In this document: in pieces, positions 1-64,000 of the stretch | Position numbering within the stretch: the first letter of the stretch is position 1 | Layout: each line of letters opens with the position of its first letter | IMG/VR virus record: IMGVR_UViG_3300045988_131726 | Reading direction: 5' to 3' (one strand) | Length of the DNA: 64,000 nucleotides | Origin: a virus | Made by a program: the position numbers and the translations under genes | Notes under the pieces: generated by a model | The model's input: only the letters and a program-made list of their open reading frames with translations | What the model was told of the DNA's origin: nothing | Database searches by the model: none

Positions 1-1
1 T

Positions 2-562
2 ACTCCTGATGAGGAATCACCATCCTTAGAAAACAATTGGCCTAAGGATGAGAAGAACAGATACATCATTGATGCTATGAACGAAGATCCTCATCTCCAT
101 AAGGTTCTCTCTCGTTCTAAACTTGCTGAGTTGGACTACTTCGCAGCAATCCAAGAAGGTAACAGACCTGAGGTTGCAAGAGACTATCTCACTCTGTTCA
201 CTAAGACTGAGCAGGTTATGACTGGATTTGCTAAAGATTGGTCAGATCTTATTAAGAAAAGATTTGTTCCTAGAGCACAAAATGAAGCCCGCTTCCTAGC
301 AGATAAAATTAAGAAAGCTTTAGCTTCTGAGATAAAGCCAAAAAAATCTAGTAGCAAGGATTCAGACATATATACATTAGATGACCTAAGAGAAATACAT
401 AACCTAATATGGAATCCAGATCCAGTTGCTGCAGATGAGCCTCATGTTATAATTAATCGCGCTATGGCTGGCATAGCACAAGACTTAGGAGATCATATTG
501 CAGAAGCGGAAGGACCTAGAGTTGTACTCAATCGAGATATGATAAATGAAGTGCTAGGATAA
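2..562 (+). CDS. hypothetical protein, N-terminally truncated by the window edge
   Basis: The frame of the listed 77..562 ORF stays open back to nt 2 (TPDEESPSLENNWPKDEKNRYIIDA precedes the first Met). The gene probably starts left of the window. No recognisable motifs. Confidence 0.5.
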   Translation, partial: TPDEESPSLENNWPKDEKNRYIIDAMNEDPHLHKVLSRSKLAELDYFAAIQEGNRPEVARDYLTLFTKTEQVMTGFAKDWSDLIKKRFVPRAQNEARFLADKIKKALASEIKPKKSSSKDSDIYTLDDLREIHNLIWNPDPVAADEPHVIINRAMAGIAQDLGDHIAEAEGPRVVLNRDMINEVLG

Positions 563-563
563 T

Positions 564-1595
564 ATGCTCTTTGAAACTCAGCCCCCACTATTAGGCTTAC
601 ATGATGTATGCTTAATACCAGCCCCAGTTACAAGAGTTGCTAGTAGGACAGAGTGTGATCCTTACTATTCAAAAGGACGACTACCTCTTGCTGCTGCTCC
701 TATGGATTGTGTTATAAATGAAACTAACTGGGAAACTTTTGCTAAAGCAGGAGTATTAACAGTTATTCCACGCACAGTTTCTCTCAAGACTCGAAAGCAT
801 CTTATGACGAGTACATTTGTTGGAATGTCTCTGAATGAGTTCATGCAGATCTTCTGTACCCTAAATAAATCTAATGATTTAGCAAAAGTCTTGGAAGAGA
901 ATGACCTACAAGCAAAAGTCTGTGTAGACATAGCTAATGGTCATATGCAATCTCTCATTGACCTTTGCACTATAGCAAAAGAAATATTTGGGAATAGACT
1001 GATTCTTATGACAGGTAATATAGCTAATCCTATGACATATATATTATATGCTAAGGCAGGAATAGACTATGTACGTGTTGGAATTGGTTCAGGATCTCGA
1101 TGTACAACATCTGCTAATGTTGGAGTACACTTCCCTATGGCATCGTTGTTAGATAACATCCGAAGAGTACAAATAGCTACAGATTTGCCTACTTACCCAA
1201 AGATAATCGCAGATGGAGGTTTTTCTAACTATGATGATATCATTAAAGCTATAGCTCTGGGAGCTGACTTTGTGATGTGTGGTAAATTCTTTGCTGAATG
1301 TGAAGAAGCTTGTGGCAAAGTTACTGTTCTACCAGACGGAAGTCGAGAACGAGAGTATTATGGGATGTCTACGAAGGTTGCTCAGAAAAAGATGGGTAAG
1401 AGCTCTCTAAGGACCTCTGAAGGTATAAGTAAGACTGTAAAGATTACTCATACCCTTAGCCAAAAGATTGAGAATTTTAAGGATTACTTGACTACTGCAA
1501 TGAGTTATTGTGATTCATTTAATCTTATAGAATTCCAATCTAAGGCTATGGTTTACAAACTCTCTGCTGAGGCCAGGCAAGCTTATTTTAAGTAG
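564..1595 (+). CDS. guaC: GMP reductase-like enzyme (IMPDH/GMPR TIM-barrel family, no CBS insert)
   Basis: 343 aa, the size of GuaC. Family motifs are readable: CVDIANGH, catalytic Cys loop GIGSGSRCTT, IADGG, GADFVMCG, YYGMS and SEGISKTV. Start is coupled to the upstream stop (562/564). Confidence 0.8.
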   Translation: MLFETQPPLLGLHDVCLIPAPVTRVASRTECDPYYSKGRLPLAAAPMDCVINETNWETFAKAGVLTVIPRTVSLKTRKHLMTSTFVGMSLNEFMQIFCTLNKSNDLAKVLEENDLQAKVCVDIANGHMQSLIDLCTIAKEIFGNRLILMTGNIANPMTYILYAKAGIDYVRVGIGSGSRCTTSANVGVHFPMASLLDNIRRVQIATDLPTYPKIIADGGFSNYDDIIKAIALGADFVMCGKFFAECEEACGKVTVLPDGSREREYYGMSTKVAQKKMGKSSLRTSEGISKTVKITHTLSQKIENFKDYLTTAMSYCDSFNLIEFQSKAMVYKLSAEARQAYFK

Positions 1596-1596
1596 T

Positions 1597-1905
1597 ATGA
1601 AGACAATTTCTTATGAAGAATTCGTTGAGAATTATAGACCTATAAAGAACCAATTTAACCCAGCTGCTGAGTATAATGGTACTTTGTATAGTCCAATAGA
1701 ATTTTCACGAATAGCCTCTGCTGCTTTGCCTAACAGAATACTGTGGACATTAATGAAAGTCAGTTATTTTAACGAAGAAACTTGTGAATGTACTACAGAG
1801 AAATATGTTTACCAAGGATTACAGGAGTCTGGAGATGTCTTAGGATATTTCGTTACTGAAGAACCCTATGAATATGGTAAACCTTTTAATGTTAAGGTAG
1901 AGTAA
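1597..1905 (+). CDS. hypothetical protein
   Basis: 102-aa ORF starting 1 nt after the guaC-like stop. Last plus-strand gene before the strand switch. Confidence 0.5.
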   Translation: MKTISYEEFVENYRPIKNQFNPAAEYNGTLYSPIEFSRIASAALPNRILWTLMKVSYFNEETCECTTEKYVYQGLQESGDVLGYFVTEEPYEYGKPFNVKVE

Positions 1906-1912
1906 TAAAAAT

Positions 1913-1949
1913 CCCCGATAGGTTATACGCCTACCGGGGAATTTTTTTT
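1913..1949. terminator. bidirectional intrinsic terminator between convergent genes
   Basis: Stem ccccgatagg (1913..1922) / cctaccgggg (1930..1939), 9 of 10 bp, 7-nt loop. An A-run lies on the left and T8 on the right (1942..1949). It sits between the stop of 1597..1905 (+) and the stop of 1965..7112 (-). Confidence 0.75.
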
Positions 1950-1964
1950 AGACTTCAGGGAAAA

Positions 1965-4900
1965 TTATCTTTGATTAAAGGTAAATGTATCATAAATATC
2001 AAAGAAGTCCTGAGCTGCATTAAGTCCTGGAGTTAGTCTCGATAAGTAATAAAAAGGTTGAGTTCTATCATTCTTATCTTCCTCCCACCATATTAATCCT
2101 TTGTAATCCTTTCCCATTACTAAGTCCCTAGTTTCATCAACAGTATTTCTAAAGAATCCCATTAAATTAGTTACGTAAGACATGACTGCCATAGGAGAGG
2201 AAATAATATCTGTAGCACTACTAATATCTACAAAGAACGATGCTTCAAGATATGCTCCATAGAGAGCTCTATATAAATTCTGTGTAGCAATATTCGTAGC
2301 CCATCCTGAAAAATCATCATCAGGCTCGTCAGGTACCATAGCTTTTGCTAGCATAGCCATTAGGAATAATCCTATAATAGATTGCAGTTCATAACCTAAT
2401 GCTTTTAACTGAGTTAACCTTAATTGGCAGAAATCTTCAAATGTGAAATCTTGTTTAGACTCATTTGGATGCTGATTAAAATATTCCTCATACTGCTTTC
2501 TAGCAGCTACTTCATTCTGTCCAATATTCTCGCCTGCTAAGTATCCTAAGATAGGCATAGACCTTAAGAGCATTCTACCAAATGCCTTAGATATTTCTAT
2601 ACCTCCTGTAGCAAACTCTCCCATCCCGACTCTAAACCTACCAACATCATATTCATCTATGATAGTATCCTTTTGAAGACCTTTAAATCTAGTTCTTAAT
2701 AATCCAGGAAGCCAGTTACGATACTGCATAATTAATGTACCTGCAATAGTAGTATTGGCAAGATACCTATCCTCTGCAGGCATAACACCTTTCACAGATG
2801 TGGCAGCACTTTGAGCGATAGTTCTAAATCTAATAATATCTTCTCTAGAAAGCTTATCAATAGTCATCTTACCATTCTCATCTACATGTAGTAAATCTGC
2901 AATAGGAATAGCCTTAGGATTTCTTCTTAAGCTGACTAACTTCTTCTTATTCTCATCATAACCCCAAGCATAGAGCATAGATGTTAATACCTTACGATCA
3001 ATATTAGAGTCTGTAGCTTCTAGTAGATAGAAAGCATTTTCTACATTAAATATTCTATTAGTCTTATTTGCAGAAAGTTCAAGAGCTCTTTTCTTCCAGA
3101 CATCTTCATTACCTATATGAAAGAATGATATTGCTCCATAATATTTAGTAGGATCCTGTTTCTTAAGTTCATTAGACTTCCTAGTAGACTCTTTAGTATA
3201 ATACTTACCTTCTATCTCAACCATTTTGAAGTTAAGCATTGTCTGAGCAAAATTTCGAAATCCCAAGATAGGTTTAAATCCTAATGTACTTAAAGAAGAC
3301 CATTGAACTACCTTTTTAGCTAACTTACCCCAACTATAAGTTTTACCCATGAAGGTGAAAGGTTTACCGGTCTCTTGAATAGACTTACCATATACATAGA
3401 GATCTATGAATTTCTCTAATACTGAGACATCATCTATGGATAAGCCTAGAGCTGTGCTTACCTTACCTACCCATTTATCCATATTAGGAATATTATCCTC
3501 AACAAAGACCTTAGCTTCATTGGTTTTAGCATGATAAAGCAGTAGCTGTGCATTAGCTTCAATTTCCTTCATGTGCTTATATGTATACACAGATTGGGCC
3601 ATAAGAAGTAACACTCTTGAGAGATCGTATGATTTATGTCTCAGACCTTTTTCCTCAGCTATCTTACGAAGTTCATTGTATCTTGCTGCTCGCCATTCCT
3701 CAGTATCCCTAGAAAGATTAGGATTAATAGCAGCTTCTGCTCTTGCAATATCTGCAGAAGTTAAGTTATCTTTAAGGGGATCTATAAAGAATAATGGTAC
3801 ATGTTTAATAGGATTACCAGCATAATCTAAGCCAGATGTTTCTTCCTTACTCTTATAAACTACATCTGATTCATCTCGGGTTTCTAAAGCTCCTAGAGTT
3901 ATAGACCTAAGATCTGACAAAGCTCCAATACCATTCTTAAAGATGGAGTCCATAAGATCATTTCTTACATTAGCAATAAACTTCTGACTAATCTTACGAC
4001 CTGTGATATTCTCAAATTCTACATTAAAGTTCACATACATATTATAGTAGTCTACCAGAGGTTTAATATCCTTAATCTTGTTGAATTCCTCACTATAATA
4101 ATTAGGATTCTCCACTCGGTATTTATCTCTGATAAACATATTATATTTATGAAAGACTGCTTTCTTATTATAACTTAAGTCATTAGCTTTACGCCATGCT
4201 AAGTATCTTCTCTCCTCACGTTCTTCTGCAGAGGTTCCTTTAGCATTCTCTATACGAGTTAGCCATTCAGCTTTAGCCTTATTAAAATCCTCTAATGCTT
4301 TACCTGTATACCTATAGCCACCCTTAGGATCACGCTCAATTTGATAGTTATTCAAAAAGAATGTTATTGAACGACTGCTATATGTCTGAGCTTTCTCTAA
4401 GTCTTTATAAAACTTACTAGAATACTTATTAATAAGTTTACCTGTTGAGGTATCTACGATCATATTAAAAGCATCCTGTAGAGTTTTATTATTAGCCTTT
4501 GCCCATTCTTGAAGAGCTTCTGTGTGAACTTTAATCTTCTCATGAGCTTTCTCAAGTTGTTCGTAGATATTTGCTTGTGCACCTTTCAAAAGTTTAGAGA
4601 ATGCTCTAAATATAGGATGTGCTATTTCACTTACTTTACTAAACCAACCTGCCCACCAGCCTACATGACTACCAGGCTGGGTAATATCTTCTCCTGTAGT
4701 AGCTAACAGCATATCTACAGGCTTCTGACTAAGGAGATTTCTAATAAATAATACCTCTCTCAAGGCTTTACCTAGCTGCATTCGGACATTAAGATCATCT
4801 TCCAAATTAATTAAATCTACTGACCCTTGAAAGAAATCTAGATATACATCAGATCTTTGCTTAAGCTCAAGTATCTCATTAGCTGTGAGAGATCCAGGTT

Positions 4901-7112
4901 GTCCAAAGGGGATAGTTAATCTCCTTTGAAGAGATCTCGACATATCCTCAATTTCTTTAAATAGATAAGTATAATCTTGTTTGATAAGAATATTTTGGAT
5001 AAGATCTTGAGTTCTGTGCCATGCATCTCTATCAAGCTGGGACTTAGTTCGTAGATATTTACTACGTTGAGCATTACTAGTTTGATACAATTTTTCTAAC
5101 TGCTTAGCTAACTTAGGGTTTAAATCTACTTCTTCACTAAGAGATACTGGATTCAAAGCATGTATTTCTAAAGACCAAGGTTCAATTCTACCGAATCCAA
5201 AGATAGATGGTTTACCCGTCTCCTCATCTTTAGCAAACTGTACATTAATAGGAAGTACTCTTGTAGCTCCAAAATGTACATTAACCCTTCTGCCCTCAGC
5301 CTCGGCTTTTTTCCTAATACCATTAGTGAAAACATTTTTATACTGAGTAATTTGAGTATTCCAACCTTCTTTAGCTATATCAGAAATCTCACTAATGATT
5401 TCGTCTCCTTCCATAGTAAACTCGTGAGTTTTGTAATCATAGATATCAATAACTCCATTAGAGTATATTGCTACTAAATCACAAGTTCCTGCAAGATCTC
5501 TAGTTTCATCATATATAGTTTGCTCAGTAAAGATTTTAACACTACCTTTAGTACCAGTTTGAGTATCAATATAAGCCTGGCGTGACAGTATTTCTCGATA
5601 AGAGTTACTTACAGCCTCCTTAAGATTATTAAATTGTCTATCAGAAACTCTTGCGATTTCACGAATGCCATTATTAGACTTTTCTGCTAATTCAGGTAAA
5701 GCTCTTAATTTATCTACTACTTGCTGTACAATGGCCTCTTTAGTAGAATTTCTGCCCTCTATATGATCTTTCATCAGAGCCTCTAAGTAAGCGTGAACAG
5801 TAATACCTTTAACGGTACGAACTCGTGCTTTAGGGTCTGTATCCTCATTCTCACTATCTGATGTTACCCTAAACCTTCTCTTCATACCTCTAGCTACAAT
5901 ATCAGAAACTCTTCGACTAACGGGAGTACCATCTGCTTTGATATAAGCTCCTTGTCTTACATCATAATGTACTGTAAGGTTCTTAAGAAAATCCTCAGCA
6001 TCTAGTTGAGTAGAGATCATCTCTTGAGTTAATTCATAGTAATAATCTCCATTCTTAATATCTGCTTCAAGGTTATCTAGTCCAACAACTTGCTTACGTA
6101 ACATCATCTGTGCTACTTCTGTAAAAGGTTGCATATCTGCATTCATTCCTTCTACAGTTATATTAGCAACTTCTGCCCTACGCTTAAAATAAGACTTTAT
6201 TAAGTTAAATAACTTTTTAATAGCAGATACTATCCCAGTAGATTCAGGAACATATTGATTGGAATTAGCTTCATATAAACGTACAACTTCTTGAGCAATA
6301 AGTTTACCAGCAGCCTCTTCTGCCATCCTTACTTCATCACCCTTATATACTTCAGCATATTCTTGCTTAACTCTCTCATAAGTAGAACTCTCTCTAGCAA
6401 CTTTTAACAATCTTTGATAAAGGGGATTATCTTTACCGAGCATCCTTACCATGATATGAGCACACTCTTCACTAAGAGTAGTAGCATCTGCTTTATCCAA
6501 AGCTACAGTAATAATTTTCCTTACCATATCAACCTGAGCTATAGCAGATACAGGATTACCATCTTTATCAGTAATATCTCCCAAAGTCTTAATTTGGAAG
6601 CCTATTCTGCCAGCCCAATCTTTTAAAAGCCCGTCAAGGCCCTTTATAGGCGATTTGGCGGACTCTCTTGAAATCTGGTACATCTCCTCAGGTTTAACAT
6701 CATAAGCGCTTAAATCAGGCTTATATTGCTCAGGAAGGACATATCTTTCTACGTATACCTCAGAATACTCTTTACCCATAGGAGAGCTTGCAGATTTAAC
6801 AACTTTAGCTCTATAAGCTCCATAGTTAGCATTAATTTGAACAGCTTTATTAATTGCTGCTTCATACTGTGCTTTACTATTAGTATATACAACAGGTCGT
6901 CCTTTACTATCTACAACACCAAGAGCCATCTTTTCTGTAGCAGAAATAGGTTCATAAGTTATACGAAGAGATTTAATAGTCTCTAAAGCTTGGCGAAGAG
7001 TAGGGATATTATCCCCACTCTTTACATACAATGCCCAAGCAATGTCTGCACCAAACCTGTTGACTAAATCCTTCCAAGCCTGAGAGCTTGTATTAGGACA
7101 TACATTAGCCAT
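1965..7112 (-). CDS. large (1715 aa) multidomain virion/ejection-type protein
   Basis: Uninterrupted 1715-aa ORF directly downstream of the RNA polymerase gene. It has a PD-(D/E)XK-like signature CDLVAIYSNGVIDIYDYKT and hydrophobic segments near the C-terminus (IIGLFLMAMLAKAMV). Function is inferred from size and position only. Confidence 0.55.
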   Translation of the reverse strand: MANVCPNTSSQAWKDLVNRFGADIAWALYVKSGDNIPTLRQALETIKSLRITYEPISATEKMALGVVDSKGRPVVYTNSKAQYEAAINKAVQINANYGAYRAKVVKSASSPMGKEYSEVYVERYVLPEQYKPDLSAYDVKPEEMYQISRESAKSPIKGLDGLLKDWAGRIGFQIKTLGDITDKDGNPVSAIAQVDMVRKIITVALDKADATTLSEECAHIMVRMLGKDNPLYQRLLKVARESSTYERVKQEYAEVYKGDEVRMAEEAAGKLIAQEVVRLYEANSNQYVPESTGIVSAIKKLFNLIKSYFKRRAEVANITVEGMNADMQPFTEVAQMMLRKQVVGLDNLEADIKNGDYYYELTQEMISTQLDAEDFLKNLTVHYDVRQGAYIKADGTPVSRRVSDIVARGMKRRFRVTSDSENEDTDPKARVRTVKGITVHAYLEALMKDHIEGRNSTKEAIVQQVVDKLRALPELAEKSNNGIREIARVSDRQFNNLKEAVSNSYREILSRQAYIDTQTGTKGSVKIFTEQTIYDETRDLAGTCDLVAIYSNGVIDIYDYKTHEFTMEGDEIISEISDIAKEGWNTQITQYKNVFTNGIRKKAEAEGRRVNVHFGATRVLPINVQFAKDEETGKPSIFGFGRIEPWSLEIHALNPVSLSEEVDLNPKLAKQLEKLYQTSNAQRSKYLRTKSQLDRDAWHRTQDLIQNILIKQDYTYLFKEIEDMSRSLQRRLTIPFGQPGSLTANEILELKQRSDVYLDFFQGSVDLINLEDDLNVRMQLGKALREVLFIRNLLSQKPVDMLLATTGEDITQPGSHVGWWAGWFSKVSEIAHPIFRAFSKLLKGAQANIYEQLEKAHEKIKVHTEALQEWAKANNKTLQDAFNMIVDTSTGKLINKYSSKFYKDLEKAQTYSSRSITFFLNNYQIERDPKGGYRYTGKALEDFNKAKAEWLTRIENAKGTSAEEREERRYLAWRKANDLSYNKKAVFHKYNMFIRDKYRVENPNYYSEEFNKIKDIKPLVDYYNMYVNFNVEFENITGRKISQKFIANVRNDLMDSIFKNGIGALSDLRSITLGALETRDESDVVYKSKEETSGLDYAGNPIKHVPLFFIDPLKDNLTSADIARAEAAINPNLSRDTEEWRAARYNELRKIAEEKGLRHKSYDLSRVLLLMAQSVYTYKHMKEIEANAQLLLYHAKTNEAKVFVEDNIPNMDKWVGKVSTALGLSIDDVSVLEKFIDLYVYGKSIQETGKPFTFMGKTYSWGKLAKKVVQWSSLSTLGFKPILGFRNFAQTMLNFKMVEIEGKYYTKESTRKSNELKKQDPTKYYGAISFFHIGNEDVWKKRALELSANKTNRIFNVENAFYLLEATDSNIDRKVLTSMLYAWGYDENKKKLVSLRRNPKAIPIADLLHVDENGKMTIDKLSREDIIRFRTIAQSAATSVKGVMPAEDRYLANTTIAGTLIMQYRNWLPGLLRTRFKGLQKDTIIDEYDVGRFRVGMGEFATGGIEISKAFGRMLLRSMPILGYLAGENIGQNEVAARKQYEEYFNQHPNESKQDFTFEDFCQLRLTQLKALGYELQSIIGLFLMAMLAKAMVPDEPDDDFSGWATNIATQNLYRALYGAYLEASFFVDISSATDIISSPMAVMSYVTNLMGFFRNTVDETRDLVMGKDYKGLIWWEEDKNDRTQPFYYLSRLTPGLNAAQDFFDIYDTFTFNQR

Positions 7113-7114
7113 AA

Positions 7115-9499
7115 TTATTCACACAATTTTTTACGTTCTTCTCCCGACTGAATAAATTCAGCACCTTCGTTAGTTTCAACTTTATTAGGCTCCTCTCCAT
7201 AAAAATCTTCTGGAGCAGAATTAGCCATCTCCTCCTCTATCTGAGCTTCTCTTATTATCTCAACTTCTTCCCAAGTATAAGGCTTATTAGGGCGAGATCT
7301 CTCTATATCAGAACTATCAAGATTAACTTCTCTAATCTTTCTAATCTCATTAATAAGCTTAACTAAGGGACTATCAGCTTCAAAATTATAAATCTGACGT
7401 TGGTGATTTTTAGCTACAGATTGAGAATCCAAGGGGAAGTTAACTCTTGAACCTTCAATATCTTGCTTCTTCTCGTTGTAATATCTTACAATAGGATAGA
7501 TCTTCTTAGTCTTATTACCATCTTCATCTGTAGCATATCTCTTCCCAAGAGGAAACTCAAGGGCCATTCTTAGATTAAACGGTAAGATACTATCATCATT
7601 GTAATTTGATAATTGCCAAGCATACAAGAAAGCTTCTCTCATAACACCATAACCTCTCTCTTGATAAGAATCTAGCATAGGTTTAATATAATCCCTATAC
7701 ATAGAGGCAGGAATAATGTCAATATAATTGAGAGGAGACATCTGAAGTCCTGATTGTAACAAGCAGAACTTCATTAAATCCATCGCAAATTCCTTATCTT
7801 GTAAATAAAGTTGTTCCCAAGCATAAGTTACAGCATTAGAAGCTAAAGGATCTTTATCTACGTAAGGTTTAATATTATGGATATCTTCTCTTACAGTATC
7901 TAAGATCGGTACTAATGCCTGGAACAAAGGATTATCTTTATATGCAGGCTCAGAACGAAGTCTAGCTAACTTCATAGGGACACTGTTATCACCTACCATA
8001 AGTCTCTTTCTCTCAGAAATTAAGGTCGTACCATTAGCATCTGGAGTATTGAGAATAATAGCTGTTAAAAAGTCATTCTTAAATTTATTAAGACTACTTA
8101 CAGCTTTATAATCAGGAGTAGGAGATGCTGTGTATCTACTGATCACGTCATCAAATAAACCATCTTGTCCATTAGTGAACTGCTCATCTCTAAGTAAGAG
8201 GAAGAGAGGTTTAAAGAAGTCTTTATATTCAGCAACAGCATTCTTATAACCTGCTATATAACCCTCATCGACTAGCTTCTCATAGTTAACTATATTCTCA
8301 CCTGCTGTAAGGCTTTTATGTAACTTCATGAGTAGTTCAGAGAGATTCTTACCACCATCTTTAGTATCATAGGTAGTACCTTGCATAGCATCTGCAACGT
8401 TACGCCCCCATTCAACATACCGAATAAAATCATCAAGAATCTGATTCTGATAAGTTAAATTCTGAGTAGTAATATAACTCTCAAGCTCATCAGCGGTGAA
8501 AACCTTAGCAGGAGCAGCTTCATCGATAGGAGGATATTTCATAGACAGATATGCTCGAATCTCATTCTTACTATATCGAGCCATAGCTGTGCCAGCCTTA
8601 ACCCTAGCTGATTTAGGAGAAACATAATTCTCCTGAGCAATCTGTGATTCATATTGTTGCTGTAGCTTTAAGTATTCACGAATGATAGGCTGGTTCATGA
8701 AGAGTGCTAGAGTATCAGGATGAACTCCTGCCATAGTAAGCATTGTAAGCGTTCCTAATGTTGCAGGAGTAGCTCCTAAATTCACTCCAAAAGGTGATTT
8801 AGCAGCATCCACAGCAGCACTAATCCACTGATTTAACAGCTCAGAAATAGGAATTTTCTTAGCACCAGCAGTAAACTTTCGTCCAAGCTGAACAACACCA
8901 TTTTCCTCATTGTGCTCAAAATTAACCTGAACTTTTTCTGCAGGTATCCCTAAGTCATACATGGAGGCAAATACATAGAATTTACCTGCATTAGCTGCAA
9001 TACCTACCTCTTTCTTACCAGCCATATAATTCTCAGCAACCTGTAGAACATATGTAGGATCTAGAATACTAGGAAGAGCCGCTTTAGATTTATAATACTC
9101 AGCCTCCATCTCATAAGTATCTCCAAAGACAGCTTTCATAGCTCTCTTGGCAGAAGCTTCCAAGATGTTGGTCTGAATAGGTGCTATAAAGTTAGAAGCA
9201 TTCTCAGCTATATGAGCAAGCTCTTTTTGAATCTGAGTAATACGATTCTCAATAGCTTTCTTGTGAAACTCTTCTTTAGATACCTTAGGAGTCTGCTCAG
9301 TATCTGCAAGCTCTTGTAGTAATTCACTGTTACCAAAGAATCCACTTAGAGCTTCAAGGATATCCTCTTTCTTCTCATCCTTAAAAGAGTTAACTAGTTC
9401 CTCATACTGTTCTTCCCAATGAGAATAATCTATGTACTTAAGCCGTCCCTTAACCTTATAATAATTAGGTACATATAAGTACATTTTATCAATATCATA
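7115..9499 (-). CDS. giant RNA polymerase, exon 2 (794 codons plus stop)
   Basis: The track ORF 7115..9502 starts at TTG, not ATG, and has no independent start context. After the predicted 3' splice site (omega-G at 9500) it reads YDIDKMYLYVP. This completes the universal RNAP metal-binding motif begun in exon 1. Confidence 0.8.
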   Translation of the reverse strand, partial: YDIDKMYLYVPNYYKVKGRLKYIDYSHWEEQYEELVNSFKDEKKEDILEALSGFFGNSELLQELADTEQTPKVSKEEFHKKAIENRITQIQKELAHIAENASNFIAPIQTNILEASAKRAMKAVFGDTYEMEAEYYKSKAALPSILDPTYVLQVAENYMAGKKEVGIAANAGKFYVFASMYDLGIPAEKVQVNFEHNEENGVVQLGRKFTAGAKKIPISELLNQWISAAVDAAKSPFGVNLGATPATLGTLTMLTMAGVHPDTLALFMNQPIIREYLKLQQQYESQIAQENYVSPKSARVKAGTAMARYSKNEIRAYLSMKYPPIDEAAPAKVFTADELESYITTQNLTYQNQILDDFIRYVEWGRNVADAMQGTTYDTKDGGKNLSELLMKLHKSLTAGENIVNYEKLVDEGYIAGYKNAVAEYKDFFKPLFLLLRDEQFTNGQDGLFDDVISRYTASPTPDYKAVSSLNKFKNDFLTAIILNTPDANGTTLISERKRLMVGDNSVPMKLARLRSEPAYKDNPLFQALVPILDTVREDIHNIKPYVDKDPLASNAVTYAWEQLYLQDKEFAMDLMKFCLLQSGLQMSPLNYIDIIPASMYRDYIKPMLDSYQERGYGVMREAFLYAWQLSNYNDDSILPFNLRMALEFPLGKRYATDEDGNKTKKIYPIVRYYNEKKQDIEGSRVNFPLDSQSVAKNHQRQIYNFEADSPLVKLINEIRKIREVNLDSSDIERSRPNKPYTWEEVEIIREAQIEEEMANSAPEDFYGEEPNKVETNEGAEFIQSGEERKKLCE

Positions 9500-10412
9500 C
9501 AATAATCTCTTATACTTTCATATAAGTTTAGACTATATCTTCACTACTAATAGTAGTGTTCTGCATTTCAGGCTCTAAAGCCCTACCCAAAGATTCTTTA
9601 TCATATAATGATCTAGATCTTTGACTTAAGTCGTATGTAATTTTATGTATCATACATGGAACTTCTGATACAAATGGTTTGACAATTTCAAGAAATTTAA
9701 TACCTTCTTTAGTACCACAGCATAAAGAATAAGTACCTCTACCTTCTGATATAGGATAGAAAGAAATATTCCATTCTTCCTTAAAGAAATTTATTACATT
9801 CTGAATGGTTTCTTTATCCTCACATAGGGATATTCTTATATAGAATCCATGGCATTTACCTTTAGTAATTCGATAATTGATACATCCATCATCCATATAC
9901 CAGATAGCAATACCTCTTGCATCTAACCTATTTAGAAGACGTCTATTACCAAGATACTTCTTAGGCTTATAAAATATCCTCCTAAGCAATTTAATGAAAG
10001 TTGTTATTCCTAATTGAGTATATAAAACTTTTTGACCAGTATTATATCCGCATGTACTAACATATTCATGTATTCCATTATTACGAATACCCGCATTATT
10101 AAGTTGCTTAACTTTCCACTCTAAATAATCTCTCTGTGCCTCAGAATGAGATAATTTAAATACATTATTATTACTAATAGTTCCATCTCCTAGTAATAAT
10201 GCAATTAATAAATTTCTTGAATCTTTATTTAACTTAGTTTTCATACGCTTTGTTATCCATTAAGGAAACGTTATTTAAGTATTAGTCGTTGAGCCTTCCC
10301 CATATGGGGCTTGGCTGCGGATTGCCCAATTCTAAACATTGTTACACTTCGGTAGTTTAGACTCTAAGGGGGTCCCCGCAATTAACAGAATTTTACTCGA
10401 ACCATGATATTA
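9500..10412 (-). mobile_element. group I self-splicing intron (913 nt) carrying a LAGLIDADG homing endonuclease ORF
   Basis: P1: exon ctcggaU (10419..10413) pairs with gttcgag (10402..10396), with a terminal U.G wobble. P10: exon-2 tatgatatt (9499..9491) pairs with aatatcatg (10411..10403), 9 bp. P7-like pair acgacta (approx 10283..10289) / tagtc (within 9530..9545). A P9 hairpin cttata-tgaaag-tataag follows, and the intron ends in G at 9500. Confidence 0.8.
9528..10244 (-). CDS. LAGLIDADG homing endonuclease (double-motif, intron-encoded)
   Basis: 238 aa with two LAGLIDADG-type motifs (LLIALLLGDGTI and IAIWYMDDGC). It lies entirely inside the intron. Its last codons (EDIV-stop) are the P7 3' strand of the ribozyme core. 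Confidence 0.85.
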   Translation of the reverse strand: MKTKLNKDSRNLLIALLLGDGTISNNNVFKLSHSEAQRDYLEWKVKQLNNAGIRNNGIHEYVSTCGYNTGQKVLYTQLGITTFIKLLRRIFYKPKKYLGNRRLLNRLDARGIAIWYMDDGCINYRITKGKCHGFYIRISLCEDKETIQNVINFFKEEWNISFYPISEGRGTYSLCCGTKEGIKFLEIVKPFVSEVPCMIHKITYDLSQRSRSLYDKESLGRALEPEMQNTTISSEDIV

Positions 10413-13400
10413 ATCCGAGCCTGCTTTAGCAACAATCTCTGTAGGCAGAACTATAATATCACCAGCAGCTTCAGGGAGGAAATCTTTAACAACAATAGTT
10501 TCTATTGAGCTAAGTCCCTGTGTAGGGATACGGAATCCTATAAGCTGTAGCAACTCAGGAGGTACTTTACCTACCTTTGTAATACCCTTAAACGGTGAGG
10601 GAAGATATACTTCCATAGATGTAATCTTAGGCTTACCATCTACATATTTTACTACGAAGTCTAAGTCCGAAGATTTATACTTACCTTCATTATATGTACG
10701 GCTTGCCTTAGTTTCCCACATGGTCGAAGGCACCTGGAATGCTGCTGTACCATGACGTTTCTGAGAAGTAGTCATACTTGCAGCTCTGCTCATAAGGATG
10801 CTCTCAATCTTCTCACGTGTAGGAAGAATATCTATATTAGTAGTACCATCATCAAGATTATCTAAGAGTTCTATAGCAGTAATGTAATTATCCGCTAATC
10901 CCCTTTCAATAGCTTCTCGGCGTAGAGAATTAACAAGACTTACAATACCCTCTTCAGAAATCTTCCATCCCTTCTTAGTTGCTACAAGACCTAACTCTTT
11001 AACAAGTTGATCTCTACCTATAGCAATACGTTGATTATTCAGACTAATATACTCCTCAGCTAAAGCTTTAACTTTAGGAGCATTCTCTCCAAAGTGTTCA
11101 CTGATCTCACCCGCATCAAAGAGACCATTAAGAATCTGTACCATCATCTGAGTACCAGTAACTACATCATGGTGTTTATGTTCACCAGTGTCTACTTGAA
11201 TACCCCAATATTCCCAATAAGTATCTTGAGTAAGAAGATCTAAAGGCCCAGTATAATTACCTTCAGTATCTACCAAGAAGTTACCTTCTTTATCGTAGAA
11301 GTCATTAAAAGGATGCTCTGTATTTGTAACTAATACACCTTCCTCATTAGTAACCGAATTAGTCTTAGTAGTTACACCTTTATTAGCTGAATAGTGTACG
11401 GCTACACTAACCTGATTCTTAATCATTAGTTCGTGAAGCTTAGAGAGGTTAGTATCTCCTAAAGCCTTCAGGACAGAAGGTATTAGAGGCATCAATGAGA
11501 GCTTATAGAAAGATGGTTTAAATCCTTCAACATTAGCTAAAGGACCAAAGTGCTGAGGTTTTAAGGAATTAAATACTTGAGAACCCCAGCTGCCACGAGT
11601 TAAAGGAGATTTATTACCATCAAAGTCTACAAATACTCTCTCCTCAACAGGAACTCCTGCTCTTTCTTGTACTTCCCATTGATAAAGCTTTTCAGAATCA
11701 AGATTCCAATCCCCTACTCTAACTTTGAATTCTCGGTAAGCATCTAAAGAAATCATTCCAAAACCGTCACCCTCAGTCATATCTGCATAAGGAGCACTAT
11801 TAAGACCCAACTTATCCGCATTCTTAATAAGAGCTTCTGTCATCATATCCTCAAAAGACTTACTCTTATCAGAGTGCTCATAAGCTTTAAGAACATCATT
11901 GCGAAGTGCCTTATATTTATTATTCTCAGCATCTACAATCTCAGCAATCTGATATAACTGCTTAGAATAGCTAGGAACATCTGAGAATACAGCAGTTCTA
12001 AGTATAGGCTTACCACTTTCATCAGTAAGATTCTCAGCACCATCCATACGCTTAAAGTCACGTGCTATAGTAGTATTAATACCATCAGATGTTAAGCAGG
12101 TTTTCTTAGAACCCATAGCACCATTGTGGCGTTTGAATTCATCACCTAAAGATTTATAGAATATATTATCTCCATATAATATCTTACTTTGCTCAATATT
12201 ACCGATAGCATAATTTACTACTGCATGGCGTATCCAGCTTATGACGTTAGATTTAGAGTACTGATTAGTAGTAGGATTAGTACTTAGCTTTAGGGACATG
12301 TTCAATACTTGATCGTTAGCTAGTTCTTTAAGACCTCCTAGGTCTATTAGCTTATCATAAGCATTGCTAGTCCAAGTATTAATCATCCTCTCTATACGAG
12401 TAGATAACACATCTCTACCTATAGTATTAAGAACTCTGTCTGCAAAATCATTAGGAGATTCGGCAGTATCTACTAAGAATTCTTTAATCTCATTAGGAGT
12501 TAACAAACTTTCAATTACTGTACCCTTAGTATAGTTTTTGTTAAAATTTGTAAACGCTCTATCCTTGATATGAGATCTGGCAATTTCATCCCATAAGTAG
12601 CCTCTGAAAATATCTATAACTTCTCCACGAGTAGTATTTACATTAATCCAAGTATCTCCATGATCCAGGAATCTCTCTTGACCATTATCGGCAGGTCTCA
12701 TAATATTATCCCTACCTTCCATAGTCATATTAAGGACTGTAGAAAGCTTATCTATAAGCTTCATATCCTTATAATCCGTTCCTGTACCATTAGAATTCTC
12801 TCTATTACCTTCATGTATCAAGATTGATAATTTAGGAGTTCTCCTATCTACAAGAGCTCTATTAAGTAACAAAGAGTGCGTTACGTAAATATTATGAGAA
12901 GGATCTAGATGAGGCATCTCTGAATATAGCTTCTCAGGACTATCTATAACTCTATTAATCTTATTAATTGTCTGATTAATATAACCAGGCTTTTGAAGAT
13001 CATAAATTCTTTCATCTCCAAGTGAAATGTGAGAATTTTCTAGAGTTTCTATACCAAGATCTGATTGTATATCTAAGAAAGCATCTAAGTTCTCATTCTC
13101 TCCATCACGGTTCTCATTTACAATAGGAGTCTTTAAAGATCCCTTGAGTATCTGATAGTAAACCTGCCCTATCTTATCCAAAAATCTCTTAGTATGCAAA
13201 GCTTTTTGAAGAGTCTCAGGATTATTGATATCATAGGTTATTCCTAAGATACGTAAGAACTCTTCGGCATTATCAGCAGTAGGAATACGAGGAAAAGCTT
13301 TCTTAATAGCATCTGCATTATATTGCCAAACTTTATATTTATTGCGACTATAAAATTTGATAATATCAGGGTTACCTTCTAGCAACCACTTAGATAACTG

Positions 13401-16400
13401 AGCTCTCCATGCTCCTGCAATACGAGCTCTATGACCTACAGTAGAAGCATTAAAGATAGTGTACTGCCCATTAGCTTTAGTAATACCTATAAGATAATTA
13501 TTCTTGTTATTATTAAATGCTTGCATGAACTGTACAACCTGAAGCATATCTGAAGCAGACCAGGAATCAACCTTATCTAACTTGAGCCAAGAAGGAACTA
13601 CTTGAGTAATTATCTCTCCTTCGGGAGTTCTAAGTGAAACAACCTCATCTCGAATGAGAGGATAAATTGCAGGATACTCTTCAGCAACTTGAGATAATCT
13701 CTTCTGTAGCTCTTGCATAGAAATGCTAGTAGGGAGATTAGCTAACTTATTTGCTAAGATATTAAAGACCTTACCAAAGGGTTCTACCTCAGGCATTCCT
13801 AAGCTATTCTTATAAGGTATAGCTTCCCGAGTCTTAAAATCATAATGTTTCTTAGGTAAGGTACTAAGAAGCAGCTTTATGATCTTATTAGAGTTCATCT
13901 TACTACTTACAGTAATAGATTCCGCAAATAAAGCTGCAGAGTCTCGACCTTGATTACTCTCACCACCTGAGATCTCAGAGGCGGATTCTTGATAGTCTTC
14001 AGACGTGTTTAACTCTAATTTATATTGTGCTAGCCGCTCTTGCTGATGTAAAGCTTTGATTCCCTTAGGGTCATTCCAAGTTTCTAGAACTTTCTGTAAT
14101 TTCTCAAGATCAGAGAGATATTGCTCCATTAAATTAGGATCTGCGAAAGCTATAGAGGATAGGATTTCATTGTATCGACCTACAAACTCATTATGAGCAA
14201 ACTCATAAGCCTCAGATACAATCTTAGCATTTTCTGACTGCAGTATATCAATTAGATTACCATTCTCCTTAAAGTACTGTAGAAACCAATAGTGTAAGCT
14301 ATTTACAGCGTCTGCTGTAGTAATAGCATCTAAACCTGGGATAACCTTATAGTGAGGAGATGTTGCCTTTAATGTAAGATAGTCATTCATAAGAAAACCT
14401 TTATTACGAACTCTCTCTACAATAGATTGTATACTTTGAGTCCATTCCCTATTGGGTTTACCAAGATGCCGAATGTTATTATATAACCTTGTTAATTGAT
14501 ACTTGATATACTTAAAGATCTTCTTAATAAAGTTATTATCTTCATCCTCAGTTACCATAAAGTCTGCAAAAGCTTCAGCTAGAACCTCTTCAGCTAATTC
14601 TTCACTACCTAATTCAGGATATAAAGGTTTTAATGAATCAAAATTACTTTTATACTCATCATTATTAAGAGCTTCCCTTACTAGGTTAGCTTTCTCATCG
14701 GCTGTAAGTAAGCAGTCCAAAATAACGTGAAATGCCTCATGATATACAGACTCTGCACCAGTACCTTGATATACAGTAACTACACTATCCTCAAATTTAC
14801 CAACTACATTCTTAGCAATAGCAGACTTAACAATCTTGAAGTCAATATCAGGAAACTTCTTCTTAAACCATTCTCCAGCTTTATCTAATTCCTCATTCGC
14901 AGAATTACTCATTTGCTCATATGTCCTACGGAATTTTGTAACTGTAGAAATACGAACACTATCATTAGACTTCTGTGACGTAGCGTTTAGATTGTTAGCC
15001 ATATCTAGGGCTCTCTGAAGTTGAGCTCTAACCTTAGGATCTGTAGTGCTTTCAAGCTGCCTCTGAAGTGCTGCTATAGCAGGATTACTAGACTGTGTAG
15101 TAGGTTCTGAAACAGGAGATTTCTTATCTTCTACAAGAGTAAGCTTAGCATTAAATTGAGTAGGATCCTTAACCCCCATCCTGTTAGCAAGGTATGCTTG
15201 AGCAGCATTCGCAACATCTGCTAAAGTAGCTCCCTCTCTACCAGCATATTGGTTAAGCTGATCTGCAACAACTATAGGAAAAGCATTCTCCTGATCAGAG
15301 CTAACAATACTCCTACCATCATATTGAGCTTCAAAGTCAAACCTATTAATATTACCATTCGCAGGATTAGTAACCTCAAGTGTCATCTTTACAGGAGTAC
15401 CGGATCTAATAGTATCAATAACACTTGCTAAAGACTTCTCTTTAGAAACCTCTTCTTTGGCCTCTGAGACTTCATCAGAAGTAACAGTTTCTACATTCAG
15501 AGGATCATATGTCACATATCGCTCAGCATGCGCGTAAGGACTATTAGGATCTACTACAAAGTCTACTAGGTTTTCTCTAACAAAAGTATGGTAATTTTGG
15601 TATTTCTTAGCTCCTAATGTACCATCTTTATTAATCTTAGTAGGGAAGTAATAAGGATCTTTACTTGCAGGATTAATCTTTGAATAACGAGGGTTATAGA
15701 AAGCTTTACTTAAGAAGTTATTAACCTCTGTAAGAAACTCTTCGTTAATAACATAGTTACCATTTTCATCTCTTACAGCCGCATCTATCTCTTTATCCCC
15801 AATATTCCACCTTACAGTATTCTGACCATTCTCATCCTTAATATTATATAAAGTACGAGCAGGATCACCATGACTATTATACCTAAGTAAATCTCGTAGA
15901 ATTCCAAAAAAGTCGTAATGTATAAATTCTTTACCACTCCTAAGAGTATACTTATCACTACTTACAAAAGTCTTTCCTTTAATAGATTTAGCAATATAAT
16001 GCCTAAATAAATCTACTAAGAACTGCCTAGTTCCTGCTTGAATGGGTACTGAGTTAGCCCTATAGAAATTATTATTCGTAGCATCATGGATAGCCATTGT
16101 TCCTGCAGGAACAGTAAAGGTTTGGCCATTCTCTGTAATAATTCTACCAATATTTGAAATATAAACCGTTAAAGTATTTATATCCATATTAGCAGGTAAA
16201 CTCTCAGCTAAAGGCTTAAGCTGTGCAGGCTTCTTAATAACATCATGTTTGTACTTATCATCAATAATACCAGCACTTGTTCCTTGAATAACAACAGGTA
16301 CACTTACACCATCTTGTAGATGTTCCCAAACATCTCTAATATAAATAGCCCTGTAGTAATCAAAGCTCTTCTGAGTACCATAGTACTTACCATCAGCATC

Positions 16401-19334
16401 GGTTGTAGGATCTGCTACAGTAGTATAGACTGCCTTATTAAGATCAAGTTCTTTTCCAATAGAGTTCCCATCGGCATCTATGTAATTTCCGTCGTGATCT
16501 GTGAGAATTAATCTACCCGCAGTCTTTCCTTCATATTTGAAAGGTACTATAATACCTCTATATTGAGAAGCATCATGTTTATCAAGGAAGTCAAACCATC
16601 GTATTTGATCCACATTACTATTCTCACGGCTAGCTATATCAGAGCCTTTAGAACCCCGCCAATAATTTTCTGCAGATCTCTTAGGAGGATCCCACAAAGC
16701 ATCATTAGCTTCGGGAGTATCAAAGCTATCAGAACGAACAAATTCTATCTCCTGAGCATCGTTATTCTCAGGATTAGCATCCTTAATTTCTTCTCCGGAT
16801 GCTTTAATAATCCTATCTTGAGCCCGATGATATAAATTATCAATTTCTTCAATAGCTTCTTCACTAAGACTTGAGTCATTCTTATATCGCTCTCTCCAAA
16901 TAGCTAGATCATCCAGACTCTTAAGTTCATCTACTTCCTTACGAAGCTCCTTACGTTTAGCAGGAGTAAAAAATTTGACTTCAGGGGTGGTAGTCTCGGG
17001 AGTAATAGCTTCAGAAGCCTCAGGAGTTTCTTCCTGATAACTCTCTAAATCCTGAGCTGTAACAGGTCGTTCATCTCCTTCCTCATTAGTAAGTATAGGC
17101 ATACTATAAGTACCGAGCTCATCATCATAGCCACGAAGGAAATAATTATCTCCATCCTTAACTACTTGAGCTCTATTAGTAAGTATAGGTTGATTATTAT
17201 CATCATACTGTACTAAAGGCTTATTTGCCTTAGATTCAACTGCCTGCTTTTCAGCTTCAGCAGCTATTCTTTGCAGTCTCTCAACTTCGGTCTCAAGCCA
17301 CTTCTCTTGATACTCTTTCTTAGTAATCTCCTTATATTCCTTATCAACATCATCTAAAGCTTTCTTAACATCTCGATACTGCTTAATACGGTCAGTAAGA
17401 GTTTTATAAGCTTCAGGAGCTTCAGATTGTGCTAAGGTTTTTGCATTAGCTTCGAAGTTAAGATCTTTATCTAGGCTCACATTATAAACAGGAGATTTTG
17501 CACTTAAGGATTCATTTAAATCTGTAAGTTTATTCTGGATATCCCTATATAAATCTTTACTCCAAGTTTGAAGAGTATTATGTCGAATACGATTGTCAAA
17601 GATCTCTTGACTATTAGGATTATGTGAAGCTAAGATATACTCATTCTCAGATTCATTAATGTATTCTTTTAACTTCTGAGCTTGCTCTCTTTCCTCAGGA
17701 GTTCTACTAGTATCATTAATAATATCTTCTGTAGATCTCTCTAATGCTGTAATAGTACCATTCTGAATAGATTCAGTAATGAGATCTGCAGCCTCCTTAT
17801 TCCACATAGCATCCGCAGTTACATCGTCTCCCCTAGAGATAGCTTCAGCTTTTAATGCCTCAGCTTGAACAATATTATTAAGCTTATTATTAATTCCCTT
17901 AATAAATTCTTGTTGCTTAACATATGATTGATATTCCTCCTCACGACGTTTACGACCTAGAATATCTCCAGAAGCTATATTAGCAACAACTCTAGATACA
18001 GCTCTTTGTCCAGGGCCTGTAACTGCTCCCATAAGACCTTCTACGATCGCCTGCTTTGAAGTACCAAAAGCAAGAGCTCTATCCCAGAAAGTATCACCTA
18101 GCTTCTCATCTTCCTCAGTTAAAGTACCAGCAGCCTTACGAACTTGGTATTCCCCCTCCATCTGAAGAATATTCTGTCCAATTTCTTCGGCACCTTCCTT
18201 AGCTCCCTGAATAAGTATATTATCTGCAGAAAGCTTACCTAGGTTCTTAATAGCCTTAAGTTTCTCCTTAGGATTAGTAAGAAGTGCTTGCCTAAAAGCT
18301 CCTTTGCTCTTAACAAGACCATGAAGACCTATGGCATCTGTTAGCATGAATATTCTATTGTTACGGACGAATTCAGCCTGTTCTTTGCCTATTCTAGCTT
18401 GTACCTCAGTGTCGTTATTAAACTCATCTTCTGCTAACTTACGAGCATTCTCAATACTTAAAGGAATAGGAGCATCTTTGAACTGCTCATAGTATTCCCG
18501 AGCTTTGGATTCTATGTACTGCTGCTTAGCATTCTCTCCAAGCTCAATAGCCATCATCTGGCCTTCAGCATAGTTAGTAATAGTACCAGCAGCAACATCT
18601 TTAGCTATTTCCCCAAGGGAATTTGCAAGTACCTTGGTACCTGCAGAAGCATTCATCTTAGCAAGTCCTCTAGCAGCTAAAGATCCTGCTCTACTAAGTT
18701 TAACAGCCGCACCAATACCTTTAGATACAAGACCTCCTGGGATAGCAAAGCCTACTACCGAGTCAATCATACCCTTTAGAGTACTGAACTTAAAGAACTG
18801 GCCTAAAGCACTATCACTCTCAGTCTCATATATAGGCATAGTTTCATTAAGACCTTCTTTAAATTGTCTCATAGCTTTAGACAACCAATTATCACGGTCA
18901 TTATCAAGCTTATTCCATGTATTGTAATGACCCTCAAGGTCAAGGATATAACCAATGTCCTCAAGAGCTGTAGCAAGACCACTAATAGCACCACTAACTA
19001 TAGCATTGGTAGCTTTTAAAAATCCAGACTGTTCATTAGCTCTAAAGGCATTAAGGTCTCGCATTTGATTAAGCTCAGTAATACCCTCATCATACGAAGA
19101 GGGATTACCATTAGCAGCTTGTAAATATTCTTGACCAATATTAGACTCATCCCCAAATATTGATCGAGAGAAGTCTACATCATGCTGAGCCTGTTCAGTG
19201 AGAAACTCATTCATCCCATAGGACTTGGGGGCTAATCTATTAACCCCCGGTAGTCCTTGGATATTATCGTACTGAGCTTTCTCCTGACTTATCTGGAATA
19301 GTGCATCATTAAGTTTCTTTAAATTCTCATCCAT
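10413..19334 (-). CDS. giant RNA polymerase, exon 1 (2974 codons) with N-terminal zincin-like region
   Basis: The C-terminal end FRIPTQGLSSIETI...IVLPTEIVAKAGSD aligns by eye with bacterial beta-prime NRAPTLHRLGIQAF...IQLHPLVCAAYNAD(FDGD). The ORF stops at TAA immediately after the 5' splice site. An HExxH motif (HEAFH) lies at 14727..14741. Confidence 0.8.
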
Positions 19335-19336
19335 AA

Positions 19337-21100
19337 TTATTTAAACTCAAATTGAATTGCTTTATTTTCTCCAGTAGTTATAGCAGCGGTTTTTGTTCGA
19401 CTAGGAATTGTTGAATCTCTAAGTTCTGATAAGAATTCTAAGTAGTTTATGTACTGCATATAAGACTGCACATCACCTCTAGATTCTGCTTCTAATATAT
19501 CATTATAAGTCTGATTATATACTGTATTATATTCCTCATCACTCATAGCTCTAACCTTTCTTAAAGCATTATAATAACCAATCTCACTTTGATCTATATC
19601 TTCAGGTCTTATAAAGAAAGTATCTTTACCATCACGTATACGAACTACACCAAAATTATCAAGTGGTTCTATAGAGAAAGAATTAGAATCTTTATTATTA
19701 AGTTTAGTAATAAGATCTCCTGCATCTTTCCCAAACCACTTACTATCTTGAAGAGCATTAGTACCTTCAAGAGCGTTTTCTAAAGATCCAAACACTTGTA
19801 AAGATCCCGTAGTTATAGCAGGTATTACTCTATTAATAAAGCCCTTCTTTAAGTCAGGATCATCATAAGTAGTATATCCATATTTCTTACCTAACTTATC
19901 AATCTCATTATCAATAGCCTTGAGCTGTGCTTCCTTAGTAGTATATTTAGCAGGATCAATGCCAAATTTCTTAAGAGTCTTATCCATAACTACAGGTGAG
20001 GATAGGTTAGAACCTTGATAAGAGCTTGCTGCTCCTGCTCCTACTGTAGGTGAATAAAGATTACCTATTCTATTAAAGAATCCTGAGCTAGAAGGATTGG
20101 CAATAGCTTCTCTCAAATCCTGAAGTTCTTTAATCTGAGGAACATCTATAGCAGCCCCATATTTATCTGCGAAATATAGTCCTGAAAGATTAGTATTCTT
20201 GCCTTTACCAGCAGCTCTCCTAGCTAAAGCACGTTCCTTAGCTTGTTCAAGAGCCATACGCATGCTGAAGTCATCAGAGATTCCATCAACTTTAGCAGCT
20301 CCTAAGGCTGTATTAAAAGCACTCGCTGCATATTCCCAAGCTCTTTGAGCCTCATTAGAACTAGCTCCATAATAGTCATATACTCCCGTAGAGGTAATAA
20401 CCTTATTAGCAGCATCTCTAATAAGTTGGGCGAGGGGAGCAGCTTTAGCAAGGTCTATACCCTGCTCTTTATTTAAAGCTAATGCAATATCTTTAGGGGT
20501 AGCGCCAGCTTGGGTCATAGCCCAATACTTATAAGGTAAGCCAGTCTTAGTAAGCTGAGGAAGATTCTGAGAAATGTACTTACTAATAGGAATCATTTCT
20601 TGGCGAGTTCTCTCATAAATCTCTTGACCACTAATGGGATGAAGCTCATGAGAAGTAGGATCTGCAATCCATCTATCAAGTCCTACTTGCATAGGATCTT
20701 TTATTATGAGAGAAGGATTTCTTAGTTGTGCTTCCTTAGCAGCTTTTGCCCACTGTTCTCTATCAACAGCAGCTTTATTTAAAGGCAGAATATTATTAGT
20801 AAAATCACTCTTACGTTGTAACAATCTACGTCTAATTCCAGGAGTTAACCCATTCTTGGAAAGATCATTTATATCAGCTTCTACAGAGGACTGAAACTGT
20901 TGATTGGCTTGAATAGCTGCATCATCAACTCCAGGTTGGAATCTTGTAGCAGCATCAGCAGCAAGAGCTTGATTTTGCATAAAGGCATCCTCCATCTTCT
21001 CATGCTCTTGAGTAAGATATTGAGGAGCAATCATCATTTCTTGTAGAGATGGAAGTTTGAAATCACCATACTCTAGACGGTCATACATTGAAATTGCCAT
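19337..21100 (-). CDS. hypothetical virion-associated protein (587 aa)
   Basis: Long ORF tiled 2 nt upstream of the polymerase gene. No recognisable motif. Confidence 0.6.
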   Translation of the reverse strand: MAISMYDRLEYGDFKLPSLQEMMIAPQYLTQEHEKMEDAFMQNQALAADAATRFQPGVDDAAIQANQQFQSSVEADINDLSKNGLTPGIRRRLLQRKSDFTNNILPLNKAAVDREQWAKAAKEAQLRNPSLIIKDPMQVGLDRWIADPTSHELHPISGQEIYERTRQEMIPISKYISQNLPQLTKTGLPYKYWAMTQAGATPKDIALALNKEQGIDLAKAAPLAQLIRDAANKVITSTGVYDYYGASSNEAQRAWEYAASAFNTALGAAKVDGISDDFSMRMALEQAKERALARRAAGKGKNTNLSGLYFADKYGAAIDVPQIKELQDLREAIANPSSSGFFNRIGNLYSPTVGAGAASSYQGSNLSSPVVMDKTLKKFGIDPAKYTTKEAQLKAIDNEIDKLGKKYGYTTYDDPDLKKGFINRVIPAITTGSLQVFGSLENALEGTNALQDSKWFGKDAGDLITKLNNKDSNSFSIEPLDNFGVVRIRDGKDTFFIRPEDIDQSEIGYYNALRKVRAMSDEEYNTVYNQTYNDILEAESRGDVQSYMQYINYLEFLSELRDSTIPSRTKTAAITTGENKAIQFEFK

Positions 21101-22936
21101 CTACTTACCTCCTTTCTTAATACTCTTCAGAAATTTCTTAACCTCAGGGTCGAAGAGGAATCCTCCCTTAGCTCCATAATTTGAGGGAGTGTCAAGAAAA
21201 TCCCAGGTAGTTTTAGGATCTATAGTAGTTCTAGTAGGTGTAGGAGCATCAACACCTCCAGTAAATCTTCCTGTAGGAGTTCCGTAGAGGGGGAACATAT
21301 TCTGGATAGTCTCCAAATTCTGAAGATACCTAGAAGTTTCTCCAATATTACCAGCTACAGTATTGACACCTGTACGAATACCATTTCTACGAGCAGCTCT
21401 ATTACGAGCGTTATAATCATATTCTCTAAACTCCTGCCCAAGATTAAACTGTTGCTGCTGTGCAGAAAGACCTGCAAGCTGTCTATCCTGGTCAGCATCA
21501 AACATTATAGACTCTTTCTTACGCTGACGATTAACTTCATCTGACTTAATATACATGTCTCCTAATGCATTGAGAGCATTATAATTATGAGCTACTAAAG
21601 CTGCCCTAGCTGAAGCAGGATTACCTGCGGAAGTATTAATAATATTTCTAGCTGTAGCATTAGCCTGAGCTCTATACTTATTAGCCAGATACTCTCTATC
21701 TATAGGTTCATAAGGAAGATGTCTTCGTGTCATAAAATCACTAAGATCCATTCTTCCTAAAGAGACTTGCTCAGGTTTACTTACAATATCTGAGACAAGA
21801 TTACCTACATTTGCAAGAGCTGGAGCAAAAAGTCCTGCACTCTGCAACCACCCACCATCATCATGCCACTTAGAAGCATTACGAGCAAAGTTTGCTTTCT
21901 TAACCATAGCAGAAGAATAGTTCTCTTTATTAGCTAAGACTTGACGAGCAAATTCTTGAACCCCCTTACCATGCTTCTTAGCAGCTGCAGTAAATGTACC
22001 ACGCTTGGAAGGCTGAATATGTATACCACCACCTTCGGCATAGAGAAGGTCACTAATTTCATTTAAATCAAATATTTCATTCATAGCTTCATCAGCTTTA
22101 TCTATATACTTCTGAGCTTCTTGAGCCTGCTGTAAGCGACTTAACATAGCATCTCTACCTCTTTTACTAATAGGATCGAAAGGTCTTTCTTTACTCTCCT
22201 TAGATAAGCTCTTTGAAGCATTTGCATAGGATCTTTTATCTACATTTCCTAAATCATATGCTTTACTAAATCCTTTGGGAATCTTTAATCTCTTAGAAAA
22301 GATATAATTATCCCATTTAGTTTCACCTTCTTCAACAAGGTTAGGAACATCATTAGAATCAATACCCTGAGGAACTCCACCATTGATATTACGCTCATGT
22401 GAATCTCCTTCATTGAATTCATTAAAACCTGTAGGATAATCTCCACCATGAGTATTAACCCATCCACCAAAGGCTACTATATTCGCTAGAGCGTCTTGCG
22501 TCTCCTTCTGAGTGAGATAAGAATTCTGAACAGATAAAGCTTCTTGTACTCTTTCATTAGCTCTTCTTCTACGTCCATTACGATCTCCTGCACCAAAGAG
22601 CCCTCCTGCAAGACCTGCAACACCTCCTGCTAATGCTCCCCAAGGTCCGGCAGCAGCTCCTGCAGCTGCCCCAGAAAGAGCTCCAGAAACACCAGCAAGA
22701 CCCATACTTTCCGTAGATTGAGGAACCCAGTCTGCAACCCAATTAGAAAGAGAACTCTTAGATATCTGATTCTGAACCTGGTTAACCTGGGCATCTGCTT
22801 GAGCTTCTATCTCCTCTCCTTCTTCAAAATTACTTAGGAGAGAAGTGGCTGCCCCGAGAACCCCCGAGGCAATGCCAACACCTTTTTGAAATTTATCCGC
22901 TTTACTAACGTTAGTTTCCTTAGTTTCTTTAGCCAT
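21101..22936 (-). CDS. hypothetical virion-associated protein (611 aa) with Gly/Ala-rich hydrophobic segment
   Basis: ORF abuts its neighbours without a gap. It has a GLAGVSGALSGAAAGAAAGPWGALAGGVAGLAGGLFGAG segment. Confidence 0.6.
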   Translation of the reverse strand: MAKETKETNVSKADKFQKGVGIASGVLGAATSLLSNFEEGEEIEAQADAQVNQVQNQISKSSLSNWVADWVPQSTESMGLAGVSGALSGAAAGAAAGPWGALAGGVAGLAGGLFGAGDRNGRRRRANERVQEALSVQNSYLTQKETQDALANIVAFGGWVNTHGGDYPTGFNEFNEGDSHERNINGGVPQGIDSNDVPNLVEEGETKWDNYIFSKRLKIPKGFSKAYDLGNVDKRSYANASKSLSKESKERPFDPISKRGRDAMLSRLQQAQEAQKYIDKADEAMNEIFDLNEISDLLYAEGGGIHIQPSKRGTFTAAAKKHGKGVQEFARQVLANKENYSSAMVKKANFARNASKWHDDGGWLQSAGLFAPALANVGNLVSDIVSKPEQVSLGRMDLSDFMTRRHLPYEPIDREYLANKYRAQANATARNIINTSAGNPASARAALVAHNYNALNALGDMYIKSDEVNRQRKKESIMFDADQDRQLAGLSAQQQQFNLGQEFREYDYNARNRAARRNGIRTGVNTVAGNIGETSRYLQNLETIQNMFPLYGTPTGRFTGGVDAPTPTRTTIDPKTTWDFLDTPSNYGAKGGFLFDPEVKKFLKSIKKGGK

Positions 22937-25900
22937 TATACTGTATAATTAACAATTAAATCGTGCAGGACAAGCTTATTATCTTCCTCCTCGGTAGGAA
23001 TATAAGATAACTTCATCCTTATCCAAGGATTTCGAATTCTATTAAGTCTATAATTCTCAACTTCTTTAACATCTCTTGGTATATAAGCTCTCCACATTCT
23101 AAACTTCTTTTGAAGATTCTTATATTGCTTGAGTGCTACATCTCCTGTATCTTGGAATTCATTTCTAACATGTATATGATCTAAGGTTCGATTAGGAATA
23201 TACTTAGTGTAATCCCCATCTTCAATGCTAAATGCATCAGCCCTAAATTCAATATTGTTAAAAATTTTATCCCTAGACATTTCAGGATTTACTATATAAT
23301 CTATGTAAGAACTTACCTTAGGTTTCCCATAGAATTGATTATATTGCCCAACGTTTTGTTCATAGATTTCAGTAGAGTTATTCTCTGAGAATATACTTAA
23401 GAATTTATTATCATGCCTAAACATGAAGGGAATATCTTTGTAATCAAAGAAGCTTGTAAAAGCTGCAAGTTTTTCAGAGAATACAAGACATTCATTTTTG
23501 TCGTGGATATAAACATCATCATGAATACTATCTTTACTTACCATCCAATTAGACATACCATCTCGTAGATTAAGCTCATTAAGAGAGTATCCAAAATTAT
23601 TTAAAGCCCACTTAGAAAATCCTGAGGAGTTTGTAACTTCCCGAATACTTTCTGCAGTAATAAGATTCAGCTTTTTCCTAATATGATCTATATAATAGAT
23701 ACCACTACGAGTAGCAGCTATTGACCATTTATTCTGAGCTCCAGATGTTGTAGTAATATATCTTACACCGTCAACTTTATTGCTATTTCCTAATTCAATA
23801 GGAAGCCCATCAGATACTGGAACTTGAACTCTAGTGTTAAATAATATATTGGAAATTGCTTTATCTTGGAATGCATATAGCTGATTATTATGCATAATAA
23901 GCTTTGTAAGCTTTCCATACTCACCTTCTAAGTTATAAGTTGAGGCAAAAGTTAAGTTAGCCCAATTATCTACTAAGCTATTGGGATACTTAGGTAATGT
24001 CCATGAGAATTGATTAGGAAATAATCCTGAATGCTCTAAAACCCTATAATCATTCTTATTATAACTGAAAAAGTTATTATCTTGACTATATACAGGATTT
24101 AAAACATTCCAATTATCAAAATTCATAGCTCTGGTATCAGTAGTATATCTATTAACATCCGCTCGACCATCAGGATTTACATAGGACTCACAAATGAAGG
24201 ATACTATATCATTAACCCTCTCAATCTTTTCACTATTAGAAGCGGTTCTTAAACAGTCATATCTACCCACAAAAACATCTCCTTCTGTAGCTTCAACTAC
24301 ACATGTATTAGGCCCTTCCCCAATAGCTGGATTTGGAAGTATTACTGGTTTACCACAAGGAGTCCATATTTGTTGATATAGTCCACTATCTGTCCAATCT
24401 GCATATAAGAATGCATCTGATCTTACTAAATCTACTAATAAGAAATGCGGTAAGTTACGATGCCAAATGATAGATTGTATTCCCACATTATCATACTCAG
24501 AAGCAAGAAGCTCTTCTTGTAAAGGATCAAATAAATCTTTTACATAGATACCTTCTGAACCTAGCCAAAATGGATCTGCAGCTGTAGGCTTCTCACTATT
24601 AATATAGTTCTTATTATCAACTAAAAGTATAACTATAGGATTGATATTACTATTATTGCTAACAGACCGTTGTGCCTCATCTATTTCCCACTCAGATGGA
24701 ATATTAGCATTTCGTATTTTGAAAGATTTTACATTAATTGTAGACCAACTTCGAAGAGTTGTAAAATCTTCTTTGAATATTTTGATAGCTGAAGACTGTG
24801 TTGCCCTAATAGTAATCGAGGTACGTCCTAGTTTAGACTCTTTATCCGATTTCCAAAACCCTAATCTATAGGTAATGTCTACGGTAATATCTATAGGCAT
24901 AGGTATATTTGATTCTAAAGCTATTTTCCATACCGCTTGTCCATTTCCTTCACTTATTGAGTCTGATACACTATATGTCTCATTTCTATAAATATCTGGA
25001 CGTTGAGATTTTTTTGATGGCCACCAATATATGTTTAGGAAAATTATTTTTCCATCAGCATTTCCTAAAACTACTTGACTATCGTGATACTTAGCGTAAG
25101 CACTTAACTCTGGCATAACAGGAATAGAAGCAATCTCTCTATTGTATAATCCAGAGTCAGATGTGTACTTAAGTGTATCTCCTTTAGCAAGTGAGAATGT
25201 TAAGTGAGTATTAGCTTTATACTGAATAGGGATATTATAACCAGCATTCTCACTGCTTCTAAGTAATAATTCATCCATTCCAGGATTATAGGTTACACTA
25301 TCTCCAGAGTAAGACGTTTGGTAATAGCTTATTGAATTGATAGCATCTCCTTTTATAAACAATGAAGGCTGATTTATATCATAATATAAAGCGCTTAATT
25401 CTTTAAACATTAAAGTATTTAGACAATACTTTTTATAAGAATATTGAGAATCCTTATCTTTTTGGTTACTTGAAAGAGCATCAGCTTTATATCCTAAAGT
25501 TTCCCACATATGGACATAATTCTTACCTGCGTCTGCCATCTTCCAGTTGCCTAGTTTATTAAGATATAGCCTATGAACACTAGGAGATAAATTAGCAATT
25601 TGGGGATTAGTTAAATATTTAACTTTAGAAGTATCTTCATAGTTCGCTTTCACAATTCCCTTACCATCTAGAGAATCAAGATCTTGAAAGGGATAATAAT
25701 TACTAGAGTCTGAATATCCTAGAAGTCCTAAGACTGTCCCATCTTCCTTAGTCTTATAATTACTATTAGTAGTACTAACTACACAAGTCATTCCTCTTAA
25801 TTGAAATCCCTCTACAGTATTTTCAAAGTAGTTTTTATCAACCTCTTGATACTCTACATCAGGGCTCCAGAAATCTACAATGTTCTCATCAAAAGCTATA

Positions 25901-28900
25901 AAATCGTTCTTAGCGTTATCAGCAGTAAGTAGATTTACTGTTAGCTTCGGATGAGATAGATACTGAATGTCTGGATTATAATTAAAAGCGTCTTTCGCTG
26001 TAAGGCTTTCAGTATTAAAATAGCTTTTGTCTGTAAGTCTCTCTGTAGCATCTGTTTCAGCATTTGCTCCTCCTACTTCATGGAAAGTAGTCATTAAATG
26101 CCCGTAATTAGGACGTGTATTCCAAGTACAATCCCGAGCTGGATCTGTACCAATATCCTTATAATCTGTATAAAACCTATGCACATACGGATAAAAATAT
26201 GGAGAGGCTAGTAGTCTTAGAGCAGATGATTGGGTTGTAGAGTCACCTAACATTAGCTTCATCTCTCCCTGTCGAACACTCCAGTTTGCAAAGAATTTAC
26301 TATTCTCGTTCCATACTCGATATACCTCTTTAGGTCTCGACAAATAATCTGTATAAGCCCAACATGAATTAGTTGATCTTCTAGATGGTATAAATATAGT
26401 ATTAGTTACAATGCCTTGAGCAGGATATTTACGGTTAACTTTTGTAGGTTTAACGTATAATAATCTTACTCGACGGAAGCCTTTATCATAAAGGGTTTTG
26501 CATATATCTTTACTTAGAGTAATAGATAATTTATTTAAATATAACGTTGTAAACTTTCCTTCAAAATTATTACCCTCTATATTTGTTGAATCTCTCAGAA
26601 TTGAAGGAAGACTTATACTATTGCCACTATATTTTAATGCAAAAGATTGAGTTTGAGGTCTATTAAGACTTCCTGCCCACATTGAGAAAAAGTCTTTATT
26701 ATTAACCCTATAATTAGATTTAAATAAGATAAACTTAGAGATATCTTTTAGTGGTAAAGTCCATTCCTGATTTCCAAAACCTAAGGGTTGTATGCTAGAT
26801 ACATCGGGATAATACTCTTTATTATAGATTATTGTCCAAGGATTGCATTTAATATTAGTTCCTTCAACATTAACTAACTGACTATAAAGATTAGTCGAAG
26901 AAGTAATTGCAAAATCTCCTTGATAACAGCTAGTTGGAAAATACCAGAAGGAACCTTTAAGTGGAGGAGCTGTTAATTCAAATGTAGCACTTGTGTTAGT
27001 AGGCCTAAGATTAGAACAGCTGCCTACAACATCTGAACTATGTGTGGTAACAACATCAGTTAGAGTATATTGAGGAGTAATCTCTTGAGGTAATACAGCA
27101 TCAAGAAGATACGACTTAGTACATGTATTATCATATACATATAGCTTAATATCATCTTTCTCTTCTAAAGAGCCCTCCGATTCATAAATTTCCTTCCCAT
27201 TTTCAAGATTACGAATAGGTATTGGATCTCCCCAGTGACCATTAGAATATTGTCCTTGTAAAGCAAACCTATAAGGCTGTCCTTTTTTAAATTGAGTACA
27301 AGCCGTTCCATTCTGTAAAATATAAGGAGTATATGTATACACACCTGTATCTTGAGAATCTTCAATCTTAACGTAATCTCTATAACCCCATTTGTAAACG
27401 CCATGCGAACCTTCAAGAATTATAGTTTCAGAAGGATAAGGATCAAATTGATCTAGATAATAAATATGATCAGAATCACTATAATACTTACCATCTAGGT
27501 TTTTCTCATTAGTAATTTCTATATTACTAACTAAATTACCAGCTGGTTGAATAACATATCCCTCACCATCTCCTTCTGAAATTGTAAGTTCTGAAGGAAC
27601 TATAGTATTAGACCAGGATATACGTAAATTTATAGTAGAAGATACTCCATTAGTAAGATATTGCCGGGATTGTACAATAACTACTGGTTTTACTTGATTA
27701 TCAATTACTTTAGTATTATACACAAACCCTAAAGCAACTACTGTAGTACCATAATCACTATAGATGTTAATAGACTCTATATTATCCTCTGTATCAAAAG
27801 CATTTTGAGAAATGGTATATCCTCCAACAAACAAAGTAGAATCTTTAGCAGCCATTGTTGAAACAACTGCCTGACTATTATCTTTATATAATAAAGCTGC
27901 TGGATCCTCGTTAGTACCCACAACTCCTGTATCAGTTACTTCTACGTAATAAGATTTTTCTTTCCAAATATAATCAAATATTTCTTGTAACGTGAATACT
28001 CCATTACCTATAGCACTTATATTTACATTAAATGCGTTATTAACAGCTTCTGCAAAAGAATCATAATCCGGATCTAATTTTGGCAATTGTTCAGACCACG
28101 TAGCATTTGAGTATATTTCTAATTTTAGATTCTTAATAAAACTCTTATATTGATCGTACAATGACCAGTACTCTATATAGTTATCTTTAGGTTGAAGAAT
28201 CTTATATTCTCCAAGAATTTTTACTGTAGGAGTAGTATCTAAAGAAGTTCTATGAATTGAATATACTCTTACATATTTATATCTAGGATCGAGTCCTGAA
28301 AGTTTTATGCTAAAGCTGTTATAACAAGTTTCATCTTGTTTAGCAGCCCGCTTATTATAAGAAATGTAGTAGAGACTGCTAGTATCTACAATATTACTTT
28401 CAACTCCGTGCCAATCAGTAATGTAAGTAAAAGCATATTGAATTACACCAGGTGCAAATTTACCTCCAGTAGCATTCTTAGTGACATCTATAAAACTATA
28501 GGGATCTACACTAGGAGAGAAGTCATAGTATGATACCTCACCCCATTTATCAGGCTCAGGATCATTAATAAAGTTAATAACTCTAGGTTGATTATAAGAA
28601 TCTGTCCAATAAACTTTCTGTACACCTTCTGACTCATAAACAGGAAGAGTATCTATAAGATGTTCTAGGCTGAAGTTAAGATTACCCTTAAACATAACAG
28701 TTACATCTTGTAAATCTTTAATCCTATAGATACGGTCATCTTTTTCTCCTACGTGCGTAAAAAGAATGATGTATTTATTTAGAGTAGCATATCCTATACA
28801 AGTTCCTTCGAATCCATCAAAAGTAGGATCTTCAGGAGCTGGAACTGAGTCACTATAATAGATAAATTTATCATCTTCTCTAGGAGAAATATCTGTAATA

Positions 28901-29286
28901 TCTACATATTCTCCTCCTCCTTCAACTGCATCCACCTCACTTCTACCTGCATGTAATGTAGTCTTAGTAGTAACCAAATTAGGAGTGTTGGGATTAGGCT
29001 GCCATTGACTAGTGATAGCAACATCTGTATATACAGGAGAATTACTTCGGAATACCCATTTATATTCATCCTTCAAATATTCAGCTGTAATCTTATTAGT
29101 AGATTTAGCCTTCTTAAACTGCAGAACTTTATTACCACGCTCATTAGTTATGGATAATAGAGAGCTATCCTCACGAGCAGTGATTCTAATATTACGATTC
29201 TCATAGGAGAACTCAGGGTTAAACTTCGAGATGCTAAGATCTTGCTGCATGCCTCGCACTACAAGCTGTGTTCTTTTAATCTCCAT
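22936..29286 (-). CDS. very large (2116 aa) tail structural protein
   Basis: Uninterrupted 2116-aa beta-rich ORF in the tail region of the block. The call rests on size and position only. Confidence 0.6.
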   Translation of the reverse strand: MEIKRTQLVVRGMQQDLSISKFNPEFSYENRNIRITAREDSSLLSITNERGNKVLQFKKAKSTNKITAEYLKDEYKWVFRSNSPVYTDVAITSQWQPNPNTPNLVTTKTTLHAGRSEVDAVEGGGEYVDITDISPREDDKFIYYSDSVPAPEDPTFDGFEGTCIGYATLNKYIILFTHVGEKDDRIYRIKDLQDVTVMFKGNLNFSLEHLIDTLPVYESEGVQKVYWTDSYNQPRVINFINDPEPDKWGEVSYYDFSPSVDPYSFIDVTKNATGGKFAPGVIQYAFTYITDWHGVESNIVDTSSLYYISYNKRAAKQDETCYNSFSIKLSGLDPRYKYVRVYSIHRTSLDTTPTVKILGEYKILQPKDNYIEYWSLYDQYKSFIKNLKLEIYSNATWSEQLPKLDPDYDSFAEAVNNAFNVNISAIGNGVFTLQEIFDYIWKEKSYYVEVTDTGVVGTNEDPAALLYKDNSQAVVSTMAAKDSTLFVGGYTISQNAFDTEDNIESINIYSDYGTTVVALGFVYNTKVIDNQVKPVVIVQSRQYLTNGVSSTINLRISWSNTIVPSELTISEGDGEGYVIQPAGNLVSNIEITNEKNLDGKYYSDSDHIYYLDQFDPYPSETIILEGSHGVYKWGYRDYVKIEDSQDTGVYTYTPYILQNGTACTQFKKGQPYRFALQGQYSNGHWGDPIPIRNLENGKEIYESEGSLEEKDDIKLYVYDNTCTKSYLLDAVLPQEITPQYTLTDVVTTHSSDVVGSCSNLRPTNTSATFELTAPPLKGSFWYFPTSCYQGDFAITSSTNLYSQLVNVEGTNIKCNPWTIIYNKEYYPDVSSIQPLGFGNQEWTLPLKDISKFILFKSNYRVNNKDFFSMWAGSLNRPQTQSFALKYSGNSISLPSILRDSTNIEGNNFEGKFTTLYLNKLSITLSKDICKTLYDKGFRRVRLLYVKPTKVNRKYPAQGIVTNTIFIPSRRSTNSCWAYTDYLSRPKEVYRVWNENSKFFANWSVRQGEMKLMLGDSTTQSSALRLLASPYFYPYVHRFYTDYKDIGTDPARDCTWNTRPNYGHLMTTFHEVGGANAETDATERLTDKSYFNTESLTAKDAFNYNPDIQYLSHPKLTVNLLTADNAKNDFIAFDENIVDFWSPDVEYQEVDKNYFENTVEGFQLRGMTCVVSTTNSNYKTKEDGTVLGLLGYSDSSNYYPFQDLDSLDGKGIVKANYEDTSKVKYLTNPQIANLSPSVHRLYLNKLGNWKMADAGKNYVHMWETLGYKADALSSNQKDKDSQYSYKKYCLNTLMFKELSALYYDINQPSLFIKGDAINSISYYQTSYSGDSVTYNPGMDELLLRSSENAGYNIPIQYKANTHLTFSLAKGDTLKYTSDSGLYNREIASIPVMPELSAYAKYHDSQVVLGNADGKIIFLNIYWWPSKKSQRPDIYRNETYSVSDSISEGNGQAVWKIALESNIPMPIDITVDITYRLGFWKSDKESKLGRTSITIRATQSSAIKIFKEDFTTLRSWSTINVKSFKIRNANIPSEWEIDEAQRSVSNNSNINPIVILLVDNKNYINSEKPTAADPFWLGSEGIYVKDLFDPLQEELLASEYDNVGIQSIIWHRNLPHFLLVDLVRSDAFLYADWTDSGLYQQIWTPCGKPVILPNPAIGEGPNTCVVEATEGDVFVGRYDCLRTASNSEKIERVNDIVSFICESYVNPDGRADVNRYTTDTRAMNFDNWNVLNPVYSQDNNFFSYNKNDYRVLEHSGLFPNQFSWTLPKYPNSLVDNWANLTFASTYNLEGEYGKLTKLIMHNNQLYAFQDKAISNILFNTRVQVPVSDGLPIELGNSNKVDGVRYITTTSGAQNKWSIAATRSGIYYIDHIRKKLNLITAESIREVTNSSGFSKWALNNFGYSLNELNLRDGMSNWMVSKDSIHDDVYIHDKNECLVFSEKLAAFTSFFDYKDIPFMFRHDNKFLSIFSENNSTEIYEQNVGQYNQFYGKPKVSSYIDYIVNPEMSRDKIFNNIEFRADAFSIEDGDYTKYIPNRTLDHIHVRNEFQDTGDVALKQYKNLQKKFRMWRAYIPRDVKEVENYRLNRIRNPWIRMKLSYIPTEEEDNKLVLHDLIVNYTV

Positions 29287-29288
29287 AA

Positions 29289-30038
29289 TTAATGACGTAT
29301 TAATCTCTCTTTGGCCCCGTCATTCCTAAATCGGTTGTTAAACTCTGTATCTCGTACAATAAGAGTTCTAAAGGAGTTAAAGAGTGCTTCAGCTTTAGAT
29401 AGATTAAGCTTACGAGAGTCAGTCTCCCATTGACCTACTGCCCACCAGTAGTCTTGCTCAATCTTGCTGAATTTATTACCATCCAACTTATCGTTCAAAT
29501 AAAGTATTCGGGCATGTTCCTTTTCAATAAATAATCGTAAGGCTCGCTGGAATACGGGATTATCAGGAATCATTGGATACCCATCTTCATCTACAGGAAT
29601 AGCCTTGTAAGACATCTCAATCTTACCTTTCTCCTTAGATAAATATATGTAACTATTATTAATAGTAAAAGTATAACCTACAGACCTAGGTAACTTATCA
29701 TTAATGCAATAGTTACCAGTAGTTTTTGTATCACCATAAAGATTGTGAAAGGTATCTGTAGCCCATCGTGCTACACGATTATCAATCATTAATTGATTAC
29801 ATTCTACATAATCTTCAGGCAAAGGAGCCCTATAATCTGTATATTCTATAGAGTAATACTTATCTATAAAATCTGCAGGAACTCCTACAATCTGCAAGAA
29901 ATCTACAGTATAATCTAGGATAGCTTCAAAGGCTATACCATTCATTAGTGGATTTCTATGTAGCTGGTCTGCAACAACCTTTAGACTAACGTATCTTTCT
30001 GCTGCCATCGGGTCTATATTTATATTCAAATGCATCAA
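29289..30038 (-). CDS. hypothetical structural protein (249 aa)
   Basis: ORF in the tail/adaptor region. It overlaps the upstream gene by 53 nt, so the true start may be the internal Met (MAAERYVS). Confidence 0.5.
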   Translation of the reverse strand: MMHLNINIDPMAAERYVSLKVVADQLHRNPLMNGIAFEAILDYTVDFLQIVGVPADFIDKYYSIEYTDYRAPLPEDYVECNQLMIDNRVARWATDTFHNLYGDTKTTGNYCINDKLPRSVGYTFTINNSYIYLSKEKGKIEMSYKAIPVDEDGYPMIPDNPVFQRALRLFIEKEHARILYLNDKLDGNKFSKIEQDYWWAVGQWETDSRKLNLSKAEALFNSFRTLIVRDTEFNNRFRNDGAKERLIRH

Positions 30039-30552
30039 GCTTCCCTTCTTTGGCTGCCTGATGTACCTTTATTCTAAGAGCCCTATTAGGCTGAAACATA
30101 TAATAAGATTTTTTCTTAAAACAAGCTTTAGACTTATTGTACTCAATCTTGTAATTATCATGTTTCTCAACCTTAATAGTAATCTTATTTTTATAGGCTT
30201 CGGGATTCTCATACCAGAACCTTAATGTCTTGCCCCAATCAATAGGAGCTTTATAAACAAATTCTCCATCCTTATTAATATAAGGTTCAATATGATATTT
30301 ACGAATCTCTAAAATGCCCATACGAGCCGGAAATTTCACTTCTTCTCCTCGAACAAGAGCTTCGGCCAGCATATCATTTATAGTGCGTATAATCGCATAA
30401 AATTGGCCTTCTTGTAGTACATACTTAGACTTCTTAGGTCTATGATGACGATACCACTTATATGCTCCTTTAATACTGAAAGAATTCGTAATCTTGAAAG
30501 TTCGAGAACTACTTACTTTCTTTACTTGCTTCAAAAATTCACTGTACTCCAT
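29986..30552 (-). CDS. putative HU/IHF-like DNA-binding protein
   Basis: 188 aa. The segment FYAIIRTINDMLAEALVRGEEVKFPARMGILEIRK resembles the HU/IHF helix-arm pattern. crAss-like phages are known to carry an IHF-like gene in the structural block. Weak, by eye. Confidence 0.4.
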   Translation of the reverse strand: MEYSEFLKQVKKVSSSRTFKITNSFSIKGAYKWYRHHRPKKSKYVLQEGQFYAIIRTINDMLAEALVRGEEVKFPARMGILEIRKYHIEPYINKDGEFVYKAPIDWGKTLRFWYENPEAYKNKITIKVEKHDNYKIEYNKSKACFKKKSYYMFQPNRALRIKVHQAAKEGKLDAFEYKYRPDGSRKIR

Positions 30553-31328
30553 TATTCATCAACAGTTGTTTTAGCCTTTGTCTTAGGAGGCCGATAATTA
30601 CCAATAGATATAGATAAATCATCAGATGAATTATTCTCCCCATCCTTAGGTAAGTATAATACATTGCCAAGCTCTTTGACAATTAAGTCTATAATGGGCT
30701 GAACTAAAGCTTGCTCTACAGGGAAGTACATATCTAACTTACCATCTGTAGACTCTTGGAAGTCTGTAGGATTTTCAAAGATTCCTTGAATCCTAAAGCG
30801 CTTACCATTGAGAAAATCTGCAGTAGAGCTTATATACAACTTATGGTCATAACCAATGGTAGCATACGGCTGCGATGTTAACCACTTGTTATAACCAAGA
30901 TACTTAAATCTATCAGGATTTATAAAGTTAACATCAATGTTATTCTCTACAAAATCACTTGATTGATTATATATAAAGACTGGGGTACCATCAATAATAC
31001 ATTCCTCTTCAATAGGAGCAGTATTATACGAGATGGAAGTCTCTAATAGAATGCCATGTAAATTTAGGATAGAGGGGACAGGTTTATTGAAGCTAAAAGT
31101 TCTACGTACATCAGTATTATTTACTGGTAGATCTAAGTAACCTAAGTCCCAGATTTGGTAGTACTCAAGAGGAACATCCCTCTTGGTACCACCGTATCTT
31201 TGCTTAGCTAATATTGCACGATATTTATTGAGTAAAAAGATGATATGTTCTACTTCAATTCTAGAATCATCAGAATCTAATTTTAACTCATCAAATACCA
31301 TGTAAACACACTCACGATAGGTTTGCAT
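30552..31328 (-). CDS. hypothetical structural protein (258 aa)
   Basis: ORF with stop/start overlap to the downstream gene. No motif recognised. Confidence 0.55.
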   Translation of the reverse strand: MQTYRECVYMVFDELKLDSDDSRIEVEHIIFLLNKYRAILAKQRYGGTKRDVPLEYYQIWDLGYLDLPVNNTDVRRTFSFNKPVPSILNLHGILLETSISYNTAPIEEECIIDGTPVFIYNQSSDFVENNIDVNFINPDRFKYLGYNKWLTSQPYATIGYDHKLYISSTADFLNGKRFRIQGIFENPTDFQESTDGKLDMYFPVEQALVQPIIDLIVKELGNVLYLPKDGENNSSDDLSISIGNYRPPKTKAKTTVDE

Positions 31329-31333
31329 ATTAA

Positions 31334-31834
31334 TTATTCTTTATAAAACCAGTAATATCCCTGGCTTTTCTTACTATGCCCTCTTAGACACATGCTTATT
31401 GCTTTATGGTTAAATCCATGTTTACGAGCCTCAGTAAGAGAAGAAAACTCTATAATTTCTTTAGTATCAATGTTAATACCATAGATTGCTTTATATTGCT
31501 TCTCTGCTCTAGATTTATTAGCGTTCCCATAATTAATATTATAACTGTAGGTACACCATTCTAAATTCTCTACATGATTATTACCAGGGCACTCATCTTT
31601 GTGATTAATGATAGGATAATTGTGAGGGTTAGGGATGAAAGCTTGAGCCACTAATCTATGTACTTTAGCATCTTTATACCCTCCATTTCCATCACATAAT
31701 GTTATTGTATTATAACCATTAACGTCACTCCGGCCTTTTAAAATACGGCATATACGACCCTTATTACTGACTAAATACAATCCCTCGTATCCTTCAACAT
31801 CTTTCCAAATTTCGTCATTAAGATATGTTTCCAT
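31334..31834 (-). CDS. free-standing HNH homing endonuclease (NUMOD4-type N-terminus)
   Basis: WKDVEGYEGLYLVSNKGRI (NUMOD4-like), an HNH core VHRLVAQAFIPNP...INHKD...NNHVENLEW, and a C-terminal helix-turn-helix-like tail. It is wedged between two genes with a 17-nt overlap and a 5-nt gap. Confidence 0.8.
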   Translation of the reverse strand: METYLNDEIWKDVEGYEGLYLVSNKGRICRILKGRSDVNGYNTITLCDGNGGYKDAKVHRLVAQAFIPNPHNYPIINHKDECPGNNHVENLEWCTYSYNINYGNANKSRAEKQYKAIYGINIDTKEIIEFSSLTEARKHGFNHKAISMCLRGHSKKSQGYYWFYKE

Positions 31835-32747
31835 TTAATAAAACTTCTTTAACATCTTTAGGAACTTCGGAGGTTCTTGCCCTAGATACAGCACCACACT
31901 CACAACGGTATACCTGGTATTTATTTACCGATGTATAATAAAAGCCCTCTTCAGTGAGATTATGAGAACCGCAGTTCGGGCATACTGGCTCATCACATTC
32001 ATAATACAGCCCAAGATTAACATTCGAGCGAATCCAAGGTCGTAGTCTAAGGTATACAGCTTCAAGACATTCAACATCCCAATTATTATACTTAAACATA
32101 TACTCTAGAGCCTCAGGCTTACCATCAACACAGTCTGACCATAATTGAAAATTAGTCTCTAACTTAGTATCAACACCAAGAATCTTAGCTAAGTAATCTA
32201 ACTTATTCGATGTAAAACCAAACTGCTTCTTAGCAACTTCTAAAGTATCAATATTCTGATAAGGTTTAACAGGAGGAAGTCTATGTATCAACATCCTAGC
32301 ATTAATCTTCAACAAGTCAAACCTCTTCCCATTATGCGTAATAATAATGTCTGCCTCATTTAAAAGTTTAGCTAAGCTCATAACAATTCTACGATCATCC
32401 TGGACCTTAGCTTCTTCACTAGTTAAACACCCTCCTAGAACTTCTCTGCCAAAAAGCCATTTAGCTGACCAACAGATAATATACCAGTCTGCAAGAAGCT
32501 TATCTAGATTTACAGAATCTTTCCATAGACTAAATACATAACCCTTCATAGGGGCAGTTTCAATGTCAAGAATAAGAATCTTAGGAGCTTTTATAACAGA
32601 CTTAACTATTCCTAAGTTACGATAAAGTCTCTTTGCTTCAACAATATCTTCCTTAGAAGCATGAAGTCGTCTCGATAAGGATCCTTTACCCATACGTACT
32701 AGGTAAGGTTTAACCTTAAATACCTCTAAAATCTCATTAACGTTCAT
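31818..32747 (-). CDS. DnaQ-like 3'-5' exonuclease with C-terminal zinc ribbon
   Basis: Exo I ILDIETAP, Exo II IITHNGKRFDL, and C-terminal CPNCGSHNL...YRCECG. First gene downstream of a conserved promoter. Confidence 0.65.
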   Translation of the reverse strand: MNVNEILEVFKVKPYLVRMGKGSLSRRLHASKEDIVEAKRLYRNLGIVKSVIKAPKILILDIETAPMKGYVFSLWKDSVNLDKLLADWYIICWSAKWLFGREVLGGCLTSEEAKVQDDRRIVMSLAKLLNEADIIITHNGKRFDLLKINARMLIHRLPPVKPYQNIDTLEVAKKQFGFTSNKLDYLAKILGVDTKLETNFQLWSDCVDGKPEALEYMFKYNNWDVECLEAVYLRLRPWIRSNVNLGLYYECDEPVCPNCGSHNLTEEGFYYTSVNKYQVYRCECGAVSRARTSEVPKDVKEVLLNGNIS

Positions 32748-32803
32748 ATTAAATTAATTTAAATTATTAATTAGCTATTAATAGCTTATAAACTAAAAGT
32801 CCT

Positions 32804-32835
32804 CAAATATACGAAAAATTTTTCATATATCCAAG
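32804..32835 (-). promoter_or_regulatory. Bacteroidota-type promoter (-7 TATATTTG, -33 TTGG), flanked by a 9-bp inverted repeat
   Basis: On the minus strand the -7 box TATATTTG is at 32811..32804 and the -33 TTGG is within 32835..32831, with 19 nt between them. The inverted-repeat arms aaaagtcct (32795..32803) and aggactttt (32834..32842) bracket the boxes. Confidence 0.65.
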
Positions 32836-32876
32836 GACTTTTGTAAAAAAATAATAATTTCTATTATTTTTGGTAA

Positions 32877-33290
32877 TTATCTATCGGAACTAAGGTAGAT
32901 ATAACGATTCATAGTTTGAGCAAAATCATCTAAGATATTTACAATACCAGCATATCTGCCAGCAGTCATACTAGACTTTAAATACTCAGCTTTTGCAGCT
33001 AGAACCTTTAAGATCTCCTTAGGATCAGTAGTATTAGGAATATTAGGATTGATAATGCCATAACCAAAACGACTGTCATTAAGACCCATAATATTCTCAG
33101 TAATATCATCAACATACTCTAATAAATCTTCGTTTATTTCATCTATCAGTAGATGTAAAGATTTACTATAAGTATTCCAATGAATCTCCTTAAGTTTAAA
33201 GTATGAGCCATAAAGTTCGTTAACGAAGATTATAACTCTCTCGAAATCCATTTCCATACTAGATATATAATTACTCCCTGCTTTTGTCAA
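32877..33290 (-). CDS. Dps-like ferritin-fold protein
   Basis: 137 aa. LYGSYFKLKEIHWNTYSKSLHLLIDEINEDLLEYVDDITENIMGL matches the Dps pattern (k.k.fHWnv.G..F..lH..fde.y.el...vD.iAERi..lG), including the His/His/Asp/Glu positions. Confidence 0.6.
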   Translation of the reverse strand: MTKAGSNYISSMEMDFERVIIFVNELYGSYFKLKEIHWNTYSKSLHLLIDEINEDLLEYVDDITENIMGLNDSRFGYGIINPNIPNTTDPKEILKVLAAKAEYLKSSMTAGRYAGIVNILDDFAQTMNRYIYLSSDR

Positions 33291-33567
33291 GCATAACCAT
33301 CAGCACCTCTTCATCCATTTCTCTGGCATCAAAGTAAGCCTCGATTAGCTTGAGAACATCCAAAAGCTTGCATTCTACAGTGCCATGTAAATTTTCTCGA
33401 ATAAGCTCGTGAAGATCCCTAGAGTCTGAGTGAATAATCTCTTTATACTCTTCCTCACTAAGATAGTGACCTTCTAAACTTTTCTTCATAGCATTGTGTG
33501 CAGCTTCAGATATCATCTCAAGTATTGACTCAGCAGATAGATTAACATGCAGGTGTTTTTTCATCAT
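33271..33567 (-). CDS. hypothetical protein (98 aa)
   Basis: Small ORF with overlapping start/stop to its neighbours (translational coupling pattern). Confidence 0.45.
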   Translation of the reverse strand: MMKKHLHVNLSAESILEMISEAAHNAMKKSLEGHYLSEEEYKEIIHSDSRDLHELIRENLHGTVECKLLDVLKLIEAYFDAREMDEEVLMVMLDKSRE

Positions 33568-33808
33568 AACTACGAGATTTAAGTGATTTGTGCTTATTAT
33601 CTCTACCGCTATGATTTCTTTTGAGACTCAGTATACTTACCTTCACATCCTTTAAGGTTTCGATCAGTTCTTTCTGAGATGAATCAATATGACCAAGATA
33701 ATTTTTTACGTCAGCCTGGAGAACTAGAATCTCTGCTAAAAGAGCTTTAATCTCTCTGTTAGGAGTGAAGAAATCCTTCATCTTCTGAATAAAAGTTACA
33801 CTAGGCAT
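33542..33808 (-). CDS. hypothetical coiled-coil protein (88 aa)
   Basis: Small ORF tiled with its neighbours. Helical heptad-like sequence. Confidence 0.45.
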   Translation of the reverse strand: MPSVTFIQKMKDFFTPNREIKALLAEILVLQADVKNYLGHIDSSQKELIETLKDVKVSILSLKRNHSGRDNKHKSLKSRSYDEKTPAC

Positions 33809-34118
33809 CCTTACTCTTAATGTTTAAGAACTCTCTCTTAAACAAGTCAATGTCTTCTGGCCCAAAAGTAATACCCAGCAAGGTCGGCTTATTAGGCATC
33901 GATCTCATCATATCCTTCAGAGCATTAGACAATGACTCAATGTCGATGTTATCATTCCCATCCGTTAAGGCGTCCATAATAAACTTATACTTAGGCTTGC
34001 TAAGTATGTTATTAGCGCCATATATTGCTACAGGTGCCAAATAAGGCACTCCTAAGTTCATGGCAATAGTACGAATCGACGAATTTAATGCGGCTTTTAA
34101 TATCTCTAAATCAGACAT
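33801..34118 (-). CDS. hypothetical protein (105 aa)
   Basis: Small ORF tiled with its neighbours. Confidence 0.45.
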   Translation of the reverse strand: MSDLEILKAALNSSIRTIAMNLGVPYLAPVAIYGANNILSKPKYKFIMDALTDGNDNIDIESLSNALKDMMRSMPNKPTLLGITFGPEDIDLFKREFLNIKSKDA

Positions 34119-34120
34119 GT

Positions 34121-34561
34121 TTATTTAATTTTATCTAGTAACTCAGGATGCTTGTCCAATAGATCTGCTACTTTCTGGAGCTTCTCTTGCTTAACAGCAA
34201 TCTCTTGCTGTGCTTTGGATTTAACATCTTTAATCACACTTAATAACCGTTCACCGGCTATCCTTCCTTCAGGGGTAGTAATGTATTCATTACTGAATTT
34301 ATTACCTAAAAAATTCATAAACCCTGATTCATAGATATTCTTAGCCTCAGAATATTCAGGAGATTTCTCAATTAATTTCTTCTCATCCTCTGTTAAATTA
34401 GATGAGATATTATTAATCTCCTCAAGTAGTGAATATTGAGGAGTACCACTTCCCATAGACTTAAGCGCCTCTATCTGTCCTTCTAACATTCGTAACTGGT
34501 TCTCCTTAGTCAACGGTGATTGGAAACCTTGATAAGCAGACCCTACTGGATATCCATACAT
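34121..34561 (-). CDS. hypothetical protein (146 aa)
   Basis: ORF tiled with its neighbours. No motif recognised. Confidence 0.5.
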   Translation of the reverse strand: MYGYPVGSAYQGFQSPLTKENQLRMLEGQIEALKSMGSGTPQYSLLEEINNISSNLTEDEKKLIEKSPEYSEAKNIYESGFMNFLGNKFSNEYITTPEGRIAGERLLSVIKDVKSKAQQEIAVKQEKLQKVADLLDKHPELLDKIK

Positions 34562-34582
34562 AGTTGTAAAGATTACTAATTA

Positions 34583-35044
34583 CTACGGAGTAGGAGCGGA
34601 TGTCCCTTTCGTAGATACAGCATATACGAAGTAACCTCTGTTAGATGCTAACATAGCTGCAGTGGGAGTAGAGTTTATCACATTCTGAGTAACCTTGCAT
34701 ACACAAGGAGGAATTATCATCCCTATAATCTTCTCAGAAGTAATATCCTCAACAGTAGGAACTGTTGAACTCTGGATTACAGCAGCATTACTAGAATGTA
34801 CTGTAAAAGTTCTACTCATATTGGTTACGTCTGTATAGCTTACCTGTAAAGCTAGATCTACTTTCGTTAAATAGTAAGTAGTTGAATCCAACGTGAACTC
34901 ACTAGTATAACGAATAGTAGGAATTAACGTAGACGTAGGTGCTACGTCAGTCCTAGCAGGAGTGGGTAAACATACATTAAATTCAACTACTTGATTTAAT
35001 GTAGTTCCCTCACCAAAGTTAGTTATTACTGTTCGTTCCATCAT
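34583..35044 (-). CDS. hypothetical beta-rich protein (153 aa)
   Basis: Thr/Ser/Val-rich ORF in the capsid region. Confidence 0.5.
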   Translation of the reverse strand: MMERTVITNFGEGTTLNQVVEFNVCLPTPARTDVAPTSTLIPTIRYTSEFTLDSTTYYLTKVDLALQVSYTDVTNMSRTFTVHSSNAAVIQSSTVPTVEDITSEKIIGMIIPPCVCKVTQNVINSTPTAAMLASNRGYFVYAVSTKGTSAPTP

Positions 35045-35066
35045 GATCCCAATTAATTAGATTCAA

Positions 35067-35600
35067 TTACTGAACTACAGTAGTAGAGGAGCCACATCCG
35101 AAACCAAAGGGATTATTCATAGGAACAGCTACCTGCGGATAGGGCGGATAGCAAATCTCTCTGTAGGGAAGCCGGATCTCACCGTCAACTTTATTCCAAG
35201 TTCGGGAATCCGTGTATCTCTCAGACTTAAGAGCTGAAATCTCTGCTAACAGAGGTTGTGTGGCTTCGATAGCAGCAACCTTCTTGTCAAGGTTTATAAT
35301 ACCCTGAGCCAGCTGGTTAGCATACTCACCAAGTCTCTGGTCAGCTCTGTTCGACTGAGAAATAATTTCTCTGTATAATTCTATGCCAACATTGTCAGCA
35401 TATTTTTCAGCTGCTAAATTAGCAGCAGCGGCTTGGTATGCAGATACCAACTCCGATTGACCGTTGCAATTACCTCCGCCAAAGAGGTTACCAAACAGTC
35501 CATTACCGCAACCGCTACCACGAAGGAGCCATCCTGCGGTACCTATAATGCCAAGAGTTAATCCGGCATTACCAACGCCTTTAGAAGCAAATTCTGCCAT
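35067..35600 (-). CDS. hypothetical Gly/Cys-rich membrane-anchored or virion protein (177 aa)
   Basis: N-terminal hydrophobic segment GLTLGIIGTAGWLL, then GSGCGNGLFGNLFGGGNCNG. GC content is higher than the window average, like the capsid genes. Confidence 0.55.
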   Translation of the reverse strand: MAEFASKGVGNAGLTLGIIGTAGWLLRGSGCGNGLFGNLFGGGNCNGQSELVSAYQAAAANLAAEKYADNVGIELYREIISQSNRADQRLGEYANQLAQGIINLDKKVAAIEATQPLLAEISALKSERYTDSRTWNKVDGEIRLPYREICYPPYPQVAVPMNNPFGFGCGSSTTVVQ

Positions 35601-35672
35601 AATTAGTGAAAGTTTTAAAAGTTAATTTGAACTAAATAAATGATATATTTCGTGCAAAATATATATGTAATA

Positions 35673-35698
35673 GGACTACTGCCCGTAAGCAGTAGCCC
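35673..35698 (-). terminator. intrinsic terminator hairpin downstream of the 358-aa structural gene
   Basis: Stem ggactactgc / gcagtagccc (9 of 10 bp) with loop ccgtaa, about 70 nt after the stop at 35770. An A/T-rich tract follows on the minus strand. Confidence 0.55.
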
Positions 35699-35769
35699 AA
35701 TATTACTCTAATCAACTTTCACTAACTCTTATAATATTACTTAATTATAGTAATTGCCCTAAACTATAA

Positions 35770-36846
35770 TTAGGCGATAATAGCCGAAATAGTCTTGTTA
35801 AGACCATCAGCAATAGTCCCGAGAACAAGACTGGACTCTTCTTCAGTACCAGCTTTACTAGTCTCACACAGAATCATAAGCTGTTTCTCCGAAGCCTGGG
35901 GAGAGGTAGCCTCACCACGATAGAAGAATGCAAGATCTACAGAGTCATAATTCTTCTTAGGATCTACCATATACTCTGTCGTAATGTTCAACGGATAGTT
36001 GTTCATACGATAGAAGTCTCCAATTTCACCATGATAGAAGTACTCAAGATCTGCTGCTACCTTACCAGCACCACGACCAAGCGAACCACCTACAGTCTTC
36101 GTAAAGAGACCTTTATCTACATCTGAAGCATCAATCCAATCAAACGACTCAAAGTTCGTATTACCAGTCGATGAAATTGAGAGAACGGGGTTGGGATAGA
36201 TGTCGAAGTTATAAGAACGAAGCTGTACCTTACCTATAATCCAAGGCTTTAGATTATCAGCAACTTCCTTGATAACAATAGTGTCTGCAGTACTACCAGT
36301 TTCACCTTGAGCGGTAAGAACCGGCCAGTCCAACTTATTGTAATTCTTACCTGCTACGCCATACATCTTATTAATCTGCTCTGCAAGACCAACAGTAAGT
36401 TCCTTCGAAAGAGCAGTTGCATCAGTAGCCGAACTCGTAGTGTACGAGACAACCCCTACCATCTGATCTTCCTGCGAACCCGACATAACCTCACGGATCA
36501 TAACACGAAGGCTATACTCAGTATTAGGAGTAAGCTCAGCCTTGTTAACCTTAATAGTTACCGTACGCTGTGTACCTACCTTAAAGGGCTTAGCAGCATA
36601 GTGTCGTATTTTATCCTTATCAACAATATCCGATTTCATGATATCGCCATAGGCATTGACATACTGGATATAAAATTTTTCGACAGCTGATGCATTCACT
36701 TCACCAGTACCAGCTGCGCCCGAGCTTCCCGAGCCTTGACCATCAACAACGACCTTATTCCCAGTCTTTAAGTCAATAATCTTCACATCGTTGGCTGCTT
36801 TGGCAACAATGACATGACGAACAGCATTTTCACTAAAATTTGCCAT
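35770..36846 (-). CDS. abundant virion structural protein (358 aa), function unassigned
   Basis: GC-enriched codon usage like the MCP, and its own downstream hairpin. Position in the capsid module. Confidence 0.6.
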   Translation of the reverse strand: MANFSENAVRHVIVAKAANDVKIIDLKTGNKVVVDGQGSGSSGAAGTGEVNASAVEKFYIQYVNAYGDIMKSDIVDKDKIRHYAAKPFKVGTQRTVTIKVNKAELTPNTEYSLRVMIREVMSGSQEDQMVGVVSYTTSSATDATALSKELTVGLAEQINKMYGVAGKNYNKLDWPVLTAQGETGSTADTIVIKEVADNLKPWIIGKVQLRSYNFDIYPNPVLSISSTGNTNFESFDWIDASDVDKGLFTKTVGGSLGRGAGKVAADLEYFYHGEIGDFYRMNNYPLNITTEYMVDPKKNYDSVDLAFFYRGEATSPQASEKQLMILCETSKAGTEEESSLVLGTIADGLNKTISAIIA

Positions 36847-36864
36847 ATTATTACATTAATTAAA

Positions 36865-37650
36865 TTATTCTACTCTGCGATTCAGAGCAATTTGTGTGTT
36901 CAAACTATTCTCCTTATAATCTCGTGTTGCTAATTCAACAGCACGATTTATAATCAATTCCCAAAGCGTAGGTGAAATCTTATCTCCTAGCTGAGCTATA
37001 GTATCTTTATCTACATTAGCTTTACGCTCTCCCATAATGGAAAGGTTTCCGATACTAATCCATTCTTCAGAATCCAGATCTACTAGTATAATAGGTTCTG
37101 GCTCTTTCATATAAGTGTAGATATACTGAAACTCTTTAGCAGTAAGATCTTCATTAGAAACTAAGATTACTTGTCGTACCGTAGTATCCTCATTAATTGT
37201 TTCATCCACACGCCATACTCGTAAGTCTGAAGGTCTCCTAAAAGGATTCCTCATAAGCCTATAGGCTTCATCAATATCTACAGGTTTAACATCTATATTA
37301 CGAGCCCTTAGACTAGGGTCAATAGGACCTTTAATACGCTCAGCTAATAGCTGAAGTACATTAGCATCTAAGTCTATAACATAAGAATTAAGCCCTTCAA
37401 TTTGATTGGGAACAAGTGTTGATATAACAGATGTTCCTGTCAAAATATAACGTGGAAGAAGTGATTTAACAGCTTCTGTACTATCAATGGTATCACCACC
37501 CATAGCACCATTATAATAGCTTGAAACAACCTCTCTATGCGCCTGAGTTAAGAATAATGATATTTCATACTCATTAAGACCTGGTGCAGCTGCACTTAAG
37601 ATATTATCATAATGTAGATTAAATTTCTGAATCAGTTCCGCTGCAGTCAT
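36865..37650 (-). CDS. hypothetical structural protein (261 aa)
   Basis: ORF tiled in the capsid module. Confidence 0.55.
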   Translation of the reverse strand: MTAAELIQKFNLHYDNILSAAAPGLNEYEISLFLTQAHREVVSSYYNGAMGGDTIDSTEAVKSLLPRYILTGTSVISTLVPNQIEGLNSYVIDLDANVLQLLAERIKGPIDPSLRARNIDVKPVDIDEAYRLMRNPFRRPSDLRVWRVDETINEDTTVRQVILVSNEDLTAKEFQYIYTYMKEPEPIILVDLDSEEWISIGNLSIMGERKANVDKDTIAQLGDKISPTLWELIINRAVELATRDYKENSLNTQIALNRRVE

Positions 37651-37658
37651 AATGTAAA

Positions 37659-38657
37659 TTATTTCTTAGAAGCTTTGATCTTAGCCTCAAGCATTAACTT
37701 ATACTCTTGATTCTTGACAGCATTGATATACCTTGCAGCATTAGTAATATTCGGATCATCCATACCTTCACAAAGCGGAGTATTGTCAGCCTTGTAGTAA
37801 AGATCACCACGCTTCTTAATAAGTCCTGCACTAATAGCATCCTTAATCATTACCTTGGTCTCAAGGTAGGGATCTTGTAGAATCTGTACAAAGAGCTTAG
37901 GATTGCTCTGCATATTCTTAAATGCTTGAGCTTGTAGCCAATCAAGAGTACTTGTATCAGATACAGGCTTACCTTCAAGAGTCTCAACTACTAGACGTAG
38001 TACAGGTTTATTCTCAAGGAATTTACCAAGCTCGAAGGATGCCTGCATAGCTACATTCATTTCCTTATTGAGAGTCTTAACCTCTTCTCCCTCTCTGATA
38101 AGCACATACCTATAGGTTGCTTTAGGACTGGTCTTAAGAGTATCAAGACTAGGAGCAATAGTATCTGAATTAGCTAGCAGAATCTTATATTTAATATAAC
38201 CATCAGGGGTAGAAAGATCCAGAATTGTATCCATCTTCCCAAGTCTTACAATAGCATTGTCAGACTCCCAATAGTTATCTTCCTTACGATAGATAGATAG
38301 TGCATTATCTTCAAGACCCATAGCCATTTCTAAGAACTTTTTCTCAGCTTTAGTGAGAGCATTCTTATATGAACCCGACATCAGAAGCGGTAGCGTATAG
38401 ATTTTAACTGCGGTTTCAGCCATACCTCCATAGAGAGCGTGAGTAGGCTTGTCAATATTACCAGTAGGTTTAAGAATACACCGTACAATAACTTTCTCAT
38501 TCTTGAGACAGTTTACTAACGGCTCTTCCTCTACAATGGTAGCTACACCTTTCTTATCTACCTTAGGACCCTTTACAGGTTTAGGTACTTCAACTTTTAC
38601 CTCATCAACTGAGGTGTCAACATCAATATCACCAATATTGCTAAAATTCTTATCCAT
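37659..38657 (-). CDS. hypothetical structural protein (332 aa)
   Basis: ATG start 62 nt after the MCP exon 3 stop, just past the terminator hairpin. Confidence 0.55.
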   Translation of the reverse strand: MDKNFSNIGDIDVDTSVDEVKVEVPKPVKGPKVDKKGVATIVEEEPLVNCLKNEKVIVRCILKPTGNIDKPTHALYGGMAETAVKIYTLPLLMSGSYKNALTKAEKKFLEMAMGLEDNALSIYRKEDNYWESDNAIVRLGKMDTILDLSTPDGYIKYKILLANSDTIAPSLDTLKTSPKATYRYVLIREGEEVKTLNKEMNVAMQASFELGKFLENKPVLRLVVETLEGKPVSDTSTLDWLQAQAFKNMQSNPKLFVQILQDPYLETKVMIKDAISAGLIKKRGDLYYKADNTPLCEGMDDPNITNAARYINAVKNQEYKLMLEAKIKASKK

Positions 38658-38680
38658 AACTTCTCCCTTAATTTAAATGA

Positions 38681-38710
38681 AGGTAAGTGGGATTTGACCC
38701 CCACCTACCT
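38681..38710 (-). terminator. intrinsic terminator/attenuator hairpin after the major capsid gene
   Basis: 11-bp stem aggtaggtggg / cccacttacct (one G.U) with an 8-nt loop. It starts 10 nt after the exon 3 stop and is followed on the minus strand by tcatttaaatt. Confidence 0.6.
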
Positions 38711-38719
38711 AATAATTTA

Positions 38720-38868
38720 TTACTCCGTAAGAATATTCGGAATCAGGCTCATGGTACGAGTCGGATCCAGGATGAAGACACCCAGAGTAGCCATCTTGTG
38801 GATCTGAGCCGAGTCTTCGGGATACGACATGTACGGGTTGTTCATGCCACCCGTGAACGGGTTTCTCA
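38720..38868 (-). CDS. major capsid protein, exon 3 (149 nt, not in the ORF track)
   Basis: It reads (L)RNPFTGGMNNPYMSYPEDSAQIHKMATLGVFILDPTRTMSLIPNILTE-stop in the frame fixed by the P1/P10-defined junction. There is no start codon, hence no ORF call. GC-rich codon usage matches the other MCP exons. Confidence 0.75.
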
Positions 38869-39217
38869 CATTTAAACGTTACTGATATACCGTTACCGTA
38901 TATCATCTACAACTTTCGTTGTAGTTCAGACTATATCTTCACTGACAAATGTCAGGCAAGGCATTTCGGAGCTACTTAGCCCCTACTCCCAAACGGGATA
39001 GTCGTTGAACCTTTAATTATAAATATCATTATAATTACTTGGCTGCTGGTTATCCAATCTTTTCTATTTTCAAACTTTCACGCTTAGTATTGCTACTTAC
39101 GTTGTAGTTAGGAAAGCTCTAAGGAACTTCCAGCAATTAACCTTGTTTTAAAGCCTCTCTTCTGTTCCTGGGTCAGGCTTGTGGGAACTGAGAAATGTGT
39201 AAAGGCTTACGCCGTTA
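38869..39217 (-). ncRNA. ORF-less group I intron (349 nt) in the major capsid gene
   Basis: P1: exon tggggaU (39224..39218) pairs with gttccca (39188..39182), with a terminal U.G. P10: exon-3 tgaga (38868..38864) pairs with tctca (39193..39189). The core shares gcagccaag, aaggYtcaacgacta and a 16-nt identical agtgaagatatagtct (38943..38928) with the polymerase intron. A P9 hairpin ctacaac-gaaa-gttgtag is present, and omega-G is at 38869. Confidence 0.8.
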
Positions 39218-40223
39218 ATCCCCACATATAACCCCGATACTCTTCCTTACCACGAACCTTAGCTAGCTGAATATTAGGCTCCTCAGTAGTACCAATACAC
39301 ATAATATCATAACGGTACGACTCTGCAACACCGCCATTCGGGTGCATGATCTTGTTACGTACCTGATCGTCGTAGAGAGGATTAACATCAATCTGAATGG
39401 TTAGACCATTAGGAGCTTTGTACTCTACAAACTGGAAACCTGCACTCAGGGCATTCTCATGAAGCTTACTTGAAGTCTTTGAAATAATAGCAGGATTAGC
39501 TGCATTGCCACCAAGATACTGGAATACAGTCCATCCAGATACTACATCAAGAACTGCCTTATGGAACTGTACAGCACCACGAGAACCAGTCTCAATAATA
39601 AAGGTACGATCTGAGTAGTCAAGCTTCGACTCTGACAGCTCGAAGAGAGCATCCTCAAGAGTCTTCAGACTAAACTTAGTGTAATAACGAGTATTACCTA
39701 CAGACATCTGAGCACGGATACCATCACCCATCTTAATGACATTACCGGACTTACCAAAGTTCAGATACTCACCGTTCTTATTACGGTTCGAGCGGCCAAA
39801 CATTATAATGTTCGACTTATATTCTGAGAAGGTTTCCTCCAGCTTATAGTCTACATGGTGAATCCATGAATTTGCTACTTGCTTATTACCAGCCTTATCT
39901 ACAAAAGGTATACCAATGGCCAGCTTCTTATCAAGAATATTTCCAGGAACCTTAGTCTGAATACGAATGTGTGACCACTCATTACGCATAGCAGTAGAGC
40001 TAGTATAACGAACATCGCCTACTTCCAGCGACATCGTATCCTCAACAGGAGCATATTCCCAGCTAAACCGCTTACCAGCAACAAGCTGACTTACGGGCAT
40101 ACCATCAAGGACGCCTCCCATAAGTTCTACAGTATAAACTGCATTCGAACCTTCAAGTCTCGGCTGACCCAGAATACGCAGGGGATAAACCTCATTAAGT
40201 TCTCCTACAATTACCTCACCATC
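39218..40223 (-). CDS. major capsid protein, exon 2
   Basis: The track ORF 39207..40226 begins at TTG with no start context. Large GC-enriched ORF following the scaffold-like gene. Its 3' end is set by the P1 pairing at 39218. Its 5' end is set by analogy (omega-G in aaattg at 40224). Confidence 0.7.
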
Positions 40224-40543
40224 CAATTTGTTATCCTAGAGGCTCTTTATCCTCTAGCTCTATAGATTTACTATCTCTATAGTTCGGAGTACATTTTAAT
40301 CCTATTAACATATAGGATCCGGACACTCTTGGAAGAATTATATTCTACGCTTTCTACTTAAATACCTAGCATAGGTTCATCTTCTACTCTCTACACTACC
40401 TATTAATATTATTTAATAGGTTAGCTCGGTATTAGCCAATCTTAATGTAGGACTAAGATAGAGGCCTTCACCGATTTTGCCCAATTTTCAGTATACATTA
40501 CTGTATAAAGCGCCAATTTTAGTAGCTAAGCTACTCTGGGTCT
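40224..40543 (-). ncRNA. putative group I-like intron (about 305-320 nt) in the major capsid gene; 5' boundary uncertain
   Basis: A 300-nt non-coding hairpin-rich gap lies between two same-strand MCP ORFs. It shares attgggcaa and gaaggc with the polymerase intron. The 3' architecture is analogous: ctatagag, P9 hairpin ctagagg-ataaagag-cctctag, then gataacaaattg ending in G. A weak P1 (cgcU/ggcg, 40514..40511) places the 5' splice site after 40544. The alternative site is after 40529. Confidence 0.5.
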
Positions 40544-40906
40544 AGCGAACCAGTCTTCGGGGAAAACAACCTTGAAGGGCTGTCCATTGGCACCAGCAAA
40601 AGTCTCAGTTTCCTCATTATTCTCAAGAACCTGATCACTCATGTCACGAGCCTCAATGATCGGAATATTACGACGCGAGCTGCCAATAACTTCCCATGTA
40701 TACTCATCATCAGTCTCAAAGTACTTAACAGGGAATCTCTGGAGATAACTATCGAGACTCTTGCCACGATGCTGAGCCAGAAGCTGTACCATAATATTAG
40801 TAGCTTTCTGAGGCGCACGACCAAAAATAGCTCCGATGTGGTTATCTCGGGTTAAGCCTTTCCACGAAGTGAAGGCTTTCATTTGAAATTTACCTAATAG
40901 TTGCAT
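40544..40906 (-). CDS. major capsid protein, exon 1 (about 121 codons)
   Basis: ATG ORF 15 nt after the scaffold-like gene. Read-through ends at TAG 40528..40526. The best-guess junction gives ...FPEDWFA|DGEVIVGE..., for a 505-aa three-exon product. Confidence 0.6.
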
Positions 40907-40921
40907 AATTTATTAATTTAA

Positions 40922-42082
40922 TTAAACGTCAATTCTGTCAATGAAGTCATAGGACTCTTCCTCCGGCTCCATATTAAAGTTAACGCTACCATCATCCAAA
41001 GTTCTAGTATTGTTAAGTTTATGCTCTAATTCTCGTAGGGCACCTTTCTTAGCTTTAGTTAGCTTCTGATTAACTAGCTTATCAATATTCTTAAAACCAT
41101 CTGTAAGCGTATACATTAGAGAAAGGTAGTATTGAGCATCTAAAGAATTCTCTCTAATATACTTCTGAATAGGAGTCATAATATGACCATCCTCATCTTT
41201 GTAACTAGCCTTGGTCATATTATTATAGACCTTCTCACGAGTACCCTTATCAAGATTAATACCATCAAAAGGTTTATCAGTATTTAGCACCTTAGCTTTA
41301 AACTCTTTAAGCTGTTTCTCCTGAGCAGCTTTTGCAGCAGCAGCAGCAGCTTTTCTTTCCTCAACAATAGAATGATACTCTTCTTTATAGAAGTCTAAAC
41401 AGCTTTCAAGAGCTGCCTTAGCATCTTCAATATCTGTACCAGCATTAATAGATCTCTCTACTTCCCGCTGAGCACGTTCTTTCTTAAATCCACGATTAAT
41501 ATAATCGTTGTATATAATCTTCTTACGAAGTGTTTCTGCATTGTCAGATTCAGCTTCAAGCTCCTCTTCAGATATATCAGAGAGATACTGAATAGCTCCC
41601 TCATAACGCTGAATAACATCAGGTTCAACACCGGCATTAAGCATATCTCGGATACGTTTCTGCTCAGCATCTAGACCTGCATCTATCTGCTTCTTTAAAG
41701 CTGCAGCAAATGATTCACTATCCTTTATCTCCTTGATTTCATCTTCGCTTAAGTCCGGGAAAATACCATCTTCGTAACAAGCCAGTGCGACGGAAGCAAG
41801 TATTGGTGTATTGGGAGAAGTTTTATCGCTAGGATCCTTGTCCTTAGTGATATCTTCCCCGCTTAAGCTAGGATCAGGATCTTCTCCTTCTCCATCCTCA
41901 GCACCTCCGCCCTCTTGCTTACCCTTAAAAATCCCATTAGGATCAGGGTCCGCATCTGTACTGGTATCTGTAGGAGGATCGTTACTAGGAGCTCCAAACT
42001 CCAGATCTTCCTCCTCAATTTTAATATCAATAGCGTCGTCTCCGAACGCATTGAGTAAATCCATTGATAAAGTTTCTTCCAT
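40922..42082 (-). CDS. putative scaffolding protein (acidic, coiled-coil)
   Basis: 386 aa with a very acidic low-complexity N-terminal third and Ala/Lys/Glu-rich helices (ERKAAAAAAKAAQEKQLKEFKAK). It lies immediately upstream of the MCP and has its own promoter. Confidence 0.5.
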   Translation of the reverse strand: MEETLSMDLLNAFGDDAIDIKIEEEDLEFGAPSNDPPTDTSTDADPDPNGIFKGKQEGGGAEDGEGEDPDPSLSGEDITKDKDPSDKTSPNTPILASVALACYEDGIFPDLSEDEIKEIKDSESFAAALKKQIDAGLDAEQKRIRDMLNAGVEPDVIQRYEGAIQYLSDISEEELEAESDNAETLRKKIIYNDYINRGFKKERAQREVERSINAGTDIEDAKAALESCLDFYKEEYHSIVEERKAAAAAAKAAQEKQLKEFKAKVLNTDKPFDGINLDKGTREKVYNNMTKASYKDEDGHIMTPIQKYIRENSLDAQYYLSLMYTLTDGFKNIDKLVNQKLTKAKKGALRELEHKLNNTRTLDDGSVNFNMEPEEESYDFIDRIDV

Positions 42083-42135
42083 ACTTCTCCAAAATTTTTA
42101 ATCTTAATTAGTTAATCTCTTTACATAGATTAATG

Positions 42136-42167
42136 CAAATATATGAATATTTTTTCATATATAAAAT
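42136..42167 (-). promoter_or_regulatory. Bacteroidota-type promoter upstream of the scaffold/MCP operon
   Basis: On the minus strand the -7 box TATATTTG is at 42143..42136. The upstream sequence ATATATGAAAAAATATTCA matches the 32804 promoter. The -33 region is only TTTTAT. Confidence 0.55.
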
Positions 42168-42217
42168 ACTTTTAGAAATTCACTAATAAATTACACCAAT
42201 AATTACTACTTTATTTC

Positions 42218-42661
42218 CTATTTAACAGTAATCCATATCTGCTCTCCAGCAGCTACAGCTTTGTCAAATTTATCTAGTAAAGCTAAGAAGGTTATCTTGC
42301 TATTAGATATTCTTCCACTAAAGTAATTCTTTCCAACTAAGATACAGCCTGACGAATCAGCTGCACTGTTACCCCAATGTATTAATATACCAGTAAATGA
42401 AGGAACATTATTAAGCAGTGGCATATTCCTATTATCTACCTTGGGACTAAATTTAGGAGAATTTACTAAAGTAATTCTATATCTTCCATTAGGTATAGCA
42501 GTCTCATGCATAACCTTCTTCTCATCTCCGTCAAAGATACCATTAGTATTTTTATCTCTATCTACATCTTCAACGGTATCACACTCGTATACTCCATTTA
42601 CATAAAGCTTTCCACCCGTATACGAGCTTTGTCTGTCAGTACGCTGTAAGAGTAATTCCAT
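42218..42661 (-). CDS. putative cell-wall-active enzyme (YkuD/L,D-peptidase-like Cys-His signature)
   Basis: 147 aa. ILIHWGNSAADSSGCILVG resembles the H...(S/T)xGC(I/V) active-site pattern. It follows two small membrane-anchored proteins. Weak, by eye. Confidence 0.4.
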   Translation of the reverse strand: MELLLQRTDRQSSYTGGKLYVNGVYECDTVEDVDRDKNTNGIFDGDEKKVMHETAIPNGRYRITLVNSPKFSPKVDNRNMPLLNNVPSFTGILIHWGNSAADSSGCILVGKNYFSGRISNSKITFLALLDKFDKAVAAGEQIWITVK

Positions 42662-42664
42662 GAT

Positions 42665-42931
42665 TCAAGAGTTTTCTGAGTGAATAGCAGTCTCTCCCCT
42701 TGCTTCCTTAAGCTCCTGCAATAATTCATTGACAGTAGCATGCAACTCTTCATTTACCTTCAAGAGGCGTGCAATCTCATCTCGATAAAACTCTCGCATC
42801 TTTACAAGAGTTTCTATCTCTACAAGTGTTGCATTAGCATCAGAAGTTCGCTTACCGCCAAGTTTCCACGTAATGATAATTGAAAGAAGGTTTGACACTC
42901 CTAGCGCACTCAATAGCGTAAGCCAATCCAT
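42665..42931 (-). CDS. small N-terminally membrane-anchored coiled-coil protein (holin/spanin-like candidate)
   Basis: 88 aa with one N-terminal TM (LTLLSALGVSNLLSIIITW) followed by a coiled coil. Stop/start overlap with the upstream gene. Confidence 0.4.
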   Translation of the reverse strand: MDWLTLLSALGVSNLLSIIITWKLGGKRTSDANATLVEIETLVKMREFYRDEIARLLKVNEELHATVNELLQELKEARGETAIHSENS

Positions 42932-43542
42932 TATTTGACTATTAGAATATATCTACCAGTCTTAGAGATAATATAGGGATTCTCCTCGACCACATCCACT
43001 AACATAACCTTATGCTTTCGTTGAAACCATCTGCATAAGAAGAACTTTTTAGGAGGCTTAATAGTCTCCTTCTTAAGATGTCCTACAACAGATCTTTCAC
43101 TTGTAAACTTCGGTTCAGTAGTTACCTTATTGGGATACTCCAATCCTAATTTTAAAGTATACCACTTATCCCCAATAGTAGTATCAATTTTAACCATAGG
43201 TTGAAATACCGTATCCCTCAATATTATAGAGTCCTTTTTAGATGCAATACTTAGTTGATATTCTAAGTATCTTATATCCTTATCCTTAATCTTGAGCTTC
43301 TTCTGAACTTCTAATAACTTTTTACTAATAGAATCATTACTAGATTTAAGCTCGTCAATAGTGAACTTAAAAGCTCTTTTCTCATTAGTAAGAGAATCGT
43401 TCTCTGCTGCATACGCTTTTATATTAGTATATGCAACAGAGACCTCCTCTCGTAAATCTTGAATTTTATTATAAGCCCCGAAGCATAGCCCACCAAGAAC
43501 TAATATTATTAGTGCTTGAATTGCTATTATCTTCCACTTCAT
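42931..43542 (-). CDS. N-terminally membrane-anchored protein (lysis-cassette candidate)
   Basis: 203 aa with an N-terminal TM (IIAIQALIILVLGGLCFGAY), then coiled coil. Confidence 0.4.
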   Translation of the reverse strand: MKWKIIAIQALIILVLGGLCFGAYNKIQDLREEVSVAYTNIKAYAAENDSLTNEKRAFKFTIDELKSSNDSISKKLLEVQKKLKIKDKDIRYLEYQLSIASKKDSIILRDTVFQPMVKIDTTIGDKWYTLKLGLEYPNKVTTEPKFTSERSVVGHLKKETIKPPKKFFLCRWFQRKHKVMLVDVVEENPYIISKTGRYILIVK

Positions 43543-43547
43543 ATTAC

Positions 43548-46337
43548 TTACCTAGTAGACGGATATATTGGATGTACTACTATAAATACTTCCCAAGCAG
43601 CAGTCTGAAGATTCGTAGTATCACTGTAAACTAGAACCCTAAATATATTTTGATAATCTCCTAAATCAGAGGGCTTAGTAACTTGAAGTCCAACTGCTCG
43701 AATATCAGAGTAACTACTAGATGATACTATCGTTGAGCACATTGGAGTTAACCACGCGCTATTAGGTATACCTGTAGTATTAAAAGTAATTTGAAGATGC
43801 TTATTATCTACCCAATTACGTGATGTTGTTACAGTAATACCAGGTGCACTAGTATAGCTGCTACCAGTTAAAAGTTCTCCGCTGCTTGTATTATGAATAA
43901 GATCATATTCTATTAATCCTGTATATGATATAGCTTGTGCAACTCCTAAATACCTAAGCACTGAACTACCATTTGTTGAATATGTTATCACATACTCAGA
44001 CGGATTTAATAGAGTTGCACTACCAGAAACTTCCTTAGTAGAAGGATCTATACTTGTTACAGTAAAGGAAAAACGTAGTTGTCCAGTAGGAATTAATTCT
44101 ATAGTAGAGAAAGATAGTGGATCATATATTATACTACCATTAAATAATTGGCCATTATCACAACTATTTACAGTTAATCCTTTTATAACAGAGACTCCAT
44201 ATTGTCTATTATTGACTATACATCCTTCGTAAGTAGACCCAACTTCATAATTGTAATCATTTGCAGATAATTTAAATGTATATTCTTTAGAAGTTGTAAT
44301 AAGATCATTAGGAATTATATATCTTAGTGCATTAATAGTAGTAGATTCATTAGAAGTGTATTCTAATGTAGAAAATCCTTTAATAGAAAGATCCGTAGCT
44401 TCTACTGAGCCATCAGCATTAAACTTAACTTTACCTGCTGCAAGATGGCCTGCTCCAGTAGCAAAGTTAAACATTATGTTAGGAATAAACGTCCTAATAC
44501 CAGGTTTAGCAGGATCAGTACTATTAGCAGGTTCTCCAGGAGTTACACTATTAAAATTCTCATAATGTGTAGAAGTATTCCCATTTTCATCTACTCCCTG
44601 CTGACTAAACATGTAGTCTCCATTAAATACTGCAGAGCCAATTAAACCATTAGCAATGATACCAATCTTGGCATAAATAGCTTCGAATGCTTCAAGCTTA
44701 ACCCAACTTCCACTAGTATCCGTACTAGGGCTTTCATTATTATGTAAGGTTCCTTGCCAAGATCCTACTTTGTTTAATACATAGTAATTAGCATCCCCAG
44801 AATCATATACATAAGGAGCCTTATACTCATCACATAAATAGGTAGTATTTACATTATAAATACCTTCAGGATAAACAATCTGACCTTTAGAACCAGGAGC
44901 ACCAGGTGTTCCAGGAGCTCCATCTAAACCATTAGTACCACTAAGTTTAGCAGGGATAGACCATGTTCCATCTACAGAACCAACTCTATCAGAATTATCT
45001 GTATAATTAATACGAGCCTGTATAAACCATATATAGGGGTTATCTTCAGTCACCATAGGAACAGTTGTACTCCATCCCGTAGGATTCCTATTATCTCCTA
45101 AATCTGTACTACCAGTATAGGTAGTATCAGTGCCGAGACAATGTCTTACTTCAATGCCCACACCAGGAATTCCAGAGACACCGTCCTTACCAGCAGGTCC
45201 AGGATTACCAGTAGGACCCGTAGCCCCATCTTTACCATCTTGTCCCGGAGGACCTTCTGGACCTATTGGCCCCTCAGGACCAGCCTCACCACTGATAACA
45301 GTAGGAGTAGACCAGTTAGTATATAAAGTATCGTTAGGATTAATTGTAGCTACAATCATCCACATGAATTCCTGAGTAGCTTTAATAGGAGGAGTCATAG
45401 ACCATCCTGTAGGAGTTCTTATGGTCTTATCAAGAGCAGGAGGAGTAATATTACTTGCACTAACAGCAAATCTCATCTCTGTATATTTACCATCCTGTGT
45501 AGTACCATCTCTACCATTTACAGGTATTACTTCAGACCATGCTGTGACAAGATCTGTAGCACCATTTACAGTACCGATACATTGCCACCAGTTACCGCTA
45601 GTATTAGGATAATCTTCCCAACCATCAGGATGAGGACTAGTACCAGTAGGAGCTTCAGGCTTAGAATCGCTTAACTTATAGACATAAGTCTTATAGTTAG
45701 GTACTGAACCAGCTGGTCCGGGAGGACCCTGTTCTCCAGGGTCTCCCTTATCACCAGTCATTTGAATAGGATCACTCCACTCTCCTACAAGAGTAGCACC
45801 TCTAAATGTAGCTGTAATAGACCATATAAATTCTGCAGATGTATGAATAGGTACAGAGGTTCCCCATACTGAACCAGGATTAATATTATCCTTAATAACT
45901 ACAGGAGGGATAGTAGTACTAGTAGTCTTAGCATACATAATCTTAATACCAAGACCTTCCTGTCCATCTGAACCTGGCTTTCCATCAGTTCCATTCTTAC
46001 CGGGAGCTCCTTCAGGTCCCGGAGGTCCGGGTTCACCATCAGCACCCTTAGGTAAGTCAAAGCTAAATTTAAAGACATTGTCTTCTAATCTAACTGAAGC
46101 ATTTGCAATACTAGTAGACGTTACTGAATCTACAGTAGCTTCAAAGTCTGTGGTACCTCCACTACCAGATCCTCCTACTAAAACCCACTTGTCTTCATTA
46201 CAGTCAAAAGCCAATAATTCCCATAAGGAAGGCTTACCTGTAGCTGTAGGATGTAACCAAGTAACGTTTAAAGTCTCATCGGGGGGGGGCTCTAGGCCTA
46301 CCCAGATTTTACCAAATCCATTTATATAATGATACAT
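43548..46337 (-). CDS. collagen-like tail fibre protein
   Basis: Four G-X-Y runs (e.g. GADGEPGPPGPEGAPGKNGTDGKPGSDGQEG) alternate with four copies of a roughly 45-aa GW..P...W...WS.P module. The start is moved to Met33 (46337). From there the N-terminus MYHYINGFGKIWVGLEPPPDE matches the other fibre, and the 62-nt overlap with the upstream gene disappears. Confidence 0.75.
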   Translation of the reverse strand: MYHYINGFGKIWVGLEPPPDETLNVTWLHPTATGKPSLWELLAFDCNEDKWVLVGGSGSGGTTDFEATVDSVTSTSIANASVRLEDNVFKFSFDLPKGADGEPGPPGPEGAPGKNGTDGKPGSDGQEGLGIKIMYAKTTSTTIPPVVIKDNINPGSVWGTSVPIHTSAEFIWSITATFRGATLVGEWSDPIQMTGDKGDPGEQGPPGPAGSVPNYKTYVYKLSDSKPEAPTGTSPHPDGWEDYPNTSGNWWQCIGTVNGATDLVTAWSEVIPVNGRDGTTQDGKYTEMRFAVSASNITPPALDKTIRTPTGWSMTPPIKATQEFMWMIVATINPNDTLYTNWSTPTVISGEAGPEGPIGPEGPPGQDGKDGATGPTGNPGPAGKDGVSGIPGVGIEVRHCLGTDTTYTGSTDLGDNRNPTGWSTTVPMVTEDNPYIWFIQARINYTDNSDRVGSVDGTWSIPAKLSGTNGLDGAPGTPGAPGSKGQIVYPEGIYNVNTTYLCDEYKAPYVYDSGDANYYVLNKVGSWQGTLHNNESPSTDTSGSWVKLEAFEAIYAKIGIIANGLIGSAVFNGDYMFSQQGVDENGNTSTHYENFNSVTPGEPANSTDPAKPGIRTFIPNIMFNFATGAGHLAAGKVKFNADGSVEATDLSIKGFSTLEYTSNESTTINALRYIIPNDLITTSKEYTFKLSANDYNYEVGSTYEGCIVNNRQYGVSVIKGLTVNSCDNGQLFNGSIIYDPLSFSTIELIPTGQLRFSFTVTSIDPSTKEVSGSATLLNPSEYVITYSTNGSSVLRYLGVAQAISYTGLIEYDLIHNTSSGELLTGSSYTSAPGITVTTSRNWVDNKHLQITFNTTGIPNSAWLTPMCSTIVSSSSYSDIRAVGLQVTKPSDLGDYQNIFRVLVYSDTTNLQTAAWEVFIVVHPIYPSTR
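46281..46289 (-). repeat. homopolymeric C9 tract (G9 on the plus strand) inside the fibre gene
   Basis: It encodes PPP in GLEPPPDET. The paralogous fibre encodes its PP with mixed codons. Confidence 0.9.
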
Positions 46338-46371
46338 AATATCTATAACTATTTTGGAGGGGATATTAACT

Positions 46372-47241
46372 CTATTTTCCTGAAATGTTGTAAACACCCA
46401 TAATGTAATAGTCATCTTGAGGAACACTACCATTCGTATCTATGTGTAGATTGAAGTAGTTGTGCCCTATCAATTTGGTGCTGGCATTAAAGGCTAATGC
46501 TGCAAACTCCCCGGTACCGTAATCTACATACTGCTCATCTAATGCAGCAGCATAACCTTGGATGGAATTGTCTACAGCACCTACATGTACAATGGCGACT
46601 CCCTGCATATAAAATGTTGATGCCTCAGATCTTCTCATGAAGTCTATACGGAGTATATCGCTCTCTTTCAAAGCACGGTTCAGAGGTACTTGAACCTCAC
46701 CTAAACTAATGTTGATATGAGGAGCAACTTCAGTACCCTGTTCTAACCAAGTGGATAGCTTCTCTACTGCAGAGCTACCTCCAGCAGATAACTGCAGCCA
46801 CTCTTTCTTTACAACTGGATAAGGCTGTATTGTTATATCATAAGTAGTAAGGTCAACTTCAATCATCACAGTTTGAATCTGCTCAAAAGGAGGCTCTTCT
46901 CCATCATTAATTCCAGGTTCACCTTGTGAGTTAATAGGTATATTTCCTGTTATGAAATAGGCTTTACTATCATCTGCTGAAGCCTTAAAATAAGGTGTAT
47001 AATCTACCCCATTAGGAAATAATACTATTGCAGACTCTTTAAGTTCCTCTACACGTGAAGCATCTATCTTTTGGCTCTGAGATTCACTTTCAGATATAGT
47101 ATAAATATTAAGTCCACTACTTGCTAAGTCAGCAATCTGCTGTGCTGTAACCTTCTCTGTAGCAGAAACTTGGAATTCTTCTGTACCAGTAGCCGCAGAC
47201 TTTAATGTAAACTGTGAAATATTTTTAAAAACATTAGCCAT
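46372..47241 (-). CDS. hypothetical tail/fibre-associated protein (289 aa)
   Basis: ORF between the two fibre genes. Confidence 0.55.
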   Translation of the reverse strand: MANVFKNISQFTLKSAATGTEEFQVSATEKVTAQQIADLASSGLNIYTISESESQSQKIDASRVEELKESAIVLFPNGVDYTPYFKASADDSKAYFITGNIPINSQGEPGINDGEEPPFEQIQTVMIEVDLTTYDITIQPYPVVKKEWLQLSAGGSSAVEKLSTWLEQGTEVAPHINISLGEVQVPLNRALKESDILRIDFMRRSEASTFYMQGVAIVHVGAVDNSIQGYAAALDEQYVDYGTGEFAALAFNASTKLIGHNYFNLHIDTNGSVPQDDYYIMGVYNISGK

Positions 47242-47377
47242 ATTTAAGATTAATTATTGTTTGAACCTAGTTTTATTATCCGAGTGTATACTGGACTCCT
47301 CATCATACGTGGATATAATCAATATAGGAACTAAAATAAACATGATCTTTTAGTATTTAAATACTGCTAGTAACAGG

Positions 47378-47638
47378 CTAGATTTGTTCACCATTATAGA
47401 CTATTTTCTTAATAGTACTTGTATATCCACCTGAAGTAGATTCAGAAAGATGACCCGCCTTAGTCTCATCATAAAGACTATATGTTCCATCTCCGTAAGT
47501 AGCAATTACCAGATTGGAGGACGTGGGATTATAAGACCATATTACTGTCCCATTATAGACAACTCTCTTAATAAGAGTATTATCGTCTGCAGCTAATACT
47601 TTCCCATTTAAGGTAATAGTCTTTATTCTGTAACTCAT
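47378..47638 (-). CDS. hypothetical protein (86 aa)
   Basis: Small ORF 2 nt after the 662-aa fibre gene. It contains an internal duplication (VVYNGTVIWSY / IVYNGEQI). Confidence 0.45.
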   Translation of the reverse strand: MSYRIKTITLNGKVLAADDNTLIKRVVYNGTVIWSYNPTSSNLVIATYGDGTYSLYDETKAGHLSESTSGGYTSTIKKIVYNGEQI

Positions 47639-47640
47639 AA

Positions 47641-49629
47641 CTATGTAGTTTCTTCTAACTCTATATAGAGTATATTGTCCTGTTGCATAGGAGCTGTCCC
47701 ATATACTATCTCTACTCCTTTAATCATGCTAGATCCTACAGCGTTAATATTAGACCTTGCTTGTTGCTTTTGAGTATCAGTAAGAGTTTGAGTTGCATTA
47801 TAGATAACAGAACCTAAATTAAATGGCCAACTAGTTAGAAGATTTAACTTCTTAGTTGAAGCTAAAAGTGCCATATAGACCATTGTTGACGAATCTCTAA
47901 ACGCATAGAACCCAGTCTGTTCTGAATTAGACCTACCTCTTGTAAAGATCATAGGAATACTATCATTACCAGAAATAACCAGTCCTTTAGCGTTCCAAAT
48001 TTTATTAAAATTAGCGTCAGATAAATGTGTACCCAACAGAGAGTAATCTACATGTACAAAATCCAACCCTATATTAGATAGAGCTACATCCTGCTGCTCA
48101 CTCGTCAAAGCCGGTTTCTGCACCGAGAAATGCACGGCATCGGGATCGAAATACTTATAGGAGCCTATGCCTGACACCGAGCCAGTAGCACGACGAATAG
48201 TAAAGCCATTAATGTAGGTATTATTGGAAAATCGGTAAAACCTAACAACGTTAGAGTCTATATGACCAGACACCCACAACTCCCCAAGGTCAGTAAACAG
48301 AACAGCCTTAGAAACAGACACCTCTTCTAGTTCCTCCGCCGATAAAGTAGACCCTAAAAAGCTACTGTCCGTGACGTATACCTTCATGCCTAAATTGGCA
48401 AGAGCCTGTGCCTGCTCACTCGCAGAAAAGTTCTGAGTAATATCAGTTCGAACCGCCTTCGTGGCAAAATCAGAAGACGTGACACGATCATTGATGCGCT
48501 CCTGAAGCTCAACGGAAAGACAATTCCAATCAATGGAATTCTTAAGAACCGTGGCATGGATGGCATTATTCTCGTCTATAGAAATCTGAATCCGATCGCC
48601 AATAGAACCAACATATTCCTTCACAAAGGCACTAACCGGAATACTCGTGGTAGTACCATCAGCATTATCAAACTCAATGCTCTCGGTCTCTGCGTTATAA
48701 CGTAAGGCAAGCTGCTCGATAGGCAAGTCAATCTCTACAGACGCACCAGCAAGAGTCGTGAATGTAATCTTATAAGACGACGAATCGTAAGCCGGAAGAC
48801 CTACACAAGTGTTAAGTAAATTCCGAATATCAGCATGAGAAGTAGATGACGTATTATGAACAGATATGCTCTCCGTAACAGACTCTGAAGATGCCTTCTT
48901 ACTTAACTCCTCAGTAACAGCCTTCTGAGACATAACTTTTTCTATGGAGTCTCCGGTAGATTGAACTACTTCTACAAGTGTAGGACCATAATTATTTACA
49001 GTAGCCCCAATTACAACATCTCCATTAGTATTTAGCGATACATATTTCGTCTCTCCAGACGTATCAGGGGAATAGAATCCAATATGTAATCCTCCATATG
49101 TAATTATAAACAAAGGAACTAGCCCTAATTTATCCTCTCCTACCTTAAGATATAATTGCCAAACATATTTAGTAGGATCTGCTAAAAACTTACGGTAATG
49201 TTCAGTAAGTGTTTCTAAAGGCGTTACAACAGAATAAACTTTCTCATCATTAATAGTTAATTCTATAGCAAGTCTAGTAATAGTTTCATCAAAAGGTAAG
49301 TCTTCTAATGAAACAGCTCCTATATTCTGACGTGCTATCTGCTGCTGCTCAGGGGTAAGATCCTGTACAGTATCATATAATACTACCTTAAGCTCTTGTA
49401 AAGACTTAACATCTTTTTCAAGATCTCTTATAAGTACTAATAATCCTTCAGCAGTTAAGGCTGCACTAGTTAGAACCTCCCATCTCTCTTTATAGATATT
49501 ATAGGTCCTAATTTCCCATAATACCCTATGATCATCAGAAGGCCTCAACCAAATAATATTATTAGCAGGGTCGGGAGGGAGTTTAGACCCTACCCAAACC
49601 TGACCTAATCCTGTTTTATATGAATACAT
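47641..49629 (-). CDS. tail fibre protein with fibre-repeat motifs
   Basis: The N-terminus MYSYKTGLGQVWVGSKLPPDP is shared with the collagen-like fibre. It has four Q..AR.N(I/L)G-type fibre repeats (EQQQIARQNIGA, EQAQALANLGM, EQQDVALSNIGL, TQKQQARSNINA). Confidence 0.7.
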   Translation of the reverse strand: MYSYKTGLGQVWVGSKLPPDPANNIIWLRPSDDHRVLWEIRTYNIYKERWEVLTSAALTAEGLLVLIRDLEKDVKSLQELKVVLYDTVQDLTPEQQQIARQNIGAVSLEDLPFDETITRLAIELTINDEKVYSVVTPLETLTEHYRKFLADPTKYVWQLYLKVGEDKLGLVPLFIITYGGLHIGFYSPDTSGETKYVSLNTNGDVVIGATVNNYGPTLVEVVQSTGDSIEKVMSQKAVTEELSKKASSESVTESISVHNTSSTSHADIRNLLNTCVGLPAYDSSSYKITFTTLAGASVEIDLPIEQLALRYNAETESIEFDNADGTTTSIPVSAFVKEYVGSIGDRIQISIDENNAIHATVLKNSIDWNCLSVELQERINDRVTSSDFATKAVRTDITQNFSASEQAQALANLGMKVYVTDSSFLGSTLSAEELEEVSVSKAVLFTDLGELWVSGHIDSNVVRFYRFSNNTYINGFTIRRATGSVSGIGSYKYFDPDAVHFSVQKPALTSEQQDVALSNIGLDFVHVDYSLLGTHLSDANFNKIWNAKGLVISGNDSIPMIFTRGRSNSEQTGFYAFRDSSTMVYMALLASTKKLNLLTSWPFNLGSVIYNATQTLTDTQKQQARSNINAVGSSMIKGVEIVYGTAPMQQDNILYIELEETT

Positions 49630-49808
49630 ATCTTATCAATTTTTTATGCGTCAAGCCCTAACTTTGTTTTCAAGCTATTTATAAACGAATTACTGTTTAA
49701 AAGAAAATCGGAAACAGTTAATAATGTTATCTGAGTTAAAGAATTAGTATTAAAATTACAATCAAACGTTGCAATGGTATTAACGTTACGCAATGCGCAA
49801 AACCATCT

Positions 49809-50153
49809 TCATGTATTAGTATAATCACTTCGTGTATATATGATAGGAAAATTATACCCTGTTAGATTATCTACAATTATACATTCTGCAGTCTTAATGC
49901 TTTCTGCTACGTCATCTGAAACAGTAGTACCAAAAAGAGAAAAATCTAAATGTACAGCATTTGATCCTGTATCATTGGGAAGTTGATCAGCAGGAACTTT
50001 ACCATCTACAAGATCAGCCTTGCTTTCTAACGCTTTTTCAAGTTCTGCCTCAGTAACTCCCTTATCTTCTAGATTAGATAATGCTTGCGCTAGCTGAGGA
50101 TTTGTTATATCATAACCTCTCTCTAGCTGTAAAAGTATTTTCTCGTTAGTCAT
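49809..50153 (-). CDS. small fibre-module paralog (114 aa)
   Basis: PQLAQALSNLEDKG plus AVHLDFSLFGTTVSDD...IIYTR parallels the DFVHVDYSLLGTHLSDA...MIFTR module of the 662-aa fibre. Confidence 0.5.
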   Translation of the reverse strand: MTNEKILLQLERGYDITNPQLAQALSNLEDKGVTEAELEKALESKADLVDGKVPADQLPNDTGSNAVHLDFSLFGTTVSDDVAESIKTAECIIVDNLTGYNFPIIYTRSDYTNT

Positions 50154-50178
50154 AGTTGTAATTAATTATAATAATAAA

Positions 50179-50202
50179 GGGAGGAGTATTTGCCTCCTCC
50201 CC
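50179..50202 (-). terminator. intrinsic terminator after the portal gene
   Basis: Stem gggaggag / ctcctccc, 6 nt after the portal stop. It is followed on the minus strand by tttattatt. Confidence 0.6.
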
Positions 50203-50207
50203 TAACT

Positions 50208-52604
50208 TTATTTACTAACATTAGATGATTTAGGCTTAGCACGTTTAATAGCAAGATCTTTTTCTTTAATGTCTATCTCCTTTGATAACTTAGTTTTATC
50301 AAAAGCTAATCTTTCATTAAACTGCCTTATCTGTTCATCTAACTTCGCTCGTTCCATAGAGTTGTCTTGGACTTCTGGGACTTCATTCTCTGCATTTCCA
50401 GATTGTTTAATATGCTCAATAAGAATCTTAGTATCATTATCACGCTGATTAATCATATCTTGGAAATTCATCTCAGCCTGCTTCATTTCCATCTGAGTCT
50501 GCATTTGTTGCTGTGCTATTTCTTGTTCCTGCTGAGCTTGTTCCGCTTGACGTTCTTGAATAGCTTGCTCGTCTTTCTCAATAGTCCTACGAATCTCTGA
50601 CAGAGATGATGAAGTATAAATCTTCATTATTGAAGAGAATGAGAGAGTTTGATTCTGCAAAGCAGCTTGTGCTAAAGCATCAAGTTTTGAAGCGAGATTC
50701 TGAGTATCAGGAGAGGCATCTACTACAATTCCATAGTCGCTATCTGCAAAAGTGTCTCCATCAATTTCAAGAGATTTTATAGCTCCATCAGAGGTAATAT
50801 ACTGGAATTTCTTATTTCTACCTCTCATAGCTATTTTAGCTGTCTCTAAGAAACATTCAAGAGCTCTTTTTTTAACATCATCATGCATCGTAAATAACCA
50901 TTCTGTAATGTGAGAAGATTGTAAATTTGATCTTTCAACACCACCAACAGTTTCACGGTTACTAATCTGACCCTCTCTCTGTCGAGTAATACCAGCAACC
51001 TCTCCCATCTCATTTTTAATGAATTCTAGGAGATTAATATGTTCCTGAATATAATTACCCTGTTCAGCATCTATAACTCCATTAGACTGAGTATTTAGAG
51101 CTCCTACAATCTTACCTTGAGCAGCTCCTCCACTTCCCTCCTTAAAGCTATCTGTAACAGCAACATGATTTACTTTTGCATAGTATAACCACTTGTCTAT
51201 TTCCCAACCTTTAGGAACCATAGCAAGATCTAGTTTTACAATTTTACCCCAGTTAGCAGCAATAGCTTTATTAAGTCTATCGTAGATAACATCGTAAAAA
51301 TAAGCAAAAGGCTTCATCATATCTACTAAAGAGAAAGGCCTAGAATCATTAAGGTTATACATAGATCCTACAATACCAAAATGACATCTAGATGGATTAG
51401 AAAGTCTATTATACTGTACTATCCTAGGTCTCATATTAACATAAATATCTGGACCTATTTTAGTACCTTCCCATGCTTCGTTAATCCAAAAGATCTCTTC
51501 TTCTTCACCAGCATCTTTGTCTATAATATAGGTTTCTGGATAAAAATCAAAGAGCTCTTCGCCAGTCTCAGGATCATAAGACTTTACCTTCTTAATCTTT
51601 CTCTTACTCTTCCAATAAAGTCTTAATACTCTAATATTACCTTGGAGATCATAGTAATTACTCGTTGCTGAAAACCCAGATTGTCCCATCAGTAGAAAAT
51701 TCTCTATTACAGTACCTCCTGAAATATCTGTACCATCAATCTCAGCAGTATTGATAAAGGCATTTCTTTCATCAATGTTGTACATAGAATCACTACTAAA
51801 AGTACTAGCTAGTTTATCTATACTGTCAACATCTTTTTTAGATAGAACATCAAAGTAAGTATCTAAGATTCTACCTGGACTCCAAAAGTCTATAAGTATT
51901 ATCAGATCTGCATCCTCAACTTTATTAGAAAAACCATTTTTGAAAATATGAACTTTTAAAGGATTAAGTCTTTCAAAAGTAGGCTCTCCCCCAACAATAT
52001 CACATTGATAGATTTCCTCACCACAAATCATTGCATCCATAAACCCATCATTAAATATTTTGGGTATGTTTAGCTCTTTCATGTAATGAGAAAGAACAGT
52101 ACTAGCTCTCATTTCGATAATATCTTGCCATTGATAATCAAAATAGTAAGATAACTTATCTAGTTCTTTATTAAACTCCTCCTCTGATAAGTTCTCATCT
52201 TCTATCATCGACTGAACTTGTTCTTGGAGCATTGCTAATTTACTACTCTCTATCTCTGAAATAGAATTGGGATTAGTTACAACAACTTTAAATTCGAATC
52301 TTCTCTTCGCTTCTTCTCCTTGGAGAACATGAAGCTTTGAGTTCATAATAGGGAAATGCTGAATAGATTCTGGAACATATAATGCATTGACATTGTCTGG
52401 ATTAAGAATTAACTCTACATCTCTCATATCTAAAACACCATTTATGAGATTATAGTTAATTCTCTTCTTCAACAGAGAATTTCGCACCATATTGCCAAAA
52501 TAGTAAGTTCTACGGTCGGCCCAATCACAATGCTGTTTCCTCCATTCCTTCGTTTTCTTACTATAAGGAAGCATTTGCGGGGGTAAATTCTTTAAATCTA
52601 TCAT
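50208..52604 (-). CDS. portal protein
   Basis: 798-aa ORF immediately downstream of TerL, with a Gln/Glu-rich C-terminal helix. Size and position are typical of podophage and crAss-like portals. No motif-level proof. Confidence 0.65.
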   Translation of the reverse strand: MIDLKNLPPQMLPYSKKTKEWRKQHCDWADRRTYYFGNMVRNSLLKKRINYNLINGVLDMRDVELILNPDNVNALYVPESIQHFPIMNSKLHVLQGEEAKRRFEFKVVVTNPNSISEIESSKLAMLQEQVQSMIEDENLSEEEFNKELDKLSYYFDYQWQDIIEMRASTVLSHYMKELNIPKIFNDGFMDAMICGEEIYQCDIVGGEPTFERLNPLKVHIFKNGFSNKVEDADLIILIDFWSPGRILDTYFDVLSKKDVDSIDKLASTFSSDSMYNIDERNAFINTAEIDGTDISGGTVIENFLLMGQSGFSATSNYYDLQGNIRVLRLYWKSKRKIKKVKSYDPETGEELFDFYPETYIIDKDAGEEEEIFWINEAWEGTKIGPDIYVNMRPRIVQYNRLSNPSRCHFGIVGSMYNLNDSRPFSLVDMMKPFAYFYDVIYDRLNKAIAANWGKIVKLDLAMVPKGWEIDKWLYYAKVNHVAVTDSFKEGSGGAAQGKIVGALNTQSNGVIDAEQGNYIQEHINLLEFIKNEMGEVAGITRQREGQISNRETVGGVERSNLQSSHITEWLFTMHDDVKKRALECFLETAKIAMRGRNKKFQYITSDGAIKSLEIDGDTFADSDYGIVVDASPDTQNLASKLDALAQAALQNQTLSFSSIMKIYTSSSLSEIRRTIEKDEQAIQERQAEQAQQEQEIAQQQMQTQMEMKQAEMNFQDMINQRDNDTKILIEHIKQSGNAENEVPEVQDNSMERAKLDEQIRQFNERLAFDKTKLSKEIDIKEKDLAIKRAKPKSSNVSK

Positions 52605-52631
52605 AGCATTAACTTAATTACATAATTTGTA

Positions 52632-52663
52632 CAAAAATAAGTAATTATCTTTAGATTTCCAAG
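52632..52663 (-). promoter_or_regulatory. Bacteroidota-type promoter upstream of the portal gene
   Basis: On the minus strand the -7 box TATTTTTG is at 52639..52632 and the -33 TTGG is within 52663..52659. The 19-nt gap is the same as in the other promoters. Confidence 0.55.
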
Positions 52664-52704
52664 ACGTTCAAAAGTTTACTAATATTTTTCATAAATATCT
52701 ACTA

Positions 52705-55008
52705 CTAATTATCCTTATGTAGGTATTTAGCAAATCTATAATCATAGTTTCTAGTAAAGAAATCATCATTACCTAAGTAATCTGCTTGATCTACATTAAT
52801 AACTTCAGAAGGGGATAAATTACCACAAAGCATGAGTTTTTGCTCTCTAAGTAACATTAACATTAGTAAAGCATCATATCGGTCAAAGTTGCTATCTGGA
52901 TTCCACATAGATAACTCCTTCATTAGAGCCCTATAATAACACCTATTAATGTTATTTATAGTGATTTCTGCCTCTTCTTCATGCCCATCTATAGTAACCT
53001 TAGTAGTGATTTTAAAGGGCTTAAGTAGCCAATCTCTAATACATTTCCTACCATAGGTTTGAACTGGCTGAGTAGCATTTACACCACGAGCTTTATTACC
53101 AAAGAAATTACCTTTAACAATCTCCTTGTCTTTTAAAAACTCTGGTACTTCAGAGAGCAAATATAGACTATTAGTTTTTGCAAAATAAGTGAATAAGCCT
53201 TTCTTATTATTCTCATATAGCAGTTCAGCATTGTAAAATAAGCATATTCTACGACATGTTTCATAAAAGTCATCTGCAAACATAGGACGTCCTGTATATT
53301 CACAAACTAATTCGTCAGTAAATAAATCTAAGACATATATTGATCCCAAAGACATAGTATCTGAAACGTCGTCGTCATAAACATCGGCGCCCGAAATATA
53401 ACGTCCCCATGGTACTTTTCCATCAGAACCCTTAACAGGCATCTTATTAATGTGTATAGCTCCCTCAATCTTATTGTCTTTATGAGGATAATCTAGAATA
53501 GGCTTAATATCTGCATCAGGAGTAAACTCTACTTTTCCTTCTCTAGTTTGAATAAGCCTTCCGACCCACATATCATCTAGACTCTTAGGATTCTGATCTA
53601 ATTCTAGAATACGATCATTAAGCATATCCGAGGGGAAAATATTACTATCCCGACGCATAATAGCATCGATAATAGTAAAGGCATACTCCGCTTTACGACG
53701 TGTAAGCTGAAGAGGATCTGAAGAGTTATACTTCAATTTATACCTTACTTGTAGTTCTTCAATAATAGCACCAACAACATCTGAAACACCATCTTTATTA
53801 TAGAATCCCTTAGCATTCATATAACTAGGAAAGAAGTAAATAGTGCGCTTGGCAATAGCATTACCCTTATCGTAAACGTTAGGCAGAGAATAAACATTAT
53901 AACCATCTGGATAATTAATCATCTCTAATGCACCAGTAAACTCAGAACCTTCAGATCCACCAGTCCCAATAGCATAAGCCATACCAAAAGCAATATTGCC
54001 TTCCTGAACATTAGGTAAAGACGTTTGCCATACATCCAAGAATTTATTGAAAGCACCGAACTCCTCATAAAATAACCTAATAGCACGCTTACCACGGGAT
54101 TTATTAACATCGTCCTTAACAGCAAGCCCTAGAACTTCATTTTGAGAACCCTTGGGAATACCAGTTTCACGATCTATATAGCCTGCAGTCCACTGCATAT
54201 CAGATAAACTATTCTTTATTCGACCTCGTGGAAACTGAGTATAGGTATTACAAAAGTCTATACCATCTACAAACTTATTTAAAGTGCCATCCTTAATAAG
54301 GAATTCTTTTTGTGACGCAGCTACAATACAACTTACTTTCTCACAAACCGTATATGTTTCTCCCAGTAAAAACATTTTACAAAGAATAGAAGCAATACTA
54401 TAAGACTTTCCCTTACCGCGAGCAGCAATTTCTACAGCATGTTTTCCACCATGGAAATTATCGTACATCCCACCATTACGAGCTTGGTAAAGATAATGAA
54501 ACCTTAAATAAATACCTTCCCAGACTTCAGGAAAGTCTACAACACGATCTCCAATCTTAGATCCCTTACGTATCTTGGTTTGAACCATAGGGAAATAATT
54601 TAAATAAAAATACATTTCCCCAGGAATCCATTCACCATCTTCTGGACGAACTAATCCATTAAAACATCTATCTATTTCCCTAGAAAGAAGCTTACCAAAG
54701 TCAGACTGAGGATTCGGATTCGGTAAAAGATTTGTAAAACACCCATACTTCTTATAGTGAAGTGCCATAGGACGAAAATAATCCATATCTGTGAGAATAT
54801 GAGGCTTACATAAATCAACAATAATCCTCCCATAAGAATCCCGAGGTAAATCCTTAGCATAAGGACGCTCTGGAGACATAAGCCACTTTATATAAGGAAT
54901 GGATGAATAAATATCTAAAAATTGCTCCCAAACTTCTGGAGTTAAAGAATTCTTTAATTCATCTGTAATGGGAGTCTGAAACTCATTCGTTGCGATTAGC
55001 GTTTCCAT
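52705..55008 (-). CDS. terL: terminase large subunit
   Basis: 767 aa with Walker A AARGKGKSYS and the usual ATPase-then-nuclease size. It lies upstream of the portal gene. Confidence 0.8.
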   Translation of the reverse strand: METLIATNEFQTPITDELKNSLTPEVWEQFLDIYSSIPYIKWLMSPERPYAKDLPRDSYGRIIVDLCKPHILTDMDYFRPMALHYKKYGCFTNLLPNPNPQSDFGKLLSREIDRCFNGLVRPEDGEWIPGEMYFYLNYFPMVQTKIRKGSKIGDRVVDFPEVWEGIYLRFHYLYQARNGGMYDNFHGGKHAVEIAARGKGKSYSIASILCKMFLLGETYTVCEKVSCIVAASQKEFLIKDGTLNKFVDGIDFCNTYTQFPRGRIKNSLSDMQWTAGYIDRETGIPKGSQNEVLGLAVKDDVNKSRGKRAIRLFYEEFGAFNKFLDVWQTSLPNVQEGNIAFGMAYAIGTGGSEGSEFTGALEMINYPDGYNVYSLPNVYDKGNAIAKRTIYFFPSYMNAKGFYNKDGVSDVVGAIIEELQVRYKLKYNSSDPLQLTRRKAEYAFTIIDAIMRRDSNIFPSDMLNDRILELDQNPKSLDDMWVGRLIQTREGKVEFTPDADIKPILDYPHKDNKIEGAIHINKMPVKGSDGKVPWGRYISGADVYDDDVSDTMSLGSIYVLDLFTDELVCEYTGRPMFADDFYETCRRICLFYNAELLYENNKKGLFTYFAKTNSLYLLSEVPEFLKDKEIVKGNFFGNKARGVNATQPVQTYGRKCIRDWLLKPFKITTKVTIDGHEEEAEITINNINRCYYRALMKELSMWNPDSNFDRYDALLMLMLLREQKLMLCGNLSPSEVINVDQADYLGNDDFFTRNYDYRFAKYLHKDN

Positions 55009-55573
55009 TGCTATTTAAAAAATTACTAATCCCATCATCCAAAATGGACTTTTGCTTCAATCCTCGCATAGTACCCATATCTTCAATTTCTTTAGATACT
55101 GCTTTTTCAGCATCCGCAAGCTCCTTAACAAGACTAGGGACTTGTTTTACTGCGGTCATAACTTGACCTATATTAAACACTAGTTTACCATTAGCGTCTT
55201 TCTCTGTTAAATCTATAGATCTAAAAGTATTACGAATATTATCGATAATAACTCTTGTATCTTGTAATAGTAAAGAAGAAGATGTTGTAGTTAGGTATTT
55301 ATAAAGTTCTATAGCTTCTAAAACCTGCTTATCTGGTTTCCAATCAGCTTCTAATCCTATACTATCTTTAACACGTAAATCTCTGTCTGCCTCTATAATT
55401 TCGAAGGAAAAATCTGACCTTGGATCGTACATAAAGTACAAGTAAGCTAACTCTTTCATAGCCCTTGTTTTATCCTTAGTTCTGTCCCTATCTACAAGTT
55501 TCTTAAATGGCCTTAGAGCATAAGCTTCTTCAGAAATCTTTAAATTATAGTCCTTATATGTAAATAGCTTCAT
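54983..55573 (-). CDS. hypothetical protein (position compatible with a small terminase subunit)
   Basis: 196-aa helical ORF overlapping the TerL start by 26 nt. Positional inference only. Confidence 0.35.
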   Translation of the reverse strand: MKLFTYKDYNLKISEEAYALRPFKKLVDRDRTKDKTRAMKELAYLYFMYDPRSDFSFEIIEADRDLRVKDSIGLEADWKPDKQVLEAIELYKYLTTTSSSLLLQDTRVIIDNIRNTFRSIDLTEKDANGKLVFNIGQVMTAVKQVPSLVKELADAEKAVSKEIEDMGTMRGLKQKSILDDGISNFLNSNGNANRNE

Positions 55574-55575
55574 AT

Positions 55576-55605
55576 CAAAAAAGCTCCCTACTTGTGATAG
55601 GGAGC
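55576..55605 (-). terminator. canonical rho-independent terminator
   Basis: Stem gctcccta / tagggagc (8 bp, 7-nt loop), followed on the minus strand by T7. It starts 7 nt after the GroES-like stop. Confidence 0.8.
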
Positions 55606-55611
55606 GTTAAA

Positions 55612-56091
55612 TTAACATACTAGTTTCTTAGCCTTCGGAGGAGTAACTTCTGTTACTTCCCAATCAAATTCATCCACTTTGAAGAAGATATTAGCACTAT
55701 CAATAAGCAATGCAATCTTACCATCTATCTCAAACATGGGGATCTCAAAATCTAGAGTTTCATTATAAAACTCATCAGGCATGTCTGCTTTAGTGGAATC
55801 TTTAGTGTAACGCTTCCGAGCGTACTTTGAGAAGTCAATCTGTACTAGATCACCAGGTTTATACTCTCGTACCCCAGGTCCTACAGCAATAACTTCCTGT
55901 ACTTCTTTAAGCATACCTACAGAGTCTTTTTCAATAAGACCTGCTTCACTTACACACTCTTCCTCAGTGTAAGTATTAGATGTCACTATCATCTTTGTGA
56001 ACGGAGGTGTCACCTTCTTTATCTTGAACTGCTTTCTCTGCATACTCTTTAAATCTTTTATTAAGGAATTGAGCTCGGGAATATGTTGCAT
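55612..56091 (-). CDS. GroES/gp31-like co-chaperonin
   Basis: KMIVTSN..EEE..SEAGLI....EVQEVIAVGPGVREYKPGDLV follows the GroES pattern (..vavGpG......kvGD.V). The true start is probably an internal Met (56043 or 55992), because the first 116 nt overlap the upstream ORF. Confidence 0.6.
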   Translation of the reverse strand: MQHIPELNSLIKDLKSMQRKQFKIKKVTPPFTKMIVTSNTYTEEECVSEAGLIEKDSVGMLKEVQEVIAVGPGVREYKPGDLVQIDFSKYARKRYTKDSTKADMPDEFYNETLDFEIPMFEIDGKIALLIDSANIFFKVDEFDWEVTEVTPPKAKKLVC

Positions 56092-56299
56092 AAAACTTGC
56101 CTAAGCTAGGAACATTAATGCTAGTTTGCATCTTTGTAAACTCTTCTTCTGTCATTTCCTCATTTACAGGAACATTTTCCAATGTATCCTTAACCCAATT
56201 CCAATATTCTCTATAAGCTATTTCTACTACGTCATCTGGCATATCTAATTTCTTAGCAGCAGCCAAAATTATGTCTTGGAGAGTCTTATTATTTATCAT
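55976..56299 (-). CDS. hypothetical protein (107 aa)
   Basis: ORF tiled in the operon. Confidence 0.45.
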   Translation of the reverse strand: MINNKTLQDIILAAAKKLDMPDDVVEIAYREYWNWVKDTLENVPVNEEMTEEEFTKMQTSINVPSLGKFYATYSRAQFLNKRFKEYAEKAVQDKEGDTSVHKDDSDI

Positions 56300-56723
56300 A
56301 ACTAATCCTAAAATTTAGTAATAGCCTATAAGAGTCCTCTTCATATTCTAAAGAGGGAATGTATCTTTTACTAATTGTATTATTAGTAATAACTCCTGCT
56401 TTTCGTAGATTTGTTAATACTGACTGAAAGTTTCCCGGAGATATGCCTAAGCTTCCTACAATACCTTTTTTAATCTCATCAGTAAATAAAACTTTATCCA
56501 GTATATCATCATCTGTAATTGTTCTAGATAACTCAAATCTACGTTGTAATAATGCTGCTAACACTGTAAGTTCTCTACCAGGTAATCTATGTAAAGGTTT
56601 TAGAAACTCTAACCATAATTTAAAAAAATTAAGATTAGTAGGTTTTAAATTAGTAGAAATAGATACAATGTCAGTATTCTTAGTCATATCTCTCTTACTC
56701 ATTACTCTACTTTCTTCTGGCAA
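56289..56723 (-). CDS. hypothetical protein (144 aa)
   Basis: ORF tiled in the operon. Confidence 0.45.
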   Translation of the reverse strand: MPEESRVMSKRDMTKNTDIVSISTNLKPTNLNFFKLWLEFLKPLHRLPGRELTVLAALLQRRFELSRTITDDDILDKVLFTDEIKKGIVGSLGISPGNFQSVLTNLRKAGVITNNTISKRYIPSLEYEEDSYRLLLNFRISYDK

Positions 56724-57025
56724 TCGCAGCTAGGCTCGCATGAGGAATTCTCAGGCTCAGCTTCTTTAATAGTAAGCATATCCTCAATGCTGTTAATAGC
56801 ATCACTTACGAAATCCTCATTAAAGAGCTCCTTATACTTAAGTACACTAAACAAACTATCTATTCGCTTACCCATAACAACTTCCATAGCTCTGTTGTAC
56901 TCTACCATAAGACGATTATACTCCTTTTGAAGAGTCTGTAGCTGCGTCTGAAGATTACTTGCAATGTCCTTAACTTGATCATAAGTGAGCTTTTCCTGCT
57001 GTTTTACTTCTATATTCTTTGCCAT
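56702..57025 (-). CDS. hypothetical coiled-coil protein (107 aa)
   Basis: Heptad-like sequence with a Cys-rich C-terminus (CEPSCDCQ). Confidence 0.45.
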   Translation of the reverse strand: MAKNIEVKQQEKLTYDQVKDIASNLQTQLQTLQKEYNRLMVEYNRAMEVVMGKRIDSLFSVLKYKELFNEDFVSDAINSIEDMLTIKEAEPENSSCEPSCDCQKKVE

Positions 57026-57027
57026 AA

Positions 57028-57285
57028 TTAAAAATTTTTACCATATTTAGCTCTATAGAGAGCATTCCATTCATTAATAGATGTTGTAGATATATCTGTA
57101 CTACCACAATCATTACAATATTCAGAGATGCCTGATTCATTATAGGCCATAATTGCTAAACTAAGGCACTTTTTACAGTAGAATACAGGCTCTCTATTAT
57201 AGTCCTCTTTACTCCACTTAACCTTCTCAAAATCGGAAGGAGACTGCAGAGGAGGACATTTAGGCTTAATTAATTCTCCTTCCAT
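57028..57285 (-). CDS. zinc-ribbon protein (85 aa)
   Basis: CKKC ... CNDC four-Cys arrangement. Confidence 0.5.
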   Translation of the reverse strand: MEGELIKPKCPPLQSPSDFEKVKWSKEDYNREPVFYCKKCLSLAIMAYNESGISEYCNDCGSTDISTTSINEWNALYRAKYGKNF

Positions 57286-57554
57286 TGTTTAAGATATTGA
57301 TTAAAATCTATTTTTCTAAAAGCGTCAATAATTCTTAATTCAGTAGAACTAATATTCTTCTCTGTCATATCCTCAGATTCATCACTTACTATAAAAAGTG
57401 TCTGAAATCCTTTATCATATAAGAGTTGAAGCTCTAGACCAATAGATACTTTATTATTTTCAACTGAGAATGGACCCCATAATATTAACTTATAGGGAGG
57501 AGTATAAGCTTCATTAAACGCCTCAATATAAGCTGTTAGATGTTTCATTCTCAT
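57270..57554 (-). CDS. hypothetical protein (94 aa)
   Basis: ORF tiled in the operon. It overlaps the GroEL-like 3' end by 32 nt. Confidence 0.4.
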   Translation of the reverse strand: MRMKHLTAYIEAFNEAYTPPYKLILWGPFSVENNKVSIGLELQLLYDKGFQTLFIVSDESEDMTEKNISSTELRIIDAFRKIDFNQYLKQWKEN

Positions 57555-59037
57555 TAATTATTACACATTTAGTAGATAAGAACATATATGCTACAGAAAG
57601 TGCATTCTCTATAGAGACTCTTGTTACTTTAGCAGGGTCTAAAATATTAGACTCTAAAGCATCTTCATAATAGATAGGCATAGTGTCAAGAATAAGCTTT
57701 CTACATGCCATGAGAGCTTTAGCTAAAATATAATATCCCTTCTTCTCTAAAGCCTTAGAGATATCTTCCTGTATAATACCTGCTCCTACAACTACTCCTT
57801 CTTCAATAGCAGCTCTAGTAGCACATACTGCATCCTCAATCCTATCTTTCTTCTCAGACATTTCAATTTCTGTAGGTGCTCCTACATAAATAACAGATAC
57901 TCCACCAGATAATTTAGCAATTCGAGATTTAATATCATCTATAAGATATTTAGGATAATCATTTTTTAATGACTCCTTAAGCATCTCTACTCTTGCTTTA
58001 ATTGATTCATTGGCTTCTGTTGAACCAATAATAGTGGTATTATCTGAGGTCACTACGACTCTTTTAACTGTACTTAACTTAATATCATCTGTTGATGATG
58101 GATATCCCTTTAAAGGTATAGTAGGTAGTTTATCGTATACTGGAGATCCTGTAATTATTGAAATATCTTCTAAAAGATCTTTCTTATATTCACCTACACC
58201 AGGTGCTCGAATTGCTGCTATTTTAAGCAATCCTCTTTGGACATTCCTAACTATAGCATTAATCACTTCAGGTGAGTAGTCATTAGCTATAAGTAGGATT
58301 TCTTCATTGTCTTGTACTACATATTCAAGGATTGAGAATAGATCCTTAACATTATTTAGAATACCATTATAAATTAGTACTCTAGGATTATTTAATACTA
58401 CTGCTCTATTGGCAGGGTCATTGATAAAATAAGGGGAGATATATCCCTTATTAATCTGCATCCCCTCTACGGTTTCGGCATATGTATCAAAGCCATTAGA
58501 CTCTTCTAGAGTAATAACACCATCATATCCTATCTTTGATATAACATCTGCAATTAGCGTACCTATAAATTCATCTCCATTAGCAGAAATAGTAGCTATA
58601 TGCTTGATGCTATCCGGAGTATCACCAACTTTGGTGGCTAGGGATTTAATAACCTCCCTAGCAACCTCATTGGATTTCTCTAACTCCTCTCTTATAGCTT
58701 TAGGATCTGCACCTGCGACAAGTTGCTGATAGATGAGATTGATTAAAGCTTGAGCGATGATAGTTGATGTTGTAGTTCCATCTCCTGCCATATCTGCTGT
58801 CTTAGCAGCAGCTTCTTTGACAAGCTGTACACCTACATCATATAGTGGCTCTGAAGAATTTATAGCTCTGGCTACAGTAACACCATCTTTCGTAACCTTT
58901 GGATAGTTATCCTCATATATAACTACTGTATTACCTTTAGGTCCGAAGGTAACCTTTACAGCATCTGCTAAAAGGTCAACTCCTTTCTTAACCTCAGAAA
59001 GGGCATCTAAGCCAAATACTATATCTTTACTCTTCAT
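57523..59037 (-). CDS. groEL: GroEL-like chaperonin (Cpn60 family)
   Basis: 504 aa with FGPKGNTVVI, AGDGTTTSTIIAQAL (E. coli GroEL has AGDGTTTATVLAQAI) and VVVGAG. It is shorter than cellular GroEL and lacks the GGM tail. Confidence 0.85.
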   Translation of the reverse strand: MKSKDIVFGLDALSEVKKGVDLLADAVKVTFGPKGNTVVIYEDNYPKVTKDGVTVARAINSSEPLYDVGVQLVKEAAAKTADMAGDGTTTSTIIAQALINLIYQQLVAGADPKAIREELEKSNEVAREVIKSLATKVGDTPDSIKHIATISANGDEFIGTLIADVISKIGYDGVITLEESNGFDTYAETVEGMQINKGYISPYFINDPANRAVVLNNPRVLIYNGILNNVKDLFSILEYVVQDNEEILLIANDYSPEVINAIVRNVQRGLLKIAAIRAPGVGEYKKDLLEDISIITGSPVYDKLPTIPLKGYPSSTDDIKLSTVKRVVVTSDNTTIIGSTEANESIKARVEMLKESLKNDYPKYLIDDIKSRIAKLSGGVSVIYVGAPTEIEMSEKKDRIEDAVCATRAAIEEGVVVGAGIIQEDISKALEKKGYYILAKALMACRKLILDTMPIYYEDALESNILDPAKVTRVSIENALSVAYMFLSTKCVIINENETSNSLY

Positions 59038-59038
59038 A

Positions 59039-59431
59039 TTAAAGTAGCTTACTAATAAGTTTATTCATTTCAGTAACAGCGTCTGCCAGTTCCTTAACTA
59101 AGGCTTTTGAATCAGCAGGACTAAATTCATCTTCTGTTAAATCTTCAGGAACCTCCTCATCCTTTCCCTTATCAAGACATTCTCTATGAAGAATAAACCA
59201 GGACATACTGTGAATATCCTCTTGTGAAGGAGTATATTCTACTTCTCCAATAGGACTCACCAGCATTAGCATAGGCTTCTTAGGATACTCACAATCTACA
59301 CGAGGTAGGACTTCCATAATTACACTGCCAATTGAGGCATATTTAGACTTTGTCATGACTAGATTGTCAGGGTCCTCCAGAATTTTACCTAAGGCTTCAC
59401 TAAAGGTGTAATACTTTCTTCTTGCTTCCAT
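59039..59431 (-). CDS. hypothetical protein (130 aa)
   Basis: ORF 1 nt upstream of the GroEL-like gene. Confidence 0.5.
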   Translation of the reverse strand: MEARRKYYTFSEALGKILEDPDNLVMTKSKYASIGSVIMEVLPRVDCEYPKKPMLMLVSPIGEVEYTPSQEDIHSMSWFILHRECLDKGKDEEVPEDLTEDEFSPADSKALVKELADAVTEMNKLISKLL

Positions 59432-59444
59432 AATTAATTATTGA

Positions 59445-59627
59445 TTATTTCTCCTTATTTACTACTTCCTTGCCAAACTTATCAATAGCCCAGTAGGAAG
59501 CGATACCTGCAGCATAACTGCACAGACTCAATAATGTCCCATAAAAAGGGACAATTTTAATCATTGCGGCAACAGCTAAAACAACAGCTGTGCCAATCCC
59601 AATTTTAATCCAAGTTTTCTTGCTCAT
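59445..59627 (-). CDS. small two-TM membrane protein (60 aa)
   Basis: The start is moved to the internal Met (MSKKTWIKIGIGTAVVLAVAAMI...). The first 21 codons of the track ORF overlap the tRNA gene. Confidence 0.5.
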   Translation of the reverse strand: MSKKTWIKIGIGTAVVLAVAAMIKIVPFYGTLLSLCSYAAGIASYWAIDKFGKEVVNKEK

Positions 59628-59645
59628 AAAGTTAAAATTAATTAG

Positions 59646-59716
59646 CTGGGATAGAAGGAATCGAACCTTCTCCGAGTGGTTAATGACCACTTACTCTACC
59701 TTCGAGCTATATCCCA
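59646..59716 (-). tRNA. tRNA gene with a non-canonical anticodon loop (nominal anticodon AUU)
   Basis: The cloverleaf can be read. Acceptor TGGGATA/TATCCCA; D arm GCTC-GAAGGTA-GAGT; anticodon stem AGTGG/CCACT with loop TCATTAA; T arm GAAGG-TTCGATT-CCTTC; discriminator G; no encoded CCA. Position 33 is C rather than U. Confidence 0.7.
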
Positions 59717-59920
59717 AAGAAAGGGTTTTATGGACTTTGTAAAGAACTTTACATTACCAAGGGTACCCCTAACCCGTGCCAGCAGAGAACCTGCTGCATT
59801 TGACATTATGAAAAAGTATTTATGACAACCGCTTAGTAGGCTCCCCTACCTCACCCTATTTCTTAACTTTACCTTTACCCTTCTTTTTACAAGCCATATC
59901 TCTTATCTTTTAAATTTCTT

Positions 59921-59952
59921 GCAATATACGAAAAATATTTCACATTTCCAAA
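59921..59952 (-). promoter_or_regulatory. Bacteroidota-type promoter (conserved 40-nt family) upstream of the micro-ORF/tRNA/chaperonin operon
   Basis: The minus strand reads TTTGGAAATGTGAAATATTTTTCGTATATTGCAA. The -7 box TATATTGC is at 59928..59921 and the -33 TTTGG is at 59952..59948, 19 nt apart. It is nearly identical to the 62381 promoter. Confidence 0.7.
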
Positions 59953-59969
59953 TATTTTAGCAATTATTT

Positions 59970-61424
59970 TTAATAATTTCTAAATATTTTTGAAATAGGA
60001 TTATCATAATATTCTTTATTTAGATAAGTAGCAACTTCTTTTCTTCTATCTAAATGAGGCTTTCCTGGTCTAACATAATTTTCGGAAATAATTTCTACTA
60101 AATCAGTTAAAGATTTAGAATTATTAAAAAAAGATTCTTTAGCTTCCCTTGCTGTATCAAACCCATTGCTTTTCCCTCCATGTCTCCATTCTCCTCGTTT
60201 TAAACCAGCAACATTAGTTGTGATATATCTAGCTTGCCTTTGTAATTCTGGATCTAATACTCCATCAAAATCATGAATAGGTTGAAATTCTTTTAAGCTA
60301 GCTTTACGAGAAGGATCTGTAAATTGGATAAGACCTTCTCCAGAACCTCCTCCTATTTGTTGCATGTGAGGATCTGCTCCACTTTCAACAATATAATTAC
60401 TCATTAAAGCTATAGCTTGATTATGGGTTAATCCAGATCTTCTATGTTGATTATATAGATAATCAAGATTTCCTCTATTTTTTCTAATATAATTACTATC
60501 CCAAGTACTTGATAATGTCCCCCCATCATCAAAACTATTTACTCTACGAAGTGTAGGTTTATAAGGAAAAGTAGCATATTCCTCAGGACTTTCTAGATTA
60601 TCATATTCATTCCTTAAAGGACCACCATAAGCAGCCAGCTTCCTACCATCCTTCTCAAGGCTAGACTTAGTAGAAGCTACATTATTAAGCAAGTGAAGTA
60701 GATACTCATCACTATAACTATTGATTATATCTGTATCATCGTACTTCTCACGCCACTTCTTAATGTCTTCTACCGTGTACTTCTTCTTAGGATCAAGCTT
60801 ATTTAAATACCTAAACTGCATTAAACGAGCGTAGATCTCTGTAGCAGAATCCTTATAAGAATTATACTGCTTACCCTCCTGTAACTTATCTCCTTCAAAG
60901 CCATACCTGATAGTATTAATCTGTGGATCAGCATTCAAAGAATGAGTCAACTCATGAACATCAGTACCAGCATATGGACTGATATATGATATAGAGTGAC
61001 TAGAAGGATTATAAGCTCCACCAGTATGATTAGAGAGCCTCTTTATAGCCTCAAATTCTGATTCAGGAACATGCGGGAACTTTGTATTACCAAGAACATC
61101 ATATTGCTTGACAGTACGTAAATTCTTTAATTGATTCTGATACTCTTTAAAAGCAGCTTTATTAGACCAACTCTTAGGTAATACACTATAAGGAACCATC
61201 GTAGAACCACTGTTTCTAAAATTCTCCTTAAACTGCTCCTGCCTATTAGATAACCATGAAGCTATGAAATCTTGAGCGGGAGTGCTCTGAATATTATCTA
61301 CTTCACCACCATCAGCAAACTTGTTATAATGATCCCTCATATCACTAAGCCGGACCACTCCATTCTGTAGATAGGCTTTCATTAAATTAGACCTATCTGA
61401 CATCGATAACTCTTCCCATCTCAT
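59970..61424 (-). CDS. two-domain protein: zincin-like peptidase motif plus phage tail-lysozyme-like domain
   Basis: HELTH (HExxH) lies in the N-terminal half. The C-terminal part MSNYIVESGADPHMQQIGGGSGEGLIQFTDPSRKASLKEF follows the Phage_lysozyme2 pattern (mgN...ESg..P.....GGG.GL.QWT...R). Confidence 0.6.
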   Translation of the reverse strand: MRWEELSMSDRSNLMKAYLQNGVVRLSDMRDHYNKFADGGEVDNIQSTPAQDFIASWLSNRQEQFKENFRNSGSTMVPYSVLPKSWSNKAAFKEYQNQLKNLRTVKQYDVLGNTKFPHVPESEFEAIKRLSNHTGGAYNPSSHSISYISPYAGTDVHELTHSLNADPQINTIRYGFEGDKLQEGKQYNSYKDSATEIYARLMQFRYLNKLDPKKKYTVEDIKKWREKYDDTDIINSYSDEYLLHLLNNVASTKSSLEKDGRKLAAYGGPLRNEYDNLESPEEYATFPYKPTLRRVNSFDDGGTLSSTWDSNYIRKNRGNLDYLYNQHRRSGLTHNQAIALMSNYIVESGADPHMQQIGGGSGEGLIQFTDPSRKASLKEFQPIHDFDGVLDPELQRQARYITTNVAGLKRGEWRHGGKSNGFDTAREAKESFFNNSKSLTDLVEIISENYVRPGKPHLDRRKEVATYLNKEYYDNPISKIFRNY

Positions 61425-61846
61425 CGCACAACTCCCCCTAATTTATCTGCAGACCTCTCTACAAAAAACTTGTAATAATCATAACGCTTATGATAACGAT
61501 CCTTAATCCTGCAAATAAGATTATGACATCCACTAAGCAATCCTACAGTGGGTAAATACAAGGGACCTAACCACTTACTTTGAATGCCATGACCACTCTC
61601 ATGTTTAATAGAATTCTTTAAACTAAGCCTGATATTCTTCTTATTCCAATCGTATCTATTATAGTCTATCAGTACATAATAACCTAAGGAAATCCCCCCA
61701 GGAAATTTATCGTAGATATACACCTCCTGATCCCTATACTCAAAGGTTTTTAATCGTGTCTTCTCATAAAAAGACAATAATATAGCCCCTAATAAACTCT
61801 GCGGAAACTCCCAGGTCCATCTCCTAATCTTTACTAATGTATTCAT
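61421..61846 (-). CDS. membrane protein with HExxH motif (141 aa)
   Basis: N-terminal TM (FPQSLLGAILLSFY) and HESGH. Confidence 0.45.
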   Translation of the reverse strand: MNTLVKIRRWTWEFPQSLLGAILLSFYEKTRLKTFEYRDQEVYIYDKFPGGISLGYYVLIDYNRYDWNKKNIRLSLKNSIKHESGHGIQSKWLGPLYLPTVGLLSGCHNLICRIKDRYHKRYDYYKFFVERSADKLGGVVR

Positions 61847-62067
61847 CGTCTCTTACGTTTATGCCACTTACTCGGCTTTACTAAAATTCTATAATCTGTA
61901 GATATTTCTACTAACTTGCCATCCTCATAGGTTAACCGTAAATCTAAAAGATCTTTGGGCTTCTTGATCCTTAGGTAATCTAAAGATAGATCGTAATCCT
62001 CAACCCTTATTTCTCCTACTTGTGCATTCCTTCTTCGCATAATGCATGCCTTCTTTAACATACTCAA
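61843..62067 (-). CDS. hypothetical protein (74 aa)
   Basis: Small basic ORF tiled in the operon. Confidence 0.4.
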   Translation of the reverse strand: MSMLKKACIMRRRNAQVGEIRVEDYDLSLDYLRIKKPKDLLDLRLTYEDGKLVEISTDYRILVKPSKWHKRKRR

Positions 62068-62182
62068 AAAACTTATTTAAAGTCTCCTCACTTAAAGGAT
62101 ACTCCTTAGGACTCTCATTAGGGTGGTCCCGTAAAAACTCTTCAAAATCTTCTAGTGTTAAAACCTTCTTACGATCGCTCAT
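62000..62182 (-). CDS. hypothetical protein (60 aa)
   Basis: Small ORF. It overlaps the downstream ORF by 68 nt, so one of the two may be mis-started. Confidence 0.35.
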   Translation of the reverse strand: MSDRKKVLTLEDFEEFLRDHPNESPKEYPLSEETLNKFFEYVKEGMHYAKKECTSRRNKG

Positions 62183-62360
62183 AACTTAGTAAATCATTAA
62201 TTCTTGCTACTTCATGAATTACCTCCCCTAAATGCTCGGCAATGCTATCATAAAAGTAAAATTCTCCATTCGTAGTACTGTGACTACTTAACTCCCTGGC
62301 TCTAGATTGCTCCCTCCTTAGAGTATCTATCACCTTCTCTAAATTATTCCTCTTGCCCAT
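62169..62360 (-). CDS. hypothetical protein (63 aa), first gene of the minus-strand block
   Basis: ATG 20 nt downstream of the conserved promoter. Confidence 0.45.
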   Translation of the reverse strand: MGKRNNLEKVIDTLRREQSRARELSSHSTTNGEFYFYDSIAEHLGEVIHEVARINDLLSYERS

Positions 62361-62380
62361 ATAGTGAATTTAAAACTTTT

Positions 62381-62412
62381 GCAATATACAAAAAATTTCC
62401 CATATTTCCAAA
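62381..62412 (-). promoter_or_regulatory. Bacteroidota-type promoter (conserved 40-nt family) at the head of the minus-strand block
   Basis: The minus strand reads TTTGGAAATATGGGAAATTTTTTGTATATTGCAA. The -7 box TATATTGC is at 62388..62381 and the -33 TTTGG is at 62412..62408, 19 nt apart. Confidence 0.7.
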
Positions 62413-62438
62413 TTTTTTAAAATAAAAATTTTTTCTAC

Positions 62439-62469
62439 AATAAATTTTTTTCCGGAAAGAATATGTTTG
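62439..62469 (+). promoter_or_regulatory. candidate plus-strand Bacteroidota-type promoter (divergent from the 62381 promoter)
   Basis: Perfect -7 box TATGTTTG at 62462..62469. Only a T-rich weak -33 lies about 20 nt upstream. Confidence 0.4.
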
Positions 62470-62475
62470 AGGGCG

Positions 62476-62684
62476 ACATATTCCCCACTAAGCCCCCCTC
62501 CCCTCGAACTTTTGGGGCTCTCCCCCCGTCAGGTTTCTAAGGAGTGTTAAAGCCGGCGACCCGGCCAGCCTTCGGAGGACCGAACAGTCAGTGCTTATTG
62601 CACCGTAGTTACGGAAACCTCTTGGCCTAATCGTAGCCTCGCCAACACAAAGTAGGTTACAACGTATCATAAACATATCAAGTT
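62476..62684 (+). other. GC-rich, hairpin-dense 5' leader (about 210 nt) of the 150-aa gene
   Basis: Local GC is far above the window background. Readable stems: gaatatgt/acatattc, cccc/gggg, gccgg-cgac-ccggc and ccgt-agtt-acgg. There is no credible ORF on either strand. Confidence 0.45.
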
Positions 62685-63137
62685 ATGGCAAAAGCTGATA
62701 TTCTTGGCAAGCTGTATGCAGTGAATCTCCGGAAGGACGAGACAGATCTGGACATCGTGATCTCTCGTATCGAGCCGGTCTTCAAGTCCACCGCAAAACT
62801 CGATGCCAATGGTGATCCCACAGGTGATCGGGAGTTTGTACGTGACGAACAAGGCAATCCCGTTGAGGATCCTCGCCGTCGTCGTATCTTCTTCAAGGTT
62901 GAAGGTGATGACACTCCTCGCAGTCAGTTTGTGTTCACCAACACGTTCACCGACGGTAAGGTTCCGACCATCACGGACTACAAGAAGGGCCTGAATGCCC
63001 GCATGACAGTCTGGACGGATGACGAGGATCGCATCCAGGTCTCGATGGTTGCCTACAACCCTGGCGATGCTGTCGTAGTCGCCACCAGCACTCTCGAAGC
63101 ACTGAATTCGGGAAAGGTCAACTTCGCTCTGAAGTAG
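62685..63137 (+). CDS. hypothetical protein (150 aa) with atypically GC-rich codon usage
   Basis: ATG ORF followed by a strong terminator. The codon style resembles the MCP exons. No motif recognised. Confidence 0.6.
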   Translation: MAKADILGKLYAVNLRKDETDLDIVISRIEPVFKSTAKLDANGDPTGDREFVRDEQGNPVEDPRRRRIFFKVEGDDTPRSQFVFTNTFTDGKVPTITDYKKGLNARMTVWTDDEDRIQVSMVAYNPGDAVVVATSTLEALNSGKVNFALK

Positions 63138-63147
63138 ACCACTTCTA

Positions 63148-63188
63148 TCTCCTCACACTCATCCCTTGGGTGTGGGGAGATATTTTTA
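63148..63188 (+). terminator. intrinsic terminator
   Basis: 11-bp stem tctcctcacac / gtgtggggaga (one G.U) with an 11-nt loop, followed by tattttta. It starts 11 nt after the stop at 63137. Confidence 0.7.
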
Positions 63189-63214
63189 TGAATCTCTCCA
63201 AGTATGCATTACCG

Positions 63215-63326
63215 TAATTCAAGTTTCCCATCATAATGGATAACTCCTGATAATTCAAGTTTCCTATCATAATGGACAATACTTGTAATAAATGTGTACT
63301 TACGATGGGAAATTAATTTCCTATCA
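63215..63326. repeat. iteron-like array: two 26-nt direct repeats plus a 22-nt palindrome built on the core TTTCC(C/T)ATC
   Basis: taattcaagtttcccatcataatgga (63215..63240) and taattcaagtttcctatcataatgga (63251..63276) differ by 1 mismatch, with a 36-nt period. The palindrome gatgggaaatt|aatttcctatc is at 63304..63325. Confidence 0.8.
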
Positions 63327-63524
63327 GATGATTTATAGTTAGTTCCCTCGTGCGTACGACCGCAGATCTAGTTATCTAATTATTTACCAGATAGTAGTAG
63401 TAGTCTGGTTAATATTATATACGCGAGGGATTTTACTACTTTTCACACTTCACATGGCATAGATAAATTTATTTACCATCCTAATTTCACAAGGTGCAAG
63501 CATCACCTTATCCACTCTTTGAGT

Positions 63525-63794
63525 ATGGCTCTCTACAAGGCTGGTATTACAGCTGGTAGTTATTACCCTCATCCTTCTGGTCAGGGCAATCTTCATGTTG
63601 TAGCCGCAGACTCCAATGGAGTCATACGAGCTGTAATAGTTTCCAAGCTTGGAGTACATGGCAAAGCCTCTATTCCTGAAAGCTATCTCAACCTAGGTCC
63701 TCATGTTAAGGCTTATGCTATTACATCATTTGAAGATGTTCCTACTCTAGTGGAGGAGATTGCTCAAATCATTAAGCAAGGAGAGGAGAATTAG
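63525..63794 (+). CDS. hypothetical protein (89 aa)
   Basis: The track ORF starts at TTG 63519. The first ATG is at 63525 (MALYKAGITAG...). Confidence 0.45.
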   Translation: MALYKAGITAGSYYPHPSGQGNLHVVAADSNGVIRAVIVSKLGVHGKASIPESYLNLGPHVKAYAITSFEDVPTLVEEIAQIIKQGEEN

Positions 63795-64000
63795 TCTCCT
63801 TTCCTTCATTAATGAATGAAATGTATACAGTGGAGTGAGGTATTATCCCCAAATACCCCATATTTCGCATTTTAAGGTACTTTTTACGGCCTCAAAATAT
63901 ATTTTGGAGTAACTGTCCATTCGGAATATTTCAGTCAAAATTTCATACCTTAGAATCATTTTCGTATTAATCTTATGTAAAACTATGTGTTAATAGCTGA

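Follow-up and report, generated by a model that had tools for sequence, protein, structure and literature searches.

A group I intron with a LAGLIDADG endonuclease gene very probably interrupts the catalytic DxDxD codons of a crAss-like virion RNA polymerase

The most abundant human gut viruses are the crAss-like phages. The window, a 64,000-nucleotide stretch of viral DNA (IMG/VR record IMGVR_UViG_3300045988_131726), belongs to one of these, a member of the order Crassvirales close to the Steigviridae phage cr108_1. Two long open reading frames on its minus strand flank an endonuclease gene, raising the question of whether they are two separate genes or, as the initial annotation proposed, one gene interrupted by an intron. 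The features concerned are as follows.

10410..19334, minus strand: ORF of 2974 aa (ORF list)
7115..9502, minus strand: ORF of 795 aa with a TTG start (ORF list)
10413..19334, minus strand: exon 1 of the virion RNA polymerase gene, 2974 codons (translation)
9500..10412, minus strand: group I intron, 913 nt, UAA at the start and omega-G 9500 at the end (Rfam RF00028)
9528..10244, minus strand: LAGLIDADG homing endonuclease ORF, 238 aa plus stop (Pfam PF03161)
7115..9499, minus strand: exon 2 of the virion RNA polymerase gene, 794 codons plus stop (translation)

On the sequence evidence, 9500..10412 is very probably a group I intron that carries a homing-endonuclease gene, lies in the virion RNA polymerase gene and would be spliced from its transcript.

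Exon 1 ends in ...IVLPTEIVAKAGSD (last codons GCA GGC TCG GAT) followed by TAA, the UAA opening the intron being an in-frame stop for this exon; its last residue is the first Asp of DxDxD. From position 9499 exon 2 reads UAU GAU AUU GAU (YDIDKMYLYVP), and the TTG start of the 795-aa ORF consists of the last three intron bases. Removal of the intron joins the exons in frame and gives the 3768-aa product originally predicted (...AGSD/YDIDKMYLYVP). Within the catalytic D-Y-D-I-D motif, the intron separates the codon for the first Asp from that for Tyr, and DYDID is whole only once the exons are joined. An 800-aa stretch spanning the junction aligns with chain residues 1194-1775 of phi14:2 gp66 (PDB entry 6VR4; E 1.8e-31), the comparison suggested initially, and AGSD/YDIDKMYLYVP aligns with gp66 TGSDFDIDKMYVMLP without gaps through the catalytic SDFDIDKMY segment. 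Exon 2 alone matches gp66 residues 1480-1777, and exon 1 alone gave no match in the PDB. The window product, recognizable as gp66-like only after exon joining, thus reads as a crAss-like virion RNA polymerase of the phi14:2 gp66 type; gp66 itself is uninterrupted and has 2180-2194 aa, compared with 3768 aa here. In phi14:2 the virion carries the polymerase, which transcribes the early genes (PMC7886860), and homology and gene-block position suggest that the window polymerase would do the same.

The match to group I introns is far beyond chance. The covariance-model search proposed in the initial annotation (Rfam RF00028, Intron_gpI) returned 53.6 bits at 10164..10444 on the minus strand, above the gathering score of 50 (E-value 8.4e-11, whole window searched), and a second match of 23.7 bits to the 3' core at 9511..9543 on the same strand. 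With the covariance model broken by the 620-nt ORF insertion, the first score only just exceeds the threshold; in phage cr108_1 the sibling intron at this very site, which has no ORF, scores 80 bits. The window was compared at the same nucleotide position with IMG/VR relatives L001-L015, and three allelic states were found: intronless (L002, L003, and L004), with continuous AGSDYDIDKMY at the predicted junction; an ORF-less intron of 296-297 nt (L001, L005, L007-9, L014, and L015); and the 913-nt intron (the window, L006, and L010-13). The intronless alleles, together with the U/omega-G rule, define the exact intron boundaries, and the 3' terminus at 9500 is a G, as first proposed. Two of the contigs with these alleles, L002 and L004, are near-identical relatives (about 96% nucleotide identity in the flanks). 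The junction peptide aligned as a single piece in 134 of 136 matching phage records, and among the 58 matches listed the alignments reach or cross the catalytic motif; homologs are therefore not two genuine proteins, and the claim that the two ORFs form one gene stands.

It is extremely unlikely that RNA splicing plays no part and the locus instead holds an intein, or two genes with a free-standing homing endonuclease gene between them. Phages often carry inteins and free-standing endonuclease genes, crAss-like phages among them (PMC7886860), but there is no in-frame fusion here, exon 1 stopping at the first intron codon; a Pfam search found no Hint or intein domain; and the ORF-less 296-nt versions at the same site score 80 bits as group I introns.

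The ribozyme of the group I intron comprises the following elements.

10396..10419, minus strand: P1 and P10 guide (sequence; compensatory pairs across lineages)
10283..10390, minus strand: 5' half of the ribozyme core (Rfam alignment), made up of the next five elements
10390..10385, minus strand: P3 5' strand
10380..10375 with 10321..10316, minus strand: P4
10372..10355 with 10337..10325, minus strand: P5/P5a
10315..10293, minus strand: P6/P6a
10289..10283, minus strand: P7 5' strand, ACGACUA
9500..9564, minus strand: 3' half of the ribozyme core (Rfam 3' match 9511..9543; pair counts), made up of the next five elements
9564..9559, minus strand: P3', GCAGAA
9558..9542, minus strand: P8 hairpin
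9535..9530, minus strand: P7', UAGUCU
9526..9509, minus strand: P9 hairpin with a GAAA loop
9508..9500, minus strand: tail AGAUUAUUG, last base omega-G

Both exon-recognition helices were found as initially described. In P1, the exon sequence CUCGGAU (10419..10413) forms seven pairs with the internal guide GUUCGAG (10402..10396), the last being U.G. Between the two P1 strands lies the P10 guide AAUAUCAUG (10411..10403), and P10 pairs intron nt 2-10 (aatatcatg, 10411..10403) with the first nine nucleotides of exon 2 (tatgatatt, 9499..9491) through eight Watson-Crick pairs and one G.U. In a set of seven sequences representing four phage lineages, pairing in P1 is complete (100%), three of its pairs are compensatory, and the helix tracks exon codon differences, while its closing U.G is invariant (7/7). 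Of the nine P10 pairs in the window, six are countable across lineages (95% paired, three compensatory), and these also covary with the exon. The P3-P9 helices (P3, P4, P5, P5a, P6, P6a, P7, P8, and P9) are paired in 99.6% of cells over eight variants, with 10 compensatory pairs, located in P3, P5a, and P6a. The cross-lineage set of seven sequences is 99.2% paired, with 13 compensatory pairs including those in P1 and P10, compared with only 28-44% pairing in slid controls. P8 is also among the helices with compensatory changes, along with P1, P10, P3, P4, P5a, and P6a. P7, A(C)GACUA with UAGUCU, is invariant and shows the guanosine-binding site, a bulged nucleotide adjacent to a G-C pair. A P2 helix is absent from the 9500..10412 intron. 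The P1 alignment given by Rfam is wrong, as it takes an exon-internal hairpin.

Conservation of this kind bears on a further alternative, namely that the intron is a dead relic, with the 2974-aa and about 795-aa chains forming a split polymerase or the genome being defective. GenBank and RefSeq do list the equivalents as two separate hypothetical proteins. Multi-subunit split RNA polymerases are also present in other phages. This alternative is nonetheless highly improbable, given that it would put a single Asp and the remaining two on different chains, and that exon 2 lacks a proper start, having only the TTG from the last three intron bases. Moreover, pairing in the core helices is 99%, with compensatory changes, P1 and P10 follow the exon codons in four lineages, and an intron is present at this site in 11 independent contigs, whose exon flanks are constrained by the fit to P1 and P10.

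In the favored reading of a spliced group I intron, the intron in the pre-mRNA would fold into the P1-P9 ribozyme, and guanosine would attack after U10413, held in the U.G pair at the end of P1. P10 would position exon 2, with release of the terminal G9500. Ligation at the predicted RNA junction GGCUCGGAU/UAUGAUAUU would produce ...GGC UCG GAU/UAU GAU AUU... and a single 3768-aa polymerase with its metal-binding motif intact; translation of unspliced RNA would end at the UAA that opens the intron. That splicing occurs in vivo, and autonomously, is what we infer from these sequence features. The mechanism, group I splicing and homing, is itself textbook.

The presence of a LAGLIDADG endonuclease gene in the intron was borne out by a Pfam match to PF03161 (LAGLIDADG_2) that covers profile positions 3-167 of 168 with E 1.7e-18 and 67.5 bits (cut-off 25). 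The 238-aa ORF also matches PHROG 11023 (E 1.8e-16), and its similarity to solved LAGLIDADG enzymes (I-SceI-type monomers) is full-length but weak (E about 0.1). Its translation contains two LAGLIDADG motifs, LLIALLLGDG (residues 12-21) and GIAIWYMDDG (residues 111-120), both conserved in all five copies and in three distant homologs, with the acidic residues kept (LGDG, MDDG). The ORF occupies the P7-P3' interval, the position of P7.1/P7.2 in subgroup IA introns; it overlaps P3' and P8, and its stop lies just past P7'. The gene is under purifying selection (dN/dS 0.05 at dS 0.77), and five of five copies are intact. This two-motif protein most likely cuts intronless alleles of the polymerase gene in co-infecting phages, and repair of the cut allele would copy the intron in (homing).

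Less probable, though still worth weighing, is that the intron splices with help, the LAGLIDADG protein acting mainly or additionally as a maturase that stabilizes the ribozyme rather than purely as a nuclease. Maturase-type LAGLIDADG proteins occur in some fungal mitochondrial introns. The P5 extension of the endonuclease-bearing lineage is shorter by ~46 nt than that of the ORF-less lineage, so that the endonuclease-bearing intron might need protein help to fold; the ORF overlaps P3', P8, and P7'; strong purifying selection is compatible with either role; and such proteins were called "endonuclease maturase" by Yutin et al. 2021 (PMC7886860). However, the acidic residues of both motifs are retained, as for an active nuclease, and the discordance between intron and exons suggests that the element is still mobile. 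ORF-less introns sharing this core also persist at this site, so the core can evidently work without a cis-encoded protein.

The discordance is apparent in two comparisons. The window and L012 are 84% identical in their exons and 99.8% in the intron, while L012 and L010 are 94-96% identical in their exons and 88.6% in the intron; this disagreement indicates horizontal movement of the intron. Every intron-bearing allele has GGCTCGGAT/TATGATATTGATAA at the insertion site, and intronless L002 and L004 carry four synonymous differences within the P1/P10 region. In cr131_1, cr116_1, and bajarodcaudo virus 1, homologous endonuclease-bearing introns occupy two insertion sites in the same DxDxD motif, separated by 6 nt, and the intron-split polymerases of these phages are annotated as separate proteins. 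As anticipated for ORF-based annotation, which would leave the polymerase without its metal-binding site, public annotations of related phages miss the intron: at least four deposited genomes (cr108_1, NC_055878; cr116_1; cr131_1, NC_055902; bajarodcaudo virus 1) record the catalytic virion RNA polymerase as two unrelated proteins and an "endonuclease" or "hypothetical" gene. Joining the exons gives back the active site and exact splice coordinates.

Classical phage group I introns include those of T4 td, nrdB, and sunY, and the SPO1 and Bastille DNA polymerase introns with I-HmuI and I-BasI. Like the window intron, these are inserted in highly conserved, active-site-coding parts of essential genes, have a stop codon at the intron start, and carry the endonuclease ORF in a peripheral loop overlapping core helices; variants with and without the ORF exist, as do related introns at neighboring sites in related phages. 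Their enzymes are of the GIY-YIG or HNH type, in contrast to LAGLIDADG here, and the window host gene, a single-chain two-barrel virion RNA polymerase, is unlike the classical hosts.

The window intron is a further member of a kind already known from crAss-like phages (Yutin et al. 2021, PMC7886860) and from the PhiPA3 virion polymerase. The former share virus order, intron class, and endonuclease family with the window. An intron-encoded LAGLIDADG is named in the Fig. 3 legend ("Transcription gene block") of that study, and its text assigns the introns of the Delta and Zeta groups to the genes for capsid, PolB, primase, and ATPase (PMC7886860), in contrast to the Steigviridae (phicrAss001 family) lineage of the window. 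No polymerase splice junction is given there; the exact junction, RNA pairings, three allelic states, and two neighboring insertion sites are described here. A later review describes Zeta-group RNA polymerase ORFs as broken within DxDxD (PMC10136315), and an intron in the DxDxD codons suggests a concrete explanation for this "fragmented DxDxD". The PhiPA3 gp210 intron is likewise a mobile endonuclease-bearing group I intron that splits the gene for a phage virion RNA polymerase close by conserved aspartates of the catalytic region, and its endonuclease acts on the allele of a related phage that lacks the intron (Birkholz et al. 2024, PMC11620839). However, the polymerase of PhiPA3, a Pseudomonas jumbo phage, is multisubunit, the PhiPA3 intron lies in a beta-like subunit rather than a beta-prime-like DxDxD motif, and its enzyme is an HNH nickase rather than a LAGLIDADG protein (PMC11620839). 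The activity and competitive effect of the PhiPA3 enzyme were established by experiment (PMC11620839), whereas those of the window enzyme are predicted.

The natural three-state polymorphism (no intron, ORF-less, and endonuclease-bearing), in nearly identical backgrounds and with clear signs of horizontal intron transfer, offers a ready system for studying intron homing and endonuclease-mediated competition among gut phage strains. It is tempting to speculate, tentatively, that intron and endonuclease are more than a passenger and together serve as both weapon and shield between strains where gut crAss-like phages co-circulate. By analogy with the action of PhiPA3 gp210 on PhiKZ, in co-infections the enzyme would cleave competitors lacking the intron at their polymerase active-site codons; persistence of ORF-less introns would follow from their destroying the target site; and intronless L002 and L004 would survive through their four clustered synonymous "escape" changes. 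One endonuclease family may have followed the motif over at least three Crassvirales lineages, with the site shifted by 6 nt.

The virion RNA polymerase gene in the window is very probably interrupted, within the codons of its catalytic DxDxD motif, by a group I intron with a LAGLIDADG gene, removal of which would restore the polymerase active site. The ORF list places three ORFs consecutively on the minus strand:

10410..19334, minus strand, ORF of 2974 aa
9528..10244, minus strand, ORF of 238 aa
7115..9502, minus strand, ORF of 795 aa with a TTG start

In translation, the 2974-aa ORF has the C-terminus IVLPTEIVAKAGSD followed by TAA. The TTG "start" of the 795-aa ORF is the final three bases of the intervening sequence, and from 9499 this ORF reads YDIDKMYLYVP. 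As proposed in the initial annotation, joining 10413 to 9499 is in frame and yields a product of 3768 aa; the predicted junction has GCAGGCUCGGAU on the exon 1 side and UAUGAUAUUGAU on the exon 2 side. DNA comparison alone permits a one-base slide (GAT/T...G/TAT or GATT/A...GT/AT, slashes marking junctions), which is settled at 10412/9500 because a terminal G is required.

A query of 800 aa with the junction at its centre matches gp66, the virion RNA polymerase of crAss-like phage phi14:2 (PDB 6VR4, E 1.8e-31), and the alignment runs unbroken across the predicted splice site (teivakAGSD/YDIDKMYLYVP against teiptkTGSDFDIDKMYVMLP in gp66). Searched singly against the PDB, exon 1 gives no match at E <= 0.01 and exon 2 matches gp66 residues 1480–1777 only; ORF-by-ORF annotation therefore loses the catalytic site, as had been predicted. 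In the cr108_1 record the split polymerase appears as two "hypothetical proteins", and the same holds for PQ006092, NC_055902 (cr131_1), and MT774389 (L001 and L072–L074, respectively, in our numbering of related viral loci). The PQ006092 record places a 31-codon "hypothetical protein" within the ribozyme, and the annotated upstream CDS of cr131_1 reaches into the intron.

The question of whether the two large ORFs are two genuine proteins was addressed with homologues. The junction peptide matches 136 phage records, of which 134 align over the region as one piece; the 58 of these 134 among the matches listed all extend to or past the DxDxD motif. The two exceptions are both cr108_1, in its GenBank and RefSeq versions. 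A genuinely split polymerase was rejected as an explanation. The nearest GenBank phage is cr108_1 itself (Steigviridae, Pipoluvirus; 85.5% nucleotide identity), where the same site is occupied by an ORF-less intron of 296 nt (80 bits, Rfam). Fourteen close relatives in IMG/VR occupy three states at the identical nucleotide:

No intron, AGSDYDIDKMY continuous: L002, L003, L004
ORF-less intron of 296–297 nt: L005, L007–L009, L014, L015
913-nt intron with endonuclease gene: L006, L010–L013

The group I assignment is borne out by Rfam model RF00028, which matches 10164..10444(-) with 53.6 bits (E 8.4e-11 over the whole window; gathering score 50). A second, separate match at 9511..9543(-) (23.7 bits) covers the model's P7'/P9 end and consists of UGAAGAUAUAGUCU and then a GAAA hairpin; the match falls in two pieces because the 238-codon ORF sits within the intron. 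The ribozyme elements, all on the minus strand, are as follows:

10419..10413 with 10402..10396, minus strand, P1
10411..10403, minus strand, P10 guide
10390..10385 with 9564..9559, minus strand, P3
10380..10293, minus strand, P4–P6
10289..10283 with 9535..9530, minus strand, P7
9558..9542, minus strand, P8
9526..9509, minus strand, P9
9500, minus strand, omega-G (terminal intron G)

The window intron lacks a P2 helix. The coordinates of P1, P10, and the terminal G in the initial annotation proved exact, and its P1 agrees with the intronless alleles and covaries. Rfam's own P1, which pairs GAGAUUGU with GCAGGCUC within exon 1, was dropped because it leaves no U.G at the junction. The endonuclease ORF begins between P7 and P3', runs across P3' and P8, and ends at a UAA directly after P7'. 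Subgroup IA introns carry P7.1/P7.2 between P7 and P3'; because of its element in this interval, the window intron may be termed only "IA-like". An intein and a free-standing endonuclease gene were rejected as explanations.

After everything between P7 and P3' had been deleted, eight intron variants were aligned and scored against a hand-drawn P1–P10 structure. Pairing was 99.6%, with both partners changed in ten pairs (P3, P5a, and P6a), against only 33–46% in slid controls. Addition of three distant homologues (cr131_1, cr116_1, and bajarodcaudo virus 1) left 99.2% of cells paired and gave 13 compensatory pairs. P9, which is supported in the eight-variant alignment, was excluded from this wider count, being misaligned there by MAFFT. 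P1 and P10 contribute three of the compensatory pairs each; the guide sequence there tracks the differing exon codons of each phage, which confirms the splice sites independently.

The distant homologues were identified through endonuclease homologues of 62–66% amino acid identity, flanked in all three genomes by two large "hypothetical" CDSs. Rfam group I pieces flank the ORF on both sides in cr131_1 and bajarodcaudo virus 1 (44.9–47 bits 5', 32–33 bits 3'); cr116_1 gave no Rfam match at E <= 0.01. Every junction is matched by a P1 guide of its own; the three read:

cr131_1 (Suoliviridae): TGSD/FDIDHLY, same site as the window
cr116_1 (Steigviridae, Pamirivirus): GSDFD/VDKEYLM, 6 nt downstream of the window site
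bajarodcaudo virus 1 (unclassified): GSDFD/VDKMYIMLP, 6 nt downstream of the window site

The endonuclease ORF of cr131_1 (2501..3229 in L073, NC_055902) contains two in-frame TAG codons, one aligned to a Gln of the window's protein, and the polymerase exons contain 15 more. TAG recoding is known for the group of cr131_1, and these codons fit it, implying that the intron ORF would be translated under the phage's altered code.

The 238-aa ORF matches Pfam LAGLIDADG_2 (E 1.7e-18, 67.5 bits, cut-off 25) and PHROG 11023. Both of its motifs, LLIALLLGDG and GIAIWYMDDG, have acidic ends, and its alignment with I-SceI-type monomeric enzymes is weak but spans the full length. The ORF is intact in five of five copies, with dS 0.77 and dN/dS 0.05 between the two lineages. 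We infer that the ORF encodes an active endonuclease and that the intron splices in vivo, and does so autonomously. Further LAGLIDADG homologues occur elsewhere in the cr108_1 genome (MT774385.1 74916..75458; distant, 27.5% identity) and in MT835470.1 (52% identical).

Intron and exon histories are discordant in the three pairs compared. The window and L012 share 84% exon and 99.8% intron identity, L012 and L010 share 94–96% and 88.6%, and the ORF-less L007 and L014 share 84–86% and 99.3%. ORF-less introns (L005, L007, L009, L014, L015, and L001) show discordance like that of endonuclease-bearing ones and are therefore mobile between genomes as well; recombination may account for this, or an endonuclease acting in trans. 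Judged from P5 extension and P6, which differ, the two kinds are separate lineages and not simple deletion derivatives. Every intron-bearing allele keeps GGCTCGGAT/TATGATATTGATAA, and the putative intronless target is GCAGGCTCGGATTATGATATTGAT. The intronless L003 reads GGCTCAGAT/TATGATATTGAC. L002 and L004, with flanks about 96% identical to the window, read GGTTCTGAC/TACGATATT; their four synonymous differences (-7, -4, -1, and +3) all fall within P1/P10, which fits either a constraint from RNA pairing or resistance to the endonuclease. A 22-nt P4/P5 string, AATTGCGGGRACCCCCTTAGAG, recurs in 44 stretches of viral contigs from IMG/VR (L028–L071) in which the guide sequences are quite different. 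Large phage contigs and several giant-virus MAGs (GVMAG) are among them; the ribozyme core is therefore part of a very widespread intron lineage.

Mobile introns inserted in the active-site-coding sequence of essential phage genes are a classical pattern; the window intron is a kind of element already known, here newly and well resolved. It corrects the annotation of prominent gut phages and offers a natural system for studies of intron homing and competition. Dense group I introns and inteins have been described in Delta and Zeta crAss-like phages (Yutin et al. 2021, PMC7886860). The Fig. 3 legend of that paper mentions an intron-encoded LAGLIDADG within the transcription gene block; its text contains no polymerase junction. 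A 2023 review (PMC10136315) notes unexplained breaks within DxDxD of Zeta-group polymerases. PhiPA3 has a group I intron encoding an HNH enzyme in the gene for a virion polymerase subunit, adjoining conserved aspartates, and this enzyme handicaps the competitor PhiKZ (Birkholz et al. 2024, PMC11620839).

A split also affects the major head protein gene of the window (PHROG 11589): ORF 40526..40906 covers profile positions 5–121 and ORF 39207..40226 positions 122–450. A weak group I match, below threshold, occupies the 300-nt gap between them (40260..40533(-), 23.4 bits, E 0.0037), and the remainder of the gene lies downstream of a strong ORF-less match (38907..39240(-), 81.5 bits). The phage therefore has at least two group I introns, and probably three. 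The window's single tRNA gene, 59645..59716(-) (Rfam 56.3 bits; tRNA-Asn, anticodon AUU, by ARAGORN), has the anticodon loop UCAUUAA, with an unusual C for U at position 33; it may have been miscalled, or be a tRNA of non-standard or suppressor type.

Follow-up and report, generated by a model that had tools for sequence, protein, structure and literature searches.

A predicted ORF-less group I intron hides the last exon of the major capsid protein gene in a crAss-like phage

Where does the capsid gene of this phage end? The window, i.e. the whole stretch of 64,000 nucleotides that was analyzed (IMG/VR virus record IMGVR_UViG_3300045988_131726), contains on its minus strand an open reading frame (ORF) of 339 amino acids (39207..40226) with the C-terminal end ...EEYRGYMWGLTA-TAA (...YMWGLTA-TAA). 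A gap of 549 nt separates its stop from the next ATG and called gene at 38657, and the ENA gene calls on a contig with the same architecture (L105) leave precisely this stretch uncalled. The original prediction placed a group I intron and a hidden third exon of the capsid gene here; its coordinates for the end of the ORF and for the stretch without a called gene were confirmed. Our analysis indicates that this crAss-like gut phage (Steigviridae, near cr108_1) very probably has a capsid gene made up of three exons and two ORF-less group I introns. The positions of all features are collected in Table 1; in the text, positions on the minus strand are mostly read from the higher to the lower number.

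Table 1. Features of the capsid gene and of intron 2 in the window.
Feature	Position	Strand	Description
Capsid gene exon 1	40544..40906	-	121 codons; ATG at 40906; ends ...WFA, U at 40544
Intron 1	40224..40543	-	320 nt, ORF-less, group I-like; preceding exon ends in U, intron ends in G (40224)
Capsid gene exon 2	39218..40223	-	1006 nt; ends ...TGG GGA T
P1 5' strand	39218..39224	-	UGGGGAU, last 7 nt of exon 2; splice-site U at 39218
Intron 2	38869..39217	-	349 nt, ORF-less group I intron (predicted); main subject
In-frame TAA	39207..39209	-	three codons inside intron 2; closes the 339-aa ORF of the unspliced RNA
Internal guide UCUCA-GUUCCCA	39182..39193	-	39193..39189 forms P10, 39188..39182 forms P1
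P5 extension of the ORF-less form	39063..39111	-	intron nt 107-155; HNH ORF at this place in long-form relatives
P7 5' strand	38999..39005	-	A-(C bulge)-GACUA
P7 3' strand	38928..38933	-	UAGUCU
Omega-G (terminal G of the intron)	38869	-	kept in 19/19 complete related copies
Capsid gene exon 3	38720..38868	-	2 nt of a Leu codon + 48 codons + TAA stop (38722..38720)
Hairpin	38681..38710	-	12 pairs; starts 9 nt past the capsid stop codon

The closest deposited relative, uncultured phage cr108_1 (MT774385; Steigviridae, Asinivirinae, Pipoluvirus), has an uninterrupted capsid gene for 499 amino acids. Against the window, the DNA of this CDS splits into three aligned blocks: positions 1-345 with 40906..40544 (exon 1), positions 346-1352 with 40223..39217 (exon 2; 323 of 336 residues identical in tblastn) and positions 1352-1499 with 38868..38721 (exon 3; 47 of 49 residues identical). 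The three blocks define intron 1 as 40543..40224 and intron 2 as 39217..38869. The edges of intron 2 are ambiguous by one base in this alignment; a T is present on both sides of the junction, and CDS position 1352 aligns to 39217 as well as to 38868. In group I introns the exon ends in a U, which forms a U-G wobble pair, and the intron ends in a G, which is required by the chemistry. Among the alignment choices only 39217..38869 combines an exon ending in U with an intron ending in G, and the ambiguity was settled by this rule.

Joining exons 1, 2 and 3 gives 1518 nt in frame and a predicted product of 505 amino acids, which reads ...YMWGLRNPFTGG... and has the C-terminal part ...YMWGLRNPFTGGMNNPYMSYPEDSAQIHKMATLGVFILDPTRTMSLIPNILTE up to the stop. 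Removal of intron 2 gives the same frame as in the intron-free cr108_1, in gp32 of ΦcrAss001 (PDB 7QOF) and in the best 80 of 288 IMG/VR relatives. The cr108_1 protein ends with ...GYMWGLRNPFTGGMNNPYMSYPEDSAQIHKMATLGVFILDPTRTMSIIPNILTE-stop (...GYMWGLRNPFTGG...IIPNILTE-stop). Residues 4-503 of the spliced product were aligned to residues 5-502 of 7QOF with an E value of 1.2e-210, and both junctions are free of gaps: gp32 reads ...YQWGIRNPFTGQKGNPYMSF... across the position of the exon 2/3 junction, exon 3 aligns to its C-terminus, and the alignment also spans the exon 1/2 junction FPEDWFA/DGEVIVG (here and below a slash marks the junction). The Pfam family Crass_capsid (PF23898) matches residues 2-502 of the 505 residues with 714 bits (cut-off 27) and covers positions 2-495 of the 496 in the profile. 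A comparison with the C-termini of other crAss-like capsid proteins had been proposed as a check on the third exon; in the intron-free proteins the C-terminus coincides with exon 3 precisely from the predicted junction onward. The alignments with cr108_1 and 7QOF thus bear out the claim that the junction restores the frame of a 505-aa product. In the predicted mRNA, position 39218 is joined to 38868 (...GGTTATATGTGGGGAT/TGAGAAACCCGTTCACGGG...). The full-length protein would have a mass of ~56 kDa and contain the peptides GYMWGLR and NPFTGGMNNPYMSYPEDSAQIHK; the 339-aa fragment ending in ...WGLTA corresponds to ~38 kDa.

Four side details of the original prediction have to be modified at this end of the gene. 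The annotated capsid protein is truncated, as was foreseen, but it ends in two wrong residues (T and A) and not in three; the Leu at the junction is correct by coincidence, being encoded by TTA in the unspliced and by TTG in the spliced RNA. Exon 3 was thought to be invisible to ORF finders for lack of a start codon. The ENA gene calls do leave it uncalled, but an in-frame GTG, composed of the last G of intron 2 and the first two bases of exon 3, opens a 49-aa ORF (38720..38869), and this exact peptide is present in NCBI nr (DAH01387.1, 'MAG TPA: major capsid protein'). The codon usage of exon 3 is not GC-rich in the same way as that of the other exons; exon 3 is richer, with a GC content of 51% (44% in exon 1 and 43% in exon 2) and a GC3 of 67% versus 41% and 37%. 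A strong terminator had been placed 10 nt behind exon 3. A stable hairpin is indeed found 9 nt after the stop (38710..38681; -20.1 kcal/mol, z -3.15), but it lacks a U tract and for that reason was not called in the terminator scan, so that an intrinsic terminator is not supported. It is possibly a transcript-end or stabilising structure.

The identity of intron 2 was examined with Rfam. The family RF00028 (Intron_gpI), which had been suggested for a cmsearch, matches at 39240..38907 over the full length of the model (positions 1-253 of 253) with 81.5 bits, well over the gathering cut-off of 50 (E 3.7e-19). The Rfam search found no family other than group I at this locus. Together with the boundaries from cr108_1, which agree within one base, and with the covariation described below, this match confirms the 349-nt group I intron at 39217..38869. 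Intron 2 combines a score above the gathering cut-off with a U-G pair in P1, an omega-G, a P3-P7 core, a P10 helix and a restored reading frame. As claimed, it is free of ORFs; the longest stop-free stretch has 41 codons. The copy in the window contains no homing endonuclease of the kind that defines a mobile intron and therefore cannot move on its own.

Intron_gpI also has a weak match in intron 1 (40533..40260; 23.4 bits, E 0.0036), between the 126-aa and the 339-aa fragments of the capsid protein. Bajarodcaudo virus 1 and cr111_1 have inserts homologous to intron 1 with endonuclease ORFs, and a homologous insert is also present in cr128_1. A further match to the model in the window lies at 10444..10164 (53.6 bits).

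The two helices on which the original prediction was based can be read directly from the sequence. In P1, UGGGGAU (39224..39218) pairs with GUUCCCA (39188..39182) in 7 pairs, of which one is an internal G-U and the last is the U-G at the splice site (U39218-G39188). Directly 5' of the P1 guide, UCUCA (39193..39189) forms the five Watson-Crick pairs of P10 with UGAGA (38868..38864), which lies directly after G38869. A P10 guide next to the P1 guide is the canonical arrangement of group I introns. The guide for P1 and P10 is weak evidence when it is taken alone, since a guide with 12 of 12 pairs (G-U allowed) is found somewhere in 189 of 20,000 shuffled introns (0.9%). The helices P7.1 (38998..38987) and P7.2 (38983..38968) are located between P7 and the 3' strand of P3, and we take their presence to place intron 2 in subgroup IA. 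In P7, the pair G39003-C38929 is expected to be the guanosine-binding pair. Rfam's own placement of P1 and P2 set exon bases against intron bases and left several of them mismatched; it was replaced by the P1 that adjoins P10 and covaries.

Next we consider whether this fold is conserved. The helices P1, P3-P9, P7.1, P7.2, P9.1 and P10 were drawn on the window sequence and mapped to an alignment of 13 distinct copies, from which the endonuclease ORFs had been cut out. Standard pairs are formed in 99.8% of the 1051 pair cells, compared with 34-44% when the partners are slid by 1-3 columns. Changes on both sides occur in 29 of the 81 pairs, and the observed covariation score was not reached in any of 500 shuffles. 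Compensatory changes are seen in P6, P7, P8 and P9, and all six pairs of P7.2 covary. The P1 pair A39219-U39187 is replaced by G-C in 3 of the 13 distinct sequences, which belong to the cr128_1 clade; the synonymous change from GGA to GGG in the exon is matched here by a change from U to C in the guide. Similarly, the outer A-U pair of P7, which lies next to the bulge and to the G-C pair that never varies, is G-C in three sequences, with all cells paired. The changes in P1 and P7 come from one clade (cr128_1-like) and hence probably reflect a single event per pair. P10 is identical in all 13 distinct sequences, and P3 and most of P1 are also invariant, so that covariation neither supports nor contradicts the model in these helices. 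P2 was omitted from the pair count because MAFFT misregistered its 3' strand; checked sequence by sequence, the hairpin is kept with five different stem sequences and a conserved loop. The P5 extension forms a hairpin capped by a GNRA loop, and compensatory changes in it are seen when the window is compared with two of the contigs (L004 and L012). At the level of sequence, the edges of intron 2, its fold and the protein that its removal restores are established.

On this basis the following mechanism can be proposed. The late transcript would fold into a ribozyme of the subgroup IA type with the helices P1 to P10, including P7.1, P7.2 and P9.1, where P10 is made with exon 3. Pairing of the GUUCCCA guide with the end of exon 2 (UGGGGAU) would generate P1, in which the splice site falls on the U-G wobble, and an external guanosine in P7 would attack after U39218. 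Through P10, the UCUCA guide would keep the first bases of exon 3 (UGAGA) in place. G38869 would then take the guanosine-binding site, and exon 2 would be joined through its free 3'-OH to U38868. The ligated mRNA would give rise to the full capsid protein of 505 amino acids, and the unspliced RNA to the 339-aa or a shorter fragment, with a stop three codons into the intron. Splicing and catalysis of intron 2, as well as their efficiency, are what we infer from the established chemistry of group I introns.

The same intron is present at the same codon in other genomes, namely in cr128_1, in bajarodcaudo virus 1 and in 20 IMG/VR contigs. The latter were found with a 26-nt pattern from the 5' end of the intron, and in all 20 the insertion is at WGL/RNP. 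The copies are either 349-377 nt long and without an ORF, or 834-846 nt long and with an HNH homing endonuclease; three are cut by the ends of their contigs. Every intron-bearing allele has U/UGAGA at the junction, and the exon edges keep P1 and P10 in 23 of 23 carriers. The exact 339-aa fragment was found on 10 independent contigs of 50-200 kb. Neither cr108_1 nor the intron-free set, i.e. the best-scoring 80 of 288 IMG/VR relatives of the capsid gene, contains the intron 2 stretch, and all 80 are uninterrupted at this site. The sequence of the empty site is TGGGGATTGAGAAACC. Ten of these best 80 of 288 relatives have the intron-free allele TGGGGATTGAGAAA and the others use different synonymous codons. 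Among the intron-free relatives L025 comes closest; its flanking exons are ~93% identical and its site is empty.

A comparison of closely related alleles shows that one and the same exon 3 is combined with different forms of the intron. Three contigs (L005, L009 and L017) carry an ORF-less intron identical to that of the window, but gave no match to the window in an exact 300-mer test. In a fourth (L008) the exons are identical to those of the window and the intron is 834 nt long. Nucleotides 1-106 of the window intron are identical in the two, and nucleotides 156-349 are 98.5% identical; the stretch between them differs. This contig and L106 encode a 184-aa protein with HNH_3 and NUMOD4 in the P5 loop.

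Over the whole ribozyme the two deposited carriers, cr128_1 and bajarodcaudo virus 1, are 76-81% identical to the window, and they share with it the insertion codon (WG L/R NP), the guide, P10 and the core. The copy in cr128_1 (MT774392 / NC_055885, Mahlunavirus) has 844 nt with an ORF, labeled in RefSeq as an HNH endonuclease, in the P5 loop, while the copy in the window has 349 nt and no ORF. The capsid gene of cr128_1 is recorded as three CDS (gp_25442, gp_25440 and gp_25438), with exon 3 entered as a 'major capsid protein' CDS of its own. The copy in bajarodcaudo virus 1 (PQ006092) is ORF-less, 351 nt long and 81% identical, and lies at the same codon; exon 3 is unannotated in this genome. 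An intron feature is annotated in none of the records of deposited relatives that we examined.

The fact that the fragments appear singly in the records (the three CDS of cr128_1; DAH01387.1) raises the question of whether the capsid could be made without splicing, as separate polypeptides of 126, 339 and 49 amino acids that assemble without covalent joining, with intron 2 as a dead relic. A possible start codon (ATG, TTG and GTG) on each fragment is in agreement with this view. However, the ribozyme core is intact and has been kept by compensatory changes, which a dead intron would not retain, and the exon edges pair in P1 and P10 in all 23 carriers. Furthermore, it is the splice sites that incidentally create the TTG and GTG 'starts' (the GTG begins with the terminal G of the intron), and the breaks occur inside conserved segments that are continuous in gp32 of ΦcrAss001. 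Production of separate polypeptides is therefore very improbable. We consider it slightly less probable still that intron 2 is shifted by one base to 39216..38868, which would result in the same mRNA. The T on both sides and the 1-nt overlap in the cr108_1 alignment allow such a shift, but the intron would then end in U and the splice site would be off the U-G pair of P1.

The initial look of the locus, a truncated ORF, would also fit an artefact of assembly or a chimera, and equally a group II intron, an intein, a frameshift or recoding of a stop codon. The same architecture is present in independent assemblies from ENA, NCBI and IMG/VR, which speaks against an artefact. An intein must be in frame and coding, but the insert is non-coding; with 349 nt it is no simple frameshift either, and the sole Rfam match at the locus is to group I. 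These explanations, which have practically no probability left, were rejected on the basis of the Rfam match, the cr108_1 allele and the independent contigs. The preferred reading remains that of a group I intron at 39217..38869.

Group I introns are known to split capsid genes of crAss-like phages into ORF fragments, which complicates their annotation (Yutin et al. 2021, PMC7886860). In that study the introns were detected through their endonuclease domains in the Delta and Zeta groups; the Alpha-Gamma group is described as being without such insertions, and introns of the Beta group (Steigviridae) are not discussed there. A 2023 review repeats the report on capsid-gene introns in Delta and Zeta. 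The phage in the window differs from these cases in that it is a Beta-group relative and in that both of its capsid-gene introns are ORF-less; an approach based on endonuclease domains would hence not find them. Thus crAss-like capsid-gene group I introns are already published, and intron 2 is an ORF-less one in the Beta group (Steigviridae).

Intron 2 is an ordinary phage group I intron, at a site which is also occupied in deposited genomes. With the classical phage introns of subgroup IA (T4 td/nrdB/nrdD, Staphylococcus phage Twort nrdE and Bacillus phage AR9/PBS1) it shares P7.1/P7.2 and an early in-frame stop past the 5' splice site, as well as peripheral loops that may or may not hold an endonuclease ORF, while the host gene and the phage lineage are different. 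With blastn, 120-170 nt of its conserved P3-P7 core align at 70-81% identity to introns from Twort nrdE, from AR9/PBS1 and from phages of Staphylococcus and Lactococcus. An intron in a major capsid gene has also been described in mycobacteriophage LittleE, and there RT-PCR and sequencing of the protein proved that it is spliced (Pope et al. 2013, PMC3706429). The LittleE intron resembles intron 2 in that it resides in a capsid gene, was recognised via an intron-free relative, follows an exon ending in U and itself ends in G. It differs in its length of 819 bp, its HNH gene and its unrelated sequence.

The value of the finding lies mainly in annotation. In automatic gene calls the capsid protein of these phages is recorded as fragments of 126 and 339 amino acids, and its last 48 residues are usually dropped. 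Public protein clusters contain many truncated capsid entries of this kind, which distort phylogenies, family profiles and searches in virome proteomics. Since ORF-less introns escape screens for endonuclease domains such as that of PMC7886860, the intron load of the Beta group (Steigviridae) is probably underestimated.

The ORF-less form has a conserved P5 hairpin of its own, and empty, ORF-less and HNH-bearing alleles coexist at the site, so that this form could represent a lineage which has been maintained and which guards the site against the endonuclease. That it is a stable, streamlined ribozyme lineage, and not the decayed remnant of an endonuclease-bearing form, seems to us rather unlikely. 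If it were true, an occupied site could protect the capsid gene from the HNH endonuclease of co-infecting relatives. A parallel for such a role of introns in phage-phage competition may be seen in a study on an intron endonuclease of ΦPA3 (PMC11620839). The ORF-less intron would then be a player in the competition between phages in the human gut.

The boundary between exons 1 and 2 of the capsid gene is occupied by a 320-nt intron without an ORF (intron 1). A U at 40544 closes exon 1, and a G at 40224 closes the intron. A candidate P1 helix of 6 bp, drawn by eye, is formed by CGCU/AG and UUGGCG. The Rfam score for this intron is only 23.4 bits (E 0.0036). Homologues were found in bajarodcaudo virus 1 and in cr111_1, where the inserts carry endonuclease ORFs, as well as in cr128_1. 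In the deposited genome of bajarodcaudo virus 1 (PQ006092) the capsid gene appears as several CDS fragments; a CDS for a 'hypothetical protein' is annotated inside its homologue of intron 2 (3501..3851), and the C-terminal capsid exon, located at about 3851..3991, is without annotation. A third group I intron, which contains a LAGLIDADG endonuclease ORF, breaks a giant gene in the window into ORFs of 2974 aa (19334..10410) and 795 aa (9502..7115).

Additional features of the window.
Feature	Position	Strand	Evidence
Intron 1, ORF-less, 320 nt, capsid exon 1/exon 2 boundary	40224..40543	-	
Third group I intron	~9503..10444 (extent approximate)	-	Rfam 53.6 bits at 10444..10164
LAGLIDADG_2 endonuclease ORF, 238 aa, within third group I intron	9528..10244	-	Pfam E 1.7e-18
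tRNA Asn, anticodon ATT	59645..59716	-	ARAGORN; Rfam tRNA 56.3 bits

The hexamer AAGCCU is present twice on the minus strand of intron 2, once in a small invariant hairpin in the P1 loop (39201..39206) and once in the 5' strand of P2 (39175..39180). Either of them could pair with AGGCUU (39151..39156). This alternative pairing is restricted to the lineage of the window because P2 is different in the other copies of the intron; hence it is probably a coincidence.

The third-position GC content of exon 3 (38720..38868) is 67% versus 37-41% in exons 1 and 2 (within 39218..40906). The exon 3 segment is 88.5% identical to the intron-free allele of cr108_1, the closest deposited relative. The high value may be a trait of the 3' end of the gene or a consequence of the intron.

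The anticodon loop of the tRNA, in our own reading, is UCAUUAA; the anticodon is preceded by C instead of U, and the wobble position is occupied by A. Each of these two features is unusual. Judged from the loop sequence, a shift of one base in this reading would give the anticodon UUA, which would be able to read the UAA stop codon.

Follow-up and report, generated by a model that had tools for sequence, protein, structure and literature searches.

A divergent group I intron without an endonuclease gene splits the capsid gene of a crAss-like phage

The major capsid protein (MCP) gene of a crAss-like phage, contained in a 64,000-nt stretch of IMG/VR record IMGVR_UViG_3300045988_131726 (hereafter the window), was found to be interrupted by a 320-nt insertion that has exact boundaries, contains a group I core supported by covariation, belongs to a family of related phage introns and, when excised, restores the reading frame of intron-less homologues. 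The insertion is very probably a functional self-splicing group I intron, although its catalysis and its removal from the transcript during infection are inferred from the sequence. It is ordinary phage biology and no new kind of element.

Group I introns in MCP genes of crAss-like phages were already known. For the Delta and Zeta groups, Yutin et al. 2021 (PMC7886860) described group I introns that break the MCP gene into several pieces and that were found through endonuclease domains. Split MCPs annotated with a "homing endonuclease" are also already present in the GenBank records of phages cr111_1 and cr128_1. The window intron was found to share the host gene, the phage order and the intron class with the introns of PMC7886860, but it lies in a Steigviridae genome and contains no endonuclease ORF, and it would therefore be missed by a protein-domain search. 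What is added here is a Steigviridae case, an intron without an endonuclease gene and its membership of a widespread family that the Rfam group I model RF00028 misses. Endonuclease-less introns like this one escape both protein-domain screens and RF00028; the case adds to the intron load of crAss-like phages and provides an example of endonuclease decay and of related introns at neighbouring sites.

The split capsid gene and the boundaries of the insertion

The window was found to contain a crAss-like phage genome whose nearest relative is the uncultured phage cr108_1 (Crassvirales, Steigviridae, Asinivirinae), with collinear blocks of ~77-97% nucleotide identity. The Steigviridae are presumably the "beta" group in the naming of Yutin. 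The MCP gene was present in the ORF list as three pieces of 126 aa, 339 aa and a 49-aa tail, preceded by a 386-aa gene (Table 1). The first two had been described by the first-pass annotation as an ATG-started and a TTG-started ORF on the same strand, and both were located on the minus strand with the coordinates described. Both pieces matched the major-head-protein profile PHROG 11589, residues 4-121 of the first being aligned to profile positions 5-121 and residues 2-337 of the second to positions 122-450, so that the two abut exactly in the profile (121 to 122). The MCP gene of cr108_1 was found to contain no interruption and encodes 499 aa. Removal of both introns from the window gene yielded an in-frame MCP of 505 aa with intact exons, and the gene is to be annotated as one three-exon gene of 505 aa rather than as fragments.

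In blastn against the cr108_1 MCP gene, window position 40544 corresponded to position 1939 and window position 40223 to position 1940 of the cr108_1 locus (L001). Since these positions are adjacent and the boundary bases cannot slide, the insertion comprises exactly positions 40543..40224. The flanks were found to read GGUUCGCU^AGACCC...CAAAUUG^GAUGGU in the window (splice positions are marked ^) versus GGTTCGCTGATGGC in cr108_1. The insertion that had been placed at 40224..40544 is thus real, but position 40544 is the last base of the exon; the proposed split after the N-terminal 121 codons agrees with an exon 1 of 363 nt. Exon 1 ends in U and the insertion ends in G (omega-G), as in group I introns, and a terminal ...UG was common to most members of the 44-sequence family alignment described below.

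The previously favoured junction FPEDWFA^DGEVIVGE was found to be identical to that given by the intron-less homologues cr108_1 and crAss001. The MCP of crAss001 forms a single chain in the virion structure (PDB 7QOF), contains the identical FPEDWFADGEVIVG and is continuous through this junction. A second candidate junction, ARPRVA^DGEV with the 5' site after 40529, has to be discarded, since FPEDWFADGEV is uninterrupted in the intron-less homologues. The alignment of MCP homologues across the junction, which had been proposed as a check, contained contiguous flanks and no equivalent of the interrupting sequence in the intron-less MCPs.

On the standard group I pathway, the pre-mRNA would fold into the P1-P9.1 core, the guide UUGGCG would pair with the exon end CGCU^AG, and a free guanosine bound in P7 would attack after U40544; the terminal G40224 would then occupy the same site while the 3' OH of exon 1 attacks the 3' splice site. 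Ligation would join ...UUC GCU to GAU GGU..., the spliced junction would read ...UGGUUCGCU^GAUGGUGAG... and the capsid protein would span it as ...VVFPEDWFADGEVIVGELNEVYPLR... (FPEDWFADGEVIVGELNEVYPLR). The second intron (39217..38869) would also be removed, which would give the mRNA for the 505-aa capsid protein. Translation would be halted by the UAG located five codons into the first intron, before ribosomes could disrupt the ribozyme fold.

Expression without splicing, in which the 126-aa ORF and the ~339-aa ORF with its UUG start would yield separate proteins and the 320 nt would be a structured intergenic spacer, is considered highly improbable. The first ORF does contain its own stop codon, and the UUG at 40226 is preceded by AGGA at a distance of 7 nt. 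The tail AGGAUAACAAAUUG, however, is conserved across the intron family whatever the host gene, and AGGA-N7-UUG, being part of this family-wide tail, is a feature of the intron and not a ribosome-binding site for the MCP. The homologues, including the crAss001 capsid protein, are single chains through the junction, the supposed spacer carries a covariation-supported ribozyme core, and neither a terminator nor an excess of promoter-like sites was found, which also counts against a spacer.

A MITE or IS fragment, a group II intron, an intein, stop-codon read-through and translational bypassing are generic alternatives for any split phage gene; nothing specific was found to favour one of them here, and their joint probability is considered negligible. 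Recoded stop codons and inteins are indeed used by crAss-like phages (PMC7886860). The length of 320 nt (3n+2) shifts the frame between the first two exons and so rules out an intein as well as read-through; a repeat scan found no terminal inverted repeats and no target-site duplications at the boundaries, and a group II intron had no Rfam match in the insertion. The gap bypassed in T4 gene 60 is ~50 nt, and the 320 nt of the insertion are far longer.

The identity to cr108_1 over 37600..42100 was mosaic (78-100% per 100 nt), and the region around the 320-nt intron (40700..40181) was among those with the lowest identity (78-79%). An exon co-conversion tract around the introns was considered as a possible cause but is indistinguishable from the general patchiness of the identity to cr108_1. 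The only tRNA of the window was found to be a tRNA-Asn with the unusual anticodon ATT (ARAGORN) at 59645..59716 on the minus strand, with an Rfam tRNA score of 56 bits. A weak match to Hammerhead_HH9 at 38559..38614 on the minus strand (17.3 bits, E = 0.83, far under threshold) falls within the downstream gene's coding sequence and is probably due to chance.

Table 1. Positions of the capsid gene parts, introns and intron structural elements in the window (RNA letters are read on the minus strand; pairing percentages refer to the 44-member alignment)
Feature	Positions	Strand	Remarks
Third group I intron	10164..10444	-	RF00028 53.6 bits; in the polymerase gene according to the first-pass annotation
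MCP exon 3	38720..38868	-	stop codon included
MCP 49-aa tail piece	38869..38720	-	
Second MCP intron	38869..39217	-	RF00028 81.5 bits; GGGGAU^UAACGG...AAAUG^UGAGAAAC
MCP exon 2	39218..40223	-	starts GAU GGU GAG
MCP ORF2, 339 aa	40226..39207	-	TTG start
Group I intron, 320 nt, no endonuclease ORF	40224..40543	-	starts AGACCC, ends ...CAAAUUG; terminal G = 40224
P9.1 hairpin and conserved 3' tail	40224..40257	-	CUAGAGGauaaagagCCUCUAG, then GAUAACAAAUUG; 99% paired
P9 hairpin	40260..40282	-	CUAUAGAgauaguaaaUCUAUAG; inverted repeat; 96-99% paired
J8/7 and P7 3' strand	40286..40298	-	UAAAAUG and UACUCC
P8 hairpin	40299..40318	-	AUCCUAUauguuaAUAGGAU; perfect inverted repeat
P7.1 enclosing P7.1a	40332..40384	-	GAAGA/UCUUC enclosing CUAUGC/GCGUAG; conserved internal loop UGAA/AAUAUAAU
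Vestige of GIY-YIG homing endonuclease ORF	40358..40372	-	AUG CUA GGU AUU UAA (MLGI, then stop)
P7 5' strand	40385..40391	-	G-[A bulge]-GAGUA; partner UACUCC 40291..40286
P6 and P6a	40395..40425	-	P6 GC/GU; P6a CCUAUUAA/UUAAUAGG
P4-P5-P5a domain	40426..40474	-	UCGGUG...GCC...AUCUUA/UAAGAU...GGC...UACCGA
P3 5' strand	40479..40484	-	UUGGGC; partner GUCCGG 40324..40319
P2 hairpin, 16-nt stem-loop	40492..40507	-	UAUACaguaauGUAUA; present also in Twort orf142 intron 2
Internal guide sequence, intron nt 28-33	40511..40516	-	UUGGCG; P1 with exon CGCU (40547..40544) and intron AG (40543..40542)
In-frame UAG stop, 5 codons into the intron	40526..40528	-	within P1-loop hairpin GUAGCuuaGCUAC (40534..40522)
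MCP ORF1, 126 aa	40906..40526	-	ATG start
MCP exon 1, 363 nt = 121 codons	40544..40906	-	ends ...UGG UUC GCU; U at 40544 = 5' splice-site U
386-aa gene	40922..42082	-	precedes the MCP gene

Structure of the intron RNA

A group I structure was written from the window sequence and compared with an alignment of 44 endonuclease-free family members (MAFFT). Standard pairs were formed in 89.0% of the cells versus 68.5% in shuffled alignments. Because the alignment contains three near-identical copies and several close pairs, such counts exceed the true number of independent events. Changes on both sides were found in 56 of the 74 pairs, and the covariation score was 0.506 versus 0.169 for the shuffled alignments and 0.08-0.15 when partners were slid by 1-3 columns. 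The observed value was matched by 0 of 500 shuffles on any of five measures. The group I core consisting of P3, P4, P5, P6, P7, the P7.1 arm, P9 and P9.1 is supported by covariation.

P1 was found by direct reading to contain six base pairs, four with the exon and two within the intron, with a U.G wobble at the splice site; the 4-bp P1 (cgcU/ggcg) proposed earlier was correct and is extended by the two intron-side pairs. P10 was weak (~3 bp). The P3 helix was paired in 96% of the cells, with changes on both sides in five of its six pairs, followed by P4 with 98%, P6 with 98% and P6a with 93%, both-side changes being present in every pair of P6 and P6a. P7, which is presumed to be the guanosine-binding helix, was paired in 100% of the cells, with covariation in three of six pairs and with the G-C pair next to the bulge invariant in all 44 members; it crosses P3 to form the group I pseudoknot. 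The additional arm (intron nt 160-212) contained P7.1, paired in 100% of the cells, and P7.1a, paired in 89%, both with covariation. P8 was paired in only 47% of the cells, MAFFT having misaligned that segment; when each sequence was folded separately, nearly all members were predicted to end this segment in a hairpin, whose sequence varied between members, which supports P8.

The window copy was found to retain all 57 invariant columns of the alignment. De novo folding, which had also been suggested, gave a fold better than that of shuffled controls (z = -3.7, with 0 of 100 shuffles as good), and the minimum-free-energy fold of the window intron by itself recovered P4/P5/P5a, P6a, P7.1/P7.1a, P8, P9 and P9.1. 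The helices of the RF00028 alignment coincided with those derived independently. Several labels of the first-pass annotation change accordingly. Its three quoted hairpins are all perfect inverted repeats, and a further one is P9; the ctatagag called P7-like belongs to P9, the true P7 being GAGAGUA/UACUCC (40391..40385 with 40291..40286), and the hairpin called P9 is P9.1. The suspicion of a reduced or unusual variant does not hold, as P1-P9.1 are all present together with a P7.1/P7.1a arm typical of subgroup IA.

If the intron had decayed and no longer spliced on its own, the phage would be defective and its capsid gene a pseudogene, unless a helper protein or a trans-acting factor assisted splicing. 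The endonuclease gene is reduced to a four-codon vestige, P1 and P10 are weak and the Rfam score lies under the threshold, as decay would predict; yet 57 of 57 invariant family columns are kept and every core helix is intact. Three further contigs from metagenomes (L012, L020 and L125) were found to carry near-identical copies at the same MCP site, and the differences of these from the window copy affect loops or leave pairing intact, as with U.G to U-A in P3 of L020. The same arrangement is thus present in several independent assemblies, with the MCP exons intact and in frame. Loss of the endonuclease leaves the ribozymes of other phage introns unimpaired, which likewise counts against decay. 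Decay is accordingly considered quite improbable, and a functional ribozyme remains the preferred reading.

Two further sequence relationships were rejected. A complementarity of 11 bp (10 Watson-Crick and one G.U) between intron nt 2-12 (40532..40542) and exon 2 (40166..40176) was at chance level; the exon 2 partner lies ~48 nt beyond the 3' splice site. A match of 31 nt (90%) between the P6a region 40385..40415 and positions 3098..3126 of the cr108_1 locus (L001) is A/T-rich and probably due to chance; the matched positions lie just downstream of the cr108_1 MCP stop.

Intron class, detection and relation to known introns

The group I assignment made earlier is supported by the P3-P8 core, the P3/P7 pseudoknot, the U and G splice-site bases and the covariation. 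Extra helices were found between the 5' strand of P7 and the 3' strand of P3, and the insertion is for this reason placed in subgroup IA; they form one nested arm and not two hairpins, and the structural model points to an IA-type group I intron without distinguishing between IA1, IA2 and IA3.

The search with a group I covariance model, likewise suggested at the outset, gave a full-length RF00028 alignment (model positions 1-253, window positions 40533..40260) but a score of only 23.4 bits (E = 0.0037 in a permissive 2.5-kb search), under the gathering score of 50 bits. The insertion was hence not reported at the Rfam gathering threshold, at which only the other two introns of the window were found (81.5 and 53.6 bits), and the earlier description of the insertion as divergent was well founded. 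RF00028 also missed the family copies of cr128_1, phiCD211, PT1-1, bajarodcaudo virus and two IMG/VR loci (at E <= 1-10). The sub-threshold score reflects the coverage of the model and not a structural defect: the MCP intron is full-sized, has the canonical architecture and belongs to a sequence family outside the coverage of RF00028. According to a survey of Bastillevirinae introns (PMC11878797), group I introns of phages are under-represented in the Rfam and GISSD models, and subgroup IA2 is heterogeneous; the MCP intron family exemplifies the same model gap in different phages and hosts.

The second MCP intron was found to belong to a different group I family, with no blastn or nhmmer similarity to the 320-nt intron, and a profile of the family found neither the other two window introns nor the Twort introns. 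The motifs attgggcaa and gaaggc, said to be shared with the polymerase intron, do occur there, but in non-equivalent structural parts, and the sharing is coincidental.

A close structural counterpart is intron 2 of orf142 of the Staphylococcus phage Twort, the ribozyme of PDB 1Y0Q, which carries the label of subgroup IA2; the ribozyme sequence used was confirmed by blastn (98.6%). Both introns contain the 16-nt P2 stem-loop UAUACAGUAAUGUAUA, the GAGCUAA junction of P4' and P6, GAAC after the 3' strand of P7, and P9 and P9.1 followed by the 3' tail ...UAACAnAAUUG, and both contain extra structure between P7 and P3', the hallmark of subgroup IA. The P7 helix reads GACUA/UAGUC in Twort, GAGUA/UACUC in the window intron and GCAUA/UAUGC in most of the family, and J8/7 also differs between Twort and the window intron. 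The Twort intron contains two side-by-side hairpins, P7.1 and P7.2, whereas the window intron contains one P7.1/P7.1a arm with a conserved internal loop, and the Twort introns score 64-101 bits with RF00028 versus ~23 bits for the window intron.

The td intron of phage T4 belongs to subgroup IA and carries I-TevI, a GIY-YIG homing endonuclease. Relatives of the window intron similarly carry a GIY-YIG ORF in a peripheral loop, and an in-frame stop is present soon after the 5' splice site in both td and the window intron; in the latter, however, the endonuclease ORF is cut down to MLGI and a stop codon. To our knowledge, the window intron has no detectable sequence relationship to the T4 introns.

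Spread of the family and loss of the endonuclease gene

The blastn search of the insertion against GenBank phages matched 196 records. The crAss-like matches were found in bajarodcaudo virus 1, cr111_1 and cr128_1 (71-80% identity, E down to 1e-24), and related inserts in other phages were matched at E = 1e-24 to 2e-23; matches of the family were present also in many phages of Staphylococcus, Clostridium, Clostridioides and Bacillus. In the annotated records that were examined, matches were located within split MCP, tape measure and terminase genes, with one further match between exonuclease V and Dda-like helicase genes, and homing-endonuclease ORFs were found beside or inside several of the copies. 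A conserved 23-nt motif of the family was present in at least 119 IMG/VR stretches. Many split-gene annotations, including those of terminase, tape measure, helicase and capsid genes, would be repaired by a covariance model built for the family.

A tblastn search of the cr108_1 MCP on crAss relatives located family introns at residues 16/17, 117/118, 144/145 and ~284-288, the site of the window intron being 115/116 in cr108_1 numbering. For a comparison of guides, the junctions of three other MCP sites were fixed by protein homology. The window intron, with exon end and intron start CGCU^AG, was found to contain the guide UUGGCG, followed by the cr111_1 intron with GCGGU^A and guide UGCCGC, the cr128_1 intron and bajarodcaudo intron 1 with AAGGGU^U and guide AAGCCCUU (GGCCCUU in bajarodcaudo), and bajarodcaudo intron 2 with GGU^A and guide UGCC. 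All compared MCP introns followed an exonic U and ended in G, and the guide was found to covary with the 5' exon at four independent insertion sites while the U.G wobble was kept.

No ORF of at least 40 aa, and hence no intron-encoded endonuclease, was found in 40224..40543. The short reading frame MLGI, ended by a stop codon, was found to start at the same AUG of P7.1a as the full endonuclease ORFs of relatives, and the window intron is therefore a derivative from which the endonuclease gene was deleted. In these relatives, the ORF in the P7.1a loop was found to encode a GIY-YIG domain and a helix-turn-helix. Intron 2 of bajarodcaudo virus contained a 198-aa ORF with a Pfam GIY-YIG domain, starting at the AUG in the 5' strand of P7.1a (MIGYIYKV...), and in cr111_1 a 221-aa ORF started at the same AUG (MVKLGKIYLISN...), with an N-terminus that appeared GIY-like when read by eye. 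Vestiges at this AUG were also present in other endonuclease-free members, namely MLGIIYI before a stop in L020 and MNGFIYII... before a stop in L083. By this comparison of reading frames, the window intron appears to descend from a mobile intron with a GIY-YIG gene that has since been lost. At this cr111_1 locus (L002 2093..2758, NC_055880), the annotated 176-aa "homing endonuclease" appears to be N-terminally truncated relative to the 221-aa ORF.

The nearest relative of the window intron was found to be bajarodcaudo intron 2 (L003 1450..2330, PQ006092), with 75-80% identity. It is inserted 6 nt downstream of the window site, after GAU GGU and not after GCU, and contains a different, re-matched guide. 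Ordinary homing would not produce a 6-nt shift with a re-matched guide. One tentative reading, which we consider unlikely, is that the family constitutes a distinct, unmodelled IA-type lineage with a nested P7.1/P7.1a arm, an invariant UGAA/UAGAAUAUAAU loop, changes in P7 and J8/7, and a GIY-YIG gene whose start lies in P7.1a. Such a lineage would span phages of Bacteroidota (crAss-like) and of Bacillota (Staphylococcus, Clostridium, Clostridioides and Bacillus) and would have colonised at least five crAss MCP sites; if this were true, the 6-nt shift would point to reverse splicing or to another homing-independent mode of spread to new sites, and not to ordinary homing driven by an endonuclease.

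In the tape measure gene of the Clostridium phage phiCD211 (L005 1385..1958), the family intron was found to end at position 1669, followed after ~20-25 nt by a second, unrelated group I intron at 1694..1958 (RF00028 41.7 bits). The two phiCD211 introns appear to be separated by a micro-exon.
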